NCBI GenBank assembly: GCA_963720465.1
Contig: OY970393.1
Coordinates: forward strand, 1,984,001-2,048,000
DNA from: Methanobacteriota archaeon
Lineage (GTDB): Archaea; Halobacteriota; Bog-38; Methanoflorentales; Methanoflorentaceae
Length of the DNA: 64,000 bases
Direction of reading: 5' to 3'
The number at the start of each line of letters is the position of its first letter. Position 1 is the first letter of the stretch. The notes beneath the pieces are model-generated. The model was given only the letters and a program-made list of their open reading frames with translations, did no database searches and was not told the origin of the DNA. The translations under genes were made by a program, and so were the position numbers. Below are positions 1 to 64,000 of this stretch, in pieces.

Positions 1-383
1 TAGCCGATCTCTTCACCTGCAATTCCCGCCCACAGCATGTGCGAGTGAATCCGCTCGAGCTCTGCGTAAATGGTCCTTATGTATTTTGCTCTCTCGGGCA
101 CCTCGATATCAGCGATGTCTTCAACGCGTTCGACGTGGTTTAGTGGGTGGGCGTGTGAACAGATGCCGCAGATGCGTTCAACGAGATATACGATCTTAGA
201 AAATGGCCGCTCTTGGCAGAGTCGTTCGATGCTGCGGTGGTTGTAGCCGATTTCATAGTCGACGTCGACCACCTTCTCGCCCTCTACCTCAAACAAGAAC
301 CTCGCAGGCTCCTCCAAGGCGGGGTGGCTTGGCCCGATGGGGACCTTCAACTTCGCAAAGCCGCGATCGTTAACCTCTGCCAC
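1..383 (-). CDS. Group 4 energy-converting [NiFe]-hydrogenase large subunit (5' part, runs off window)
   Basis: Manual translation from GTG at 383: MAEVNDRGFAKLKVPIGPSHPALEEP...GYNHRSIE...VERICGICSHAH...AELERIHSH; L1 Ni-binding RxCGxC motif; not in ORF track. Confidence 0.9.
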   Translation of the reverse strand, partial: MAEVNDRGFAKLKVPIGPSHPALEEPARFLFEVEGEKVVDVDYEIGYNHRSIERLCQERPFSKIVYLVERICGICSHAHPLNHVERVEDIADIEVPERAKYIRTIYAELERIHSHMLWAGIAGEEIG

Positions 384-385
384 GG

Positions 386-784
386 TTACACCCTCCGAAG
401 TGGCGGCGTCGGATCGCTATATTTCGGGGGCAGTTCGAGCGGCCTTGAATCAGGAATCCCGATCACGTTGATGCCAAGCAAGCCGATGAGCTCTCGCTCA
501 TAGAGTAACGCGGCCACAAAGTGGTTGGTAATCGTCGGGACGTTTGGATTGTCATAGGAGAGGTCCACGATGATGGTGTGCAGCTGTGCCGATAGGGCAA
601 AGTGGTACAGCACTTCGAGATGATCTCGTGCATCTTTGCCGGTAATGGTGCCTAGTCGTGCCCCCTCCTGCTTAAGAAATGAGAGTGCCGCATCGAGGTC
701 GTTGAGGGCGACACGGTAGTATGAGTTTAAACCCTTGTGACTCGACTCTGTGACCGGTACTACATCTTCAAGCGGTCGCTTCAT
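386..784 (-). CDS. Hydrogenase NuoC/EchD-like subunit
   Basis: 132 aa, LYERELIGLLGI motif of the complex I 30-kDa family; between small and large subunit genes. Confidence 0.8.
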   Translation of the reverse strand: MKRPLEDVVPVTESSHKGLNSYYRVALNDLDAALSFLKQEGARLGTITGKDARDHLEVLYHFALSAQLHTIIVDLSYDNPNVPTITNHFVAALLYERELIGLLGINVIGIPDSRPLELPPKYSDPTPPLRRV

Positions 785-1299
785 CTTCCTGCCTCGGGAA
801 CGTTATCTGATGACTGGAACTTCGGATCGATGACCGTCTCCTTTGACATCGCTTCGTCAAATCGTGTCGTAGGTCGAGCGCCTTTGCCTTTTCTCTTTGA
901 GTCGAGCATCTTTGCTGCGGTTCGAATGCCTGATAGAATGTTGAGCGGTCTAGGAGGGCAGCCCATGACGTAGACGTCGACGGGGATGACCGTGTCAAGC
1001 GGCCCCGTTAATGAATACCCACCGTCAAAGATTCCGTTTGACGTGGGGCAACTCCCGACCGCAACGACGGCTTTCGGGTTTGGAATCTGGTCATAGATCA
1101 TCGTCAAGCGGTCCTCCATGCGTTTGGTAATGGGACCCGTTACCACGAGCACATCAGCGTGCCGCGGAGATCCAACGCGCAAAACGCCGTAGCGTTCCGC
1201 GCTGTACCGCGGATTTTGAATCGCAAGAACCTCGATATCGCATCCATTGCAGGATCCGGTGTTTATGAAGTAGACCCATGGTGACCTTGCTCGAAACAT
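781..1299 (-). CDS. Hydrogenase small subunit (NuoB/EchC-like)
   Basis: GSCNGCDIE, SPRHAD, VAVGSC and GCPPRP motifs; start moved to ATG 1299 behind a GGAGG RBS. Confidence 0.92.
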   Translation of the reverse strand: MFRARSPWVYFINTGSCNGCDIEVLAIQNPRYSAERYGVLRVGSPRHADVLVVTGPITKRMEDRLTMIYDQIPNPKAVVAVGSCPTSNGIFDGGYSLTGPLDTVIPVDVYVMGCPPRPLNILSGIRTAAKMLDSKRKGKGARPTTRFDEAMSKETVIDPKFQSSDNVPEAGR

Positions 1300-1301
1300 G
1301 A

Positions 1302-2708
1302 TCAACCTCCTAACAGAGCGAGTGATAGCTTGTTGATTTGGTCTACGATTGCTGTCGGAAATATACCCATCAACACACAAAGAACGCTCAAGATAATTAT
1401 GGGGATTATTATATAAATAGATAGATACGACACTGCAGGCGCTTCTATCTTTTGATCGACGGTGAGGAACACCCGTTGAAAAACTTTGATATAGGCTGCA
1501 AACATTGGAAACGTGAGCACGAGCAACACCGCCGACAAGGCGGGATAGACTCCTCCCTTAGCGAATCCCGCTTGAAGGATCAAATATTCACTGATAAAGC
1601 CGTTGAGTGGCGGAATCCCCGAGAGCGCAAGCGCTCCTATCAAGAACCCTCCGGCCACGATCGGCATCTTCGTCACCAGGCCGCCAAGCCCGTTGACATT
1701 TCGTTGCTTGGTTGCCGCGATAATGGCCCCCACACAGAGGAAAAGTAGTGATTTCATAACCATGTTATTAATTATTTGAAAAATTCCTCCCGTCAGCGCA
1801 GCAGATGATCCAATACCAACCGCAAATAGTATAATTCCGGCTTGTTCTATCGATGAATAAGCGAGAAACCGCTTTAGGTCCTTCTGGGTGTACGCCATAA
1901 GGGCGCCTACGCCCACGGTAAGCACCGCGGTGACTGCGATGAACAACAGCACAACATCAAGAGCCGGGTGTAACGCAAACAAGAACCGAATGAGGATAAA
2001 CGCGGTGGCTGCCTTGACGATGCCTGCCAAAAACGCGCTGACAGGCGTCGGGGCCTCCCCGTACGTATCAGGAACCCACGAATGCATCGGAACGACGCCG
2101 ATTTTCGTTCCCAATCCTATGAACAAGAAGAGGCTCATTAAAAGAACCGCGTTGCTCGATGTGCTTCCGAAGCTTGCTATATTGAGCGTTCCGTAGTTGA
2201 GGAACATCAAGATGAGCGCGATCAGCGTGAACGAGCTTCCGATGCTGTTTAGAACGACAAATTTTGTTGCTGCCTCAAACGCACGTCCCTTTCGGTATGT
2301 CACGAGGATTGCCGTCGAAAGGGTGCTGATTTCCAAAAAGATGTACAGCGTCGCAACGTTGGTGCTGAGGACCGCAGCAGCTGTGGCACTTATGATGATC
2401 AAAAGGAGAGGATAGTAGATGCGCCCGGCGTTTTCGATGTAAGGGAGACTAAACCACGTGACAAGGGTTCCGATAACGATCACCACATACGCTATCATGA
2501 GCCCCACCGTGGACAGCCCGACCGCCGTTGCAAATGAATCGAGGCTGGCAGTCGCGCTCGTGGCGACAAACAAATTGACCGTGAAAAGGACAGCGCTTAG
2601 CGTCATCCCAATGACAGCGGCATATGCTGCCATTTTCGTTTTACGACCGAAAAGCGCGCATATCGCTGCCGTGATCAACGGAATGGCCAAGGTGTACAGG
2701 ATATACAT
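1302..2708 (-). CDS. Proton-conducting antiporter-like membrane subunit (HyfF/NuoN/MrpD family)
   Basis: 468 aa multi-TM; P-x-HSWVPDTYGEAPTPVSA and AYSSIEQ motifs. Confidence 0.9.
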   Translation of the reverse strand: MYILYTLAIPLITAAICALFGRKTKMAAYAAVIGMTLSAVLFTVNLFVATSATASLDSFATAVGLSTVGLMIAYVVIVIGTLVTWFSLPYIENAGRIYYPLLLIIISATAAAVLSTNVATLYIFLEISTLSTAILVTYRKGRAFEAATKFVVLNSIGSSFTLIALILMFLNYGTLNIASFGSTSSNAVLLMSLFLFIGLGTKIGVVPMHSWVPDTYGEAPTPVSAFLAGIVKAATAFILIRFLFALHPALDVVLLFIAVTAVLTVGVGALMAYTQKDLKRFLAYSSIEQAGIILFAVGIGSSAALTGGIFQIINNMVMKSLLFLCVGAIIAATKQRNVNGLGGLVTKMPIVAGGFLIGALALSGIPPLNGFISEYLILQAGFAKGGVYPALSAVLLVLTFPMFAAYIKVFQRVFLTVDQKIEAPAVSYLSIYIIIPIIILSVLCVLMGIFPTAIVDQINKLSLALLGG

Positions 2709-2720
2709 TTAGGTTCTCCG

Positions 2721-3320
2721 CTATCCACGAAGGTTGGTCAACTTGCTGCTGTCAATGGAATCATATTCGGCGAAGTCCATGAGCGCTATCAAGGCTATTG
2801 TGAGCGTGATTAGCACCACGAACACCTCAGCGACGACGGCAAGCAGCGCCGTGTTTTCTCCCCACGCGATGAGCAGTGTTCCGATGTTTTCGAGGACGAG
2901 TATACCGAGGAGGAGCTTAAAGATGCTTCTTTGGCTCACAAGGATTAGAAAAGCGATACCGAAGAGCGCGATAAGAGCGTAGGTTTCGCTGATCCGTCCA
3001 GGCGGAAATTGCGATTGCATTGAAAAAGCTACCACGTACGAAAGTGCTACGGTCACGAGCGCCACCGAAATCATTGGCAGCGTACTAAATCGAGGCTGGG
3101 TTTGTTTTGTACGAGCGACGGCCAGCAGGATGATGATGGGAGACAGTATCCCGAGCGCCGCCTTTACGAGTGCCCCTATCACATCGTTTTCCGTAAACAG
3201 GAATGCTGCGATTATCAAGTTTAGAGCGAGGAGCGCCAACGTTGACCATTTATCGCTTAAGATCACGATGAGAATCGCGCATATCACCCACAGGATACCA
3301 AACGCAAGTACTGTCTCCAT
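2721..3320 (-). CDS. HyfE-like small membrane subunit
   Basis: 199 aa, about 7 hydrophobic segments, GILVLENIG and C-terminal LTNLRG typical of HyfE; operon position. Confidence 0.7.
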   Translation of the reverse strand: METVLAFGILWVICAILIVILSDKWSTLALLALNLIIAAFLFTENDVIGALVKAALGILSPIIILLAVARTKQTQPRFSTLPMISVALVTVALSYVVAFSMQSQFPPGRISETYALIALFGIAFLILVSQRSIFKLLLGILVLENIGTLLIAWGENTALLAVVAEVFVVLITLTIALIALMDFAEYDSIDSSKLTNLRG

Positions 3321-5200
3321 TACGACCCCCTAAAAACTAGAAAAACGGCTCCCGCAAGGAGCAGCCAAACGAATATCCACGCGGCATACCTGATCACGTT
3401 TCCGTTTTGTGCTCGGCGTAGCGCTCTCGACAGCGAGTCCACGCCTCGCCCGATTGCAGCGTAGGCATAGTCAGGGTCAATCCATCGCAATCGCTCGAAC
3501 GGCTGCGTCACTTGGTAGAGAAAGTGCCTTCCAGATGCGTACACGTATCCTTCAGGCAGCTCGTATCCCGCTCCGAAAAGCTGTTTGGATGTTGGAGCGG
3601 TCTCACGAGGTCGCCGCGTTAGGAATTCGTTAAGGATTAGACCGGCAAGTATAGCCGTCAAAAGGAGAATCGCCGCCAGGGCGGGGGCGAAACTGGATAC
3701 GCCTGGTATTTCGATATTAGTGAGCACGATCGCGGACTGCGTGACCACTGTCCCGGTGTACGGGACCTGCGCTATGATGGCGAGGGGGTATTGCGCGAAG
3801 ATCCCCAAAGCGACGCACCCCGCCGCAAGGATTACCTGTGGCACCCACATCGTGGCGGGCGCCTCGTGTGCGCCTTCCAAGTCGGCCGGAAGCTGACCGT
3901 AGAATACGCTAATCGTCGCGCGGAAGATGTAGCCTGCAGAGAGCACGCTCCCTGCCAGTACCACAATCACGAAGACCTGCAAGCCCGCAGTCGTCGTGGC
4001 GATGCTGCTCGAGTAAATGAGCCACTTGCTTACAAAGCCGACAAGGGGCGGCACGCCTGCTAGTGTCACGGCGGCGATGGTGAATGAAGCGGCGGTATAC
4101 GGCATCTTTCTCGATAGGCCGCCCAGCTTGTTGAGATCCATCGTATGTGCGGTGTGATCAACGGACCCCGCTCCTAGAAACAGACAGGCCTTAAAAAAGC
4201 CGTGCGCGAGGAATTGCATTAATCCCGCGACGAGCCCTATCGGTCCAAAGCTGAATGCAAGGAACATGAATCCCAGGTTTGTGATGGTGCTGTACGCGAG
4301 GACCTCCTTCAGGTCGTTAGCGCGCATTGCGAAGGTAGCGGCCAACACCAGCGTGAATCCGCCGATGATGGCGAGCACCCAGGGCCAGCCGCCGGTAAAC
4401 AACGGAAAGAGTCGTGCCGCGAGATACACACCAGCGGGGACCATTGCAGCGCTGTGCAACAACGCAGAAACTGGTGTGGGGCCTTGCATTGCGCTGGGCA
4501 ACCACGAGAAGAACGGCGTTTGCGCAGACTTGGCGAATATGGCGATGAGCGCGAGGGCGAGCAGAGTATTCATCTGCCACGCTGCCGGCGTCGACGTTAA
4601 CAATGCATTGATGTTAAGGCTGCCCGTCCACGCGTAGGCGCCGATCGCAAACAGCAACAATGCCTCTCCTGGTATGTGTGTAAAGAAGAAGACTTTTTTT
4701 GCGGCCTCGTTCTTTAAGGGGTCGGCATACCAGAAACCGACTAACAGGAACGAGCAAATGCCCACGATCTCCCAGCCCATGTAAAAAACGACCAGATTGG
4801 CGGCGTTGACAAGCATCAGCATTCCGCCGACGAAAAATAACATGAGGAAGTAGTAACGCCCTCTTCCGCTCTCGTTTTGCATGTAGCTATTTGAGTACCA
4901 TATGATCACGCACCCCATCAGCGCAACAACGAGCGAGAACAGAAGACTAAGCGCGTCGAATCTGAATGAAAAAAGTTGCAGATTGTTGACAGCCACGTTT
5001 GCCACGGCTGCGGTCACTGGTCCGGTGTACGCGATAGCAAGGGCTGAAGCGAAGACGAGGGTAATCAGCGCAATAAGGGTAGAAACGTAGTCCACAATTT
5101 TTGACTGCGTGAAGCCGCCGAGAATTAGAGGCACAAGCGAAAACACGGTAGGAGTGAATATCAAGGCGAGCAGAAGGTACGACGTCGATAAACCATCCAT
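3320..5200 (-). CDS. NuoL/MrpA/HyfB-like antiporter subunit of the hydrogenase complex
   Basis: 626 aa; WE-x-VG, KSAQxPFFSWLPSAMQGPTPVSALLHSA and HGFFKACLFL motifs. Confidence 0.92.
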   Translation of the reverse strand: MDGLSTSYLLLALIFTPTVFSLVPLILGGFTQSKIVDYVSTLIALITLVFASALAIAYTGPVTAAVANVAVNNLQLFSFRFDALSLLFSLVVALMGCVIIWYSNSYMQNESGRGRYYFLMLFFVGGMLMLVNAANLVVFYMGWEIVGICSFLLVGFWYADPLKNEAAKKVFFFTHIPGEALLLFAIGAYAWTGSLNINALLTSTPAAWQMNTLLALALIAIFAKSAQTPFFSWLPSAMQGPTPVSALLHSAAMVPAGVYLAARLFPLFTGGWPWVLAIIGGFTLVLAATFAMRANDLKEVLAYSTITNLGFMFLAFSFGPIGLVAGLMQFLAHGFFKACLFLGAGSVDHTAHTMDLNKLGGLSRKMPYTAASFTIAAVTLAGVPPLVGFVSKWLIYSSSIATTTAGLQVFVIVVLAGSVLSAGYIFRATISVFYGQLPADLEGAHEAPATMWVPQVILAAGCVALGIFAQYPLAIIAQVPYTGTVVTQSAIVLTNIEIPGVSSFAPALAAILLLTAILAGLILNEFLTRRPRETAPTSKQLFGAGYELPEGYVYASGRHFLYQVTQPFERLRWIDPDYAYAAIGRGVDSLSRALRRAQNGNVIRYAAWIFVWLLLAGAVFLVFRGS

Positions 5201-5334
5201 ATGACGACTCCGGTTGCGGGTCGTATAGATGTGATGGTTGCTTATTAAACTGACGCTTTTTTACGCGAGCACCGCGCTCGGTTCGAAAGCGGCAGTAATC
5301 GCGGTGCGGTCATATTGCCGGTAAAAGCTCTCAG

Positions 5335-5700
5335 ATGCGCTATCATTATATCAATGATATCAACGCCAAAAGCAACGACGACGGTAAAACAAATGACGCC
5401 AACACCATCGCTGGCAGTAACATCCCCACGAAGGCCAAGGCAACCTCGACGCCCCGTCTACTAGTAGCTTCTAAGCAGGCATCCGGTCAGCCAAGTGCCT
5501 CAGGCTCGAATTCCCCGATAGCTGCGAAAAGTGCGTCTCCAATGCCTGACGATGCATCGATGCTGGGAACGTCTGTACCAGCAGCTCAAACGAGCGGTGT
5601 TGCAAGCTTACCCTCGCAGCCGGTTCCAGAATTCTCGCTGCTTGGGCTCGGAATACCGGCACTTGTCGCCGGGTCCATATATCTGCCTATCAAGCGGTAA
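5335..5700 (+). CDS. Low-complexity protein with PEF-CTERM sorting signal (possibly a fragment)
   Basis: Ends PVPEF-hydrophobic stretch-KR; S/T/A/P-rich body; no signal peptide. Confidence 0.55.
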   Translation: MRYHYINDINAKSNDDGKTNDANTIAGSNIPTKAKATSTPRLLVASKQASGQPSASGSNSPIAAKSASPMPDDASMLGTSVPAAQTSGVASLPSQPVPEFSLLGLGIPALVAGSIYLPIKR

Positions 5701-5922
5701 ATGATCCCTACACGGGATCCTTCTTTTTCTCATTTAAGGTAAGGCGTCAGCGCTTTAAAACCTCGTCATTATGAGGGTGTTTTGCATCGAATTGCTGCGG
5801 TTTTACTGTTTTTGGAACGTCGCGCATAGTCGAGGCGCCGGCAGGGTTGCGGATACAATAGCCAAAGTGGAACAAAGGTTTTATAAACGCATCTTAACCA
5901 ATCTATCCAAACGGGTTTTTCA

Positions 5923-6591
5923 ATGCGCATAACCTTGCTTGGTGGTACGGGAAACATCGGAGAGGGACTGGCGCTTCGCTGGGCTCCAAAACACGACGTG
6001 GTCATAGGATCACGAAGCGCTGAAAAAGCTGAGGAAGCTGCACTTTCCTGCGAAGCGCGATTACTCAACGAAGGCATTACGTGCGAACTGTACGGGGAAG
6101 AAAACGTTCAAGCCATAGAACATAGCGATGTGGTAGTGATTGCACTGCAGTATCAGTTTGCAATCCCCACGGCGGTTGCGATCAAAGATCAGCTAGCGGG
6201 TAACGCAATAGTCGTATCTCCGGTCGTGCCAATGACTAAAGATGGGTTCTTGCGCTACGTGCCCGCCGACAAGTATGGAAGCGCTGCCGTTGAGATGCAA
6301 GATATTCTTTCGAACAATAATGTCGTTTCAGCGTTTCACACGACGCCTGCGGCACGTCTGATTGATCTCAAAGACAAGCTCGGCCTAGACGTTCTTGTGT
6401 GTGGCTCTGAACAGCCGAAGGCAACCGTTATGGAGCTCATTAAGGACATAGAGGGACTTACTCCCTTCGATGCTGGGCCACTTGAAGCATCATCTATGGT
6501 CGAATCGATAACGCCTCTTTTGATAAACGTATCAGCGCGAAACCGGCTAAAGAACAGTTCCATTCGCATAATTGGGCAGAGCGTTGAATGA
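5923..6591 (+). CDS. npdG: NADPH-dependent F420 reductase
   Basis: MRITLLGGTGNIGEGLALRW, IGSR, DAGPL and VESITPLL motifs. Confidence 0.95.
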   Translation: MRITLLGGTGNIGEGLALRWAPKHDVVIGSRSAEKAEEAALSCEARLLNEGITCELYGEENVQAIEHSDVVVIALQYQFAIPTAVAIKDQLAGNAIVVSPVVPMTKDGFLRYVPADKYGSAAVEMQDILSNNNVVSAFHTTPAARLIDLKDKLGLDVLVCGSEQPKATVMELIKDIEGLTPFDAGPLEASSMVESITPLLINVSARNRLKNSSIRIIGQSVE

Positions 6592-6783
6592 GTGCTGGTC
6601 TTCTCATAGAGGGCGCCGTTCGTACCTTCTATGAAGACAGCTTCATTACTTGGGCCCTATGAGCAGGCCGCCGGTCCTGTACCCAGTGCAATCTGCCAGC
6701 CGAGGAATGTCCAGTCAGCTGCACAAGTGCCCCCTTCGAGTAGTCCACAAATAGCTTACAGTGAGAAAAGCACGGGAGAAAGG

Positions 6784-6996
6784 ATGCAAACGCTCGGTAG
6801 GACATTAACTCTGTATCTGACTGGATTCATAATTGTCTTGATATTGCTTGTTTTGTTTTTCCCGCTCGGCTTAATTGCATTCTTAATTTGGCTATCTTTA
6901 TCTACCGTTCAAGGCCCAAGAAGTAGAGGAGATATGCTGCCAGATAAATCGGTGAGATTATGCAACTTATCAGAAAATCAAAGGTTACCAAACTAA
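6784..6996 (+). CDS. Small hypothetical membrane protein
   Basis: Hydrophobic stretch LYLTGFIIVLILLVLFFPLGLIAFLIWL; start uncertain (ORF track starts at 6631). Confidence 0.35.
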   Translation: MQTLGRTLTLYLTGFIIVLILLVLFFPLGLIAFLIWLSLSTVQGPRSRGDMLPDKSVRLCNLSENQRLPN

Positions 6997-7384
6997 ATGC
7001 CAAAACAGGCATTATCTACCCCCTCATTAGGTTGTCTAAAATCTATGCAGGCGAAATTGGCAAGACGGCCGAGATTTTTGAAAGCAAGCTCGAGAACAAG
7101 CGAGCACTAGTCCTCACTTTCGACGAACAAGCCGAAACAGGTTCTGAAGTTATACAACTTTTGCCTAAAGTTATACAACTAGATTGTCAGGAAGACCTAG
7201 AAGCTCGCCCCGTGAACTCGAATCACGAATCGCGGAGCTTAAATCACTTCTTCTCGAAAACAAAAATCAAAAAGCCCTCCCCAGAGCCAGTTATTTCGTC
7301 AAAGCACCCCAGAAAAAGCATGGGCTCGGCCGGATTCGAACCGGCGACCTCCGCCGTGTGAAGGCGACGTCACAAATGGCCTAG
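6960..7384 (+). pseudogene. N-terminal fragment of an SSV-type tyrosine integrase, frameshifted near 7208
   Basis: Two overlapping ORFs join (…QEDLEAR / RELESRIAELKSLLLE…) if one base is added at cgcccccgt; the second frame reads antisense through a tRNA 3' half (GLGRIRTGDLRRVKATS), the int(N) geometry of SSV-type elements. Confidence 0.6.
7321..7372 (-). tRNA. tRNA-Val(CAC) 3' fragment / pseudo-tRNA, probable att site
   Basis: Reverse complement TGACGTCGCCTTCACACGGCGGAGGTCGCCGGTTCGAATCCGGCCGAGCCCA: anticodon arm, T arm and 3' acceptor strand intact; 5' acceptor strand and D arm degenerate. Confidence 0.85.
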
Positions 7385-7820
7385 TCCGAAGACGGAAATG
7401 CGCGCACAATGCGTACTTACCTGGACAAACAACACTTTTTTATCCTCCCCGCGTAATCCGCCATATAGCTAACTCCGGCGCGAATGCACAGCGACTCCCA
7501 TTTTTAGAGGGGCACGGCGGTGACGCTGCGTGCAGTGGCGCAAAGACGCACGATCCAAGCGCACAATAAAGACCCGCGTACAAAGGCCACGCCGTGAGAA
7601 AGGGGATTCCTTTTTCTGCCAGAGATAAAAGTGGATCGGTCGAATCGTTTGTGCTGTGCCTCGGTTTTTGCTGGGCGATGGCGCACGGTGAACAAAAAGT
7701 AGAACCCCACGCACGTGAATCAGACTTATGAACTTGCTCATCAAAGATTTGGCGACCGCGTAACAACTGCTAACCCGATCAGAATCCAGATACAGCAACG
7801 CATAGCAGATTTTCTGAGGC

Positions 7821-9056
7821 GTGAAACAGCCGGACAGCACGCAGCGCCACTTTAAGGCAACCCGCATCGTAGGAAAAGACCTCCTCACCGAACTTTTTCA
7901 AGCGGCTGAAATGCGCCGCTGGAACGACAAGCTGTGCCCCGTTCCCCTGACCGAACTCGACAAGCAGGGACACAAGATGACCATCGCCTACGTGCTCGGC
8001 AAGTTCACCGAACACAGCAGCGACTTTAGCTGGATCGAGGTCATCGAGGGCGGCCTGTTTGACTACTTCGAGCGCCTCACCCTTACCGACTTAAAACCCC
8101 AGATCTTCGAGAGGATCAAGGCAAACGACGAGACGTATAACGAGCTGAAGACGGAGGTCTACGCGCGCTTTACGCCCCTCATTTCTGATCTAAACGGCCT
8201 CGACAAACGGTTTGAAGCGTATCTCTTCCGCCCGCCTGACACCAACAGCAGGAAGGTACTCGATGCGGCCCACTTCTACGCGACCAAGTGGGAGTTTGAC
8301 ATCATCGAACGCGAGAACGCGAGCGATTACGAGATTCACGAGATCCGCCGCGGATTGCAGAGGCGCCAGGAGGCACTCGCTGACGTCGAAGGGCTGCGCT
8401 ACCTCGCCCTTTTCCCGACCTATCGCAGCTTCGTCTATTTGTGCGGGCGCCTGCGGTTTCAAGTACGATGGGGGCAGCTCTTCCGAATCCCGCGGACGTC
8501 AGTGCTCGGCCACATGCTCATTGTGGCGATCATTTCGTACCTGTTCTCACTCGAGATTGACGCGTATCCCAAGCGCCGTGCGAACAACTACTTCACCGGG
8601 CTGTTCCACGACCTGCCCGAAGTCCTCACCAAGGACATCATCAGCCCCGTCAAAAGGGCGGCCACGGGCTTGGACCGCTTCGTGAAGGACTTCGAACGGG
8701 AAGAGATGGAGCGCAGAATTTACGGGCCAGAGCTCATCTCGAAGGCGTGGCAGCCAGAGATGCGGATGTTTACTGAAGACGAGTTTGTCTCAAAGGTGAC
8801 GATCGACGGGCAGGTGCGCCACACAACCTCTGACACGATAACCGCGTCGTACAACGGTGACCGATACAATCCGGTCGACGGAGAACTCGTCAAAGCTGCC
8901 GATGATCTCGCGGCGTTTATGGAAGCGTACCTCGCACTGCAAAACGGCATTTCAAATGCGCAATTGCAGGCGGCCGTTCGAGAGAAGAAACTGTTCTATC
9001 GCCAAAAGACGATTGCTGGGATAAACCTTGGCAACGTGTATAAGGATTTTCACTAG
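7821..9056 (+). CDS. Tandem HD-domain hydrolase (YfbR/COG1896-like)
   Basis: C-terminal half: SVLGH…LFHDLPE…DIISPVK…ADDLAA; N-terminal half is a degenerate copy (RRWND…QGHK…TDLKP). Confidence 0.85.
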   Translation: MKQPDSTQRHFKATRIVGKDLLTELFQAAEMRRWNDKLCPVPLTELDKQGHKMTIAYVLGKFTEHSSDFSWIEVIEGGLFDYFERLTLTDLKPQIFERIKANDETYNELKTEVYARFTPLISDLNGLDKRFEAYLFRPPDTNSRKVLDAAHFYATKWEFDIIERENASDYEIHEIRRGLQRRQEALADVEGLRYLALFPTYRSFVYLCGRLRFQVRWGQLFRIPRTSVLGHMLIVAIISYLFSLEIDAYPKRRANNYFTGLFHDLPEVLTKDIISPVKRAATGLDRFVKDFEREEMERRIYGPELISKAWQPEMRMFTEDEFVSKVTIDGQVRHTTSDTITASYNGDRYNPVDGELVKAADDLAAFMEAYLALQNGISNAQLQAAVREKKLFYRQKTIAGINLGNVYKDFH

Positions 9057-9286
9057 ATCGGAGCGCGCCTAAGCAACTGTGTGAAGCACCATTTGGGCTG
9101 GGCTAATGTTGCATTGTTTGCACTCCTTCGTTCGTCAAAAAAACACGCAAAAAAAATAAGGCATCCGCAGGACGATCAGCAAACTGTCTTAGCGGAATGC
9201 TGATTGCTGGGCACGTTATCTTTTTTCGGATTTGTCTATTTCTAAGCGATTCGCAAAGCACATAAACGGTTGCTTCGGCGTTGCCG

Positions 9287-9685
9287 TTACCCTTTCTTAG
9301 GACGGAGCGTAACAAGAATATCCCGTTCGTCAGTCTCAACGGGCGAATAGATAACCTCGAGGTCGCCAAAAGGGGGATTGGGCCTCAGTCTCCTAAAGAC
9401 TCCGTTCTGATATTCTATGTATTGACGCTGTTCCAACAGCTCGACAAACTGATTCAGGGTAAACCCTTTGGACGTTTCAATGTCATCTAAGGAGCGCGTC
9501 TCAAGCCACTGGATGAATGCGAAGAACATCGCCTCTTGAGTGATTATCGCCTCCGGAGGGACAGCCCCAGCGGGGGCTACAAGATCAAGTGCGTCGTAAT
9601 AGAAGTCGTGCACAATGTGTATTATTGCGTCGAATCGTTTTTCGCCGCCCAGCGCCTTTTTGAGCGCTTCAATTTCATCTGTCAT
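9287..9685 (-). CDS. Hypothetical protein
   Basis: 132-aa ORF with GAGGAGG RBS and protein-like composition. Confidence 0.65.
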   Translation of the reverse strand: MTDEIEALKKALGGEKRFDAIIHIVHDFYYDALDLVAPAGAVPPEAIITQEAMFFAFIQWLETRSLDDIETSKGFTLNQFVELLEQRQYIEYQNGVFRRLRPNPPFGDLEVIYSPVETDERDILVTLRPKKG

Positions 9686-9813
9686 TATAACCTCCTCTAA
9701 TCCAACTACGTGTGCAATTATTATTCCACTATTTCCCGCATATCGTAATCGTTTTTCTGCTAGTCACTTTTATTTTTACCACCACCGTGGCGTGATGTAT
9801 CCGGATCCTATAT

Positions 9814-11052
9814 TCAAAGTCGGCGGTTCCGTAGTTCTTTGTCGTAAGCAATTGCTAAGCGTGTCCAAAACTCAGCCCACGGCACCTCTGGCGGCTTTCT
9901 TAATCCTCTCCCTTTATGTCGCTTTGGGGCCTTCTTATCGCGACCTTCCTCGTCTTTAATACCCTTATATCGCTTGTAGGTTTTTTCGAAGGTATCATCT
10001 TCATCCCTGATGTGGATTGGATCAGCTGCGAGTGATCGTCTGATGTGCGTTGGGATTGGCGTTGTTAACTTCCCGTAGAACTGAGGGTCCCACGTGCTGA
10101 TCGTGTCTACCAACCTTCTTAAATTGCCGTAGAACTGCGGGTCGCTCTGATTAAGCGTGTCCATCAGCCCTCTTAACTTCTCGTAAAATCGAGGATCGGT
10201 CTCGTTCTTGCGGATCGCAACCAGAAACTTTCTTAACTTCTCGTAGAACTGCGGGTCGCCGTCACGAAGCTCACCCATTACGGATCTCAACACTCCAATG
10301 AACTGAGGGTCGCGGTCACGAAAGTGGCGCATCAGCAAACGTAGCCTCTTGAAGAACGGAGGAAGCGTTTCGCGAAGATTGCGGAGCATCGCCCTGTCTG
10401 CTGACATCCACTCGCGCACGTCTTCTCCGCCAACGAAAAAACGTAGCTCGTCCTTGTCGCTCTCAGATGCGTCGACGGAGACTTGAAGCAACGTTCGCGT
10501 GACGGTCCAGCGTGAACGGTCGGGTTTTGTGAATTTTTTCTTTGCAGACCCGCTCCAGCCGAACGTCACCACTGCTCGTTCATCGACGCCCCAACCACTT
10601 CGTGCTTTCTCTGTCGTTATGATGTATGGGATTATGAACTGCTCCAGCCTCGGTGGGCAACTGACCGAGACTGAAAAGGTGACGTCTTCAAGAGGAGGGT
10701 CATAATCCTCCTTCGTATCCTCAGGAATTGAGAGTTCCACAGTCGGGTGCGTGCGCACCTTCGCGGTGCACTTCTGCACCTGCTTCATAGTCTTCCAGCT
10801 CATCACCCTTCGACTCCAGTGATTCCCGGAACCGCCACGGAGCATCCAGACGCCCGCAGCCGTGCTTATAGCTTGCTCGGATGACGCAGAGATACTTGTC
10901 TTACCTCTATCCTTGCTTCGTGACAGGTTCGGGTGCGGGATGTGTTCCTCTTTGACCCAGCGTTGGAGCGTGCGCATCTTCACTTTGACTCCTAACGAGA
11001 CCAGACGATCGCGTAACTCGCTTACGTTTTGGGGTGGGTTGCTTTCGTTCAT
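9814..11052 (-). CDS. MerR-like HTH protein with internal 18-20-aa DPQFY repeats
   Basis: N-terminal ELRDRLVSLGVKVKMRTLQRWVKEEHIPHP resembles a MerR/excisionase HTH; 5-6 repeats DPQFYxKLRxL. Confidence 0.7.
   Translation of the reverse strand: MNESNPPQNVSELRDRLVSLGVKVKMRTLQRWVKEEHIPHPNLSRSKDRGKTSISASSEQAISTAAGVWMLRGGSGNHWSRRVMSWKTMKQVQKCTAKVRTHPTVELSIPEDTKEDYDPPLEDVTFSVSVSCPPRLEQFIIPYIITTEKARSGWGVDERAVVTFGWSGSAKKKFTKPDRSRWTVTRTLLQVSVDASESDKDELRFFVGGEDVREWMSADRAMLRNLRETLPPFFKRLRLLMRHFRDRDPQFIGVLRSVMGELRDGDPQFYEKLRKFLVAIRKNETDPRFYEKLRGLMDTLNQSDPQFYGNLRRLVDTISTWDPQFYGKLTTPIPTHIRRSLAADPIHIRDEDDTFEKTYKRYKGIKDEEGRDKKAPKRHKGRGLRKPPEVPWAEFWTRLAIAYDKELRNRRL
10063..10311. repeat. Coding tandem repeat, five units of a ~27-bp core spaced 54/54/60/54 bp
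   Basis: tcttaacttctcgtagaactgcgggtc-like cores at 10063, 10117, 10171, 10231, 10285. Confidence 0.85.
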
Positions 11053-11078
11053 TTACTATGCGCCAAATAAAAACCACG

Positions 11079-11092
11079 TTATGACGTCATAA
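11079..11092. promoter_or_regulatory. Perfect 14-bp palindrome between divergent island genes, candidate operator
   Basis: TTATGACGTCATAA, 27 bp upstream of the HTH gene start. Confidence 0.5.
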
Positions 11093-11203
11093 ATGCTAGC
11101 ATGGAGAAAGCCGGGCGCCGCTGGACAGAGCAACAAGTTTTTTGCGTGTCACATGCGCCTGCGGCTTGTCATCTGGAAATGAACCTACAAAGGAGACCAA
11201 ATC

Positions 11204-11530
11204 ATGCCTTATAAAAATCCTGAACAACGCCGCGCATACGACGCGGCATACAAGCAGAAGCAGCGGGCCCAAGGATTGACAAAAAAAGGGGTGGACATGC
11301 GTCTAACCGCCCTTGAAATTAAGACCGCTGAAGATTGCTGCGGCCTCATCAACGAGGTTGTAGACGAGGCGAGAACCGCCGATGGCTCTTCCTTAGGGCT
11401 TGAGGCGAAGTTGCGAATCAAGTTACGAGCCGTAGAAATCGGGCTGCGCGTCATTGAGATTACCAATCTCGAGCGGCGCATCGCCGCCGTCGAGGAGCTA
11501 GCACATGAGCCGAAACGAATCGAGAATTAG
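11204..11530 (+). CDS. Putative terminase small subunit / phage hypothetical protein
   Basis: 108 aa helical, ends LERRIAAVEE; AAGGAG RBS; overlaps the terminase large subunit start. Confidence 0.55.
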   Translation: MPYKNPEQRRAYDAAYKQKQRAQGLTKKGVDMRLTALEIKTAEDCCGLINEVVDEARTADGSSLGLEAKLRIKLRAVEIGLRVIEITNLERRIAAVEELAHEPKRIEN

Positions 11531-13361
11531 CAAACTTGAAAAGGGCTATAGCCGAGCAGCGACTGAGACGAGGATTCCACGTGATCCCGTAGCCTTCGCT
11601 AGGCTGTTGAACATAGAGCCCGACCCCTGGCAACGCGACCTTCTCATCTCAAGGGACGAGCGCGTAATCATCAACTGCTCGCGGCAGTCCGGGAAATCGA
11701 CCATCGTTGCCATCCTTGCGCTCCATCACGCCCTACTGAACCCCGCGGCGTTCGTGGCCATAGTCTCTCCGTCGCAGCGGCAGTCAACAGAGCTCTTGAG
11801 GAAGGTCAGCGGTTTCCACCGCCTGCTTGGCCAACCGGGCGACAGCATAAGCGATTCAGCCACCACGCTCGAACTCAGAAACGGCAGCCGCATCGTCGCA
11901 CTGCCTGGATCTGAGTCCACAAAACGAGGCTTCACCGCGCCGTTGGTGCTCATAGACGAAGCTGCACAGGTGTCTGAGGGGGACTACTATGCGGCCACGC
12001 CCATGCTCGCCGTTACGGAGGGGCAGCTGATCCTCCTCAGCACGCCGCACGGCAAACAGGGCATATTCTGGCACGCGTGGGACCACGAGCCGGACTGGAA
12101 GAAGGTCAGGGTGACGGCGCACCAGTGCCCGCGCATCGGAAAGGGCTGGTTGGAGCGGGAACGACGCGCCATGGGCGAGTGGCGGTTCGCCCAGGAATAT
12201 TGTTGCGAATTCGTGCAGGACGATGCCAGCATCTTTAAAGAGGGATGGGTTCAGTATTACGATTCCGATGACCTACCATACATGGATCGCATTATCCAAT
12301 CGTGGGACACCGCACAAACCAAATCGGGTTCGTCCAGTTATGTCGTAGGGCAGGTGTGGGGGTGCATCGGTGCCGATTTCTACTTGCTCGACCAGGTGCG
12401 TGGTCGCTACGACTTTGACGAAACGATAAAGGCTATCGAAGATTTGTCAGCGCACTGGCCCCAATCAACAGCTAAACTAGTGGAAGCGCAGGCGCTCGGC
12501 GCTGCCGTAGTCACACACTTAAAACACACGATCCCGGGGCTTATTCCTATATCCGTGAAAGGCTCAAAGGAGCGTCGGGCTATCGATTGCCTACCGGTCT
12601 GGCAATCAAAGAACGTGTACATACCCAAACTGGATGACGGCGAATACGCGTGGGTCCGGGAATACATGCAGGAGCTTTTGAGCTTCCCGAATGTCGCCCA
12701 TGACGACCAGGTGGATGCAACGACCCTTGCGTTAAATCAGCTGCAGGGCCCGTTATTTCCCAAACCGAAAGAGCGTGTGATCGAGACTAGTGACTCGCGG
12801 CCACCGTACTCGCCACCACTGCAAGGACATTACTACTTCATCGGGTGGGTTCCAGGGCTCTCACTGGACACGTATACAGTTCTGGTCTTTGACCGCACAG
12901 ATCACAAGGTCGTCCACTTCGCGCGCTTCCCGGTAGAGTCCCTAGAACAACAGATTACGGGGCTCTCTCAACTATCGCGACACTACAATCGCGCCGTGGT
13001 CAGGGCCTTTGATCGCGTGAGTAAGGCGTTGACATCAGCGCTCGAGATGCGCCGCGTTTATGTGGAGCGCGTCAAGTACTCAAAGCTTGCGGATTCCTAC
13101 GAGAACTTGGCCCTCCTGAGGGAGATGATCACCATCCCCAACTATCCCGGGCTCCAGGCCGAGCTCGACGTCTTCAAGTCGGGTCTCACTTTTGATGGGA
13201 GTGCCGATTACAGCCTGCAGGTCGCGCAGCAATCAGGGATCCACGCCTTGTGTCTCGTCACGTATGACCTCAGCGCGGAACTGCTCCACTACCGCAGGCA
13301 GCCGAGCGTCTACTATAACTACGATCGGTATTTGGAAGGAGACGTGCACTTCAGTTTGTAA
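11505..13361 (+). CDS. Phage terminase large subunit with an extra C-terminal nuclease-like domain
   Basis: PWQ Q-motif, Walker A CSRQSGKST, Walker B LVLIDEAA, LSTPHG motif III, FAQEY, nuclease QSWDTA…VEAQA…HDDQVDA. Confidence 0.93.
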   Translation: MSRNESRISKLEKGYSRAATETRIPRDPVAFARLLNIEPDPWQRDLLISRDERVIINCSRQSGKSTIVAILALHHALLNPAAFVAIVSPSQRQSTELLRKVSGFHRLLGQPGDSISDSATTLELRNGSRIVALPGSESTKRGFTAPLVLIDEAAQVSEGDYYAATPMLAVTEGQLILLSTPHGKQGIFWHAWDHEPDWKKVRVTAHQCPRIGKGWLERERRAMGEWRFAQEYCCEFVQDDASIFKEGWVQYYDSDDLPYMDRIIQSWDTAQTKSGSSSYVVGQVWGCIGADFYLLDQVRGRYDFDETIKAIEDLSAHWPQSTAKLVEAQALGAAVVTHLKHTIPGLIPISVKGSKERRAIDCLPVWQSKNVYIPKLDDGEYAWVREYMQELLSFPNVAHDDQVDATTLALNQLQGPLFPKPKERVIETSDSRPPYSPPLQGHYYFIGWVPGLSLDTYTVLVFDRTDHKVVHFARFPVESLEQQITGLSQLSRHYNRAVVRAFDRVSKALTSALEMRRVYVERVKYSKLADSYENLALLREMITIPNYPGLQAELDVFKSGLTFDGSADYSLQVAQQSGIHALCLVTYDLSAELLHYRRQPSVYYNYDRYLEGDVHFSL

Positions 13362-13546
13362 GCTCGCGGGACCTTCGCGTACGCGCCGAGAACAGCTTGC
13401 TATAATATGCTTCGCACTCCAGACCGCCAGCACTGCGATGAACAACGACTTTACGGCTTGGGAAGCTCACGTGACAACCTCCAGGGTTACGCCTACTAGG
13501 GGTGACGACGGCGCGAACGCAAGGGTGTGGCGTTGGATCTGATGTG

Positions 13547-15169
13547 TTACTTCCTGTCGTTCAGTTTGACACCTTCAGCTTCTGCCAAAACAGCTGTTTC
13601 GCCCAAAATCTTCTTTCCGGTCAACGCGTTTATTCTCACACGTCTTTTTGAGGACTCGTCTGCGTACAAGACTTGAAGAACAGGCGAATATATGATATTT
13701 GCATCGGTCACCTCGCAGCCGGGATACAGTCCCCGTATGAGTCCTTTGAGTTTTTGCTTTGGTAACCTGGGCTTTATGACATCTTCTACGCGACCCTCTC
13801 TAAGCTGCAAACCCTCGGCGCTCTCTGACACGAGGGATCTTGGATAGCTTATGTCATGCAGGGAGAAATAGCGTTCATCTTTTATCCCGATCAAACCACG
13901 TTCTTCGAGCTTTTTCAAGCTCGATTTGACGCCCTTGTCGGGCAGCGCTTGGCGTAATTGCGCATAGGTGGTGCCGCCTCTGTCCAATATGAAATCCATC
14001 ACTTTCAGTTGAGTTGGGTTCAGATCTGCGAGAAGGTGTAGATTCTTAGACCGGCGCCGCACGCCGTCCGGGCTTAGAAGATCCCCGGTAATAGCATCAA
14101 TCAAGACGGAGTAGTCCTTGAACCTCGTGCCCATGAGTCGTTTCTTCATCTCTCGAATGCTAACGGAGAATATTGGCAACATTAGCAGATCGAAGTCATT
14201 GACGCTCTCACTCCTGCCGAAGAACTTGAACTGCTTGCGCTTGTTACTGTTTAAGGCGCTGAGGACCGTGGTTTCGTCGAATGGGATATACTTAACCTTC
14301 CTACTTCCCGTCGTCGTATCAAGAGCGAGTCGCGCTCGCATGTGCTCGGCCTTGTCCAAATCCTGTGCCGCGCGAACGCTACCGTGTGGCGTGAGATCCG
14401 ATGCGTACTCGGTCCGACGCTGAATGGTGGGGGTCGCCCCTCCGTGGCGCGTGTTCCGCTGCCGCACTTTGATGAACGAAGGATCAGCGATAGCTCCTTG
14501 GACGTAAAACTGTCCCGGTTCAAGTGCTGTCAGCTGGCGTGCATCATCCATCGAGGAGAAAAATATACGCACCGAATCGATATCGTTTTTTAACGTCAGC
14601 TTTCCGATGAACACGTTGTTGCACTGGCTCAAAACGTTCTTATTGACCAAAGCAGGCCTCTGCGTAGCAAAAAGGATACCAAGGCCCCGCTTCCTGCCTC
14701 TTCTGCTCATTACCTGCAGGATATCGAGTCCGCGTCCTCTCTGCGGAACGTAAATGTCAGCCTCTTCGACGATGACTAAGAAAGGATTCTGCCGATGGCG
14801 CCCCTCTCGGAACATGTCCGTGGCGACCTGATAGACGATTCCCAAGAACTTATCTATGACCTTTGGATCAGTCTCGGAAACGTCAAGGACTATTTTTTGT
14901 GACTCTTCGATGATTTTTCGGACCCGCTCTTCGTCGGTCGAAATAGGTTCAGTGTCTTCAATTACATCGATGTTCTTGTAGCCGGAGAGCCCAGCGTATT
15001 CTCCTTCAGTATCGATCACGACGAATCCGAGATCACTTGCGGCAAGTTCTTCGCAGATCACACTCACGAGATAGCTTTTGCCGCTTCCGCTTTGGCCGAT
15101 AACGGCGCTTCGTTCCGTTACAAGGTACCCCGGGTCAATGCTGAACGTCTCTCCGATGTGGAGCTCCAT
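13547..15169 (-). CDS. HerA/FtsK-family (DUF87) ATPase with C-terminal winged-helix region
   Basis: GQSGSGKS, IDTEGEY, VEEAD, RGRKRG and ATQRP motifs; C-terminal wHTH-like TYAQLRQALP…LKKLEERGLI. Confidence 0.85.
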   Translation of the reverse strand: MELHIGETFSIDPGYLVTERSAVIGQSGSGKSYLVSVICEELAASDLGFVVIDTEGEYAGLSGYKNIDVIEDTEPISTDEERVRKIIEESQKIVLDVSETDPKVIDKFLGIVYQVATDMFREGRHRQNPFLVIVEEADIYVPQRGRGLDILQVMSRRGRKRGLGILFATQRPALVNKNVLSQCNNVFIGKLTLKNDIDSVRIFFSSMDDARQLTALEPGQFYVQGAIADPSFIKVRQRNTRHGGATPTIQRRTEYASDLTPHGSVRAAQDLDKAEHMRARLALDTTTGSRKVKYIPFDETTVLSALNSNKRKQFKFFGRSESVNDFDLLMLPIFSVSIREMKKRLMGTRFKDYSVLIDAITGDLLSPDGVRRRSKNLHLLADLNPTQLKVMDFILDRGGTTYAQLRQALPDKGVKSSLKKLEERGLIGIKDERYFSLHDISYPRSLVSESAEGLQLREGRVEDVIKPRLPKQKLKGLIRGLYPGCEVTDANIIYSPVLQVLYADESSKRRVRINALTGKKILGETAVLAEAEGVKLNDRK

Positions 15170-15305
15170 TGGTTCAACATGGCTTATTTGTCCGATATAA
15201 GCTTAGTGTAATGCGACAAAATCCATCTAAGACCTTTTTGACGCCAAACTGGACTGCTCTCTGCGCGCGAGCAGAACTGAGTTGTAGGAAGCCGACCCGC
15301 GATCA

Positions 15306-16376
15306 CTAGCGGGAGGCTATCAGGGTCACAGTATCGTTATCCAAGAGCACGTGGGTTAGCCCGACGCGCTGCCCCGCATGTCTCGCACTCGCACCCCACA
15401 CTTGAGCGTATCTGAATCGTCTGGAGATACGTGCGTGCATGAGGTTGCAGACCTCTTCGATCGTGGAGTTGCGGCGCAAAATCAGCGGGTTTTTCCTATC
15501 TGCCGCCTTGTCCGGGGGTTTCAAGTATACCCGAATGAATCTGAGTTTTTCAAAGATCAGCTCTTTTAGATCTTCGATGTTGGTGCCATGCTCCGCAGAA
15601 ATGTGAACGTCCCCGAAACTTGCTGACCCAGAAGACTGGTCTATCTTGTTTACGACCGTTAGTGCGGGTAAGAAAAGTCTGCTCGGTAATAGGGCATCGA
15701 CGAATCGATCGACATCAAGGTCTTCGTTAAGAATGACGTCGGCGTTGTGGATCTTGAAGTCATGTAAAATCGCTTTTATCGTAGCTTCGTCGATTTCAGC
15801 CGCATGGGGAGCCCCGCTAACCGTAACCCCCCCGCGAGGTTTCTTGATTATCGCTACGTTTGGAGGGCTTTGGTTTATCCTGATTCCTGCGTCATACAGT
15901 TCTTTTTTGACTACTTCGACTTGATATTCGCTGAAAACGTCGACCACGATCAATATTAGGTCCGCGCTTCTCACAACTGAAATAATCTCTTTTCCTCTGC
16001 CTTTTCCGACTGCTGCGCCGCCTATAAGTCCAGGGATGTCCAAGACTTGTATGTGCGCTCCGTTGTGCACCATAGCGCCAGGGATGACGTTCAGCGTCGT
16101 GAAATCGTAAGATCCAACTGGCGATTTTGCATTAGTGAGCGCGTTTAGCAGGGTTGACTTTCCCGCGGACGGATATCCGACTAACACACAGGTAGCGTCA
16201 CCGGACTTTCGTGGAGCAAATCCGGTTCCCTTGTGCGAACCCCTGGACTCTCGCTTCTCCTTCAGCCGCGCAAGTTTCGCTTTTAGACGACCGATGTGGA
16301 GTTGTGTCGCTTTGTTGTAGGGTGTGTCGCGTATCTCCGTTTCTATTTCGCTGATTTGCTCTTCTATGCTAGTCAC
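15306..16376 (-). CDS. DRG/OBG-family GTPase with TGS domain
   Basis: YNKATQLHIGRLKAK, GYPSAGKST, YDFTT, DIPG and NKID motifs. Confidence 0.95.
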   Translation of the reverse strand: MTSIEEQISEIETEIRDTPYNKATQLHIGRLKAKLARLKEKRESRGSHKGTGFAPRKSGDATCVLVGYPSAGKSTLLNALTNAKSPVGSYDFTTLNVIPGAMVHNGAHIQVLDIPGLIGGAAVGKGRGKEIISVVRSADLILIVVDVFSEYQVEVVKKELYDAGIRINQSPPNVAIIKKPRGGVTVSGAPHAAEIDEATIKAILHDFKIHNADVILNEDLDVDRFVDALLPSRLFLPALTVVNKIDQSSGSASFGDVHISAEHGTNIEDLKELIFEKLRFIRVYLKPPDKAADRKNPLILRRNSTIEEVCNLMHARISRRFRYAQVWGASARHAGQRVGLTHVLLDNDTVTLIASR

Positions 16377-16443
16377 GCGATTTCCTGCCAGTCATCAACG
16401 TCTTCAGCGAATGCAGAGTGAAGACCGCATATATTCAAAAAAG

Positions 16444-16845
16444 TTAGGCTTTGCTCCGCGAGTGAACCTTCGTATTCACCAAAACGAACTTCGTTCTCTC
16501 TCCTCGGATAGCGACGAGATAGACGTGCGGCTCATTTGATGCCATGCATTCCATCCATTTCTTATGCAACGTCCCATCTGAGGAAATGGGGGGCGATCCG
16601 TTTCTCGCGCGAAGCTCGTTGATGCAATATACAAAATCTGACTCAGATAAGCGCGCGACCTTGGATTTCGTGCCGATGTTGCGAGGCCACCATACTTGCA
16701 GCTCTTTTCTTATGTCGTTTATGAAGCTCACATTCGGCATCTTGCTATCAAGACTCTCAATGACTTCTACTTCACAATCTCCATCAGCTAAACTATAGTA
16801 GCATTTTGCCACGTTTTTGGCCAGCTCTCGGTCGCGTTTTCCCAA
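16444..16845 (-). CDS. Hypothetical protein
   Basis: 133-aa ORF, no recognised motif, start uncertain. Confidence 0.45.
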   Translation of the reverse strand: MGKRDRELAKNVAKCYYSLADGDCEVEVIESLDSKMPNVSFINDIRKELQVWWPRNIGTKSKVARLSESDFVYCINELRARNGSPPISSDGTLHKKWMECMASNEPHVYLVAIRGERTKFVLVNTKVHSRSKA

Positions 16846-17151
16846 AAATAAGTCCCGTATTAATATTTGCGATTAAAGTATTTCAACGTTGTGAAATAAG
16901 TCGCAGCCGACGCCAGTTTTTCGTGTTTAACAACTGTGAGTCGCGTTTTTCTAAAAAAAGTGTCTGTTAATCAAGAATTGAAATCGAACGAAGTTTGGTT
17001 CGTACCTTTGGATAAGCACGCTTTCACGTTGGTGATCGTCATAATAAAGGCCGGTTTGCCCTCAAGCACTCAAGCAAAGAGTGCGTGGCCCCTAACGAGA
17101 ACACGCCAAAAATACTGCCGTTTCATGCGTCAGTTCGAAGACTCGCTCATG

Positions 17152-17334
17152 TTACATAAGTAGTTCTAGCCACTCATCGAGCAGCGAACAGTCCTCTGGA
17201 TTACATACTTCGTGGCATCCTATACACGGAGCTATCTTACCTTGCGCTAAGAGTAGGTCGTGCTTGCTTTTTTTGCTTTGTGTTACGTTCACTGTGGCAC
17301 CTTTCTTAGGATCGAGCAACCCAGCTGCGATCAC
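17152..17334 (-). CDS. Small Cys4 Fe-S protein resembling the C-terminal domain of RPC34/TFE-beta-like proteins
   Basis: APCIGCHEVCNPEDCSLLDEW motif; directly downstream of LSm. Confidence 0.6.
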   Translation of the reverse strand: MIAAGLLDPKKGATVNVTQSKKSKHDLLLAQGKIAPCIGCHEVCNPEDCSLLDEWLELLM

Positions 17335-17403
17335 AGGGGAGGTTGGACAATATGCCAGTGGAGTATTGGTTGTTCTCTCGAAGTAGGTTCAGTTAATTCC
17401 GGA

Positions 17404-17628
17404 TTAGTCGTTTACAGGATTTAGAAGAATGATGTTGTTGCCGCGAAGTACGACCGATCCTAAAACTCGGGACTTTTGTCCGTCAACAACTTCAGTGGTG
17501 TTTGTAAGATGCAAGTTTAAATAGTCATCTGCACTCATCAATAGGCCTTCGAGCACGCATTTTTCGCCCTTCATCTCGACTTGGATCTTGGAACCAACCA
17601 GATTTTGAACCTTCTTTGACGGGAACAA
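17404..17628 (-). CDS. Sm-like archaeal protein (LSm/SmAP)
   Basis: Sm1 DDYLNLHL and Sm2 VVLRGNNI motifs. Confidence 0.95.
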   Translation of the reverse strand: MFPSKKVQNLVGSKIQVEMKGEKCVLEGLLMSADDYLNLHLTNTTEVVDGQKSRVLGSVVLRGNNIILLNPVND

Positions 17629-17791
17629 TTTGAATCCTCACATGAAAGTGGCTTTTCGAATACTTTAATATTTTGTTCGCCTTTGTTCGCCGAGAATTGC
17701 TCCACAATGCTTCAGTCGCTGATAATTCAAGCCTACTTGTAGCCACGCTAAGTCCCGCATTTCACGTATTAGCTCGCGAAGAAGGGCCTTA

Positions 17792-18259
17792 CTACCCGTA
17801 AAGCAAGAAGACGACGACTGCGGCACACGACAACAAAATGATTGATGTATTGGCTAAAGGGCTGTCGTACTTGCAGAGGTGCGCCGAAAAACGGTGACGG
17901 CTGAGCGGCCAGAGCAGCGGACAACCAGACACCGTCAGCGAATCGAGAAGGATATGGCTTGTAATGGCCGCTACGACGGCGGGTATGACGATTAGATCGA
18001 GTGGCGTGTATGGCGAGAACAAGACGTAGGAAAGACATGCGCACGCCGCTGCGGTGAAGATCGAGTGCGAAAATCCACTTCTGTGACCGATGAGTCGTAG
18101 CGGCAGACGCGCATCGAGGTCAGGAAGTGACGCTAGCAGCAGTGAAACTGTGGCAGAAAGCAGCAAGAACAATTTGTTTGTCGCGGTTGGGGAGAGCGCG
18201 ATCTCGCTAACGGCGACGCAGAAAACGAAAGCGAAAATCGAGTGTGTTAAAGCTTTCAC
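17792..18259 (-). CDS. Membrane-bound metal-dependent hydrolase (YdjM family)
   Basis: TH…LPDLD…HRSGFSHS…SHILLDSLT motifs. Confidence 0.85.
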   Translation of the reverse strand: MKALTHSIFAFVFCVAVSEIALSPTATNKLFLLLSATVSLLLASLPDLDARLPLRLIGHRSGFSHSIFTAAACACLSYVLFSPYTPLDLIVIPAVVAAITSHILLDSLTVSGCPLLWPLSRHRFSAHLCKYDSPLANTSIILLSCAAVVVFLLYG

Positions 18260-18373
18260 GACACCACGGTGTTAGCAGCGCTTTCGTTAAGTAAATATAT
18301 GGTCGTGCGTGACTGTAGGTAGTAGCGTGCGCCGCTCGGATGAGCAGTTTGCGCTAGTATAGAAGGTAGCTAT

Positions 18374-18446
18374 AGCCCGGTAGTGTAGCGGTCAATCATG
18401 TGAGACTCTGGATCTCACGACCACGGTTCGAATCCGTGCCGGGCTA
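18374..18446 (+). tRNA. tRNA-Gln(CTG)
   Basis: AGCCCGG/CCGGGCT acceptor stem, TGAGA-CTCTGGA-TCTCA anticodon arm, GGTTCGAATCC. Confidence 0.97.
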
Positions 18447-18453
18447 TCTGCGT

Positions 18454-19992
18454 TCAAGTGAGTGGTTCGAGTCGCAGCTTGCCGTGGGTACGCTCCCACT
18501 CCTCGAGAGGGATGCTGTACTTCTTTTCGATGGCATCTCGGTAGCAGGGGCCACTATTGTACGCGCAAAATGGGATGATTAGTCCGTCTGGGACTGCGTA
18601 GTGGATGGCGCAACGCTTGACCCGTTCCACGTCGTAGTTGTAGGCGTCCATGAAATGCATGCCGCCGATAAAAAGGGTATGCTTATGAAAGTCTCCGAGC
18701 GCAGTGTAGTCGTGATGCAGCAAAACCGTCTTAATCATCTCTTTAAACTGAATGGACTTCGGCTGATTCTCCTCGTTGACGAGCGAATTTAGTGCTAGCA
18801 GTCCTCGCATAAGCGCTGTTGGCTTGCGCAGCACACCGCCATTATTCAGGTTGTTTGCAAGCTTTTGGGTAAGCTCAAAGAATTTGTCAACGTCCACGAA
18901 TCTATTTATCGGGATGAGCTTCCCGTCCTCGACGAACAAGTAGGTGGCGATGCCACAGTGCGGATGGCAGCTAAACTCGATCTGCGGAGCTCCTGTGTAA
19001 GCCTCAATGAGCTTTGAGATCGAAACGACACACGGCACGGGATAAAAGTCGTCAGCCCTTACTTGTCCGCCCGTCTGCTGTTCTATGTTAAATGCGAGGT
19101 CAGGTAGGGTAAACCTCTGTGCGTTTCTTACGGCCGGCGCTAAATCGTTCGCAGCGCCGGTGAAAGCCATTGGTTGGAAGTTGACCCCTCTGATTACGTC
19201 CAGGTTTTGAGCTGCAAAAAGGATTATTTTGCCGACTTCGTGTTCATTCAGCCCACGACCGATCGTAGGAACCAGCACTACGCCTTGGCCAACATCTCTA
19301 CAGTTCTCGATGGCCTTCTTTTTTAGCTCGATGAACCTGTCGGTCTGCTTGGATACCCCGTTGAATTGAAGATATACTGTGTTCAGCCCGGTGCGTCTAA
19401 GCCTGCCTGCGAGGGTCACATCTTTTGCAAGCCTGATGCCATTAGTGGCAATTTGGGTCTGAATAAAACCCAGCTCAACCGCTTTACTAATGATCTCGGG
19501 GAGATCGTCCCTCAGCGTTGGTTCGCCGCCAGAAAACTGCACCGCAAGCGTCGGGACGGGTCGTTCTTCGCGCAGCGTCGTAAGCATATCCGTGAGTTGC
19601 TCGAAAGTAGGCTCATAGACATAACCCCGAGCGTGGGCATTCGCAAAACACCATTCGCAGTGCAAGTTGCACCGGTTGGTGACGTCCACGTTTGCCAGAC
19701 ACGTGGATGTCAGATGGACATCACAGAGGCCGCATTCGAGTGGACATGCGTCGTGAAGCGTCAGTTGTGGGTTCTGAACCCCTTTTCCTGCGTACGAAAA
19801 GCGCTCAGCCTTGTGGTACATCTCTGCGCTGGACCAGTACAACTCGTCGAACACGCCGTGCTCAGGACATCTCTTGACCATCCACACCTGGCCGTCCTTC
19901 TGGTAGATGGTAGCCTCGATGGGCTTCAAGCATTCGTGGCACAAGGAGGTCGTTCGCTTAGGTAATGTGACAGGCGCTTCATAAATTGACAT
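18454..19992 (-). CDS. tes: Tetraether lipid synthase (GDGT-MAS radical SAM enzyme)
   Basis: N-terminal CxxC…CPEHG, CPLECGLC, radical SAM CNLHCEWC, CHPHCG and C-terminal RCAIHY…IPFCAYN. Confidence 0.92.
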   Translation of the reverse strand: MSIYEAPVTLPKRTTSLCHECLKPIEATIYQKDGQVWMVKRCPEHGVFDELYWSSAEMYHKAERFSYAGKGVQNPQLTLHDACPLECGLCDVHLTSTCLANVDVTNRCNLHCEWCFANAHARGYVYEPTFEQLTDMLTTLREERPVPTLAVQFSGGEPTLRDDLPEIISKAVELGFIQTQIATNGIRLAKDVTLAGRLRRTGLNTVYLQFNGVSKQTDRFIELKKKAIENCRDVGQGVVLVPTIGRGLNEHEVGKIILFAAQNLDVIRGVNFQPMAFTGAANDLAPAVRNAQRFTLPDLAFNIEQQTGGQVRADDFYPVPCVVSISKLIEAYTGAPQIEFSCHPHCGIATYLFVEDGKLIPINRFVDVDKFFELTQKLANNLNNGGVLRKPTALMRGLLALNSLVNEENQPKSIQFKEMIKTVLLHHDYTALGDFHKHTLFIGGMHFMDAYNYDVERVKRCAIHYAVPDGLIIPFCAYNSGPCYRDAIEKKYSIPLEEWERTHGKLRLEPLT

Positions 19993-20158
19993 GTAGTTCT
20001 CCGGCGTTTCCTAATAGAGTTTTTATGTTGTTACTATTATTATTTTGTGCTTTGAAGTGCGGGTGCAGAGCGGCAGTTATGTCGTGCTCTGGGCGATTAC
20101 GGACCAATTCGACCGCCGGAGACAGATTTAATATGCATGATGCGCCTTTCGCAATGCA

Positions 20159-20692
20159 ATGCTTGCGCTCATTATTGATGCCCTATGGCTGATGCTCCCC
20201 GCATACGTGCCTAATTCGAGTGCCGTCCTGTTTGCGGGAAAAACTCCTATAGATCTCGGTCGGAACTTTGTCGACGGAAAAAGGGTTTTTGGGCCGGGCA
20301 AAACGTTTAGAGGGTTAATCGGCGGGACGCTGTCAGGAATCGCAGTGGGCCTACTGCTACAACTCATCAAGAACAGCACACACATTGGCGTGCCCTCATT
20401 TGAGCCTCTTTCTGTGATAGCCACGTTATCATTGGGGGCGATGCTCGGAGACCTCACAAAGAGTTTCTTTAAAAGGAGGCTGGGGATGGATCGGGGGGAC
20501 CCGCTTCCTATTGTCGATCAGCTCGACTTTGTCATCGGCGCGTGGGTGCTCACCTATGTTTTTTTTAGCGGCTGGTTTACCCTCAACTTTACGCTCCCTG
20601 TAATCGTCGTCGTCCTGATCTTAACTCCGCTCTTGCACCTCGCCGTCAACGTCATCGGGTTCAAGCTTGGCAAGAAAAAGGAGCCGTGGTAA
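20159..20692 (+). CDS. carS: CDP-archaeol synthase
   Basis: PAYVPN, PID, GPGKTFRG, GDLxKSFFKRR and DQLDF motifs. Confidence 0.95.
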   Translation: MLALIIDALWLMLPAYVPNSSAVLFAGKTPIDLGRNFVDGKRVFGPGKTFRGLIGGTLSGIAVGLLLQLIKNSTHIGVPSFEPLSVIATLSLGAMLGDLTKSFFKRRLGMDRGDPLPIVDQLDFVIGAWVLTYVFFSGWFTLNFTLPVIVVVLILTPLLHLAVNVIGFKLGKKKEPW

Positions 20693-21595
20693 CTAACAGA
20701 GCAGCTTTAACAGCAAGGCCTTGTGGGCGTGCAATCGGTTTTCCGCTTGGTCAAAAACGGCTGAATGTGGTCCGTCCATGACTTCGTCAGTGATCTCCTG
20801 CCCCCGGTGGGCGGGAAGACAGTGGAGAACGATCGCGTCGCTCTTTGCTACATCAAGCACCTTGCGGTCAATGCGGTACTCAGAGAACGCGCGCGCGCGC
20901 AGTGCAGAGGCGGCTTCATCTCCCATAGAAACCCAGGCGTCCGTATATAAAATATCTGCAGCGGAGGCTGCTTCCAGCGGATCGCGAAGGATTCTCACGG
21001 CGGACAGCTGCTGACCTCTGCGCAGAATCTCGTCGTTCGGTTCATAACCGGAGGGGCACGCGACGTCAACGCTCATACCCATCAGCGCGCACGACAGTAT
21101 TGCTGAATTGCAGACATTATTTCCGTCTCCAATCCACGCGAGTTTCATACCGCTGAGCGCCCCCTTCTTCTCATAAATCGTCATCAAGTCTGCTAGTAGC
21201 TGACACGGGTGCTCGATATCAGAAAGGGCGTTAATCACGGGGACTGAGGCGTTTTTAGCCATGTCAATGATCGTTGAATGGCTGTTCGCCCGCATGATGA
21301 TGCAGCTCAGATACCGTGAGAGTACGCGCGCCGTATCTGCAGTCGTCTCCCCTCGTCCCAACTGAAGGTCATTCCAGTTCAAGTAGATGGGGTATCCGCC
21401 CAACTCGACCACCGCAACTTCAAACGCCGTTCGCGTTCGAGTTGAGGGTTTTTCAAATATCATCCCAAGGGTTTTGTGCTCTAAACCGTTCGGGAATATT
21501 CCTTTTGATCGTTCTTCTTTGAGGCGGATGGCAAGCTGGATGATCTCGAAGATTTCACCTTTCGTTAAATCGCCAATAGAAATAAGATTCTTCAT
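20693..21595 (-). CDS. argF: Ornithine carbamoyltransferase
   Basis: STRT, HPCQ, WVSMG and HCLP motifs. Confidence 0.97.
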   Translation of the reverse strand: MKNLISIGDLTKGEIFEIIQLAIRLKEERSKGIFPNGLEHKTLGMIFEKPSTRTRTAFEVAVVELGGYPIYLNWNDLQLGRGETTADTARVLSRYLSCIIMRANSHSTIIDMAKNASVPVINALSDIEHPCQLLADLMTIYEKKGALSGMKLAWIGDGNNVCNSAILSCALMGMSVDVACPSGYEPNDEILRRGQQLSAVRILRDPLEAASAADILYTDAWVSMGDEAASALRARAFSEYRIDRKVLDVAKSDAIVLHCLPAHRGQEITDEVMDGPHSAVFDQAENRLHAHKALLLKLLC

Positions 21596-21625
21596 TGTGA
21601 ATCCTCTAAGGGGCACAATTCTTAG

Positions 21626-22906
21626 CTAAGCATCCCTGATGCGCTTCATGTGCTCAATGCGACTCTGTACTAGCTCTTTTTTCCCGATGTCGTGCCGCGC
21701 AAATACGTCACCCTTTATAAACTGAAGCGCTCGCTCTGCTTGTTGTTCCGCATTTTCTATAGTCTCTGCCACGCCGAGGACTGCCAAAGCTCGAGACGTA
21801 GTGGTGGTGATCGTGCCGTTGCGGTCATCGACGCTTGCATAAAACAGCGCGGCATCGATGTGATCCTTATCGATCGTGATCTCGGTTGGCTTGGGGTTCG
21901 TTGGATAGCCGGCCGGCACAACGTATTTGCAGACCGTTGCACGAAGGTCGTAATCAGTCTGCTTCAACGTGCCATCGACAGCCGATTCTGCGAGCTCAAT
22001 GAAGTCGGATCTGAGCAGAGGAAGAATGTTCATCGCTTCTGGATCCCCGAATCGACAGTTGAACTCGACAACCATGGGTCCCGTTCGTGTAAGCATGAAT
22101 TGGCCGTACAAGATACCCTTAAACGTAATACCCTCACTTTTCAGAGCGTTTACCGTGTCTTGCATTATGGTTACAGCAGCGCGGTAGTCTTCTTCGGTCA
22201 TGAAAGGTAGCACGTAGGACTTGTCTGTATAAGAACCCATCCCTCCCGTGTTCGGTCCAAGGTCGCCTTCAAAGGCGCGCTTGTGATCTTGAACTGCTGG
22301 CGCGGGTGCCAACACCTTCCCGTCAACGAATGCTTGCACCGTGAATTCTTCCCCAGAAAGGCACTCTTCAATGACTACAGGCCCTCGAAGCTTCTTCAGG
22401 TACTCTTTGCCCTCGGAATAGCTATTGATGACTACAACACCCTTTCCGCCAGTCAACCCAACTGGCTTGATAACTAACTCTTCTTCATCGATGTTGTCTC
22501 TGATGAAGCGATCTGCATCACTTAAATCGTCGAACAGCGCGTATTTAGGACATCCTCTGATGCCTTTTTCAGACATGAACGAGCGGGCCCATCCTTTATC
22601 TGATTCGATTAAAGCTGCGTTCCGCGTAGGTCCAAAAGCGCGCACACCGCGTTCGTCGAGCACATCTACGATCCCCTCTGCCAGCGGTGCCTCAGGCCCG
22701 ATCACTACTAGGTCGGCGCGGCGGGCGTAATCTGCCACTTTCTCTAAGTCAGTTTCGTCGACGAGGAGGTAATCCTTGCACAATTGGGCGATACCTGGGT
22801 TTTTGTATTTCATTGCGGCGTAGAGCGTCGGCTCTTCAACGCTCTGAGCAATCGCCATCGCCATGGCGTGTTCACGACCGCCTGAACCTACTAACAGGAC
22901 CTTCAT
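21626..22906 (-). CDS. purD: Phosphoribosylamine--glycine ligase
   Basis: GSGGREHA, GPNTGGMG and EFNCRFGDPE motifs. Confidence 0.97.
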   Translation of the reverse strand: MKVLLVGSGGREHAMAMAIAQSVEEPTLYAAMKYKNPGIAQLCKDYLLVDETDLEKVADYARRADLVVIGPEAPLAEGIVDVLDERGVRAFGPTRNAALIESDKGWARSFMSEKGIRGCPKYALFDDLSDADRFIRDNIDEEELVIKPVGLTGGKGVVVINSYSEGKEYLKKLRGPVVIEECLSGEEFTVQAFVDGKVLAPAPAVQDHKRAFEGDLGPNTGGMGSYTDKSYVLPFMTEEDYRAAVTIMQDTVNALKSEGITFKGILYGQFMLTRTGPMVVEFNCRFGDPEAMNILPLLRSDFIELAESAVDGTLKQTDYDLRATVCKYVVPAGYPTNPKPTEITIDKDHIDAALFYASVDDRNGTITTTTSRALAVLGVAETIENAEQQAERALQFIKGDVFARHDIGKKELVQSRIEHMKRIRDA

Positions 22907-23245
22907 GGTGTGGTGGGTAAGTCATTTTGCGATAAAAAGCTATCCGGGGAGCCGGCAAATATGAGACAAATAAGATGAATGACGAGTAGTTTGGAGTTTA
23001 ACTTTCAATATTAATATTATTAGTTAATATAAAGTATACAACTGTTGACAAAATAACATAAAGTATTTAACTATTTACAATGGTCAGTTCTTGTGCAGAA
23101 GATATAAATGCGCGGCGCTGTTCGCCAGCAACAGCTATATGAGCTGCTAATCCACACTAAACGGCAAAGCAAAAATCGGAACTTTTATAGATCATCACGG
23201 CCGCCTATGTGTTGGGCCTCGAAACAATTCTAACGAGACGGTTGA

Positions 23246-25072
23246 ATGTGCGGCATAGTAGGATGTATCGGCAACCGAAGCGTTACGCCAATCATAGTTG
23301 AGTCATTGAAACGGCTCGAGTACCGAGGTTATGACTCAGCAGGCATTGCCACGCTGAACGGCGCGGAAATTGATATAACGAAAACAGAAGGAAAGATCGC
23401 TGATCTTGAAAATATTTTAAGTTTGACCAACAATGCCTGCGTTGGAATCGGTCACACCCGTTGGGCTACACACGGGATTCCATCCTCCACCAACGCGCAC
23501 CCACACGCCGACTGCAGTGGCAGTTTCGCCGTGGTTCACAACGGCATCATCGAGAACTTTCAAGCTCTGAAAGATGAGCTTACGAGCAAAGGCCACATTT
23601 TCAGCTCTGAGACGGATACTGAAGTGCTAGCACACCTCTGTGAAGACTGCTACAATGGTGACCTTGAACGCGCCGTGCGGGAGGCGCTGCTGCGCGTCGA
23701 AGGCTCATATGCCATTGCGGTCATATCAGACAATGAACCAGACGTTATTGTTGCCGCGAGAAAGGACAGCCCGTTGATCGTGGGATTGGGAGATGGAGAG
23801 AACTTCCTGGCGAGTGATATTCCAGCAATCAGGAAATACACGAATAAGATCATATATATTAACGATGGTGAAATCGTCCGTCTCACCAGAGACAACGTGA
23901 CCGTATCAACATTACAAGGCGTGAATGTTGAGAAGCCCGTGACAATCGTCGAGGGAAGCATCCAAGACGCGGAGCGGGGGGGTTACGAGCACTTTATGCT
24001 CAAGGAGATCCACGAGCAACCCAAGGCATTGCGGGACACCATGGAAGATCGCTTGTGCGAGCTGGAAGGTAGCATCGATTTCAAGGAACTTCGCCCGTTT
24101 GAGGACGAGATTAAAAATATTGAAGGCATTACAATCATCGCCTGTGGGACGTCGTACCACGCCGGGATCCTCGGAAAGTACGCCCTCGAGGATTTGCTGC
24201 GAATCCCGGTCAAGGTGGAGTACAGCTCTGAGTTTCGCTATAATAATTTCCTTTCGGGCAACAGATCCCTGGCAATCTGCATCAGTCAGTCAGGTGAGAC
24301 TGCAGACACGCTCGCCGCGATGAACGAGGCAAAGTCGCAAGGCTACCTAACGCTCGCGATAACAAACGTGGTCGGAAGCACGATTACGCGAAAAGCCGAC
24401 GAAATTCTGCTAACGAAATCAGGAATAGAAATTGGGGTCGCGGCCACAAAAACCTTCACGGCGCAGATACTTACACTTTACATGTTCGGCCTCTACGTGG
24501 CGCGATTGAAGAAGCTCATCGACGTTGAGACGTCACGCCATATCATAACCTCGATGAAGTCCGTGCCGGGCCTGATAGAGTCACTTCTCGACAATATTAG
24601 CAACATCGAAAAAACTTCCTCTCGAATTTGCGAAGCGGATTGCTGCTATTTCATCGGGCGTGGGTTTAGCTATCCCATCGCGCTTGAAGGCGCACTTAAG
24701 ATGAAAGAGATCTCTTACATCAAAGCAGAGGGATTTCCGGCAGGAGAGCTAAAACACGGCCCACTTGCTCTTATCACCGCGGGCACCCCCGTTGTCGCCA
24801 TAGTGCCGAAAGGTAAGACATATTACAAAACGCTCGGCAATATAAAAGAGGTAAAGGCACGAAACGCCTTCGTCATTGCGATCGCGAACGCATCTGACGA
24901 CGAGATCGTCAAATATGTGGACTCTGTGATCAAGATACCGGATGTCGATGAATTGTTCTCGCCGATGCTCGCTGCAGTCGTGCTCCAGTTACTCGCGTAC
25001 TATACAGCCAAGGACATAGGCGCCGAGATCGATCAACCGCGCAATCTCGCCAAGAGCGTTACGGTTGAATAG
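23246..25072 (+). CDS. glmS: Glutamine--fructose-6-phosphate aminotransferase
   Basis: MCGI start, HTRWATHG, SQSGETADT, C-terminal PRNLAKSVTVE. Confidence 0.98.
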   Translation: MCGIVGCIGNRSVTPIIVESLKRLEYRGYDSAGIATLNGAEIDITKTEGKIADLENILSLTNNACVGIGHTRWATHGIPSSTNAHPHADCSGSFAVVHNGIIENFQALKDELTSKGHIFSSETDTEVLAHLCEDCYNGDLERAVREALLRVEGSYAIAVISDNEPDVIVAARKDSPLIVGLGDGENFLASDIPAIRKYTNKIIYINDGEIVRLTRDNVTVSTLQGVNVEKPVTIVEGSIQDAERGGYEHFMLKEIHEQPKALRDTMEDRLCELEGSIDFKELRPFEDEIKNIEGITIIACGTSYHAGILGKYALEDLLRIPVKVEYSSEFRYNNFLSGNRSLAICISQSGETADTLAAMNEAKSQGYLTLAITNVVGSTITRKADEILLTKSGIEIGVAATKTFTAQILTLYMFGLYVARLKKLIDVETSRHIITSMKSVPGLIESLLDNISNIEKTSSRICEADCCYFIGRGFSYPIALEGALKMKEISYIKAEGFPAGELKHGPLALITAGTPVVAIVPKGKTYYKTLGNIKEVKARNAFVIAIANASDDEIVKYVDSVIKIPDVDELFSPMLAAVVLQLLAYYTAKDIGAEIDQPRNLAKSVTVE

Positions 25073-25184
25073 CTGCTAACGCATCGAGTTTTGTAAGCAG
25101 GTCTGGCCACACTGGGCCTTCGATTGGTCGGTGTTACGGCCACATTAACGTAATTTCACACACGGAGGACGACCGTTTGTAGTT

Positions 25185-26339
25185 ATGCGAAAGACCACCC
25201 CGCCTGAACGGGCCATATACCCTCCCGCCATTGGCATCAGACTTGTGATCCACGGACCTGAACTCATAGACTCCGGAAGAATCGCTGATATCGTAGAAGC
25301 TTTGCGCCCACTTGGACCACTGTACGTGCTAGCTGGAGGTACAATGGCCCGCGTCGCAGCCTTAGATAAGCATCTGACGTTCATTGATACCTCCCAAAAG
25401 ATACACACAAGCGATGCGCTAAACCACGCTTCAGACAAAGAGGTAGCCGTTCTTGCCAATTATGGCAAAACTTCTGAAACAGGACGCGTCTTCGGCCAGA
25501 TAGTATCATCGCGCGTGCGACGTTCTGTTATCCACGTGGAGCGACCGGGCTCAGTCGACGGAAGTGTTATCCTTTGGCGGGGCGCTGACGGGGACACGTC
25601 CCGCAACGTTCAGTACGTCGCTAGTCATTTGTCGGATCGTCTATCGCTTAAGCTCATCAAAAAGCAAAAAAGAGAGTTGTGCGTGGAGCAGACCGGCGAA
25701 GTTGTTACGCGACATATCTACGGCGCCAGGCCAGGGGAACCGTTGTTGGTTCAGGGAATGGTCGTCGGGACAGTGGTTGATAGCGACGTCGCGCTCATCG
25801 TACAACGAGGCAGAATTGTCGACATTGCAGGCGTTGCTACGAAAGCGCACGGGCTTGAGAAAACTGGCAATATTGACTTGGGCACAGCCTATGTTAAGAC
25901 CGGACACCTCAGAGCGAGCAATGAAGCGTGCGTTCAACGCTCGATGCTGCCTGCGCGCCCGTTACAACGCGGTTCAGTCGCATTTGTCAACCACAGCGCA
26001 GACGAAACCTTGGAATCTGTCAATGAAACAACGATCTGTGCTGTTACTGTCGGAGACGATACCACATCAATCTGCGGCGACATCTTATCACGGGCTGGCA
26101 TTCCGATCGTCGGTATCACTGATGGCGACGGAGATGGACTCTATACGGGCGCGTGCGAGGTTGAGGGTTCGCTTGTTCTGCGTCTTGGCAACGCAAGCGA
26201 CGACGATATAGGCTTCTTGCTTGAACGAAGCGGGGAGCTTGATGGCGGAGCCTACACTTTGGCCAACGTTATCGAAATCGTCACGAATTTTTTGCGCGAG
26301 ATGGGAGTTGTTTGGCAGTATAATTCGCGCGAAAAATGA
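25185..26339 (+). CDS. DUF2117 family protein
   Basis: IHGPELIDSG, GGTMARVA, NYGKT, TVGDDTT and GITDGD motifs. Confidence 0.85.
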   Translation: MRKTTPPERAIYPPAIGIRLVIHGPELIDSGRIADIVEALRPLGPLYVLAGGTMARVAALDKHLTFIDTSQKIHTSDALNHASDKEVAVLANYGKTSETGRVFGQIVSSRVRRSVIHVERPGSVDGSVILWRGADGDTSRNVQYVASHLSDRLSLKLIKKQKRELCVEQTGEVVTRHIYGARPGEPLLVQGMVVGTVVDSDVALIVQRGRIVDIAGVATKAHGLEKTGNIDLGTAYVKTGHLRASNEACVQRSMLPARPLQRGSVAFVNHSADETLESVNETTICAVTVGDDTTSICGDILSRAGIPIVGITDGDGDGLYTGACEVEGSLVLRLGNASDDDIGFLLERSGELDGGAYTLANVIEIVTNFLREMGVVWQYNSREK

Positions 26340-26844
26340 CTCGGCTTGAAGATGAATAGTCTGTACAGGGCGCGCATTGCGTCCGAACCTCGTATTAATT
26401 TTCAAAGATGACCTAATCGTGCAAAAGGGAATCGAAAGGCGGCGACCAGCGTGCGGTTGACGTGATGAGCACCGTGTTAAGAGCTGATGCTCTGTTACGC
26501 GTCGCGCGTCCAGAGACGAATTCTGCCTGCAACTTCGCACCAAATTTCACGAGACATCATAAGCTTGACGTACGAAAGCGTTCGTCAAATATGAAACGTC
26601 GTGGTAGCGATGATCGAAGCGAATCCTGCGACAAGCTGAATGGGTCGAAAAATGCCTCAAATAATTGACACCGGCTTTGTTCATCCACATACGTCCGTAA
26701 ATTAGAAACATCCATATAGGGCGTAGCGGTAGTTGCCTGCCATGCTCGCTGCACAAACGGCCCTAAAACGGTCTAGATTTTATACTATTAGGGTTAATAA
26801 AATTCATCTTATCTCTCTAAATGCACCAAAAGGAGGTTACTAGT

Positions 26845-28069
26845 TTGGCCAATATAGTTGAAATGGCGCCGGTTACTCGTGTCGAAGGGCACTCCAAGTT
26901 AGTTCTAGAGACAAACGATGACGGCATAGTGGAAAAAGGAAACTACTTCAGCATTACGCCGATCAGAAACTTTGAAAAGTTCCTTATCGGAAAGCCGATG
27001 GAGTTTGCCCCACTCGCAACATCACGGATATGTGGCATCTGCCCCATCACTCACTCGTGTGCTTCGGTAGAAGCCGTCGAGGACTCAATCGGCGTTCAGC
27101 CGCCGAAGGACGGCATGTTACTGCGAGAGCTCGCTGCGATTGCTAACAAAATGCACAGCCACCCGCTTCATAACATTTTGATTCTCCCGGACTTTGGGAT
27201 CGGAGTCGGCTTTGACAAAAACGTCTACGCAGACGTCATGAAGCGCTGTCAGGGAATGAGAAAAGTCGCCCAGAACATCATTGATATGGTCGGCGGAGAG
27301 GGCCTACACGCTCCAGACATCGTTATAGGCGGGATGCAACATAACATCAGCGATCTTGCAAGAGCGAAATTGCAGAGTACTCTACGAACCTACGAAGGAC
27401 TTGCAAACGAACAGATCGACTTCATGATGGGGCTAATCAAGGACTCTGACTATCCGTCCGACATGGGGCTGCACGACTACGACGTGTTTGCTTCGGACTT
27501 GACCTATGGCGACAGAACGGCCTTCCCGTGGGACACGTTTAACGAAGAACAGCCGAACAACTGGTACAGCTCGCTTGAAGTTGGGCAAGAGGCAAACAAT
27601 ACCATATGCCTTATCGGTGGCGAACCGGTTGAAGTCGGCCCGCGCGCACGTGCCGCGACGTTCAAGGGATTCACTGAGAGAGGCGCACTGGCCATCCAAA
27701 AGGCTCGGCTTCGTGAACAAGGTACGCTTGTTCATCGGGCAGAGAATATCCTGGACGAGCTCAATACAAGCGGGCTAACAAAGGAACCGTGTGCCGGTCG
27801 CGGCGACAACGAGCTTGGAGTCGGAATCAACGAAGCAGCTCGTGGCGCGAACGTTCACATGGCGCGGGTCAAGGAGGGCAGGATTCGGGTACTACAACTG
27901 CCTGGTTCCGACGACATGGAATTACCCAACAATCAGTAAAGCGTTAGAAGGAGACCACTACAAGTTCGCGGAAGTCATAGTACGGATGTATGATCCGTGC
28001 AACTCATGCGCAACGCATATGATCGTGTTGGATCCTGAAAAAAACATCATTCGGAACAAGATGATCTAA
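26845..28069 (+). CDS. frhA: F420-reducing hydrogenase alpha subunit, interrupted by a one-base insertion at 27887-27889
   Basis: TTG start after AGGAGG; TRVEGH, RICGIC; the C-terminal [11 protein letters not shown]…DPCNSCATH lies in another frame (ORF 27791..28069). Confidence 0.92.
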
Positions 28070-28070
28070 A

Positions 28071-28529
28071 GTGAGCGACTCGATTTGCGATGCAGAGGCG
28101 ATTATAGCCTGCTGCGGGAATCCACTCTACGGCGATAATGGCTTCGGGACTGCCTTAGCTCCTGTACTAAAAGAGACATTGAATGGCGCACCGCGCCTTA
28201 AGATCGTCGACGTCGGCAGAGGGTACTTCTTATTTGGTATTCTTGGATGCAAGAAGCTCGTACTCGTCGATTCGATAGATTTCGGAGGTGCTCCTGGAGA
28301 GCTAAGAAAGTTTTCCACAGATGATGTCGATAGGGATCGTTACGCCGATCATCAGTGCTGGCAGACGTCTACACCACTCGACGAGTTAGAGGAACGATGT
28401 GAGGTAGTAATCGTTGCGTGCCAGCCAAAGACTTATAAGCAAATCGAATTTGGACTTACAGAAGAAGTTAAAGGATCGATTCCTGATGCTACGGAGTTAA
28501 TCCAAAAAGAAGTAGAGGAGTATTTATGA
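28071..28529 (+). CDS. frhD: Hydrogenase maturation protease
   Basis: CGNPLYGDNGFG, VDSIDFG and ACQP motifs; operon position. Confidence 0.9.
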   Translation: MSDSICDAEAIIACCGNPLYGDNGFGTALAPVLKETLNGAPRLKIVDVGRGYFLFGILGCKKLVLVDSIDFGGAPGELRKFSTDDVDRDRYADHQCWQTSTPLDELEERCEVVIVACQPKTYKQIEFGLTEEVKGSIPDATELIQKEVEEYL

Positions 28530-29389
28530 GCCCGTTTTGGAAGAAAGAGAAGAAATCTGACGCCGAAAACATCGCGGAGATGCAGAGGGCCAGCCCTCCG
28601 GCTGCAGAAGAGAAAACGGAGGCCGCTCAACCGGAAATAACAGTGAAGCCCGCAGAAGCGGAGGCTGAGGTGAAAGAAATGGCTGCTGCAAAACCAAAAG
28701 TACTGACGTCAGTATTTAGCGGATGCACGGGGTGTCTTGTATCGCTAACCGACAACTACGACATTCTCCTTGATTTGCTCGACGCGATAGACTACCGGTA
28801 TGAGACTACGCTTGCGGACGTACGAGAAGTTCCCGATGAACAAATGGATATCGCCATTGTTCACGGTTCTATTTGTCTGCAGGATAAGAGACAGGTTGAC
28901 GATATACGGAAGATACGACAGAATTCGACGTTTTTAGTCGCCCTAGGCGGTTGTGCCGCTTCAGGAAACGTGACTCGATACAGCGTAGGTGGACAGGCGG
29001 CGACGCCGTCTCACGAATCGTTCGTTCCCGTCGCGAATCTCGTTAAAGTTGATTTCGCACTTCCTGGATGTCCTACGGGTCCTGAGGCGATCGCGAACAC
29101 GATACTCGCAGCGGTAGGTGCGGACCTCGAGTACTTGAAGCCCCTCGCCGACCTTGCGGGATTTGCGTGCGGCTGTGACCTACTGACAAAAATCATCGGA
29201 AACGGACTGTGCATCGGGTGTGGGACCTGTGCCATGGCGTGCCCAACGCGGGCGATTGACATGGACTACGGGCGGCCGCACGTCAACCAGGAGCTCTGTA
29301 TAAAATGCGGAGCGTGCTATGCACAATGTCCGAGGAGCTTCGAGCCGACCTTTGAAATGATAGAGAAGCGCGTCATGGGGGTGGAGTAG
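28526..29389 (+). CDS. frhG: F420-reducing hydrogenase gamma subunit
   Basis: SGCTGC, GGCA, PGCP, ACGCD and two CxxCxxCxxxCP motifs. Confidence 0.95.
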   Translation: MSPFWKKEKKSDAENIAEMQRASPPAAEEKTEAAQPEITVKPAEAEAEVKEMAAAKPKVLTSVFSGCTGCLVSLTDNYDILLDLLDAIDYRYETTLADVREVPDEQMDIAIVHGSICLQDKRQVDDIRKIRQNSTFLVALGGCAASGNVTRYSVGGQAATPSHESFVPVANLVKVDFALPGCPTGPEAIANTILAAVGADLEYLKPLADLAGFACGCDLLTKIIGNGLCIGCGTCAMACPTRAIDMDYGRPHVNQELCIKCGACYAQCPRSFEPTFEMIEKRVMGVE

Positions 29390-30238
29390 ATGGTTCTAGG
29401 TAAGTACCTCGACATTATGACGGTTAAGACTACGGACAAGATTCTTCAGAGGAATTCACAAGACGGCGGCATAGTCAGCGCCCTTTTGATCCACGCCCTT
29501 GAAACCGGCGTGATTGAAGGAGCTATCGTCGCTATGCCGACCGAAGAACCTTGGAATCCGGAGCCATACGTCGCCACCACGCCTGAGGAGATTGTCGCAG
29601 CGGCCGGCACAAAATACGTGCTGTGTCCACTCAACAGCGCGCTGAAGATTGCGGCACGCGAGCAAGGCCTCGATAAGATCGGAATGGTCGGAATGCATTG
29701 CCTGACCTATGCGGTCCGAAAGATGCAACTCTACCCGTTTGGCGCGCGCCACCTGCCGAACAAGATGGCATTGCTTCTCGGCATATTCTGCACTGAGAAC
29801 TTCACCTACACAGGAATTAAAGCGATCGTCGAAGAGCTTCACAAGGTGAATATTGAACACGTCGAAAAGATGGATGTGTCAAAAGGCAAGATGATCGTTA
29901 CGTCAACCATGGGCGAGCGGGTCGAAGTCCCTGTGAAGATGACCCACAACTACGTTCAGCCGGGTTGCTATATTTGTCCCGACCTGACCGCGCGGACTGC
30001 CGATATATCAACTGGATCGATCGGCTCGCCCGACGGGTGGTCGACCGTCATGCCGCGGACCAAAGTCGGGAAGGACCTATTCCAAAGCGCAGTCGATATG
30101 GGCCTGTTTGAGACCAAGCCAATAGATCCCGGCAAGACCGGCATGGAAATGCTGACAAAGCTCGCGCAGAACAAGTGGGATCGCTCTGAGAAGACCAGGG
30201 CGGAAAGAGCGGAAATTGGGCTTCCAAATCCGTTCTAA
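29390..30238 (+). CDS. frhB: F420-reducing hydrogenase beta subunit
   Basis: QDGGIVS, AGTKY, GIFCTENF, GCxxCPD and ADISTGSIGSPDGWS motifs. Confidence 0.95.
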   Translation: MVLGKYLDIMTVKTTDKILQRNSQDGGIVSALLIHALETGVIEGAIVAMPTEEPWNPEPYVATTPEEIVAAAGTKYVLCPLNSALKIAAREQGLDKIGMVGMHCLTYAVRKMQLYPFGARHLPNKMALLLGIFCTENFTYTGIKAIVEELHKVNIEHVEKMDVSKGKMIVTSTMGERVEVPVKMTHNYVQPGCYICPDLTARTADISTGSIGSPDGWSTVMPRTKVGKDLFQSAVDMGLFETKPIDPGKTGMEMLTKLAQNKWDRSEKTRAERAEIGLPNPF

Positions 30239-30247
30239 CCCCCCCTC

Positions 30248-30280
30248 CTTTTTTATTTTTTGCAAACTTTTATATTTTTT
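30248..30280 (+). terminator. Oligo-T archaeal terminator after frhB
   Basis: T-tracts immediately after the stop codon. Confidence 0.6.
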
Positions 30281-30326
30281 AAATTATAATACTGGTTAAT
30301 GGAATTGCCGCTTGATAGGTGACCAC

Positions 30327-31544
30327 ATGGAGCTGCTGGCAGACGTGGGAGGAAAGCCCGGGGTTGATTGTCGCGGGTTTTGCAGTTACTGCTATTTTAA
30401 GAACGTAAAGGATTTTAAGCCATTTGGGTGTCGCTTCTGTTCGCCCCTCAGTGAGGGCTGTGACTTCTGCGGAAGAGCGATTGCAGAGAAATACGCGGGG
30501 TTTAAGCCACTGTTGCGCGTGGCGCAAGATGTCCACGCGACCCTCAAGATGAGCTCAAAAGATCCTGAAAAGGTAACGATAAGTGGCGGGGGGGACGTCA
30601 GCTGTTATCCCGATTTACTCGAGCTTGCCGAGTTACTTGCCAGCCTCCAAGTCCCGATCCATCTGGGGTACACAAGTGGCAAAGGCTTTGACAGTCCTGA
30701 AGCCGCCGATAAGCTAGTCGATAGTAACGTGCGTGAAGTATCATTTACCGTTTTTGCAACCGCCCCGCACTTGCGCAAACGCTATATGGGAGATCCTTCG
30801 CCTGAGGCTTCACTTCAATGCCTCTCGACCTTTTGCGCGTCCTGTGACGTTTACGGCGCCGCGGTAATTCTGCCTGGGGTCAACGACGGCGACGTCCTCA
30901 GAAAAACGTGTGACGATCTCGAGCGCATGGGTGCACGGGGTTTGATCTTGATGCGGTTCGCGAATCACGCGAAGGAAGGGTTAATTCTTGGGAATGCGCC
31001 CATAATCCGCAACCTTGAATCTCAGCCAATCGAGAGCTTCAAGGAACTAGTTAGCAGTATCAACGACGATTACAAGCTGCGAGTGACCGGTACGCCGCTG
31101 TGGGACCCTGAAATCGGATCGCCTTTCTACGTGGGAAGCAATCCCGAAGCGCACCTTCCTAGAACTGAGAAGCGCGCCACGGTGATTACCGGAGCTGTAG
31201 CGGGGCCGTATCTTCGTTCTATATTTCAGCGGATAGCGCCAAACGTCAACGTTGTGAGCACCGAAAAAGAGATCGCGTGTCTCATCACGCTCGACGACAT
31301 TCAGAAGCTGAATTTGGCGAATATGAATGACACGGTCATCATCCCTGGTCGGGCAATGGTGCACGACAAGGCCGCTACGGCGGCACTGCGCGCCGATGGA
31401 GTGTACCGAATTGTGCGGCGAGGGCCCGAACAACTCACAGTCGATGGCGAAATGAGTATCGGCCTGAGGCGCGAAGAAGTCTTGGGACGTGAGGTAGCAA
31501 GCTTTAAGGAACTAATTCGGACGATCAATGCGATAGGGACGTGA
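30327..31544 (+). CDS. mmp10: Methanogenesis marker 10: MCR arginine C-methyltransferase (radical SAM/B12)
   Basis: DVGGKPGVDCRGFCSYCYFK, PFGCxxC…CxxC, ISGGGD and GPEQLTVDGEMS motifs. Confidence 0.95.
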   Translation: MELLADVGGKPGVDCRGFCSYCYFKNVKDFKPFGCRFCSPLSEGCDFCGRAIAEKYAGFKPLLRVAQDVHATLKMSSKDPEKVTISGGGDVSCYPDLLELAELLASLQVPIHLGYTSGKGFDSPEAADKLVDSNVREVSFTVFATAPHLRKRYMGDPSPEASLQCLSTFCASCDVYGAAVILPGVNDGDVLRKTCDDLERMGARGLILMRFANHAKEGLILGNAPIIRNLESQPIESFKELVSSINDDYKLRVTGTPLWDPEIGSPFYVGSNPEAHLPRTEKRATVITGAVAGPYLRSIFQRIAPNVNVVSTEKEIACLITLDDIQKLNLANMNDTVIIPGRAMVHDKAATAALRADGVYRIVRRGPEQLTVDGEMSIGLRREEVLGREVASFKELIRTINAIGT

Positions 31545-31613
31545 GGCAGCCTAGAAATCGCCGAAAGACAGTCGATTTGCGTGCGCCGGGTGTGTCTAAC
31601 CGGGGGGGGGCTA

Positions 31614-32534
31614 CTAGAGAGCAAATCCCGCGACCGATTTCGTTTTGATTTTCAAGATAACGTATTCACGCATAAACGAAGGTCTAACTTCCGCCACGTC
31701 CGAGAGGGTCGGACCTTCAATGAACTTCACATTCCGTATTCTTTCGTAGTACTCGTCGTAAGGAAGCTTAATTCGCATACCGTCTAAATGCATCGTAATC
31801 GGCGTGGGAGAGAGGCTTTCGCCAACTTGTGGGATCTGTTGTGTGATCTCCTCCATGAGGCGGAAGGGGCTCACCGATAGTGGGTCCTTCTCAAGCTCTT
31901 CGCGCCTCTCATCCAAGGCTTTGCTGATCATTCCGACGATGCTATCCAGGATTGCGAACTCAGATTCTCGATGAAACCCTTTAGCGCGTCGTCCTATCCC
32001 CCCGATGTATGCGTACGCGTAAGGAACTGCGTCGCATTCTGGGCCTCCAGTTACTATTGTGGGGACGTCGAGATCCTCATAGAGCTGATATTTGACGTCT
32101 GTTATGCAACTGAGGAAATCCCCAAGAATAAACAACGCCAAATCGTGCTCATTTATCAGCCCGCGCTCGCTCTTTGTCAGCTGTGCCGCGCGCCGTCCCA
32201 CTCCTCGAGCCAGGCCAATGATATTCGTCTTTGCTCCATTTCTTCGGAGATACTCTGCGATATCGCACGTCGGATGGGGCATGTGGTGATAGGCGAGACT
32301 CGGCGCGACAACGGCAATTTCGGTGCCTATGAGGGGTGCTCTAGTGATCGTTCCTAAGAGCTCAGCCGCTTTTTGCTCTACCGCGCTTATGTCGTCAGCC
32401 GGGACGAGTATCAAGAGCACGACTTCGAGCTGCATGACGTTCTTTTGCAGAAGGTGGCCGCCGAGATCCTCAACCAGCTCCATCAACTCGTCGTGTCGGT
32501 AAACGCCACCAGTGTACATGAGAGGCTCTAACAT
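31614..32534 (-). CDS. mmp7: Methanogenesis marker protein 7
   Basis: YTGGVYRH, HHMPHPTCDIAEYLRR and GLARGVG motifs. Confidence 0.93.
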   Translation of the reverse strand: MLEPLMYTGGVYRHDELMELVEDLGGHLLQKNVMQLEVVLLILVPADDISAVEQKAAELLGTITRAPLIGTEIAVVAPSLAYHHMPHPTCDIAEYLRRNGAKTNIIGLARGVGRRAAQLTKSERGLINEHDLALFILGDFLSCITDVKYQLYEDLDVPTIVTGGPECDAVPYAYAYIGGIGRRAKGFHRESEFAILDSIVGMISKALDERREELEKDPLSVSPFRLMEEITQQIPQVGESLSPTPITMHLDGMRIKLPYDEYYERIRNVKFIEGPTLSDVAEVRPSFMREYVILKIKTKSVAGFAL

Positions 32535-32535
32535 C

Positions 32536-33099
32536 CTATAGTCCCGCCTCTTTGAGCAACCTGCGTCCGTGATTTATCCATTCTTGTTTGACCGGCTCCT
32601 CAGACGCTATGAACAGGACGTAGTCATCTGTAATATCGTGCTTTATAATCCTATAGCCTTCCGGCGCGACGCGCCGTATTGAATCGATGACTCTGCGCTT
32701 CAGCTCCGTCGTGGGCTCGTAGATGGTTTCGTCGGGAATATCGTCGTCGGTCGCGACAAGGACTGTATACCGATCGAGCTGCAAAATGTTGGCCTTTCCA
32801 TAACGCTCAACGAGCTTATCGAGCAGATCGTTGACGTACCGTTCGTTCTTGATATCTAACTTCAGTCCGTCGTCGGTATGCGTCATCGTAGCGACGTCGG
32901 AAATCTTTATATCTGGAAGTGAGATCGCAAGCTTGCCATATAAGATGAATACGGGTTCGTCGGGATCGATGAAGATTTTGATGTTGTACAGTGATTGGGC
33001 GACGTCCAGGTCAGACAATATGTCAGACGTCAGTTCTTCAATCAAGCGCGCCCCCTGCTTATCGGGAGACTCGACTGCCACTTTTTTAGAATCGATCAT
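32536..33099 (-). CDS. mmp17: Methanogenesis marker protein 17
   Basis: DPDEPVFI and RVAPEGYR motifs; cluster position. Confidence 0.88.
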   Translation of the reverse strand: MIDSKKVAVESPDKQGARLIEELTSDILSDLDVAQSLYNIKIFIDPDEPVFILYGKLAISLPDIKISDVATMTHTDDGLKLDIKNERYVNDLLDKLVERYGKANILQLDRYTVLVATDDDIPDETIYEPTTELKRRVIDSIRRVAPEGYRIIKHDITDDYVLFIASEEPVKQEWINHGRRLLKEAGL

Positions 33100-33165
33100 A
33101 TCGCATGCAATCTCTTTGTAGGTGGTTCGCGCGGCGCCCGGCTGGGATTAGCTTCATCTGGGGCC

Positions 33166-34398
33166 TCATTCTACAAACCCGCTGGCGAGCAGCGCAGATC
33201 CGACTGCGCCGATATATTGTGAATATCTAGGCACCACAACGCTAACTCTGAGCACGTCTTGCATTGCTTCTACCAGACCGATGATGAGTGAGGTTCCACC
33301 GACCATGATGACGGGAGCTACAATTTCCAGCTCTTGAAGCTGCTGTTCGAAGACCTGTTCTGCGACACTGTAACAGGCCGCACTTGCAACGTCTTCTTTG
33401 CTAGCTCCGAGCGAGAGTGCGTTGACAAGGCTTTGCGTTCCGAAAACGTAACAGTAGCTGTTCATTGTCAAACGGTTATGATCTCCTTTGGACGCCAATG
33501 GCCCCAATTCACTGATGTCGACCCCTAATCGACGTGCGGTCATATCGAGAAAACGACCTGAAGCTCCGGCACAAATTCCGCCCATGGTGAAGCCGCCGGG
33601 AATGCCATCTATGACCGAAATAGCCTTGTTATCCATGCCGCCAATGTCGATGACCGTCGCAGGCCCTTTCTGTATCTCTGCGAGATAAACGGCACCCTTC
33701 GAGTTTACGGTGAGCTCTTCTTGAACGAGCGCAGCCTTCATCGCCTCTCCGACGAGCAAGCGACCGTAACCCGTAGTCCCGAGCGCCTCAATCTCAGATT
33801 TGCTCACTCCGGCCATCTTCAGCGCCGTTGTATACGCAAGTTCGGCACTGTTCAATACTTCGGTGGTGTCGACCCAGCCAACTCCTATTATCTCGTTATC
33901 TCGCATTACCACGGCTTTTGTGGTTGTCGATCCTGAGTCTATGCCGGCAGTTAATCCCGTCTGTTTTTCGCGCGCGAGCAAGGTTCGTCTCAGCGCGGTG
34001 GTTACGAGAGCTTCCATCCGCGTGAGGAGTGTTCCTGCAGTAGTCCGTTCGGTAAACGAGTAGCTGATAACTGGCAAATTGGCACGCTCATGGATATAAC
34101 GTCGCAATTCGCTTCGCGTTATTGCACCTTCTGCGCATCGAAAGCACGTAGTTATAAATACCGCGTCGACCGGGAAGCCACCGTCCACTATAGATCTGGC
34201 CCTCGCTATCATAAGCTGTAAATCAGGGCTGGCGACTTCTAGTCCCCACTCGCTTACCGCGTCTTTAATCGTGTCGGTATCTACTTCGGGATAGACTAGC
34301 TCAGCATTCACGGACGCGACAGCATTTTCAATTTCTTTTTGGATCCCGCTGTATTCGGAGCCACAGGAGAGGTGCGCTATCCTGATTTTTCGCGTCAC
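33166..34398 (-). CDS. mmp15: Methanogenesis marker protein 15 (activase-like ATPase)
   Basis: [33 protein letters not shown] and CAGASGRFL motifs. Confidence 0.93.
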
Positions 34399-34853
34399 GC
34401 GAGTACCTCCGCTTTGTGCGTCAGGGACTCGCAGAAGTCGCGGATCTTTCGTACGAATACACGCGCCTCATCGTCATTCGTCGGATAGGCGAGTTCTAAG
34501 CGCGGGATATCCTTGTGACGAACGATGTACTTGACTAGTTCGTTCGTTCGGGCGCACCCCATACATCCAAATGAGTAATCGGCCTCGTGAATGATGATAG
34601 CGGCTTCAGCCTCTTCTATCAGGGGGTCAAGAAGTGCCATCCGCCCGCGCACACCAGAAGGGACGTCGACCGCCGCATACTTGAGTCCTTTCTTAGGGTC
34701 TTCTGGTGTGACGTTGATAGGTGGACTATCTATTCCGACTTCCGTTATTTTCTGTCGTATGACGCGCATCAGCGTAAGCGGCTCGTGACCGAATCGCGCG
34801 ACCAGGTCAGATAGAATCAGACTGTTTGACGGAAATATGAGTATTTTAGCCAT
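34395..34853 (-). CDS. mmp5: Methanogenesis marker protein 5
   Basis: [28 protein letters not shown] and [12 protein letters not shown] motifs. Confidence 0.93.
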
Positions 34854-35292
34854 TGACATCCTCTTTTGACTCCTCTTCAATGATCTCGATGAAGCGGTCG
34901 ATTTTGAACTTGTCGTGCTTTTTTCGTTCTTTAGCGTCCAGTGGATCATCGATGGTCTCTAAACCATACGATATGCTCGGAAGAATGGCAGATTCCTTCT
35001 CGAGCTGGTGGAAGCCTGGTCGTGCACCGCCCCCCCTAACAGCGCGACATCTTCTTGAATCGCCTGGGGGGAACCCTCGGTCCTTGACGAAAATCCCTGA
35101 TGGATCCAGTCTCCTCAGCTCTTCTATGGTTCCATTGACCGCTTGCTCTGATCCCGTAACAATGAGCCCGAAACAAGTTTCTTTCACCACGGCGTCCGTT
35201 GATAATTCATAGGCCCGCAGTGCCAGCTCGCTGGGCAAAATGGGGCTTGAATCTGCAAGAACGACCATTTTTGTAGTCTCATCTGATACCAT
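34846..35292 (-). CDS. mmp6: Methanogenesis marker protein 6
   Basis: KETCFG and KDRGFPPGDSRRCRA…RPGFHQLE motifs. Confidence 0.93.
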   Translation of the reverse strand: MVSDETTKMVVLADSSPILPSELALRAYELSTDAVVKETCFGLIVTGSEQAVNGTIEELRRLDPSGIFVKDRGFPPGDSRRCRAVRGGGARPGFHQLEKESAILPSISYGLETIDDPLDAKERKKHDKFKIDRFIEIIEEESKEDVNG

Positions 35293-35357
35293 TGCACCAC
35301 TCGTTTCGTAAAGTAAGTATGTCAGCGATTAATATTATAATTATCTAGCAATATAAA

Positions 35358-36878
35358 TCACAGAGCTTCGTGAACGTATATTGTCTCGTTTTCGCGCACG
35401 TTTTGAAGAGGGCTTGTGTGCAGTATCCTCCCAACAATATTGGTGCTGTTGAACCGCTCACCGGTTGGTCCGTACTTTTCGTTATCTTCAAGTCGGACAC
35501 CGATTAGTCCAGCGTACTTGGAGGAGCGATTTGAGACACCGATTTCGGCTGCGCTCACTTTTGTCGTCGGCGTGTTTTCCGGCACAATATCAAACTTCTC
35601 TGCAGTCTGCGTGCGGAACATGATCGTCTTACCATATTTCACGTAAGCGTGCAACGAGCCCACTGGATTATCTCTCAAACCCGTAACCGTCCTCACGAAC
35701 GCTACTGTTTTAGGAGCGCGATCGTCATAAAGCTCAATTTTAACAAGCTTATCGTGTGGGACTGCAAAGGTCTTCACACTTCTGGCTTTGATAATGTCGA
35801 CCGTGTTGAGGGGCGATTGACGCACAACGACGGCGTCTTCGCCATCGTATCCTTCGCGCTCAAGAGAAATACCTAATCGATTGACCTCTTCCTCTATTGC
35901 CGCGACGCGCAAGCCCAACAACATGATGCGGGTAGGATCGGTATACACGCGCAATCTCTGCCCCGGGGTCGCGATTTTGACGAGCTCCAGCCCCTCGCTG
36001 ACATAGCCGATGACTGAATGGCTAGAATTTGAGGGCGTATCTCTCTTGTAAATAAATACGTCGCCACCGTCGTTTCCAGACGTACGCACGGTGATTGCTC
36101 CCTCGCTCCTCGCATCGAGCATTTCAAAGGGGGACGATCGACCGCGTAAGCGCGTGGAAACGACATAGGTGTTTGTTACTGCATCCACTCGATAACAGCC
36201 GTCCTTAGCAAGGGCCAAGAAGTGCTCTACGCCCTCAGACGCATCTCTCGAGAGCGTTGCTTTGAGGTAGGTGTAGACTTCCATTCCATCTTCAAGTTCG
36301 ATGTCAAAATCAGACGTCGTGAACTTGTCGGTGATATATTCGAGTCGCTCAATCGGCTCGATTCTTTGAATTTCGTCTCCGTTCTCGAGCTTTTCGAGGA
36401 CATTTCTGCCTGCGACTGCTTTTCCAACTATGGCGTTTGTTCCGTACGAGGCGGTATGCCGCTTTTTTATAAATGAAAGGTACGTATTTGTCTGATCAAA
36501 CCCGCCAAGGCTGTATGTAATATCCCAGCGCTCGTATTCTCGTTCACCGCGGTCGACCTCAAGGTCGCTTGGAACGGGGCCGGCTGATACTATCTGGGGC
36601 TGGGACCAGTGGACCTTGGTCCCAACAAATATTTTATAAGTGCGCAGCCAAAGGCGCCGGCTCGGTTCATCGACCTCAATTCTGATCTCGCCTTTGTTTG
36701 TGTAAACCGCATATTCCTTGATGACGTCTAGTTTTTGGGTTTTTCTCCCCTTTATGATGCCCACGAGCAGCCCGTCGCGGTAGGGGGTATTTGTGAGTTC
36801 AAGCGCATCGCGCAGCGTGCGGGTTGCACGATCGAGCACAACCTGTTTCCCGTCAAGAACGATGAACTTGGCGTCCAT
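35358..36878 (-). CDS. mmp3: Methanogenesis marker protein 3 (cyclophilin-like)
   Basis: APKTV, PENTP and IGVRLEDNEKYGPTGE motifs. Confidence 0.9.
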   Translation of the reverse strand: MDAKFIVLDGKQVVLDRATRTLRDALELTNTPYRDGLLVGIIKGRKTQKLDVIKEYAVYTNKGEIRIEVDEPSRRLWLRTYKIFVGTKVHWSQPQIVSAGPVPSDLEVDRGEREYERWDITYSLGGFDQTNTYLSFIKKRHTASYGTNAIVGKAVAGRNVLEKLENGDEIQRIEPIERLEYITDKFTTSDFDIELEDGMEVYTYLKATLSRDASEGVEHFLALAKDGCYRVDAVTNTYVVSTRLRGRSSPFEMLDARSEGAITVRTSGNDGGDVFIYKRDTPSNSSHSVIGYVSEGLELVKIATPGQRLRVYTDPTRIMLLGLRVAAIEEEVNRLGISLEREGYDGEDAVVVRQSPLNTVDIIKARSVKTFAVPHDKLVKIELYDDRAPKTVAFVRTVTGLRDNPVGSLHAYVKYGKTIMFRTQTAEKFDIVPENTPTTKVSAAEIGVSNRSSKYAGLIGVRLEDNEKYGPTGERFNSTNIVGRILHTSPLQNVRENETIYVHEAL

Positions 36879-36895
36879 GCCTATTATGCGTCCGT

Positions 36896-38491
36896 TCAGC
36901 TGGCCGCTTTCTCCTGCTCCGTCAGAACGTCAAGCACTTGCGCGGTCGGTCCCATGGAGATGATCTTGCCCCCGCGCAAGAGAGCGGCCCGGTCGCAGAC
37001 CTCCCGAACGAAATCGAGATCGTGCGATACAATCATAAACGTCTCGCCGATTTCCGCGCGCGCAGTCAGAATTGAGTTTGACACGTCTTTCTTGGTGATA
37101 GGATCCATCGTTCCTGTGGGTTCGTCCAGTATAACGAGGTTGGGCTCTCGAATCAGAACCTGCGCGAGAGCCACCCGATGCCGCTCTCCTTGACTCAGCT
37201 CATCCGGCACCTTAGCAAGGATGCTCTCGCTCGTCGACTCGTTAAAGCCGGCAGCGATCAAAGTTTGTACCGCTTTGTGTTCTGAAAGTTCAGCGGGAAG
37301 TTCCAAGCCTATGCTACTCGTCAGGTTATCCAAAACGTCGCGGAACGGGTAAAGGTCATATTCCTGGTAGAGTACGCCAATGTACGGCTTCGCTCTTCCT
37401 CTATTGTTGGGACCAGGCATAGTCATGTCCACCCAATCGTCGCCGATGCGCACCTGCACCTCGCCGTTCGTCGGCTCGAGCACACCTGCGATGATCTTGG
37501 AAACGCTTGTTTTTCCGGCCCCGCTTAATCCAATGAGGCCAAAGACTTCCCCTTCTTGGATATTAAACGACACGTTGCTGACGGCTCTGATTACACCGCG
37601 GTCGAGTGTCACGTATTTCTTTTCAAGCTCCGCCACTTTCACTATCGTGTCGCCAGAGGCGACCTCGTGTTTCTTTATCTCCCCGACGGTGCTCAAAAAC
37701 TCATCGATAACTTCTTTCGGCGCGCCTTCTTTTGTAACCCTCCCGTCATCAAGCAGTATCGCTCTGTCAGCTATCGATTCAATGTCTTCAGGAAGGTGCG
37801 AGGTGACCAGCACAGCCATGTCGTTCATTTTGGCTTCGTGTTGGATTATTTTGTGGATAATTTCCGCTGTCTTCCGGTCTAGGGTGCCGGTGGGTTCATC
37901 AGCGAGTAAGATGATCGGTGATCTTGCGAGTTGGCGCGCTAAAACAACCCGCTGTTTCTCTCCGCCGCTGAGATCACGCGCCATGTGCATCATTCGATGT
38001 GATAACTTCACCTGATCAATAAGTTCAGATGCTTTATAAATTGCTTCAGAATCGCCGTACCCGCGTTCTGTGAAGCTCCGCATGACGTTTTCTATCGCGC
38101 GCTCGTCGCCGTAAAGAGCGAAGGTGCGCTGTAGCATTATTGCAACGCGGCTTCTAACGTCCCGTTGCAAATCGCTCTCTTCGTCTGCCCACGCGTCAAC
38201 TCGGAAGAATTGCATCTTTCCGGCACATAGGGGACAAGGTCTTCCGACTCGACTGGGCACGTCGACGTGTCGACAGTTTCGACAATACGCGACGTTGTAA
38301 TAGATTTTGCCACTGGTTGGCTTGTACTCTTTCAATCCTCGTATGGCGTGCAGTAAGACGGTTTTTCCGGCCCCGCTCTTGCCTATGATTCCAAGTACCT
38401 CGCCCTCGTCAAGGGTGAAATTGATGCCTTTTAATATCTCAAATTCGCCGAACGTTTTGACTAAGTTTTCGACTTCTATCAAGACGGCCAT
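36896..38491 (-). CDS. atwA: Methyl-coenzyme M reductase system component A2
   Basis: Two ABC ATPase domains with a CxxC…CxxC insert; AIMLQRTFALY and RDLSGGEKQR. Confidence 0.96.
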   Translation of the reverse strand: MAVLIEVENLVKTFGEFEILKGINFTLDEGEVLGIIGKSGAGKTVLLHAIRGLKEYKPTSGKIYYNVAYCRNCRHVDVPSRVGRPCPLCAGKMQFFRVDAWADEESDLQRDVRSRVAIMLQRTFALYGDERAIENVMRSFTERGYGDSEAIYKASELIDQVKLSHRMMHMARDLSGGEKQRVVLARQLARSPIILLADEPTGTLDRKTAEIIHKIIQHEAKMNDMAVLVTSHLPEDIESIADRAILLDDGRVTKEGAPKEVIDEFLSTVGEIKKHEVASGDTIVKVAELEKKYVTLDRGVIRAVSNVSFNIQEGEVFGLIGLSGAGKTSVSKIIAGVLEPTNGEVQVRIGDDWVDMTMPGPNNRGRAKPYIGVLYQEYDLYPFRDVLDNLTSSIGLELPAELSEHKAVQTLIAAGFNESTSESILAKVPDELSQGERHRVALAQVLIREPNLVILDEPTGTMDPITKKDVSNSILTARAEIGETFMIVSHDLDFVREVCDRAALLRGGKIISMGPTAQVLDVLTEQEKAAS

Positions 38492-39342
38492 TAAAGTGTT
38501 GCCTCCTTCGACCCCGTACCATTATAACTGTTATTTGTAATAATGTTTTTTAATATTCCAGGTAAGAGCGCTAAGTCTTTTATCACGAGATCGGCTGCTT
38601 CGTAGAGCGTTGCGGGACGTTCCTCTTTCTGTTGTATTGTTAAAACGCCAAGGTCCGCGGCTCTCAGCGCGGGGATATCGTTTATCCCATCGCCCACCAT
38701 CACGACGTAACGATATTCTTCCTTAAGTTCATGGACCAGTTGCTCCTTTGCGCCCGGGGTTGCGATGTCCCTGATATTCTCGTACGGAATATCAATGCGG
38801 TCAGCGAGTGCATAAAGGGTGTTTTTCGCATCACCCGAGGCTACGTAGATATCACCCCCAATACGTTTGAGCTCATCAATAACGGGACGGGCCGACTCGA
38901 AGAGTTCTCCGCAGGTGGCAAGAACGTACGGGATATTGCCTTGTTCAATATCAACGATGGCCGCAGTGCCGGTGAAGTACGACGAGCTGCAACTTTTTCT
39001 GACTTCGTCGACTACATCGACTAGATCCTTGACTCGACTCTTTGCATCACGCGCAACGGCGCGCAACACCGTTGTTTTAGCAACCGGGACGTTGGAGCAA
39101 ACAACTACAAGATCAACGTTGTAGATGTCCAAGAAATCTGCGATGGACAAGTCAGTGGGCACGCCTTCTAAGTCTTTAGGAACGTCCAGCTGAAACACCG
39201 CAAGCACGTAGTCCTGCCGCGTCCCGATGAAACTGAGGGATACTATCTGATGCAAGAGCATGTCTCCGTCAATCTCCTTCGCTACGCGATATTTCTCAAG
39301 AAGTGTGCCCGCGCAGTCGAACACAACGGCAAAACCTTTCAT
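38491..39342 (-). CDS. HAD-family hydrolase (soluble P-type ATPase-like)
   Basis: VFDCAGTL, ASGD and MVGDGINDI motifs. Confidence 0.88.
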   Translation of the reverse strand: MKGFAVVFDCAGTLLEKYRVAKEIDGDMLLHQIVSLSFIGTRQDYVLAVFQLDVPKDLEGVPTDLSIADFLDIYNVDLVVVCSNVPVAKTTVLRAVARDAKSRVKDLVDVVDEVRKSCSSSYFTGTAAIVDIEQGNIPYVLATCGELFESARPVIDELKRIGGDIYVASGDAKNTLYALADRIDIPYENIRDIATPGAKEQLVHELKEEYRYVVMVGDGINDIPALRAADLGVLTIQQKEERPATLYEAADLVIKDLALLPGILKNIITNNSYNGTGSKEATL

Positions 39343-39461
39343 TGGTTACCTGAAGAGCATTTGATACGAGTTGTTCGTGAGAGAATTGGCAAATCCGGAG
39401 AAATACGTGAAATAATTAATTATAGAGGGAACCTACTGCGAGTGTTACTCGTTAAGGGCAT

Positions 39462-39695
39462 TCACTTACTGCCTTCAGGGGCTAAGTCATCAGAAACTAT
39501 AATGATATCGCCAACGCTTATGATTTTCGACCACGGAACAATTGTTTCCCCTTTTAGCAAGCCTTTTGAGACATCTAATGAAATTTCCTTATTATCCCAA
39601 TTGATTAGGACATCTCTTACCTTTCCCACGTTGACCCCGCTAAGCGTCGAAACGTCTTTGTGCAATACTCCACGCGTCATAATGACACCCTTCAT
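39462..39695 (-). CDS. PRC-barrel domain protein
   Basis: GVNVGKVRDVLI…VPWSKIISVGDIIIV. Confidence 0.85.
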   Translation of the reverse strand: MKGVIMTRGVLHKDVSTLSGVNVGKVRDVLINWDNKEISLDVSKGLLKGETIVPWSKIISVGDIIIVSDDLAPEGSK

Positions 39696-39932
39696 ATATT
39701 GGACGTCGTGTTATGTATAAAAAATGTTCCTTTGAGCATCTTTAAATCAGAATACGTGCTCAAAAAAGGTAGACTTGCAAAGAGCAGTTGAGCAGTACGG
39801 CCAGCTAAGTGTGTGCAGTGTGCTCGAGCATTTTCAGAAAACTCAGGTACGCGATCGGTGTTAAAGCGTTTGGCAGCTGTCTAATGTTAGTTGAACTTTT
39901 CACAAGCAGATAGATCTGCGCCGCTGCCAGAA

Positions 39933-41744
39933 TTAGGGTCTTGCAGGTCGCTTTTCGGGTTTCTCCGCGTTGATCACGCCTTTTGCCCCGTCAACTGGTA
40001 GCTCCTGCTCCCTAATATTTAGCGGCGTCGCGTTGTACCAGAAGCTGTTGAAGAGCTCCTTTTCGATAAAAATGAACTCAGAAATGTCCGTTCTGAAGGC
40101 TGACTTGTATACCACATTATCTATGTCGCCGGTGTCGTAGATATAACTCGTTCCGAGCAGCTTGTCATCATCGGATATAAAAATTCCTGCCCCAGTCTCC
40201 GATTCAAGATGCCGAATTTCAAAATACTTCGTAAGCAGACGCGCTTCTTCGATGTTGACGCTTTCAATAGGTGCCAGCAAACGATACGTAATCTTGGGCA
40301 TCTCTCTATCCTTGATCAAATTATAGAGCCGTTTTACCCCCATACGAGTTTGGATCACGTTAAATTCATTTTTTGATCTGTCGAGCATTTCGTAGAAAGC
40401 TTTGTAGACGTTCTCCCTCTTCTTTATGACTTGGATCGTCTGCACCACTCGTCCTGCCGTCAGCTCTTGTTCTCTGTACCGCAGCTCGATTCCTGAGTGC
40501 CACATGTCTTCCATCATCGAGTGCTGCGTTTCAACGAAGCTCTGTGTATTCGTATAAATTGAATTATAGAGCTCTGCGCCCTTGTCACTAAATGAATAAA
40601 GCAGCACTTGCATAACTTGCTGATCGATGATTACCCCCGTGCTATGGACGATCTGAGGGATGTGGCGCACATCGGCACGTTCCGCGATTTCCTGCGCCGC
40701 TTGCAGATTATCCTTGTTAATCTCGGCCATTACAATCACGTCAATACCTCGTTGCCGCGCATCCTTTGGAATGAGTGGTGCGAGAATCGGCAAAGCTTCG
40801 CTTCTGATCCACAAGAATATCTCTTTGTGGGCAGTGTTTATGAGCGACGCGAAGTCTTGCACGATCTCCTGGTAGTCAGTAATGACGCGCGTGACCTCGA
40901 TAGGCTTACCCGTCTCTATCTCTTGTATCCTCAAACGGGCTTCTATCCCTTTGTCCCAGAGTGATTGAAACAGGGAACTCTGGATTTCAATAAATCCGCT
41001 GTTGTTCGACCACAGCGACGGGGTTAGTTCGACTCGCTCTAACTCGTCGAGATCCTTTGTTACGCCCGTATACATCGCCTCTTTGCAGTCTGAAATGACG
41101 ACAGCGAAATTGCTCATCATTGGTGAGTGTCGTATCTTGAAGTACTTAGAGAGCTGCTTTACTACATCGATATTGTTTGGCGTAATCGGAACCAGGATCC
41201 TTAGATCTTCGATCCTGCATTTGTGCTCATCATCTACAAAATAGTCGCAAAGCACTTTGTCCCATCGAAGGAGCCAAAACTCGGTAGAAATGATCCAGAG
41301 CCTTTTTTCTGTAGCGTGGAAGGTCTCGAGGCGCCGGTCGATAATATCGTCTTTGTCATACAGAATGATAAAACCCTCTTCGATCGGACACCATTCGATA
41401 GGCAGGCCTTGCGCTTTTGTGCGCTCAACGTCCCACAGCTCGAGCAGCGTATCTCGCGCCTCGCTGAGGCCCTGTAACTTCGCGGCCTCGTTACTAATGG
41501 CAGGATTTAGCAAGGAGGACGGATATGCAGCTACGAATGTTTCCGGATTGGTCGATATGCGCTTAGCGAGCCCTTGTTTCGAAAGCTCTAGCAGGACCTT
41601 GTTAGCACCGTGACTAGTGAGATGAAGCGATTCGGCTACTTCACCTGCAGTTCGTCGTCCGTTCTGTAGCAGATGAAGGTAAACCTTCCCGGCTTCTTTT
41701 TTGAGGCCGAACTGTGAAAAAAGACTCAATATATCCGCTGGCAT
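39933..41744 (-). CDS. TrmB-family regulator with three tandem effector-like domains
   Basis: N-terminal FGL…EAxVYLxLL…TA.EVA wHTH; three repeats of IRH…I.D…F..LW. Confidence 0.8.
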   Translation of the reverse strand: MPADILSLFSQFGLKKEAGKVYLHLLQNGRRTAGEVAESLHLTSHGANKVLLELSKQGLAKRISTNPETFVAAYPSSLLNPAISNEAAKLQGLSEARDTLLELWDVERTKAQGLPIEWCPIEEGFIILYDKDDIIDRRLETFHATEKRLWIISTEFWLLRWDKVLCDYFVDDEHKCRIEDLRILVPITPNNIDVVKQLSKYFKIRHSPMMSNFAVVISDCKEAMYTGVTKDLDELERVELTPSLWSNNSGFIEIQSSLFQSLWDKGIEARLRIQEIETGKPIEVTRVITDYQEIVQDFASLINTAHKEIFLWIRSEALPILAPLIPKDARQRGIDVIVMAEINKDNLQAAQEIAERADVRHIPQIVHSTGVIIDQQVMQVLLYSFSDKGAELYNSIYTNTQSFVETQHSMMEDMWHSGIELRYREQELTAGRVVQTIQVIKKRENVYKAFYEMLDRSKNEFNVIQTRMGVKRLYNLIKDREMPKITYRLLAPIESVNIEEARLLTKYFEIRHLESETGAGIFISDDDKLLGTSYIYDTGDIDNVVYKSAFRTDISEFIFIEKELFNSFWYNATPLNIREQELPVDGAKGVINAEKPEKRPARP

Positions 41745-41864
41745 TCTTTACCTCTGCATCTCCAGCTCCCGGCTCTGAGCAACGAGTTATTGAAGGGTCC
41801 TAACTAACGATCGTTGCACAGCTTTGAAAACTGCCGTAACTGCTGTTAGTTGGGGGTTGGCTGG

Positions 41865-42266
41865 TTATGCGATTCTTTTTCCTGCGTTTGGCCCTGGAGC
41901 GAGGTCGTACACTTCTGTTACCTTTAGTATCGCACAGCCCTTTGCAGGCAGTTTTTCATTTCGGCTCTTGATCTTCTGTTTCATCATCTCGTAGTCAGGT
42001 CCTTCAGTCACATAGTTTGCTATGCCCTTGAGTTGATAGCCTTCATAACCCTCCCACGATGTAAGGGCAACGCTACAATTTGGCTTCTTCAGGTTGTCAG
42101 CAGTTTTGTGCCAAAAGTTGTCGCCGACGAGAATTGTTTCGGGGTCTTTTACGATGACGAATTGATTGGGTACTACGTTCGGTATACCGGCGTCGCTCAC
42201 CGTTGCGAATACTATAGTCTTCACAGCGCTAATGTTGTTGACTACCTTTTCTGGCAGGTTCGTCAT
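41865..42266 (-). CDS. Pyridoxamine 5'-phosphate oxidase-like FMN/F420-binding protein
   Basis: ATVSDAGIPN, GDNFWHKT..NL, GYQLKG and PGPNAGK motifs; GGAGGTG RBS. Confidence 0.88.
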   Translation of the reverse strand: MTNLPEKVVNNISAVKTIVFATVSDAGIPNVVPNQFVIVKDPETILVGDNFWHKTADNLKKPNCSVALTSWEGYEGYQLKGIANYVTEGPDYEMMKQKIKSRNEKLPAKGCAILKVTEVYDLAPGPNAGKRIA

Positions 42267-42550
42267 TGAGTGCACCTCCATTTAGTATTCATTGGTAGAG
42301 CACTCAGCGATAATAAAAACCTTTCTCCGGCTCAGAGAAGGCTGAACAGCCTTTCTGAACGGTAACCAGCAACAGACGCCGCGTTGCCAGATGCGCCGCT
42401 GAAAGGCTAGATGCTAGAGAGATCGCGCATAGGCGACTCCGGTGCCGCCCACGAAATCAAATAAAGCTGCCTATGCTAGCTGGGGAACTCGCTTTGGGTG
42501 ACTATATGCTAGAAAAAATCCATATTGAATCAATCACATATGCACGGCTG

Positions 42551-43021
42551 ATGTCTAAAACGTACGTGCTTGACGCTCCAGTGTTTATTTATGGCGTTCA
42601 CGTCGTTGGCTCTATGTACACAGTTCCTGAGGTAACCCGCGAGCTGAAGAGCTCTCAAGCGACAGTGGTACTGCAAGAGTTTCTAAAGGAGGGCCTGAAA
42701 ATCGAAGAGCCGTTGAAAAAAGCAATAGACGTTGTCACGGAAAAGGCTAAGTCGACGGGTGACCATCTTAGGCTGTCTCAAGCCGATATTGACTTGCTGG
42801 CGAAGGCACTTGAAGTAAGCGGTACGCTGGTTACGGATGATTATTCCATTCAAAATGTCGCGGCGCGCCTCGGGATAGAGACGCAGCCGATCCAGCAGGC
42901 ACGCATCAAACGCGTGCTGAAATGGAGACGCAGATGTGTCGGATGTGGTCGGTTGTATGAAACGGAAACGATCTGTCCTGTCTGCGGATCTGAGGTGAGA
43001 GTTAAGCCGGTGAAGAGGTAA
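42551..43021 (+). CDS. nob1: Nob1-family PIN endonuclease
   Basis: VLDA, LSQADID, TDDYSIQN and C-terminal CxGC…CPVCG. Confidence 0.92.
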   Translation: MSKTYVLDAPVFIYGVHVVGSMYTVPEVTRELKSSQATVVLQEFLKEGLKIEEPLKKAIDVVTEKAKSTGDHLRLSQADIDLLAKALEVSGTLVTDDYSIQNVAARLGIETQPIQQARIKRVLKWRRRCVGCGRLYETETICPVCGSEVRVKPVKR

Positions 43022-43046
43022 CTTTGACAGGTGGAAGGATCAGAAT

Positions 43047-43640
43047 ATGAACGATTTGAACGATCTCATAAACAAAGCGCAGGAACTACGCGAGAAAGGG
43101 TTGCGTTCCGGAGAGATAGCGGACGAACTGAACATATCACGAGAAACGGCAACGTGGCTTCTCACCCGCTCCAAGAGTTCACAAGAGCCCGTGCCAAAGG
43201 ACATATACGTAAACTGGAGCGAGATTGGGCAAAAAGCAGAGAGGCTCAGATTCGTCTCGCTCGCGTTGGTCGACCTGATCTTGGAGACGGGTGATCCTGA
43301 CGTAGTAATCGGCGTCGCGCTCAGTGGACTACCTCTTGCGACGCTTGTCGCCGATGAAATCGGAGCAGAGCTCGCAGTGTTTGTTCCACAAAAACAAAAG
43401 GGATCTGAAAATGGCGGCGTTAAGGGCTCATTTAGTCAAAACTTCGCTGATATTGCGGGAAAAAGCTGTGCGATAGTCGATGATGTAATAACCACTGGAA
43501 GCACGGCGATTGAAATCATAGAGAGCATCAAAGATATGAAAGCAACGCCACTATCGGTAGCGGTTCTTATTAACAAGAAAGGGATTGATCAAGTCCAGAA
43601 CGTTCCGATCAGGTCGCTTGTTCAAATAACTATTTTCTAA
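43047..43640 (+). CDS. gfcR: GfcR / orotate phosphoribosyltransferase-like regulator
   Basis: N-terminal HTH EIADELNISRETATWL and PRPP motif IVDDVITTGST. Confidence 0.85.
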   Translation: MNDLNDLINKAQELREKGLRSGEIADELNISRETATWLLTRSKSSQEPVPKDIYVNWSEIGQKAERLRFVSLALVDLILETGDPDVVIGVALSGLPLATLVADEIGAELAVFVPQKQKGSENGGVKGSFSQNFADIAGKSCAIVDDVITTGSTAIEIIESIKDMKATPLSVAVLINKKGIDQVQNVPIRSLVQITIF

Positions 43641-43662
43641 TCGTCGCGACTCGCCGCAGGAA

Positions 43663-46575
43663 GTGCAAGTGGTAACTTCTGAACTTGCTGAAATTCGAGC
43701 AATTGAGAAGAAGTGGCAGGATCGTTGGTTTCGCGATAAGATATTTGAACCAAAGAGCGCAGGGTCGAAGAAGTACTTCTTAACGACGCCGTATCCGTAC
43801 ACGAGCGGACCGCAGCACATAGGCCATACGCGGACCTATAACCTTGCTGATATTCACGCTCGGTTCATGCGAATGAACGGCCACAACGTGCTGTGGCCGA
43901 TGGCGTGGCACATCACAGGCACACCCATCTTAGCTATTAGCTCGTGCATAGAGCGTTGCGAAAGCGCCACGATAGCGCTTTATGAGAACTACGTTCGCCT
44001 CTATGAGGACGACGAGTCGCGCGTTGAGCAGATCGTCAACTCGTTTGCGGATCCTTGGAATATCGCGAACTACTTTGCAGCTATGATCGCGCCTGATTTC
44101 AAGAAGATGGGCTTCTCAATCGACTGGTCCCGGCAGTTTACCACCGGCGACCTCGTCTACAACCAGTTTATTCGATGGCAGTACGGCAAGCTGATGGAGC
44201 TAGGGCTGATCGTGCGCGGACAACACCCAGTGCTCTTCTGCACGATCGATCAAAACGCCGTCGGGGAAGACGATATCGCCGGCGGCGACGTTGAGAAGAT
44301 ATCAATCGACGACTACATCGGGATCAAGTTCTCTTTAGACGAAGCTTATGTCGTCACGGCCACGCTGCGCCCTGAAACAGTTTTTGCGGTAACAAATCTC
44401 TGGGTTGCGCCAAACGCGACCTACGTCAAAGCCTACGTCGACGGTGAGGTGTGGATCATTTCCCACCAAAGTGCCTCCAAGTTGCGCTATCAGCAGCGGG
44501 AGGTCACTATCATTGAGGAGTTCCAGGGCACCTCTCTCCTAGGGGCTCATTGCATCAGCCCTCTCGGACGTAAAATACCTGTTCTTCCGGCGTCTTTCGT
44601 CGATTCTGATCACGGTACCGGAATCGTCATGAGTGTCCCCGCTCACGCCCCCTATGATTGGGCAGCGCTGAACGACCTAAAGCAGCAAGGGAGCACAGAT
44701 TTAGACGTTGATATCTCATCGTTAAGCCGCGATATTCAAGCTATACAGCCGATATCTCTCGTCAAAATCGACGGGTACGGGGATTTTCCCGCAGCAGAGC
44801 TATGCGAGCGATACGGCGTTCGGTCTCAACTCGACGACAAGACGCTTAGCCATATTACCAACATACTTTACAGAGAGGAATTTTATACCGGGATTCTCAA
44901 GCAAGCTGCTGAGCAATTTGATGGCCGGCTAGTGCGCGACGTAAAGCAGGATATCGTTGAATTCCTCAATAGTCGAAATGCCGCGTCGAGCATTTATGAG
45001 ACCTCAACAAAAGGACTCTGTCGATGCGGAGGCCGGGTGGTTGTCGCCGTAGAGCCTGGCCAGTATTTCCTCAACTATGGCGACCCTCACTGGAAAGAAA
45101 AAGCATTCGAATTGCTTGACCAGCTTGAAATCGTACCAGAGACATACCGAGCACAGTTCGTCCAGACGTTTGAGTGGCTCGATCAACGACCGTGCGTTCG
45201 GCGTAGGGGGCTTGGGACGGAATTTCCATTCTCAACCGAGCACTGGATAATTGAGCCGCTTTCTGATTCCGTTATCTACATGGCGCTCTATACCGTCATC
45301 AAGCACATACGCGAGTGTGACCCTGAGCGGCTAACGCCAGCCTTCTTTGACCACGTTTTCCTGGGCAAGGGCGACGTTACGGACGTCTGCCAGCAAACAG
45401 GTTTGCCAGAGACGGTGATCAGAGCTGCGCGAAAAGATTTCATATACTGGTATCCGAACGATCATCGGCACACTGCTATCGCCCACATATCCAATCACCT
45501 GAGCTTCTTTTTGTTCCATCACGCGATACTGTTTCCGGAGACGTGCTGGCCAAAGATCGTCACTCTCAACGAGCTTCTCGTTCGCGAAGGGGTGAAGATG
45601 TCGAAAAGCAAGGGTAACGTAATTCCCATTGCGACAGTTCCGGAGGTCTATAGTGCAGACCTCGTGCGGCTGTGTCTGGTGTCCATTGCCGATCTGAATT
45701 CAACCGTTGACTGGACAGAAAAAGACGTCGACATGGTCAAAAAGAGGCTTCTGAGGTTTTGGCACGCGACGAAGAGGGATGTCGAAGCGGCGAGGCCGGA
45801 ATACAATGGGCAACTCTCCTTTGCGAGTCGATGGATACTCGCAGCGACTAAGGCTATGGTATCCAAAACGTCTGAAGCCGCACATCAATTCTCGTACAGA
45901 AAGTACGTCACTGAAGCGTTTTTTGAGCACTTAAACCGGGTTGAAGAGTATAAATCGATGATTTTGGACGGTAACGAGAAGCGTCGCACGCTCTGGGACG
46001 TCATCGATATATGGCTCCGTGTGCTAGCGCCAGTTGTGCCTCACATTGCTGAGGAGCTGTGGGAGAGAATGCAGAAGTCTGGTTACATTTCCCTCGCAGA
46101 ATTCCCGCTGTATAACGATCTTTATGCCGAAACACTTCTGCAAAAGGGCTTTTTAGATGAAGTGATCAGTGATATCTCAAACATACAAGCCGCAATAAAG
46201 CGGGAAACCGAATCAATTTTCATCTACCTTCCGGCTCAGTGGAAATACACCCTCTACGCCGTCGCGCGTGGGCTTGATGATCCGTCGATCAAGAACATCA
46301 TAGCCCGAGCCAAAGACGACCCCCTTCTGCGTATGTACGTAAAAGAAATCGCTCGTGTCGCACCTGATCTTGTCAAATCGCTCGCTCACGAGGCCTCATC
46401 TGCCGACGCCCTCGACTTCAAGGCCGAATCAGACGCTCTTCTCGCGGCTAAGGACTACATGACGCGAAAATTTGGGAAACACGTGTACGTCTGCGCAGAA
46501 AATGACAACGTGTACGATCCTGCGAATCGCGCGAGGCGAGCACTTCCCATGAAACCGGCAATCTACGTTGAGTAG
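43663..46575 (+). CDS. leuS: Leucyl-tRNA synthetase (archaeal type)
   Basis: PYPYTSG..HIGH, ATLRPET, VMSVPAHAPYD, KMSKSKGN and PMKPAIYVE motifs. Confidence 0.97.
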   Translation: MQVVTSELAEIRAIEKKWQDRWFRDKIFEPKSAGSKKYFLTTPYPYTSGPQHIGHTRTYNLADIHARFMRMNGHNVLWPMAWHITGTPILAISSCIERCESATIALYENYVRLYEDDESRVEQIVNSFADPWNIANYFAAMIAPDFKKMGFSIDWSRQFTTGDLVYNQFIRWQYGKLMELGLIVRGQHPVLFCTIDQNAVGEDDIAGGDVEKISIDDYIGIKFSLDEAYVVTATLRPETVFAVTNLWVAPNATYVKAYVDGEVWIISHQSASKLRYQQREVTIIEEFQGTSLLGAHCISPLGRKIPVLPASFVDSDHGTGIVMSVPAHAPYDWAALNDLKQQGSTDLDVDISSLSRDIQAIQPISLVKIDGYGDFPAAELCERYGVRSQLDDKTLSHITNILYREEFYTGILKQAAEQFDGRLVRDVKQDIVEFLNSRNAASSIYETSTKGLCRCGGRVVVAVEPGQYFLNYGDPHWKEKAFELLDQLEIVPETYRAQFVQTFEWLDQRPCVRRRGLGTEFPFSTEHWIIEPLSDSVIYMALYTVIKHIRECDPERLTPAFFDHVFLGKGDVTDVCQQTGLPETVIRAARKDFIYWYPNDHRHTAIAHISNHLSFFLFHHAILFPETCWPKIVTLNELLVREGVKMSKSKGNVIPIATVPEVYSADLVRLCLVSIADLNSTVDWTEKDVDMVKKRLLRFWHATKRDVEAARPEYNGQLSFASRWILAATKAMVSKTSEAAHQFSYRKYVTEAFFEHLNRVEEYKSMILDGNEKRRTLWDVIDIWLRVLAPVVPHIAEELWERMQKSGYISLAEFPLYNDLYAETLLQKGFLDEVISDISNIQAAIKRETESIFIYLPAQWKYTLYAVARGLDDPSIKNIIARAKDDPLLRMYVKEIARVAPDLVKSLAHEASSADALDFKAESDALLAAKDYMTRKFGKHVYVCAENDNVYDPANRARRALPMKPAIYVE

Positions 46576-46593
46576 GTAGAGCTGGGGCGCAGA

Positions 46594-46923
46594 TTAGCCC
46601 CCTCTGGCGCGTTTTACTGCTTCTTGAGCCTTTTTTGCACGCTGTTTTGCTGTGTATCCGGTAGCTTTTTCCAGAAAACAGCGGAACCGCGCGTTCGTAT
46701 CGATCATTACTGCTTCGGGAACGCTGGTACTAGATTCGGTATCTACGAGCAACGTATCGGCCACACGTATCGTAATCTTTTGCAGTGCCCCGTAGCTTAA
46801 GCGGTACTCTTCGTCGCGCACGTTGATGTCGATGCCAAAGCACACCCTGAGTGCTTCGACAACCCGCTGATTGGCATCCTTCTTGAATCCTCGCTTGAAC
46901 GCATATGCTTGAATTGCAGTCAC
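46594..46923 (-). CDS. DUF5611-like conserved archaeal protein
   Basis: YAFKRG, SYGAL and FLEKATGYTAKQR motifs. Confidence 0.75.
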   Translation of the reverse strand: MTAIQAYAFKRGFKKDANQRVVEALRVCFGIDINVRDEEYRLSYGALQKITIRVADTLLVDTESSTSVPEAVMIDTNARFRCFLEKATGYTAKQRAKKAQEAVKRARGG

Positions 46924-47106
46924 GACCTGTGGGCGATGAGACCTATACGTTCTTTGCGGCGCATTGTTTATATGCGCTCCGCAAAGGACGCGATTATCCG
47001 AGGCCGTTCTGAGACCAAGAGAAGAGTCGCGGAATGGTTAGATAAAGTATTTACTTAGTAATGGGTCATTGTTTAGAAAGTGAGCAATTATGGACGCTGA
47101 TACATT

Positions 47107-47856
47107 ATGAAAGCCGGAACGACTGACAACGAATACGTTAACATGATTATTGAAGAAGAGGTGAGTTCAAAGAACCCCACAATCCTCGAGGGATTCCCCG
47201 GAATCGGCCTCGTTGGCAACATCGTGGCCACACAAATAGCATCCGAGCTCAAAATGAAGCAGATAGGAACTATCGAATCTCGCCTATTTCCGCCCATTAC
47301 GGTGCTCTTTGATGGACTCACGCACGCCCCAGTCAGAATCTATGACGATCCTCAAAACAACTTCATCGTAGTGCTATCGGATATCCTCATTCACCCAATG
47401 ATTGCTTATGACATAGGGAAAGCAGTTATTGGCTGGGCGCAGAGCCTGAATGCGAAACTCAATATACCAATCGCCGGTATCGCTACGATGCGCGAAGAAC
47501 GCACCGTTTATGCCGCCGCGACTGGCGCCGAACAACTTGGTCTCGTGAAGGATAAAACCGAGACCTTGGTGACGGGAAGCATCTCGGGTATCGCCGGAAG
47601 CATAATGAATGAGAGTCATGTTAACAAGCTCCCGGCACTTTGCCTCTTGGGAGAAACCCAAGGCCCCACTCCCGATCCCCGCGCAGCTGCTCGAGTCATC
47701 GACGTGGTAAGCAACGTATTGAACTTGAACATCAGCACGCAGAAGCTGGTTGAGGAAGCGGACCAGATCGAAACAGAGCTACACAAGCTTGCTGAGCAGG
47801 TTCAAGGGGCAGAACAGACCGAAACGAAGGGACCAACTCAGGTCATGTACGGGTGA
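47107..47856 (+). CDS. Proteasome assembly chaperone (PAC2 family)
   Basis: EGFPGIGLVGNI, PVRIY, PDPRAAA and C-terminal MYG. Confidence 0.92.
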   Translation: MKAGTTDNEYVNMIIEEEVSSKNPTILEGFPGIGLVGNIVATQIASELKMKQIGTIESRLFPPITVLFDGLTHAPVRIYDDPQNNFIVVLSDILIHPMIAYDIGKAVIGWAQSLNAKLNIPIAGIATMREERTVYAAATGAEQLGLVKDKTETLVTGSISGIAGSIMNESHVNKLPALCLLGETQGPTPDPRAAARVIDVVSNVLNLNISTQKLVEEADQIETELHKLAEQVQGAEQTETKGPTQVMYG

Positions 47857-47860
47857 GCAC

Positions 47861-48253
47861 ATGAGACATCTAGCTTTGACCGGTATATCAAAAGAGTCAA
47901 TCGACGACCTCGAGATAAAGCGCATTAGAACTTTTGAGTTGCGCAGTGCTCATAACATCCCAATTGTTTTTGCGGCTGACGTTGGTGACGAAGTGTTTGT
48001 GACGGACACCAGTCGGCACGACCTTGCGATCGGCACGACTGGGGTTTTAGCTCGCGTGCGCAACAAAACCATTTCAATGCAAAAAGTCTCACACAGGGTG
48101 GGCGACTTCTATGAAGAACGTGAGGTTATGTCGGCCCGGGTTCAGCTCGAGCTGCGCGAACACACGTGCCGGCTGCGTGGCATTGAGGACGCAGGTCCAG
48201 GCAAGATCATCGCAGTCGAGACCGCAGAAGTAAGCCACTGTGAAGGTCGATGA
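47861..48253 (+). CDS. DUF473 family protein
   Basis: ALTGIS…RTFELRSAHN motif; ATG after GGTGA RBS. Confidence 0.8.
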   Translation: MRHLALTGISKESIDDLEIKRIRTFELRSAHNIPIVFAADVGDEVFVTDTSRHDLAIGTTGVLARVRNKTISMQKVSHRVGDFYEEREVMSARVQLELREHTCRLRGIEDAGPGKIIAVETAEVSHCEGR

Positions 48254-48487
48254 ACTGATCTGAGCTTAAACTGGGCTCGGCTCCGTGTAAGTTGCGCCCC
48301 ACACGAGAACGCCTTGCGATACGTGGAGGACGAAGGCATCCGTGTGCAGATGCCGGCGCTTTTTTCATTGTCTGTTGCGCTACGAGAGATGCTTCAGAGG
48401 CCGGAGTCCTGCTGCTGAAAGCGACCCGCTGCTTAGTCGCCTTATCTGACACATTTATAAGTATGAGTTGCTAGCATGGAATAAAAG

Positions 48488-48562
48488 GGGCCCGTGGCTT
48501 AGTCAGGATATAGCACCGGCCTTCTAAGCCGGTGGTCGAGGGTTCAAATCCCTCCGGGTCCG
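48488..48562 (+). tRNA. tRNA-Arg(TCT)
   Basis: GGGCCCG/CGGGTCC acceptor stem, CCGGC-CTTCTAA-GCCGG anticodon arm; TTTATAA box upstream, T-tract downstream. Confidence 0.97.
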
Positions 48563-48837
48563 TTTTTTTCTTTGCATCTCACGCGGCCTTAGAAAACGTT
48601 TCCGAAGTTGTTGGTTGGCAATCGCTTATATTGCGAGGCGAACTTGCGCCAGCCGAACCGAAATCGGACGCGGTCAGTCAGCATTCGTTTCTCTTCTCGC
48701 GACTGGGGCTTTGGTGGCTTGAGTGTGACTTGAATGGCGATCCCGGTGCACGCCGTGAAACACCGCAAAGACTAAGTTTATCGTCGGCGAATGCCCGCTG
48801 TAGCTATGCTCGCATCGCGCTACGCTAAAGGGGAGTT

Positions 48838-50178
48838 ATGATCTTCAGCGCTGATGAAATACTCGAGACACTCGACATGATCCTCTACGAGCATCTCGAC
48901 ATACGAACAGTCACTGTAGGCATCAACTTGATGGGCTGCGTGCGAGACGACCCTAAACGAATGGCCCAAGCTGTGCACGATCGGATCGTGTCTATTGCGT
49001 CTAATTTGCGCTCAGAAGCCGATCGAGCGGTAGCGCGCTATTCGTTGCCGATAGTAAACAAGCGCATCTCGGTAACGCCTATTGGCTCCTTGATCGACGT
49101 CCATCCGCAATCTGGTCCATTGATAGCGCGCGCGATGGACGAAGCCGCGTCCGAGTTAAACGTCGACTTTATCGGAGGCTACTCGGCCCTCGTCCAGAAA
49201 GGCTTTACAATCGGGACTGAGGCACTCGTGAGTTCAATTCCGGAGGCACTGAGCACGACAGAAAAGGTGTGTGCCTCCGTGAACATCGCTACGACCAAAG
49301 CGGGCATCAACATCGATGCCGCGCTGCGAATGGGTAGAGTCATCAAGGAGCTTGCTCGCATCGATCCGCCGCTTTGCACCCGTTTGGTTACCTTTGCAAA
49401 CGCGCCGCCTGATAATCCGTTTATGGCCGGTGCTTTTCACGGCCCAGGCGAACCCGAATCGGTCGTGAACGTGGGTATATCGGGCCCAGGCGTCATTAGG
49501 GCTGTAGTGGAGCGGATGGGAGATTGTGACCTTGGTGAGCTTGCCGAGGTTGTCAAACGCGCCGCATTCAAGATAACTCGCGTGGGGGAGTTGGTAGGCA
49601 AAGAGATAGCGGCACGAATGAATGTTGATTTCGGAATTGTCGACCTTTCGTTAGCGCCTACCCCCCAGAAGGGGGACTCTGTCGCACAGATCATCGAAGC
49701 AATGGGGGTTGAGCGGTGTGGGGCGCCCGGAACGACCGCTGCACTCGCTATGCTTACTGATGCCGTCAAGAAAGGAGGCGCGATGGCGTCTTCACGCGTC
49801 GGGGGCCTCAGTGGTGCGTTCATACCGGTCAGCGAAGATGCTGGCATGGCTGAAGCAATCAGCGTCGGTGCCATTGGGCTTGAGAAACTTGAGGCAATGA
49901 CGTCTGTATGTTCGGTTGGGCTTGACATGGTGTGCATTCCTTCTGCGACACCAGCCGAGACAATCGCGGGAATAATTGCTGACGAGTGCGCGATCGGGGT
50001 CATCAACGACAAAACGACGGGTGTGCGGCTTATTCCCGTAGGAAAGGAAGGAGACATGATTGATTTCGGCGGATTGCTCGGGGCTGCGCCGGTGGTGCCA
50101 ATCAACGCATTTAGCTCCAAAAAGTTCATCAGAAGGGGCGGTTCGATTCCGGCGCCGCTTAGGAGCCTCGGGAACTAA
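48838..50178 (+). CDS. PFL-like UPF0210 (DUF711) family protein
   Basis: [29 protein letters not shown] and CSVGLDM motifs. Confidence 0.93.
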
Positions 50179-50216
50179 CAAAAGCGCTCGCGCTTGCTCG
50201 TTGCAGAGCAGATTGA

Positions 50217-50304
50217 CGGGCCCGCTGGGATTTGAACCCAGGTTCTTGGATGTCTCCGCACAGGCTCCGAAGTCCAAGAGGATAGTCCACTACCCTACGA
50301 GCCC
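50217..50304 (-). tRNA. tRNA-Arg(TCG) with 15-nt intron at 37/38 (50252-50266)
   Basis: TTGGA-CTTCGG|AGCCTGTGCGGAGAC|A-TCCAA; CTTC:GGAG helix flanked by two 3-nt bulges (BHB). Confidence 0.93.
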
Positions 50305-50438
50305 ATAGTTATCCGAAGGAGCTTATCGGTATTGAAACTAACTCGGAAAACTACAAATAAGGTGCCCTCCTTATTACTTTAGCGCATCTGGGGGGCCTGA
50401 TGGCTCAAATAAGCGCGTAAGTGTTCTGCGACCTTTTC

Positions 50439-51416
50439 ATGACGAACATCGAGACAGAGAGAAAGCTAATCGAAATCCTACGAATTCTCGACGAAACTGA
50501 TGAGGCTATCGGAGCGCGGATGATCTCCGCAAACTTAAGTCAACGAGGATACCCGATAGGAGAACGCGCCGTACGCCACTATTTGGTGCTGCTTGATTAC
50601 AAAGGCTTTACGACTAAAATCGGTAACGCAGGCAGAGTCATCACCGAAAAAGGCCTGAAAGAGTTGGATGAAGCGATAGTTGGAGATCGGGTCGGATTTG
50701 TCATAACCAAGATCGACGAGCTGGTTTACCGGACGAGTTTCGACCTGAAGCTGAGAAATGGTGACATCATAGTCAATGTCGCGACTATCGACAAGAATGA
50801 CTTCGATGTTGCAATAGAAGCGGCAGCCGAGACTATAGATAGCGGATACACTGTTAGCCCGTACGTGCGTGTTCTAGAGGAGGGGGATAAGGTTGGTGCC
50901 GTCTTCATTCCTTATGGGTCTGTAGGACTCGTGACTATGTGTAGCATGACTGTCGATGGCATCTTAATCAAGCACGGGATCCCGTCTAGCATCAAATATG
51001 GGGGGCTTCTCGGAATCAAAAACAGCCAGCCAATCGCCTACACTGATCTCATCTCATACGGCGGAACTTCGCTCGATCCGATTCAAATATTCACCGCACG
51101 ACGTATGACCTCCATTTTGGCTGCAGCACGGAGCGGAGAAGGCACGGTCCTCGCTAACGTTAGAACCGTGCCGGCTGTCGCATCTGAAAAATCCATCGAA
51201 CTGCTCTTGGACGCTAAAAAAGCAGGCATCGTCGGCTGGATCGAGAGCCCCATGCAGGAAAGTTCGCCTGGAATCTGCGCTGAAAATGACGTTGTCGAGA
51301 TCAACAATTACGCCGGAGCAAATCCAATGGCGGCACTTTATGAGCTGGAAATAGCCGTGAAGGTGCATTCGATCTCAGCTCTCATGGATGTAAAGCTCCT
51401 TAATCAACGATTGTAA
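50439..51416 (+). CDS. nrpR: Global nitrogen repressor NrpR (wHTH plus one NRD domain)
   Basis: EILRIL…IGAR…GERAVR HTH, CSMTVDG and YGGTSLDP motifs; upstream of glnA. Confidence 0.92.
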   Translation: MTNIETERKLIEILRILDETDEAIGARMISANLSQRGYPIGERAVRHYLVLLDYKGFTTKIGNAGRVITEKGLKELDEAIVGDRVGFVITKIDELVYRTSFDLKLRNGDIIVNVATIDKNDFDVAIEAAAETIDSGYTVSPYVRVLEEGDKVGAVFIPYGSVGLVTMCSMTVDGILIKHGIPSSIKYGGLLGIKNSQPIAYTDLISYGGTSLDPIQIFTARRMTSILAAARSGEGTVLANVRTVPAVASEKSIELLLDAKKAGIVGWIESPMQESSPGICAENDVVEINNYAGANPMAALYELEIAVKVHSISALMDVKLLNQRL

Positions 51417-51505
51417 GCACCGCTGACCTGTGCTGCTTGGCGCTGCGATCAGCCTTCTCCGCAGGGTAGCGTTGGAAATGCTTATATTTCATTACTGCCT
51501 AAAGC

Positions 51506-51519
51506 GGAACGTAATTTCC
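51506..51519 (+). promoter_or_regulatory. NrpR operator GGAA-N6-TTCC upstream of glnA
   Basis: GGAA-CGTAAT-TTCC about 20 bp downstream of a TTATAT box (51482). Confidence 0.88.
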
Positions 51520-51548
51520 TACTGAGAATTACGAACAGGAGATTTTCC

Positions 51549-52880
51549 ATGGCAGAAACGAAGGACAAAGACTATGTTGTGGCCCAAGTCGAAGAACATG
51601 GCATCAGGTTCATTCGACTCTGGTTTACGGACATCCTCGGCTCTCTGAAAAGCTTTGCAATCACAACAGACGAGCTCGAAGGGGCTCTCGATGAAGGAAT
51701 GGGCTTCGATGGCTCCTCAATCATCGGCTATCAGACGATTGAGGAGTCGGATATGATTGCGAAGCCGGATCCCAGCACGTTTGCGATATTGCCGTGGCGG
51801 CCAAAAGAAAAGGGCGTTGCGCGAGTCATCTGCGACGTGCTTGAACCGTCGGGGAAGCCGTATGAGGGGGATCCCAGGTACGTCCTCAAAAGAAATCTCC
51901 AGCGAGCAGAGAAGAAAGGCCTCACATTCAACATTGGGCCGGAACTTGAGTATTTCTATTTTGCAAACAATCAATGCGCTGATATCATTGATACCGGCGG
52001 GTACTTCGATCTTACCCCGTTGGATCAGGCGACTGATCTTCGGAGAGACACGATATTTGCGCTGCAAGACATGGGCATTCGTGTTGAGTATAGTCACCAC
52101 GAGGTTGGCCCTAGCCAACACGAGATTGATCTGCGCTACGCTGACGCTTTGACAATGTCCGACAGCGTCATGACGTACCGCCTCGTCGTTAAGGAGATCG
52201 CGCTACGGGCAGGCTACTATGCTACATTTATGCCGAAGCCCATACCTGGTGAGAACGGAAGCGGCATGCACACGCACCAATCGCTGTTTAGCGGAAAGAA
52301 GAATGCATTTTTCGACCCCAATGACGCGTACCATCTGTCAGACATGGGCAAGGGATTCATTGCTGGGCAGCTGAAACACGTTAACGAATTCTGTCTCGTC
52401 ATGAGTCAATGGGTGAACTCATACAAGCGACTGGTTCCCGGCTATGAAGCGCCTGTTTACATTTCGTGGGCGCGGCGAAATAGATCGGCACTGATACGAG
52501 TGCCAATGTATAAGCCTGGGAATGAGCTCGCAACGAGGGTAGAACTGCGTTGCCCCGATCCGGCCTGTAATCCCTATCTCACCTTTGCCGTAATGCTGGC
52601 AAGCGGGCTGGACGGAATCGAAAAGGGCTACGACCTCCCTGACCCCGTCGAGAAGGACATCTTCAAAATGACGCCGCAACAGCTCGATGCACACGGCATT
52701 GGTTCACTCCCCGAGAACTTGGGACTCGCCATAAAAGAGACCGAGAACTCAGAACTCGTGCGACGCGCACTCGGCAATCACGTCTTTGACCGTCTCATCC
52801 AACTCAAAAAGAAAGAGTGGGATGAGTATCGCATCCAGGTATCCCAGTACGAGCTCGAACGGTACCTGCCTGTTTTGTAA
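51549..52880 (+). CDS. glnA: Glutamine synthetase type I
   Basis: FDGSS, HHEV, TFMPKP…NGSGMH, KRLVPGYEAP and ELRCPDPACNPYL motifs. Confidence 0.98.
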   Translation: MAETKDKDYVVAQVEEHGIRFIRLWFTDILGSLKSFAITTDELEGALDEGMGFDGSSIIGYQTIEESDMIAKPDPSTFAILPWRPKEKGVARVICDVLEPSGKPYEGDPRYVLKRNLQRAEKKGLTFNIGPELEYFYFANNQCADIIDTGGYFDLTPLDQATDLRRDTIFALQDMGIRVEYSHHEVGPSQHEIDLRYADALTMSDSVMTYRLVVKEIALRAGYYATFMPKPIPGENGSGMHTHQSLFSGKKNAFFDPNDAYHLSDMGKGFIAGQLKHVNEFCLVMSQWVNSYKRLVPGYEAPVYISWARRNRSALIRVPMYKPGNELATRVELRCPDPACNPYLTFAVMLASGLDGIEKGYDLPDPVEKDIFKMTPQQLDAHGIGSLPENLGLAIKETENSELVRRALGNHVFDRLIQLKKKEWDEYRIQVSQYELERYLPVL

Positions 52881-52944
52881 AGAGCGTTTTAGGGCGGAGA
52901 ACGCGCGGGCTGCTCCGCTCTAATCTTTTTTTGTTTTTTGCTTT

Positions 52945-53631
52945 CTATCGGACGAGATCGACCGGGATTATCTCTTCGTGAATCGCCGTCGAAAGAATAA
53001 CGCCTGCAGCGCCGAGATCTTCGAGCGTATCTAAGTCTTCACTGTTCTTTACTCCGCCGGCGACAACAACTGGATGTCCCGAAACGTCGATCACCCTCTC
53101 TATGAAATCAAAGTCGACCCCGTGCTTCGTTCCCACCAGGTCGATATTCAGCACGAGCAGTTCGCTCATCTTGTAGAGGTTCATCCTCTCGATAACCTCA
53201 AGAGGATCCCCGGAAAGTGCTGGATCGGGGGACATGGCGCTTCCCTCCCTCATGTCGATGCTGACGGCGATCCTCATCGATTGAGCTGCTCGAATCACGC
53301 CGAGGCTGCCCGTTTCGGTGCCAATTATCGCTGTATCACCAATTCGCTCAGCCTCTCGGACATCATCGAGCCGCCGGATCCCCATATCGATAAGGGTTTT
53401 TGTGCGTGCGCCTATTTGTTGGATAATGAGTGAGTTGCTACCTGACCCGAGGATCCGATCGAGATCCGCGACGTACGTCCTCCTTGGCTTAATGGCGTCA
53501 ACGACATTTAGCGGATCTGATGTCGTGCAGATCTTACTATGGCGTTCAATAGGTTCATATCGTTCTCGATCGCCTCTGTAGCCTTTTACGACGACTCCGC
53601 CCCTAATGTCCATTGCAAAGATAATATCCAT
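52945..53631 (-). CDS. HisA/HisF-related TIM-barrel protein of methanogens
   Basis: MDIRGGVVV, YVADLDRI, IIGTET and VAGGVK motifs; start at ATG 53631 after GGTGA RBS. Confidence 0.85.
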   Translation of the reverse strand: MDIIFAMDIRGGVVVKGYRGDRERYEPIERHSKICTTSDPLNVVDAIKPRRTYVADLDRILGSGSNSLIIQQIGARTKTLIDMGIRRLDDVREAERIGDTAIIGTETGSLGVIRAAQSMRIAVSIDMREGSAMSPDPALSGDPLEVIERMNLYKMSELLVLNIDLVGTKHGVDFDFIERVIDVSGHPVVVAGGVKNSEDLDTLEDLGAAGVILSTAIHEEIIPVDLVR

Positions 53632-53779
53632 CGGTTCACCCCTCACTAAGCATATCGTCCGCACGGGAAAAACGTATTGGTCTCGCTTTGTTTCGCTGTA
53701 GGTGCCCGGACTGCGAGACTGCGGACACATCGAAACGTCCGCGTGTCGCGGGAAGCACCGCTCATCCGAGCAAACGGGG

Positions 53780-54700
53780 TCAGAGTCGGGCCAAAAGCTC
53801 CTGTTTCTTGGCCGCGAACTCCTCCTCAGTGATAACTCCTTGCTCTTTGAGATCGGCCAAATTACCGAGCAAGGTGCACGGGTCGGCGGCCTGCAGCTGC
53901 CCTTGTCCGCTCCGTCGCGCTTCGAATGCCTCGGTGAAGCCAGCGCCGACAATGGCGATCGGAATGGCAAAAGTGGCTATGCCTAAGAACATTGCAAAGA
54001 CTGCTAAGATTCTCCCGAGCGCTGTCGTAGGGACAAGATCCCCGTAGCCTACGGTGGTTAAGGTCTGGGCCGCCCACCACCCAGCGGCAGGAATGCTTGA
54101 AAAATCGTGCGGGTCTACCGGATGCTCAATAATGAACATGAAGCTTGAGAAGGTTATCAACAAGATTATGTCGATTGCAAGCGCCGTAGCGAGTTCGTTT
54201 CTTTTCGCTTTTAGAATATCGAGAACGAAGGTGAATACACTAGAGTACGTGAGCAGTTTGAGCATGATGAGAATTATCGCGGCATCGATGATTACGTCTG
54301 CTCCGGGAAACAATGGCTTGGCATAAAAAGGCACAATGACAATCAGATTTATGAGCAGCGATGTAGTAAAAAGGCATTTTAGTCTGCCTTTGATCGGACT
54401 GCTAAACCGCGGATCTACCGTGCAAGACCACAAACGGAGTAAAAGTTCGATGGTAAAAACCACGATTGCAAAAGCAAATACTGCGTCAAAGAGCTCGTGA
54501 TATCTTTGGTATATGCTGCTGTAGCTGGCGAGTATGGCGAGGAATACGAGTAACCAGATCAGTGCTATCAAAAAGAAACGTACGCGCGTAGCTGTCGAAG
54601 CATCGCGACGGTGCGCCGCAACGACGCGGGCCTCACCTACAGGAAGAGGCTGGAAAATCGCGAATACGCGACGCTTCAGTTCTTCATTCTGCTTGGACAT
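53780..54700 (-). CDS. Voltage-gated-type potassium channel with C-terminal SHOCT domain
   Basis: Selectivity filter TTVGYGD; LADLKEQGVITEEEFAAKKQELL. Confidence 0.92.
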   Translation of the reverse strand: MSKQNEELKRRVFAIFQPLPVGEARVVAAHRRDASTATRVRFFLIALIWLLVFLAILASYSSIYQRYHELFDAVFAFAIVVFTIELLLRLWSCTVDPRFSSPIKGRLKCLFTTSLLINLIVIVPFYAKPLFPGADVIIDAAIILIMLKLLTYSSVFTFVLDILKAKRNELATALAIDIILLITFSSFMFIIEHPVDPHDFSSIPAAGWWAAQTLTTVGYGDLVPTTALGRILAVFAMFLGIATFAIPIAIVGAGFTEAFEARRSGQGQLQAADPCTLLGNLADLKEQGVITEEEFAAKKQELLARL

Positions 54701-55595
54701 GCCCGGCTTCCAGGTTCTGAATCGAAATAGTGCACCCCAATAGTGAACGTCAATTTGCGTATAAATGCGTTGTGATCTTCTACGAGCGCTGTTCCGTGAT
54801 TTATAGTCGGTAGCTTGCGCCAGCTTGTCAACGTGCTCTTAGTTCCGCACGTTCTGACGATGATGAGAATCAAATCTTTAAGCTTTCGTCAGCGAAGGCG
54901 CACAAAGCTATTCAGAGATGCACGCAACCACGGAAGCCTGAGCTACTGATCAGGCGCCAGGCGGTCGCGTCACAAGGCGTTCAACAAGAAGTTTGCGGCC
55001 ACCACTTTGCGAGCGAGCAAGCGATTGCCACTTGCTTGACCGCTCGGAGCAAACTTAACAAGGTCGAACGGTTGCACAATGCAGTGAAGAGGCGGGTAAA
55101 AGTAATGTGGGGGTTACACAGCGACAGATGTGCTGTGTATTTCATCAGGACTTAAGACATATTATGATTTCTTTAGGCGTAGTCAAGCGCCCGGAGGGAA
55201 AACGCAGGCCGAGGCTGTGACTATTGATTTGGATTGAGGAGAAAATAAGTGGCTGGCGGTCGACCCCGATCCCGGAAAAAAAGATTGTTTGATACTGTAG
55301 TGTCAGCATTGCACTGACGATATTGTGTGCACTCCTCAGCGCAGCAGTCACCGTCATACTCATGCTGACGCTTGACATAGTTTTCTAATAACAATTCACG
55401 AGTAGCGTACAAGAGAGCGAAATTACAAGTGCGCATCGCTAAAGATGCGTTTTCTTTTTTTTCCTAACGTGACGCATTATCACGGTAAAATAGTATGCTT
55501 AGATTGCGTGCAGTTTTTTTGGCTATGTGCAAGACGTCTGAGGAGATTCAGTTCAGGTTGTGGCACTGAATTTCCTCCGCGTGGTTATTTTGAGA

Positions 55596-56090
55596 TTAAA
55601 CTGGGAACAGCGGCGCGAAATACTTCCTATAGATTCCGAGCAAATGCTTACAATTTACAGCTTCTACGGCTTTGAAATCTAAGGTCTGGTAATCTTCTAG
55701 TTTGATTGATATTTCGAGCATCGGCTTAGGTTCTCGTCGGCGTCCAGATTCGGTCTGGAAGCTGAAGTTCTGTTTCGTAATACGCACACACTTTGCTTCG
55801 CCTTTCAGTGGCACTAGCTCAATTATCTCAGGTTCTGTTCCTTTTTCTACCTCTAAAAAGTCTTTTACTTTTATGCAATAGCCTTCCAAAAATATCCATA
55901 AATCTTCAAGCATTGTCTGGCCATCCTGTGGAGAACTTGTAATGAAGATGTCTTGGATGTCTTTAGGAAGAGGCAACTTTCGGGCTTCGCGCAAAAAGTA
56001 AGCAACCTGCTCGTTGTAAGCCCAAGCCCATATTTCCTCTAGATAACCCTTGAAGTCCTCTAAGAGTATATTTCGTTCAATTTCGTTCAT
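55596..56090 (-). CDS. Hypothetical protein (AT-richer than neighbours)
   Basis: 164-aa ORF, no recognised motif. Confidence 0.6.
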   Translation of the reverse strand: MNEIERNILLEDFKGYLEEIWAWAYNEQVAYFLREARKLPLPKDIQDIFITSSPQDGQTMLEDLWIFLEGYCIKVKDFLEVEKGTEPEIIELVPLKGEAKCVRITKQNFSFQTESGRRREPKPMLEISIKLEDYQTLDFKAVEAVNCKHLLGIYRKYFAPLFPV

Positions 56091-56158
56091 GCTGTCTTCC
56101 AGAAGTTCTTAGAAGGCTATTAAGTATCTGCTTCTTATTCTTCTACGCAATCATTCTT

Positions 56159-56182
56159 TTTCACCAACCGTTTCACCAACCG
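56159..56182. repeat. Tandem 12-bp direct repeat
   Basis: TTTCACCAACCG x2. Confidence 0.7.
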
Positions 56183-56227
56183 CTGATTCAACAGTTACGC
56201 CAACCTGAGTCTCACCAGAGCCAATTT

Positions 56228-56317
56228 GAGGCTTTGTAAAAGAAGTGCCGTTTGTTAAAAAAGTCACGCCCCTGTTAAAAAAGTCAGCTCGTTTTCCTAC
56301 TAATTTTACAAAGCCCC
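56228..56317. mobile_element. 90-bp MITE with 14-bp TIRs and 5-bp target-site duplication
   Basis: GAGGCTTTGTAAAA (56228-41) and TTTTACAAAGCCCC (56304-17) match 13/14; AATTT on both flanks; internal TGTTAAAAAAGTCA x2. Confidence 0.75.
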
Positions 56318-56347
56318 AATTTGACTAACTTTTATATAGAATTGAAA

Positions 56348-56362
56348 CTAACTATAAGTTAG
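56348..56362 (+). promoter_or_regulatory. HSR1-type heat-shock operator CTAAC-N5-GTTAG
   Basis: CTAAC-TATAA-GTTAG just downstream of TATA box TTTTATATA (56330-56338). Confidence 0.85.
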
Positions 56363-56403
56363 TGTTACGATCCATTCCGACCGTGACACGCCAAGAAAGA
56401 GCA

Positions 56404-57057
56404 ATGGACGAAGCAGCACTCCTTGACATTCTCGGCAATGAAAATCGCCGCAATATCCTGAAACTCCTGTCGCTGCGGCCATTTTACGTGACCGAGATTT
56501 CGGAAAGACTACGCGTGGCGCCAAAGGCTGTGATCAGCCATCTGAGCATGCTCGAGCGGGCTGGCATTATCGCGTTCTTTGTCGACGAGCGAAGGCGGAA
56601 GTACTTCCACATCGCCGACAACGTGCTGCTTGAGATTCAAATCTCTCCGTTCAGCTATGACGTCGAAACTGCGAACCCTAGACAGAAGGAACCAAGCGTC
56701 ACTGAGTTCTCAACTCCGATAGGCGAGATACAACTCAAGACGCGCAGTCTAGCCGACGTGGCTGAAACACTCGATAGCCTTAGAAGGGCAAACCGTGAAC
56801 TAATGGGCGCCCAGCGAAGGGTACAAGAGTTGATGAATGAAGTGATGGAACGTGGCGCGAGGAAAATCGACGGAATATCGCATGACTTCATTGAATATGA
56901 CATCCTTTCGCTGCTGCTAACCGGGCCGAAGACTGTCCGTCAGTTGTCAGCAGGGCTCGCGATACCTGGCCAGGTGCTGTCAGAGCGCCTACTCGACCTC
57001 GAAAAACGAGGGAAAATAAGAAGAATAGATGCCAAGACGTACTGGCTGGCGAGGTAG
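56404..57057 (+). CDS. ArsR-family heat-shock repressor (HSR1/Phr-like)
   Basis: LDILGNENRRNIL…PFYVTEIS…PKAVISHL…RRKYF; first gene of a cdc48-hsp20 operon. Confidence 0.9.
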   Translation: MDEAALLDILGNENRRNILKLLSLRPFYVTEISERLRVAPKAVISHLSMLERAGIIAFFVDERRRKYFHIADNVLLEIQISPFSYDVETANPRQKEPSVTEFSTPIGEIQLKTRSLADVAETLDSLRRANRELMGAQRRVQELMNEVMERGARKIDGISHDFIEYDILSLLLTGPKTVRQLSAGLAIPGQVLSERLLDLEKRGKIRRIDAKTYWLAR

Positions 57058-57111
57058 GAATGTATAAGCTCATAAACGCATCACGCGCACGAAATAGGAG
57101 ACAATCGAAAA

Positions 57112-59352
57112 ATGACAGAAGAAGTAACGCTTAAAGTCGTCGAGGCGTATCATCGCGACGCGGGAAGGGGAATCGCCCGAATCGACATGGATACCATGCG
57201 ACAACTCGGGCTCGTAAGTGGCGACATCATCGAGATAATGGGCCGCAACAGAGCAGCCGCAGTGGTGTGGCCGGCATACCCAGAGGACCGCGGCCTCGGC
57301 ATCATCAGAATCGATGGTAACATTCGCGGTAACGCACACGTTGGCATCGACGACAAAGTCGTCATTAGCAAGGCAAAATCGAATCCGGCAGTGAAGATCA
57401 CGCTGGCCCCCACCCAACCGGTGCGCATCGTCGGCGGCGAGGATTATCTCATGCGATTCCTCGAGGGGCGTCCGGTGCAGAAGGGCGAGACCCTTCGGGT
57501 CGAAATGCTGGGCAATCCGATAACTTTTGTAATCACCGCCACCCAGCCAGCAGGCATAGTTATCGCCGGGAAGAGCACGCAAATAACGCTTAAAGAAAAG
57601 CCGACGGTGGCGGCGGAACGTTCGATTTCTCACGTCACCTACGAGGATATCGGAGGCCTCAAACGCGAGCTCGCCTTGGTTCGAGAAATGATTGAGTTGC
57701 CGCTACGGCACCCAGAGCTATTCCAAAAGCTTGGCATCGATCCGCCAAAAGGCGTCTTGCTCTACGGCCCACCGGGCACGGGAAAGACACTCATTGCGAA
57801 AGCCGTCGCGAATGAGACGGACGCCTACTTCATCAACATCAGCGGCCCGGAGATAATGAGCAAGTTTTACGGTGAGAGCGAACAGCACCTCCGGGAGCTG
57901 TTCAAGGAGGCGTCGGACAATACTCCTGCGATCATTTTTATAGACGAGATTGACGCGATCGCGCCCAAGCGGAGCGAAGTAACGGGGGAGGTGGAGCGGC
58001 GCGTCGTCGCACAGCTGCTCGCGCTAATGGACGGCCTCGAGGCGCGCGGAGAGGTCGTGGTGATCGCCGCTACCAATCGTCCGGAAGGAATCGATCCCGC
58101 GCTGCGGAGGCCCGGGCGATTTGACCGAGAGATCGAAATTGGAGTGCCCGATGCGGCTGGTCGTCTCCAAATATTACAGGTGCACACGAGGGGTATGCCC
58201 ATCGCCGGCGACGTGCGCCTGGAGAACCTTGCCCGTACGACGCACGGCTTCGTCGGTGCTGACCTCGCTGCCCTATCAAAAGAAGCGGCGATGCACGCAC
58301 TTCGAAAGATCCTTCCCGAGATTGACCTTGAACAAGAGATCTCACAAGATGTGCTCGATAAGCTCCAGGTCACCGCGGAAGACTTCACGAACGTCCAGAA
58401 GAACATCGAGCCTTCCGCGATGCGCGAGGTGTTTGTTGAGGCGCCGAACGTGAAATGGCAAGACGTCGGGGGGCTTGAAGCGCCCAAACAAGAGCTGATA
58501 GAGGCCGTGGAGTGGCCAATAAAATTCGCCGACGCGTTTAGTACGATCAACACGAAGCCGCCAAAGGGGGTGTTGCTCTTCGGCCCTCCAGGCACAGGAA
58601 AGACGCTCCTAGCCAAGGCGGTCGCAACGGAAAGCGAGGCTAACTTTATTAGCATAAAGGGGCCCGAGCTTTTGAGCAAATGGGTTGGCGAGTCGGAAAA
58701 AGGCGTGCGCGAGACGTTTCGGCGCGCCAAGCAGGTCTCACCGACCATCATCCTGTTCGATGAGCTTGACGCGGTAGCACCGACAAGAGGGGCGAGTTCA
58801 GACTCGCACGTGACGGAGCGGGTAGTAAGCCAGCTGCTGACCGAGCTCGATGGCTTAGAGGAGCTTAAGGACGTGGTGGTGATCGGCGCAACGAATCGGC
58901 CCGATATGGTTGATATTGCTCTCTTGCGGCCCGGACGACTTGACAGGCTCGTGTACATACCGCCCCCAAACGTGTCGAGTCGCGCGCAGATATTTGCGAT
59001 CCACCTACGCGGAAAGCCGCTGGCAGACGACGTCGACATCGAGCAGCTTGCCAAAGAGACCGATGGATACGTTGGTGCCGATATCGAAGCAATTTGTAGA
59101 GAAGGCGCGATGCTCGCTCTCCGAGGCTTCATCCGAGACGACATGACGCCCGAGCAGGTTAAAGAAGGGGCGCCGACGATACGGATTACGAAAGCGCATC
59201 TGTACGCTGCAATCAATCGGGTCAAGCCGACGGCGTCGCGCGACATCCTTCACCAGTATGAGAAGATCGCAACGGAGTTTGCAAAGTTCTCGGTTACGGA
59301 AGAAGAGCCGAAGGAGCATGCTGCAAAGCCTGAATTTGCAGGTTATGCATGA
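57112..59352 (+). CDS. cdc48: CDC48/VAT AAA+ ATPase
   Basis: N-domain [10 protein letters not shown] and two [11 protein letters not shown] modules. Confidence 0.97.
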
Positions 59353-59402
59353 GATGAAACACACTCACCAAAAGCGTGAATGAAGAAAAGGAGGCTTAAA
59401 AA

Positions 59403-59891
59403 ATGGCGAAAAAACGAAGGAGTTTTTTCGATGACTTTTTCGGCGAAGGATTTGAAGAGCTGATGGATCAGATGCTGCGAGACCTGCAGGAAGGGAGGCA
59501 ACCAAAACCCTTCATTTACGGGTTCTCAATGACGCAGCACCCGGGCGAAGCGCCAGAAGTGCGAGAATTCGGGAATATCCAGCCCTTTGGCAGGAGCGTC
59601 AAGATGGAGGACGAGAGAAAGCCCCTGATTGACGTTATGGAGACGACTGAAGAAGTTCACGTTATTGCCGAGATGCCCGGCGTGGATCGAACGGATGTGC
59701 AGCTCGACACCACGGAGAGCAGACTCGATATCAAAGCCCAAAACGAGTTTAGAAAATACTCTGAAAGCGTTGAACTCCCCGTCAAGGTTGACCCACACAG
59801 CGCGAAGGCAACGTACCGAAATGGCGTTCTTGAGGTGAGGCTGAAACGCGTCCAACCTGAAGAAGAGAAGTCGCACATTAGCGTCGAATGA
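59403..59891 (+). CDS. Small heat-shock protein Hsp20
   Basis: PFIYGFS, PLIDV, AEMPGV and ATYRNGVLEV motifs. Confidence 0.95.
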   Translation: MAKKRRSFFDDFFGEGFEELMDQMLRDLQEGRQPKPFIYGFSMTQHPGEAPEVREFGNIQPFGRSVKMEDERKPLIDVMETTEEVHVIAEMPGVDRTDVQLDTTESRLDIKAQNEFRKYSESVELPVKVDPHSAKATYRNGVLEVRLKRVQPEEEKSHISVE

Positions 59892-59906
59892 AGGGGTTCA
59901 TCCTCT

Positions 59907-60557
59907 TCAAACTTCCTTTTTAATGGCATCGGGCAAGGTGCTTACGTCGCGCAGCACGAAATCGGGCTGGGCGCGGATCAGCAACTGACGCGTGGCAAAG
60001 CCGCAGAGCACCGCGGCCGTTTTTGTCCCCGCTTTTTTTCCCATAAGGATATCTTCGACCATGTCGCCCACGTAGAGCACCTCTGAGGCGACGACGCGCG
60101 CTTGTTCTATTGCCATACGCAAGGTTTCCGGCGCTGGCTTCCCGTGCTCAAATCCGACATCGTCGCCAAACAACATGGTATCGAAGTACGCCTCGATTCC
60201 TTGTTCAATGACTTCGCTCGTCACGCGCTCGCGAGACCCACCAGAGACGAGGCCAAGCTTCAAATGCCTCTTCTTCAGTTCAAGCAGAGCGTCGGCAGTA
60301 CCGTCGAACAGTACGCATTCCTTGTTGTGTCGCTCGTAGCAGTCCATCCACGCCGCGTCTGCGATTGCCCAGTCGTCTTCGCGTATCCCTAAGTACAAGT
60401 AGTAATCGTGATAGTTGGGACGACTCTCTTGGCGGAACTCTTCGAGGGTTACCTGTTGCAGGCCGAAAGCGTCCATGACGCCTAGATAGCTCTCGTACGT
60501 GGGAATGACCGAATTGTAAAGCGTCCCATCCCAGTCGAACATCACTGCTTTAAGCAC
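59907..60557 (-). CDS. HAD-superfamily phosphatase
   Basis: FDWDGTL, KPAP and YVGDMVED motifs. Confidence 0.92.
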   Translation of the reverse strand: MLKAVMFDWDGTLYNSVIPTYESYLGVMDAFGLQQVTLEEFRQESRPNYHDYYLYLGIREDDWAIADAAWMDCYERHNKECVLFDGTADALLELKKRHLKLGLVSGGSRERVTSEVIEQGIEAYFDTMLFGDDVGFEHGKPAPETLRMAIEQARVVASEVLYVGDMVEDILMGKKAGTKTAAVLCGFATRQLLIRAQPDFVLRDVSTLPDAIKKEV

Positions 60558-60561
60558 GTCC

Positions 60562-61587
60562 CTACTCCCGCGGCAGTTTTTCGCTCACGATGGCATAGCA
60601 TCTCCACAGTTCTTGCTTGTCATACTCAACAAGCCGCTGTTGGGTGAGCTCTGCAATCGTATTGTTCTCGAGAGCGTCATTTATACGCGCTTCTGAAAGG
60701 CGCACCATATGAACGTTGTGTCTTGCGCGCGCTTCAGGAGAGCGCTTGAGCTCGTAGAGCACGTCAAGCGGATTCTTGCTCGAGCACAATTCGCAGGCGC
60801 ACGTCCATTCGCCGAGTTTGTCTGCTCGCACAAGCCTGCCTGAAGCCGTTAAGACAGAGCCATACGCGAGTCCTGCGATAACGGCACTCGAGCCGTCTGC
60901 TGACGTAACGTTAGCGCATGCGAGAAGCTCGAGGGCGTTGAATGAGCTGCCTCCCGAGGCGTGAAATTGCGCGTCTCCAAACTCACTTAAGAGCTGATTG
61001 TATGCGGCGAGCACCTCAAACTGTTTCACGCGATCTTCGGAGCGGAATTTCGCGAGGCGGGAAAACAGTCCAAATCCCGCTGAGAGCTTCGTCAAACCGG
61101 CATTTAAAGCTCTCTCGAATATGTAACGGGCATCGCGGAACGTACCGACCTCAAAGCCAGCGTACAACAAATCAGGTCGTTGAGCGTTCTCCTTTGCCCA
61201 CAAAGCGGCTTCTAGGCTCGTTTCGAGCGCCTTCATACGATCTGCTTTGACGCGCTTCCAGTAGGGCGTTTTGAAATCGCCGTTGACCGGAACGTTGAGT
61301 GTCATCAAACCATCGGTCTGGTCGTTTACCAGCTGTTCCTGCAATAAGAGAACCCGTTCTTTCGTTCGCAGTTCGGGCTTTTTCGAATATGGGGGTGAGA
61401 AAAAGTTGCCACTGTGAATGAAATGGTGGGGGAGGGTTGTTGGATCAGTCGCGTACGCATTTGCGAAGGTCGTGTTATCGAAGGATAACACAACGGGGTC
61501 ATTCAGCCCTCGCAGCGTCGGGACGAACGTGCGGTAGAATTGAAATGCACTGGCAGACATCGTGTCGTTTTTGTGAGAAATAGGCAC
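60562..61587 (-). CDS. Divergent tRNA-guanine transglycosylase-like protein (catalytic domain only)
   Basis: Motif order FANAY, HSGNF, LNVP, FHASG, ADGSS, CACELC, HN matches the arcTGT barrel and Zn site; alternative start at ATG 61560. Confidence 0.8.
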   Translation of the reverse strand: MPISHKNDTMSASAFQFYRTFVPTLRGLNDPVVLSFDNTTFANAYATDPTTLPHHFIHSGNFFSPPYSKKPELRTKERVLLLQEQLVNDQTDGLMTLNVPVNGDFKTPYWKRVKADRMKALETSLEAALWAKENAQRPDLLYAGFEVGTFRDARYIFERALNAGLTKLSAGFGLFSRLAKFRSEDRVKQFEVLAAYNQLLSEFGDAQFHASGGSSFNALELLACANVTSADGSSAVIAGLAYGSVLTASGRLVRADKLGEWTCACELCSSKNPLDVLYELKRSPEARARHNVHMVRLSEARINDALENNTIAELTQQRLVEYDKQELWRCYAIVSEKLPRE

Positions 61588-61653
61588 GCAAGCTTTTTAA
61601 CGCACGGGTATAGCTTATATCTACTTAAATTGATATAAAAATGGTGAGGTTAC

Positions 61654-61881
61654 ATGCCAAATGGACTTATGGATTCGGAGCGAATACGCGAGATTGTGCG
61701 ATCAAGCAAAGACTACCTTCAGATTATTTATCAGAACGACACGAAACTCGTGTTAAAGGTACACAGCGATCCTGCTATTGAAGTCAAAGTTGAAGACGAA
61801 GGAACCACTCTTTCCGTCGACATAGTTGAACCCGAAAGGCTTGGCCAGTTGGTCCAGCAGTTTCGGGATCTGATGTCGTAA
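61654..61881 (+). CDS. Hypothetical protein
   Basis: 75 aa, GAGG RBS, TATA-like box upstream. Confidence 0.6.
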   Translation: MPNGLMDSERIREIVRSSKDYLQIIYQNDTKLVLKVHSDPAIEVKVEDEGTTLSVDIVEPERLGQLVQQFRDLMS

Positions 61882-61903
61882 GCTCGGCGATGAGAGCGAT
61901 AAA

Positions 61904-62125
61904 ATGATTGGCAATGCACTTTCCGCGCTGAAGACGTTCGGTGTTGCGGCCCGCGCCCTCGATGAAGAGGGCTTGACCGTCGAAATACGCAACCGGGGCA
62001 AGCCCGCTGTTGCCATTGGGCGAAACGCCCACTCCCTAGTGCTGGACAAGGTCTATGGTCCAATAAAAGTAAAAAGCTTCAAAGAAGTCGTCGAATTAAT
62101 GGGGAAAATCGCCGCCGGAACATAG
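61904..62125 (+). CDS. Hypothetical protein
   Basis: 73-aa ORF co-oriented with the previous gene. Confidence 0.55.
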   Translation: MIGNALSALKTFGVAARALDEEGLTVEIRNRGKPAVAIGRNAHSLVLDKVYGPIKVKSFKEVVELMGKIAAGT

Positions 62126-62157
62126 GAGGAGGACGGCTCACGAGACTAAGCGCTTTT

Positions 62158-62430
62158 TTGGTGTATCTCCTGGGAGCACTGCTGATAATGGCCGGCGCGT
62201 TCGTGCTTCTGTCACAATTGGGGGTCCTCGGGCTCCTCCTTAGTACCCTAAATCTTCCCGCGATCGTTCTGTTTGCACTCGTGCTCATCCTCATTGGATT
62301 CGTCCTGATCCGAGGGGCGTCACTGATCGCCTATAGCTCCAACCACCAGAAAAAAGATCGTAATGAGCTAGACTATAAGGATCTCACCTACGAAGACCAA
62401 GACCCGTGGAGGTACAAAAAGCGGGACTAG
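62158..62430 (+). CDS. Small membrane protein
   Basis: Two hydrophobic segments and a charged tail. Confidence 0.55.
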   Translation: MVYLLGALLIMAGAFVLLSQLGVLGLLLSTLNLPAIVLFALVLILIGFVLIRGASLIAYSSNHQKKDRNELDYKDLTYEDQDPWRYKKRD

Positions 62431-62822
62431 TCACCGGTGAGCTTCGCGCTCTGCGGCGCGTTTATTATGTCTTCGTAGTACCTGATTCTTTCGTCGATCA
62501 CACCTTCGAATTTCCTATACTCGCGTATTACACCAATCCACATGAGCCCGTAGCATAGGGCGATCGAAATAAGAACGGTTCCCCCGGCTAGTATATAGTT
62601 GTCGCCTCGCACGAGAATGGCGTTGCCGTACAAGTATTGAGACGTGAGTACGACGTAAACAGCGAGAAGAATCCCTGCCACCCCACCCCACATCGATTTT
62701 ATGTGCCATATGTGGCGTTCGTGGCGTTTTTCCATTTTTCGAAAATCTAACTCAAGAATTCGGTTGTAGACAGCGCCCTTGTTGACTTCGACGTATTTGT
62801 TTTGTCCGCGCTGCGTGGTCAC
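62427..62822 (-). CDS. Hypothetical membrane protein
   Basis: Two TM segments; start overlaps the upstream gene's stop. Confidence 0.6.
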   Translation of the reverse strand: MTTQRGQNKYVEVNKGAVYNRILELDFRKMEKRHERHIWHIKSMWGGVAGILLAVYVVLTSQYLYGNAILVRGDNYILAGGTVLISIALCYGLMWIGVIREYRKFEGVIDERIRYYEDIINAPQSAKLTGD

Positions 62823-63298
62823 ATTCTCCTTGTTGTGTAATAGAAGCCAACCATAAGCCCAACCGCAATAATGCCGATTATCGCTGCGCCGACAAGTGTA
62901 GGATCAGCGCCGCCTCCCGTTTGATTGGCCGTAGGCGTTGCACTCACCACCGGCGTAGGCGTTGCACTCACCACCGGCGTAGGCGTTGCACTCACCACCG
63001 GCGTAGGCGTTGCACTCACCACCGGCGTAGGCGTTGCGGTTGGCGTAGGCGTCGCGGTTGGCGTAGGCGTTGCGGTTGGCTTAGGCGTTGCGGTTGGCGT
63101 AGGCGTTGCGGTTGGCGTAGGCGTTGCGGTTGGCGTAGGCGTCGCGGTTGGCTTAGGCGTTGCCGCTACTGCACCAGCGGCCTGTTGTGCGTGCAAAGAA
63201 AGCGCCGCTGTCGACGAAGCTACCGCTACAGCAATTAGGAAAGACAGCACTACAACGCGTGAGATGAGAATTCTGGAGCCTCCTGCTTGTAACGACAA
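62819..63298 (-). CDS. Secreted Pro/Thr-repeat protein with C-terminal TM anchor
   Basis: Signal-like N-terminus, (TPTPTA)n and (TPVVSATP)4 repeats, TM helix followed by RR. Confidence 0.8.
   Translation of the reverse strand: MSLQAGGSRILISRVVVLSFLIAVAVASSTAALSLHAQQAAGAVAATPKPTATPTPTATPTPTATPTPTATPKPTATPTPTATPTPTATPTPVVSATPTPVVSATPTPVVSATPTPVVSATPTANQTGGGADPTLVGAAIIGIIAVGLMVGFYYTTRRM
62930..63163. repeat. Coding VNTR: 4 x 24 bp followed by about 7.5 x 18 bp
   Basis: cgtaggcgttgcactcaccaccgg x4, then cgtaggcgttgcggttgg-type units. Confidence 0.95.
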
Positions 63299-63763
63299 CT
63301 ATTGATTCCCAGCTAGTATATAAATAAGTTGTCTGCTACGACATGCTCGGGTGCTGGGCAGAGCATCGTTTCATGCGCTTCACGACCAGGGATACGAATT
63401 TCGAGTGCTTGTGGGATGTGTCTTCGCTGACGTTTGAATCTTAGTAGTCAATCGCGAACGCGTGCTCCGTCGTCTGTGTCGCCTTTCCTTCGTCGACAGT
63501 GAATTTTATCGCTATGCCCATTACTTCATATTGTCCAGCGTTTCGGGAAACAGTTTGAGAACTCTTAAATCTGGCTCGGAAAGCGTTCGATCGCTGCTGT
63601 AACCGGACGCTAATTCGGCGCTTAAATTCAGGTTAACCCCCAAGTTGGGAGGTAATACCGCTGACGCGCATTCATCAGTCCGCACTAAAGGCGCCCCGTA
63701 TGACGTGGCTATGTCGCCGCCGTTTTTCGATACCTTTAATTCGTAGGAACATAAGTGCTACTT

Positions 63764-64000
63764 ATGGACCGAGAGGTTGTTGTCTCCGTAAGCGTGCGAG
63801 CTGTTGGCCATGATCAAGAAACATCGACGCTCGAGATTGAGTTTTGCGATTCAAGCATCTACCAGTATGCTCCTGTCTCCGAAGAAATTTACAACGGTCT
63901 CATGAATTCGCTCGGGTCTAACCTCGAAAAAACTGATTTGAGGTACTTTACCGCACACATCAAGGGGAAGTATCGGCAGAAAACCATTCGGAGGTCACGG
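63764..64000 (+). CDS. KTSC-domain protein (runs off window)
   Basis: Manual translation MDREVVVSVSVRAVGHDQETSTLEIEFCDSSIYQYAPVSEEIYNGLMNS…YFTAHIKGKY; not in ORF track. Confidence 0.85.
   Translation, partial: MDREVVVSVSVRAVGHDQETSTLEIEFCDSSIYQYAPVSEEIYNGLMNSLGSNLEKTDLRYFTAHIKGKYRQKTIRRSR

Follow-up and report, generated by a model that had tools for sequence, protein, structure and literature searches.

The window analyzed here, a stretch of archaeal DNA 64,000 nucleotides in length, carries on its minus strand a gene for a TGT-like protein followed by a gene for a HAD-IA phosphatase (59907..60557, 216 aa), both at the positions given in the initial annotation. The open reading frame of the TGT-like gene spans 60562-61587 and encodes 341 aa in the ORF listing when read from a GTG at 61587, the frame in which all residues are numbered below. 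The true start is likely the ATG at 61560 (coding sequence 60562..61560, 332 aa), as judged from the equivalent Met that begins most homologues, themselves mostly 332 aa long. The gene ends in a TAG (60564-60562), and the predicted separation of 4 nt from the GTG start of the HAD gene (60557-60555) was confirmed. The HAD protein contains motif I as FDWDGTL at residues 7-13, the DxDGT near its N-terminus, and matches Pfam HAD_2 with 117.6 bits (cut-off 23.8), but it falls under every NCBIfam equivalog cut-off (best PpaX, 104 vs 218). CDC48, Hsp20, small ORFs, glutamine synthetase, and NrpR make up the rest of this housekeeping setting.

On the other side of the TGT-like gene, a divergent intergenic region (61579..61653) separates it from a 75-aa ORF at 61654. 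It contains the A/T-rich TTTTATATCA at 61640-61631 (minus strand), a TATA-like stretch that we, by our own interpretation, regard as a candidate TATA box. Contigs assembled from RNA libraries cover the TGT-like gene and bridge into the HAD gene in four of four metatranscriptome runs from four studies, although such contigs may contain DNA and a two-gene contig is no proof of a single transcript; from these bridging contigs, the two genes are putatively co-transcribed in the window's lineage. The same contigs end at 61545-61578 and restart at 61655-61740, leaving 61579-61654 without cover, which weakly hints that transcripts end there.

The structural relationship of the protein to known TGTs was assessed from an AF2 model (pLDDT 91.9). 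Aligned with VIA, the model matches arcTGT 1j2b with a Z of 27.0 and an rmsd of 3.1 over 301 residues (16-17% identity), and Foldseek returned 1iq8 as its top match (E 5e-11). The alignment covers the barrel only, with model residues 1-332 falling on 13-358 of the 576-residue arcTGT chain and the C-terminal/PUA domain absent, in agreement with the initial description of a TGT-superfamily paralogue without PUA domains. Searched against the PDB, the family profile matched 1iq8 (E 6.4e-9) and DpdA 7ui4 (E 7.6e-5), and bacterial and eukaryotic TGTs at E 0.03 (structure Z 24-26); hhalign of the same profile against 15 archaeal TgtA sequences gave 97.8% and an E of 9.6e-13. Single-sequence scores were low: 13.5 bits for Pfam PF01702 (gathering cut-off 26.3), with a match confined to the C-terminal 61 residues, 20.3 bits for the TgtA equivalog TIGR00432 (cut-off 350), and 17.8 bits for the ArcS equivalog NF040592 (cut-off 440). 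Three of the 15 distant relatives scanned reach the PF01702 cut-off (29.4, 26.7, and 32.3 bits), and PHROGs gave nothing meaningful for the protein. The resemblance to TGT is far above chance in modeled structure and weak in plain sequence, and on its model the protein belongs to the TGT superfamily, with a predicted (beta/alpha)8 barrel and a C-terminal zinc-binding subdomain. A search for fused or longer forms (768-2190 aa) returned none at E <= 1e-5, which is weak evidence.

Most of the motif pairing proposed in the initial annotation was recovered by alignment. HMMER against 1iq8 pairs GFEVGT with IQGST, FHASG with VHLFG, ADGSS with FDSAS, CACELC with CSCPVC, and HN with HN, and hhalign against archaeal TgtA additionally pairs FIHSGNF with MTDSGSF and TLNVP with PIDIP. 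The exception is FANAY with ITNSY, where the hhalign alignment starts later and AYAT lies opposite tgtA 82-85 and not 55-61. With the TgtA of the same genome, aligned to 1iq8, as a bridge, His58 (codon CAC, 61414..61416), Asn98 (AAC, 61294..61296), Glu146 (GAG, 61150..61152), and Asp231 (GAC, in S-x-D-G-S, 60895..60897), all on the minus strand, correspond to P. horikoshii Asp95, Asp130, Gln169, and Asp249, respectively. The first two were placed by hhalign and the last two by HMMER, profile, and hhalign alignments, and all four codons were checked by eye. The zinc site, Cys263, Cys265, Cys268, and His290 (CxCxxC-x21-H; 60718..60801, minus strand), aligns to the arcTGT and DpdA motif, with TGC codons read by eye at 60801, 60795, and 60786. 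We take the Z. mobilis TGT equivalents to be Asp102 (general acid/base) for His58, Asp156 (base-binding) for Asn98, Gln203 for Glu146, and Asp280 (nucleophile) for Asp231. In DpdA, the counterparts of His58, Asn98, and Asp231 are Asp95, Asp130, and Asp256.

Conservation was counted over 107 family sequences, with denominators restricted to those having a residue at the position. His occupies position 58 in 94/94 and Asn position 98 in 95/96 (one Ser), the nucleophile position 231 is Asp in 100/100, and the zinc ligands are Cys in 96/98, 98/98, and 99/99 and His in 96/97. The Ser-Gly that follows His58 and an H209-x-S-G motif are also conserved, and the His/Asn/Asp constellation holds down to 24-35% identity. 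The profile alignment and these counts uphold the proposed change of Asp102 to His and Asp156 to Asn with nucleophile and zinc ligands kept. The further expectation that the altered residues are conserved and not random holds for the near-invariant His and Asn but fails at position 146, which is variable (Glu 86, Gln 13, and Pro 2 of 101). At that position DpdA has His181 (PMC10164549) and Cap10 a Lys (10.1101/2025.04.06.647259), as given in the accessible portions of both reports, and the "reciprocal" exchange of D for N and Q for E, on which the inverted pocket was built, is not supported. By its sequences, the family is defined by the His/Asn pair only, not by position 146. This pair is a real departure, because DpdA, TGT, and Cap10 all keep Asp.

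The family is small and patchily spread. It forms 24 representative clusters among 1.84 billion proteins and occurs in one archaeal family and in some Asgard, Bathyarchaeota, and Thermoprotei MAGs; a His/Asn-type member was found in none of the 277 further genomes sampled from the phylum, and 4 of 251 genomes in the Asgard sample gave a match. The TGT-like gene is additional to the canonical tgtA/arcS pair of its own genome: tgtA, which the initial annotation had suggested looking for elsewhere in the genome, lies ~13 kb away (568.8 bits with TIGR00432), adjoined by an ArcS-like ORF of 563 aa, and is present in 23/23 genomes of the same archaeal family. Source records call the homologues either "queuine/archaeosine tRNA-ribosyltransferase" or "hypothetical protein"; as an annotation rule, the former is probably the wrong name for members of this family. 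A literature search found no paper on a His/Asn TGT family, the supplementary alignments outside its reach (e.g., S5 and S7 of PMC10164549) being a place where such sequences might appear.

The dN/dS of the TGT-like gene is 0.16-0.23 in five comparisons, the two most distant being saturated, next to 0.10-0.15 for HAD and 0.05-0.10 for Hsp20. These values indicate purifying selection and argue for a selected active-site variant and not for decay. An in-frame TAA lies within the TGT-like gene of one related genome (G021). The conservation and dN/dS together lead us to reject a decaying pseudogene. A different way to lose activity would be that of a non-catalytic TGT paralogue, like QTRT2 in idea, which keeps the fold and zinc site, has lost guanine chemistry, and serves as a binding or regulatory subunit. 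Of the three Asp residues that the accessible part of PMC10164549 describes as invariant and essential, two are indeed missing, and the dN/dS is somewhat above that of the neighbors. We nevertheless regard this as quite unlikely: the nucleophile in S-x-D-G-S never varies, His and Asn are invariant and not drifting, and fixation of identical polar residues in Halobacteriota-type archaea, Asgard, and Thermoprotei alike would be unexpected of a dead pocket. Moreover, the family is absent from most genomes with tgtA and is therefore not a general TgtA partner.

We consider the chances about even that the protein is instead a functional member of a small, undescribed TGT subfamily, with N-glycosidic chemistry on a non-guanine base and a HAD operon particular to one lineage. 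The adjacent HAD gene is found in 17/17 related genomes examined, where the whole neighborhood is syntenic. Among distant members, a HAD gene occurs at one locus only (L089), where it is adjacent but divergently oriented and unrelated; compared by BLASTP (E 0.011), the two HADs are not orthologs. The pairing is a lineage-specific operon and not a defining part of the system, and the conserved HAD-coupled system of the initial annotation reduces to one syntenic lineage plus one unrelated HAD at a distant locus. Taken as a whole, its "inverted pocket / HAD-coupled system" is partly supported.

Other loci have other neighbors. In L037/L092 and L094, a NUDIX gene is the immediate upstream neighbor in the same orientation, and at Lokiarchaeial loci the divergent neighbor encodes a RuBisCO-like protein that matches MtnW-type enolase best (358 vs cut-off 409 bits). 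Helarchaeota loci carry Tsr3 and a conserved, uncharacterized downstream partner that has no Pfam or NCBIfam match, for which a search of the window's genome gave no homologue, and whose AF2 models (best pLDDT 66.5, other four 41-46) are too poor for a fold search; Bathyarchaeota loci carry SCP2 and a giant protein. The HAD, NUDIX, and RuBisCO-like neighbors in other lineages hint at small phosphorylated substrates rather than nucleic acids.

Such substrates would suit a small-molecule N-glycosidase or phosphorylase that acts on a free nucleoside, nucleotide, or ribosyl compound (e.g., of adenine type) in salvage or house-cleaning, alongside enzymes that remove phosphate, the HAD among them. 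This possibility draws on phosphohydrolase neighbors in separate lineages (the HAD in 17/17, the L089 HAD, and NUDIX in L037/L092 and L094), on the RuBisCO-like neighbor, and on the absence of a PUA or other nucleic-acid-binding domain. Chance is also unlikely to have produced two independent HAD adjacencies, because the genome holds only five HAD_2 matches, although this is a rough and post hoc estimate. The two HADs are, however, non-orthologous, the lineage counts, small as they are, were selected post hoc, and such a neighbor is missing at most of the distant loci (Helarchaeota and Bathyarchaeota). In addition, the described catalytic members of the superfamily act on a polymer (tRNA or DNA) or bind a protein-linked base, according to the accessible portions of PMC10164549 and 10.1101/2025.04.06.647259, and the family is mostly basic, with a median pI of 9.06 over 87 full-length members vs 4.5-7.6 for 15 TgtA sequences of the phylum cut to their first 350 residues. 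We therefore rate a small-molecule enzyme as rather improbable.

Within the preferred reading of an active TGT subfamily, the protein probably works on something other than guanine. Because most of the family is basic, a nucleic-acid substrate would be slightly favored over a free nucleotide. The protein encoded in the window, at pI 7.18, is itself not basic, and the family motif DGS(T/S)xVxxxLAYG is without the basic residues found after the nucleophile in TGTs (Lys/Arg in the alignments to arcTGT and DpdA), which weakens the nucleic-acid reading. We infer catalysis, the role of each residue, and the substrate class as follows. As in TGT and DpdA, Asp231 would attack C1' of a ribose or deoxyribose and become covalently joined to it as a glycosyl-enzyme, and His58 would serve as general acid/base in place of the lost Asp. 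A planar base that is neither guanine nor 7-deazaguanine may be held by Asn98, Glu/Gln146, and Ser59 and stacked by Phe/Trp62, and the intermediate would then react either with water, which gives base excision, or with another base, which gives exchange.

A bolder and tentative form of this proposal, which we consider somewhat improbable, is a new TGT-superfamily class that would remove or swap a base other than guanine in archaeal RNA or DNA, as a second and so far unrecognized base-replacement chemistry. If true, such chemistry would stand beside queuosine, archaeosine, and dPreQ0 and would extend across Asgard, Bathyarchaeota, Thermoprotei, and one peat-dwelling euryarchaeal family. With fold, zinc site, and nucleophile kept and His/Asn fixed across lineages as distant as Asgard archaea and a peat euryarchaeon, the family is a concrete candidate for glycosidic chemistry of a new kind, with nucleic acids or nucleotides as substrates.

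Comparison with known systems bears on whether the protein could simply be an ordinary guanine or 7-deazaguanine transglycosylase, of DpdA type on DNA or arcTGT type on tRNA, with merely unusual residues. ArcTGT and DpdA are its closest relatives in sequence and structure, its short single-domain format resembles DpdA, and its look-alikes are short TGT-domain proteins that include viral clusters (leads only). Against this, the protein has neither the general acid/base Asp nor the Watson-Crick-edge Asp, and a short TGT with canonical D/D/Q/D in the same phylum looks different, lying among transposases and scoring 63 bits with the family profile. PADLOC has no family for either the TGT-like or the HAD protein, and neither it nor the neighboring genes revealed dpdB/dpdC, preQ0 genes, or a mobile or defense context nearby, nor CD-NTase/Cap9 at the locus. 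An ordinary transglycosylase is accordingly very unlikely in our view.

The family shares with arcTGT/TgtA (P. horikoshii 1iq8/1j2b) the barrel, the zinc subdomain, the nucleophile Asp, the Ser that follows the first catalytic residue, a stacking aromatic residue, the H-x-x-G strand 6 motif, and CxCxxC...H. It differs in having His, Asn, and Glu/Gln in place of Asp95, Asp130, and Gln169, and in its length, as arcTGT comprises 478-582 aa with C1/C2/PUA domains that the 332-aa TGT-like protein lacks. Bacterial and eukaryotic TGTs (Z. mobilis, QTRT1) have the same fold and zinc motif but are further removed than arcTGT, with the canonical set of Asp102, Asp156, Gln203, and Asp280 and specificity for preQ1 or queuine. 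DpdA (S. Montevideo 7ui4) is likewise a single-domain TGT fold without PUA, and its TSIDSTTP around the nucleophile resembles the TSxDGSTP of the family, but it has a long insertion before the zinc motif that the family lacks and works with DpdB/DpdC in a defense island, a setting not seen at the window locus. According to the accessible part of PMC10164549, DpdA keeps Asp95, Asp130, and Asp256, all three active-site Asp residues are invariant in TGT and DpdA, and Asp95Ala kills DpdA. Cap10 of type IV CBASS, a TGT fold repurposed away from tRNA and thus an example of a change of substrate class within this fold, keeps D73, S74, D122, and D248 and is found with CD-NTase and Cap9, as far as the accessible text goes (10.1101/2025.04.06.647259). 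In these partially accessible sources, the described catalytic members (TGTs, DpdA, and Cap10) use the same three Asp residues and recognize guanine or a 7-deazaguanine (PMC10164549; 10.1101/2025.04.06.647259). Cap10 has lost the zinc site and kept the Asp pair, whereas the TGT-like family has kept the zinc site and replaced the Asp pair.

The TGT-like gene occupies 60562-61587 on the minus strand and encodes 341 aa counted from GTG, with a TAG stop lying 4 nt before the GTG start of a 216-aa HAD gene (59907-60557, minus strand). Because most homologues (332 aa) begin at a Met matching ATG 61560, this codon is a likelier start than GTG 61587; residue numbers below follow the 341-aa frame.

As a single sequence, the protein points only weakly to TGT kinship, scoring 13.5 bits against Pfam TGT (last 61 residues) and 20.3 bits against TIGR00432, and matching archaeosine TGT (arcTGT, 1iq8) at E 0.007 in a phmmer search of the PDB. 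Profiles and the predicted structure make a clear case for this kinship. A family profile of 46 sequences matched arcTGT 1iq8 at 6.4e-9, and the DNA-guanine transglycosylase DpdA (7ui4) at 7.6e-5, with bacterial TGTs following near 0.03, and hhalign aligned the family with 15 archaeal TgtA of the same phylum at 97.8% (E 9.6e-13, 244 columns). The top Foldseek matches of the AF2 model (mean pLDDT 91.9, pTM 0.91) were all TGTs (1iq8, E 5e-11, TMq 0.71), and VIA-align superimposed it on 1j2b with a Z of 27.0 and an rmsd of 3.1 over 301 aligned residues. Model residues 1-332 cover residues 13-358 of the 576 in the 1j2b chain, so the protein consists of the catalytic barrel and zinc subdomain and nothing further.

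We mapped the active site by combining hhalign of the family against TgtA, alignment of 1iq8 with the TgtA encoded in the window's genome, and HMMER alignments. His58 corresponds to the TGT general acid/base (Asp90 in own TgtA, Asp95 in P. horikoshii), Asn98 and Glu146 to base-binding residues (Asp125/Asp130 and Gln166/Gln169, respectively), and Asp231 to the nucleophile (Asp246/Asp249), while C263, C265, C268, and H290 match the Zn ligands of both proteins. We take these four catalytic positions to be Z. mobilis 102, 156, 203, and 280. Six of the seven motif pairs proposed in the initial annotation were recovered; the exception is FANAY~ITNSY, a stretch for which the hhalign alignment lands at a later point in TgtA. 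The roles given to these positions follow a DpdA study, which assigns general acid/base Asp95, nucleophile Asp256, and Watson-Crick edge reading by Asp130 and His181 (PMC10164549), and a preprint on Cap10 of type IV CBASS describes retained D73, S74, D122, and D248, with Lys154 at the Gln position (10.1101/2025.04.06.647259).

Conservation was measured in 107 sequences, comprising the window protein, 76 from two protein searches, 14 distant genome loci, and 16 related-genome loci; this set includes fragments and some near-duplicates and excludes the unrelated P0075. Among sequences with a residue at the position, His58 is invariant (94/94), as is Asp231 (100/100), and Asn98 is replaced once, by Ser (95/96). 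Nearly invariant too are the S/G/N after His58, H209-x-S-G, S-x-D-G-S, and the Zn ligands, and this active-site conservation persists down to 24-35% identity. The TGT-like gene has a dN/dS of 0.16-0.23 against five relatives, the two most distant pairs being saturated, compared with 0.10-0.15 for HAD and 0.05-0.10 for Hsp20. By these counts and ratios, the His/Asn/Asp set is fixed and under selection, and the replacement of the TGT Asp pair by His and Asn, first noted in the window protein, extends to the family. Position 146 behaves differently (Glu 86, Gln 13, Pro 2), so Glu146 is not fixed and the proposed reciprocal D>N/Q>E inversion fails as a family property. In one related MAG (G021:C77:11587-12565), the gene has an in-frame TAA and its match is split, reflecting either a sequencing/assembly error or a broken copy.

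An ordinary guanine transglycosylase is one rival reading of this protein. The initial annotation called for a check that a canonical tgtA exists elsewhere, and it does: TgtA occurs in the window's genome (568.8 bits, about 13 kb beyond the window's end) and in all 23 genomes of its taxonomic family. It adjoins an ArcS-like ORF (563 aa) on the same strand (G000:C1:2059796-2062222, about 12-14 kb beyond the window's end), and the pair recurs in related genomes. Two genomes from one other family of a 300-genome phylum sample scored only 63 bits against the family profile, but this ORF, surrounded by transposases, carries the canonical VDSGGFQ/LDLP/LQGN/FDSS set and was set aside as a different, DpdA-like or arcTGT-like short TGT. 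This short TGT (345 aa; L075:5010-6047, minus strand, in genome G102; also G198 and L076) has the canonical Asp/Asp/Gln/Asp set and Zn motif and lacks PUA. It adjoins a 279-aa ORF without assigned family, with an Orc1/Cdc6-like gene and transposase-like ORFs around them, and resembles a mobile TGT or a DpdA-type one of archaea.

The TGT-like gene is present in 20 of 23 other genomes of the window's taxonomic family (completeness of the remaining three, 61%, 67%, and 86%), and the 300-genome phylum sample yielded no member outside that family. An exhaustive scan of 1.84 billion representatives found 24 clusters with E <= 0.001, of which 19 reach <= 1e-10 and 5 reach <= 1e-30, and a word-indexed search found 56 proteins named "hypothetical protein" or "queuine/archaeosine tRNA-ribosyltransferase". 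Distant His/Asn members occur at 21 metagenome loci and in MAGs that carry the labels Promethearchaeia/Promethearchaeota, Helarchaeota, Bathyarchaeota, Thermoprotei/Thermoproteales, and Nitrososphaerota. When the phylum of one Promethearchaeial genome was sampled (250-genome sample), 4 of 251 genomes gave a match. Locus L033, labelled Candidatus Deferrimicrobium (a bacterium), encodes a ValRS-type synthetase, Tsr3, the TGT-like protein, and the partner without assigned family, 56-79% identical to those of Helarchaeota contigs L028 and L032; this contig is probably archaeal and mis-binned.

The downstream product is a plain HAD-IA phosphatase: it scores 117.6 bits against Pfam HAD_2 (the genome has five HAD_2 matches), reaches no NCBIfam equivalog cut-off (top PpaX, 104 versus 218 bits), and among solved structures lies closest to generic HAD, pyrophosphatase, and phosphoglycolate-phosphatase entries. 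HAD directly follows the TGT-like gene in 17 related genomes (19 loci), as in the window, but this adjacency alone carries little information because gene order is collinear across the whole block (wHTH-CDC48-Hsp20-HAD-TGTlike-75aa-73aa-membrane ORFs). Between 20% and 34% of the sampled words recur in 18 runs of RNA libraries, made from peat, wetland, soil, and bioreactor samples. In all four runs used for contig mapping, from four studies, a contig 2-3% divergent from the window covers Hsp20 and HAD and bridges the 4-nt junction into the TGT-like gene, although such libraries may include DNA, and an assembled contig cannot be equated with a transcript. Contigs, showing adapter read-through, stop at 61545, 61559, and 61578; they restart at 61655-61740. 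The divergent 75-aa and 73-aa ORFs (61654-61881 and 61904-62125, plus strand), 47-97% identical across both genera and without assigned family, carry the deepest coverage among the mapped contigs. Nearby, a 159-aa ORF (62819-63298, minus strand) without a Pfam match keeps its position in relatives. It has extended Thr/Pro/Ala repeats (TPTPTATP..., followed by PTPVVSAT x4) and ends in a hydrophobic C-terminal segment, and it looks like a surface-anchored linker protein.

Distant loci have varied neighbours. We scanned 42 of 84 neighbouring ORFs (99 with 15 TGT-like) at E <= 1e-4, then 13 of those ORFs (11 re-scans) at E <= 1, and 22 of 77 ORFs at metagenome loci, near-duplicate loci being left out of rescanning. 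Lokiarchaeial loci carry a divergent 440-aa RuBisCO-like protein (L024:4586-5908 and L027:4586-5908, both minus strand), whose top NCBIfam match is the MtnW-type 2,3-diketo-5-methylthiopentyl-1-phosphate enolase (358 bits, under the 409 cut-off). Helarchaeota-type loci have a divergent Tsr3 and, just downstream and sometimes overlapping the TGT-like stop, a conserved 190-250-aa partner (L028:7034-7660, L029:6987-7748, L032:1289-1855, L033:6918-7652, L082:4238-4912, L084-L086), with copies 35-86% identical, no match in Pfam or NCBIfam, and a poor AF2 model (pLDDT 66.5). Bathyarchaeota-type loci have a divergent SCP2 protein and a convergent protein of 1300-1545 aa, Thermoprotei-type loci (L037 = L092, and L094) a same-strand NUDIX gene immediately upstream, and L089 a divergent HAD, non-orthologous to the window copy (BLASTP E 0.011). 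These neighbourhoods fall short of a conserved two-gene system. The two independent HAD adjacencies and NUDIX, a pattern seen post hoc, give a modest hint of phosphorylated small substrates; a small-molecule N-glycosidase is among the rival readings.

Besides the nucleophile and the zinc site, the pocket retains the Ser that follows the first catalytic position, a stacking aromatic residue (Phe or Trp62), and the Gly-containing motif of strand 6. We read these retained elements as a putative active site, of glycosyl-transfer or hydrolase type, that accepts a planar base, the rival here being a non-catalytic subunit. At such a site His58 may act as general acid/base, and Asn98 would stand in place of the carboxylate that binds guanine N1-H/N2-H2; the His/Asn pocket is compatible with a non-guanine substrate, as initially proposed. 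The basic character of the family (median pI 9.06 in 87 full-length members, versus 4.5-7.6 when TgtA is cut to its first 350 residues) favours a polyanionic substrate, but the window's own protein has a pI of 7.18, and the family lacks the basic residues that arcTGT and DpdA carry after the nucleophile.

Full-text literature searches (main texts) yielded no described TGT-superfamily clade with His/Asn at the His58/Asn98 positions. The TGT-like protein does not match the defining catalytic-residue set of TGT, DpdA, Cap10, TgtA, or ArcS, and we would file the family as a novel variant inside the known TGT superfamily.
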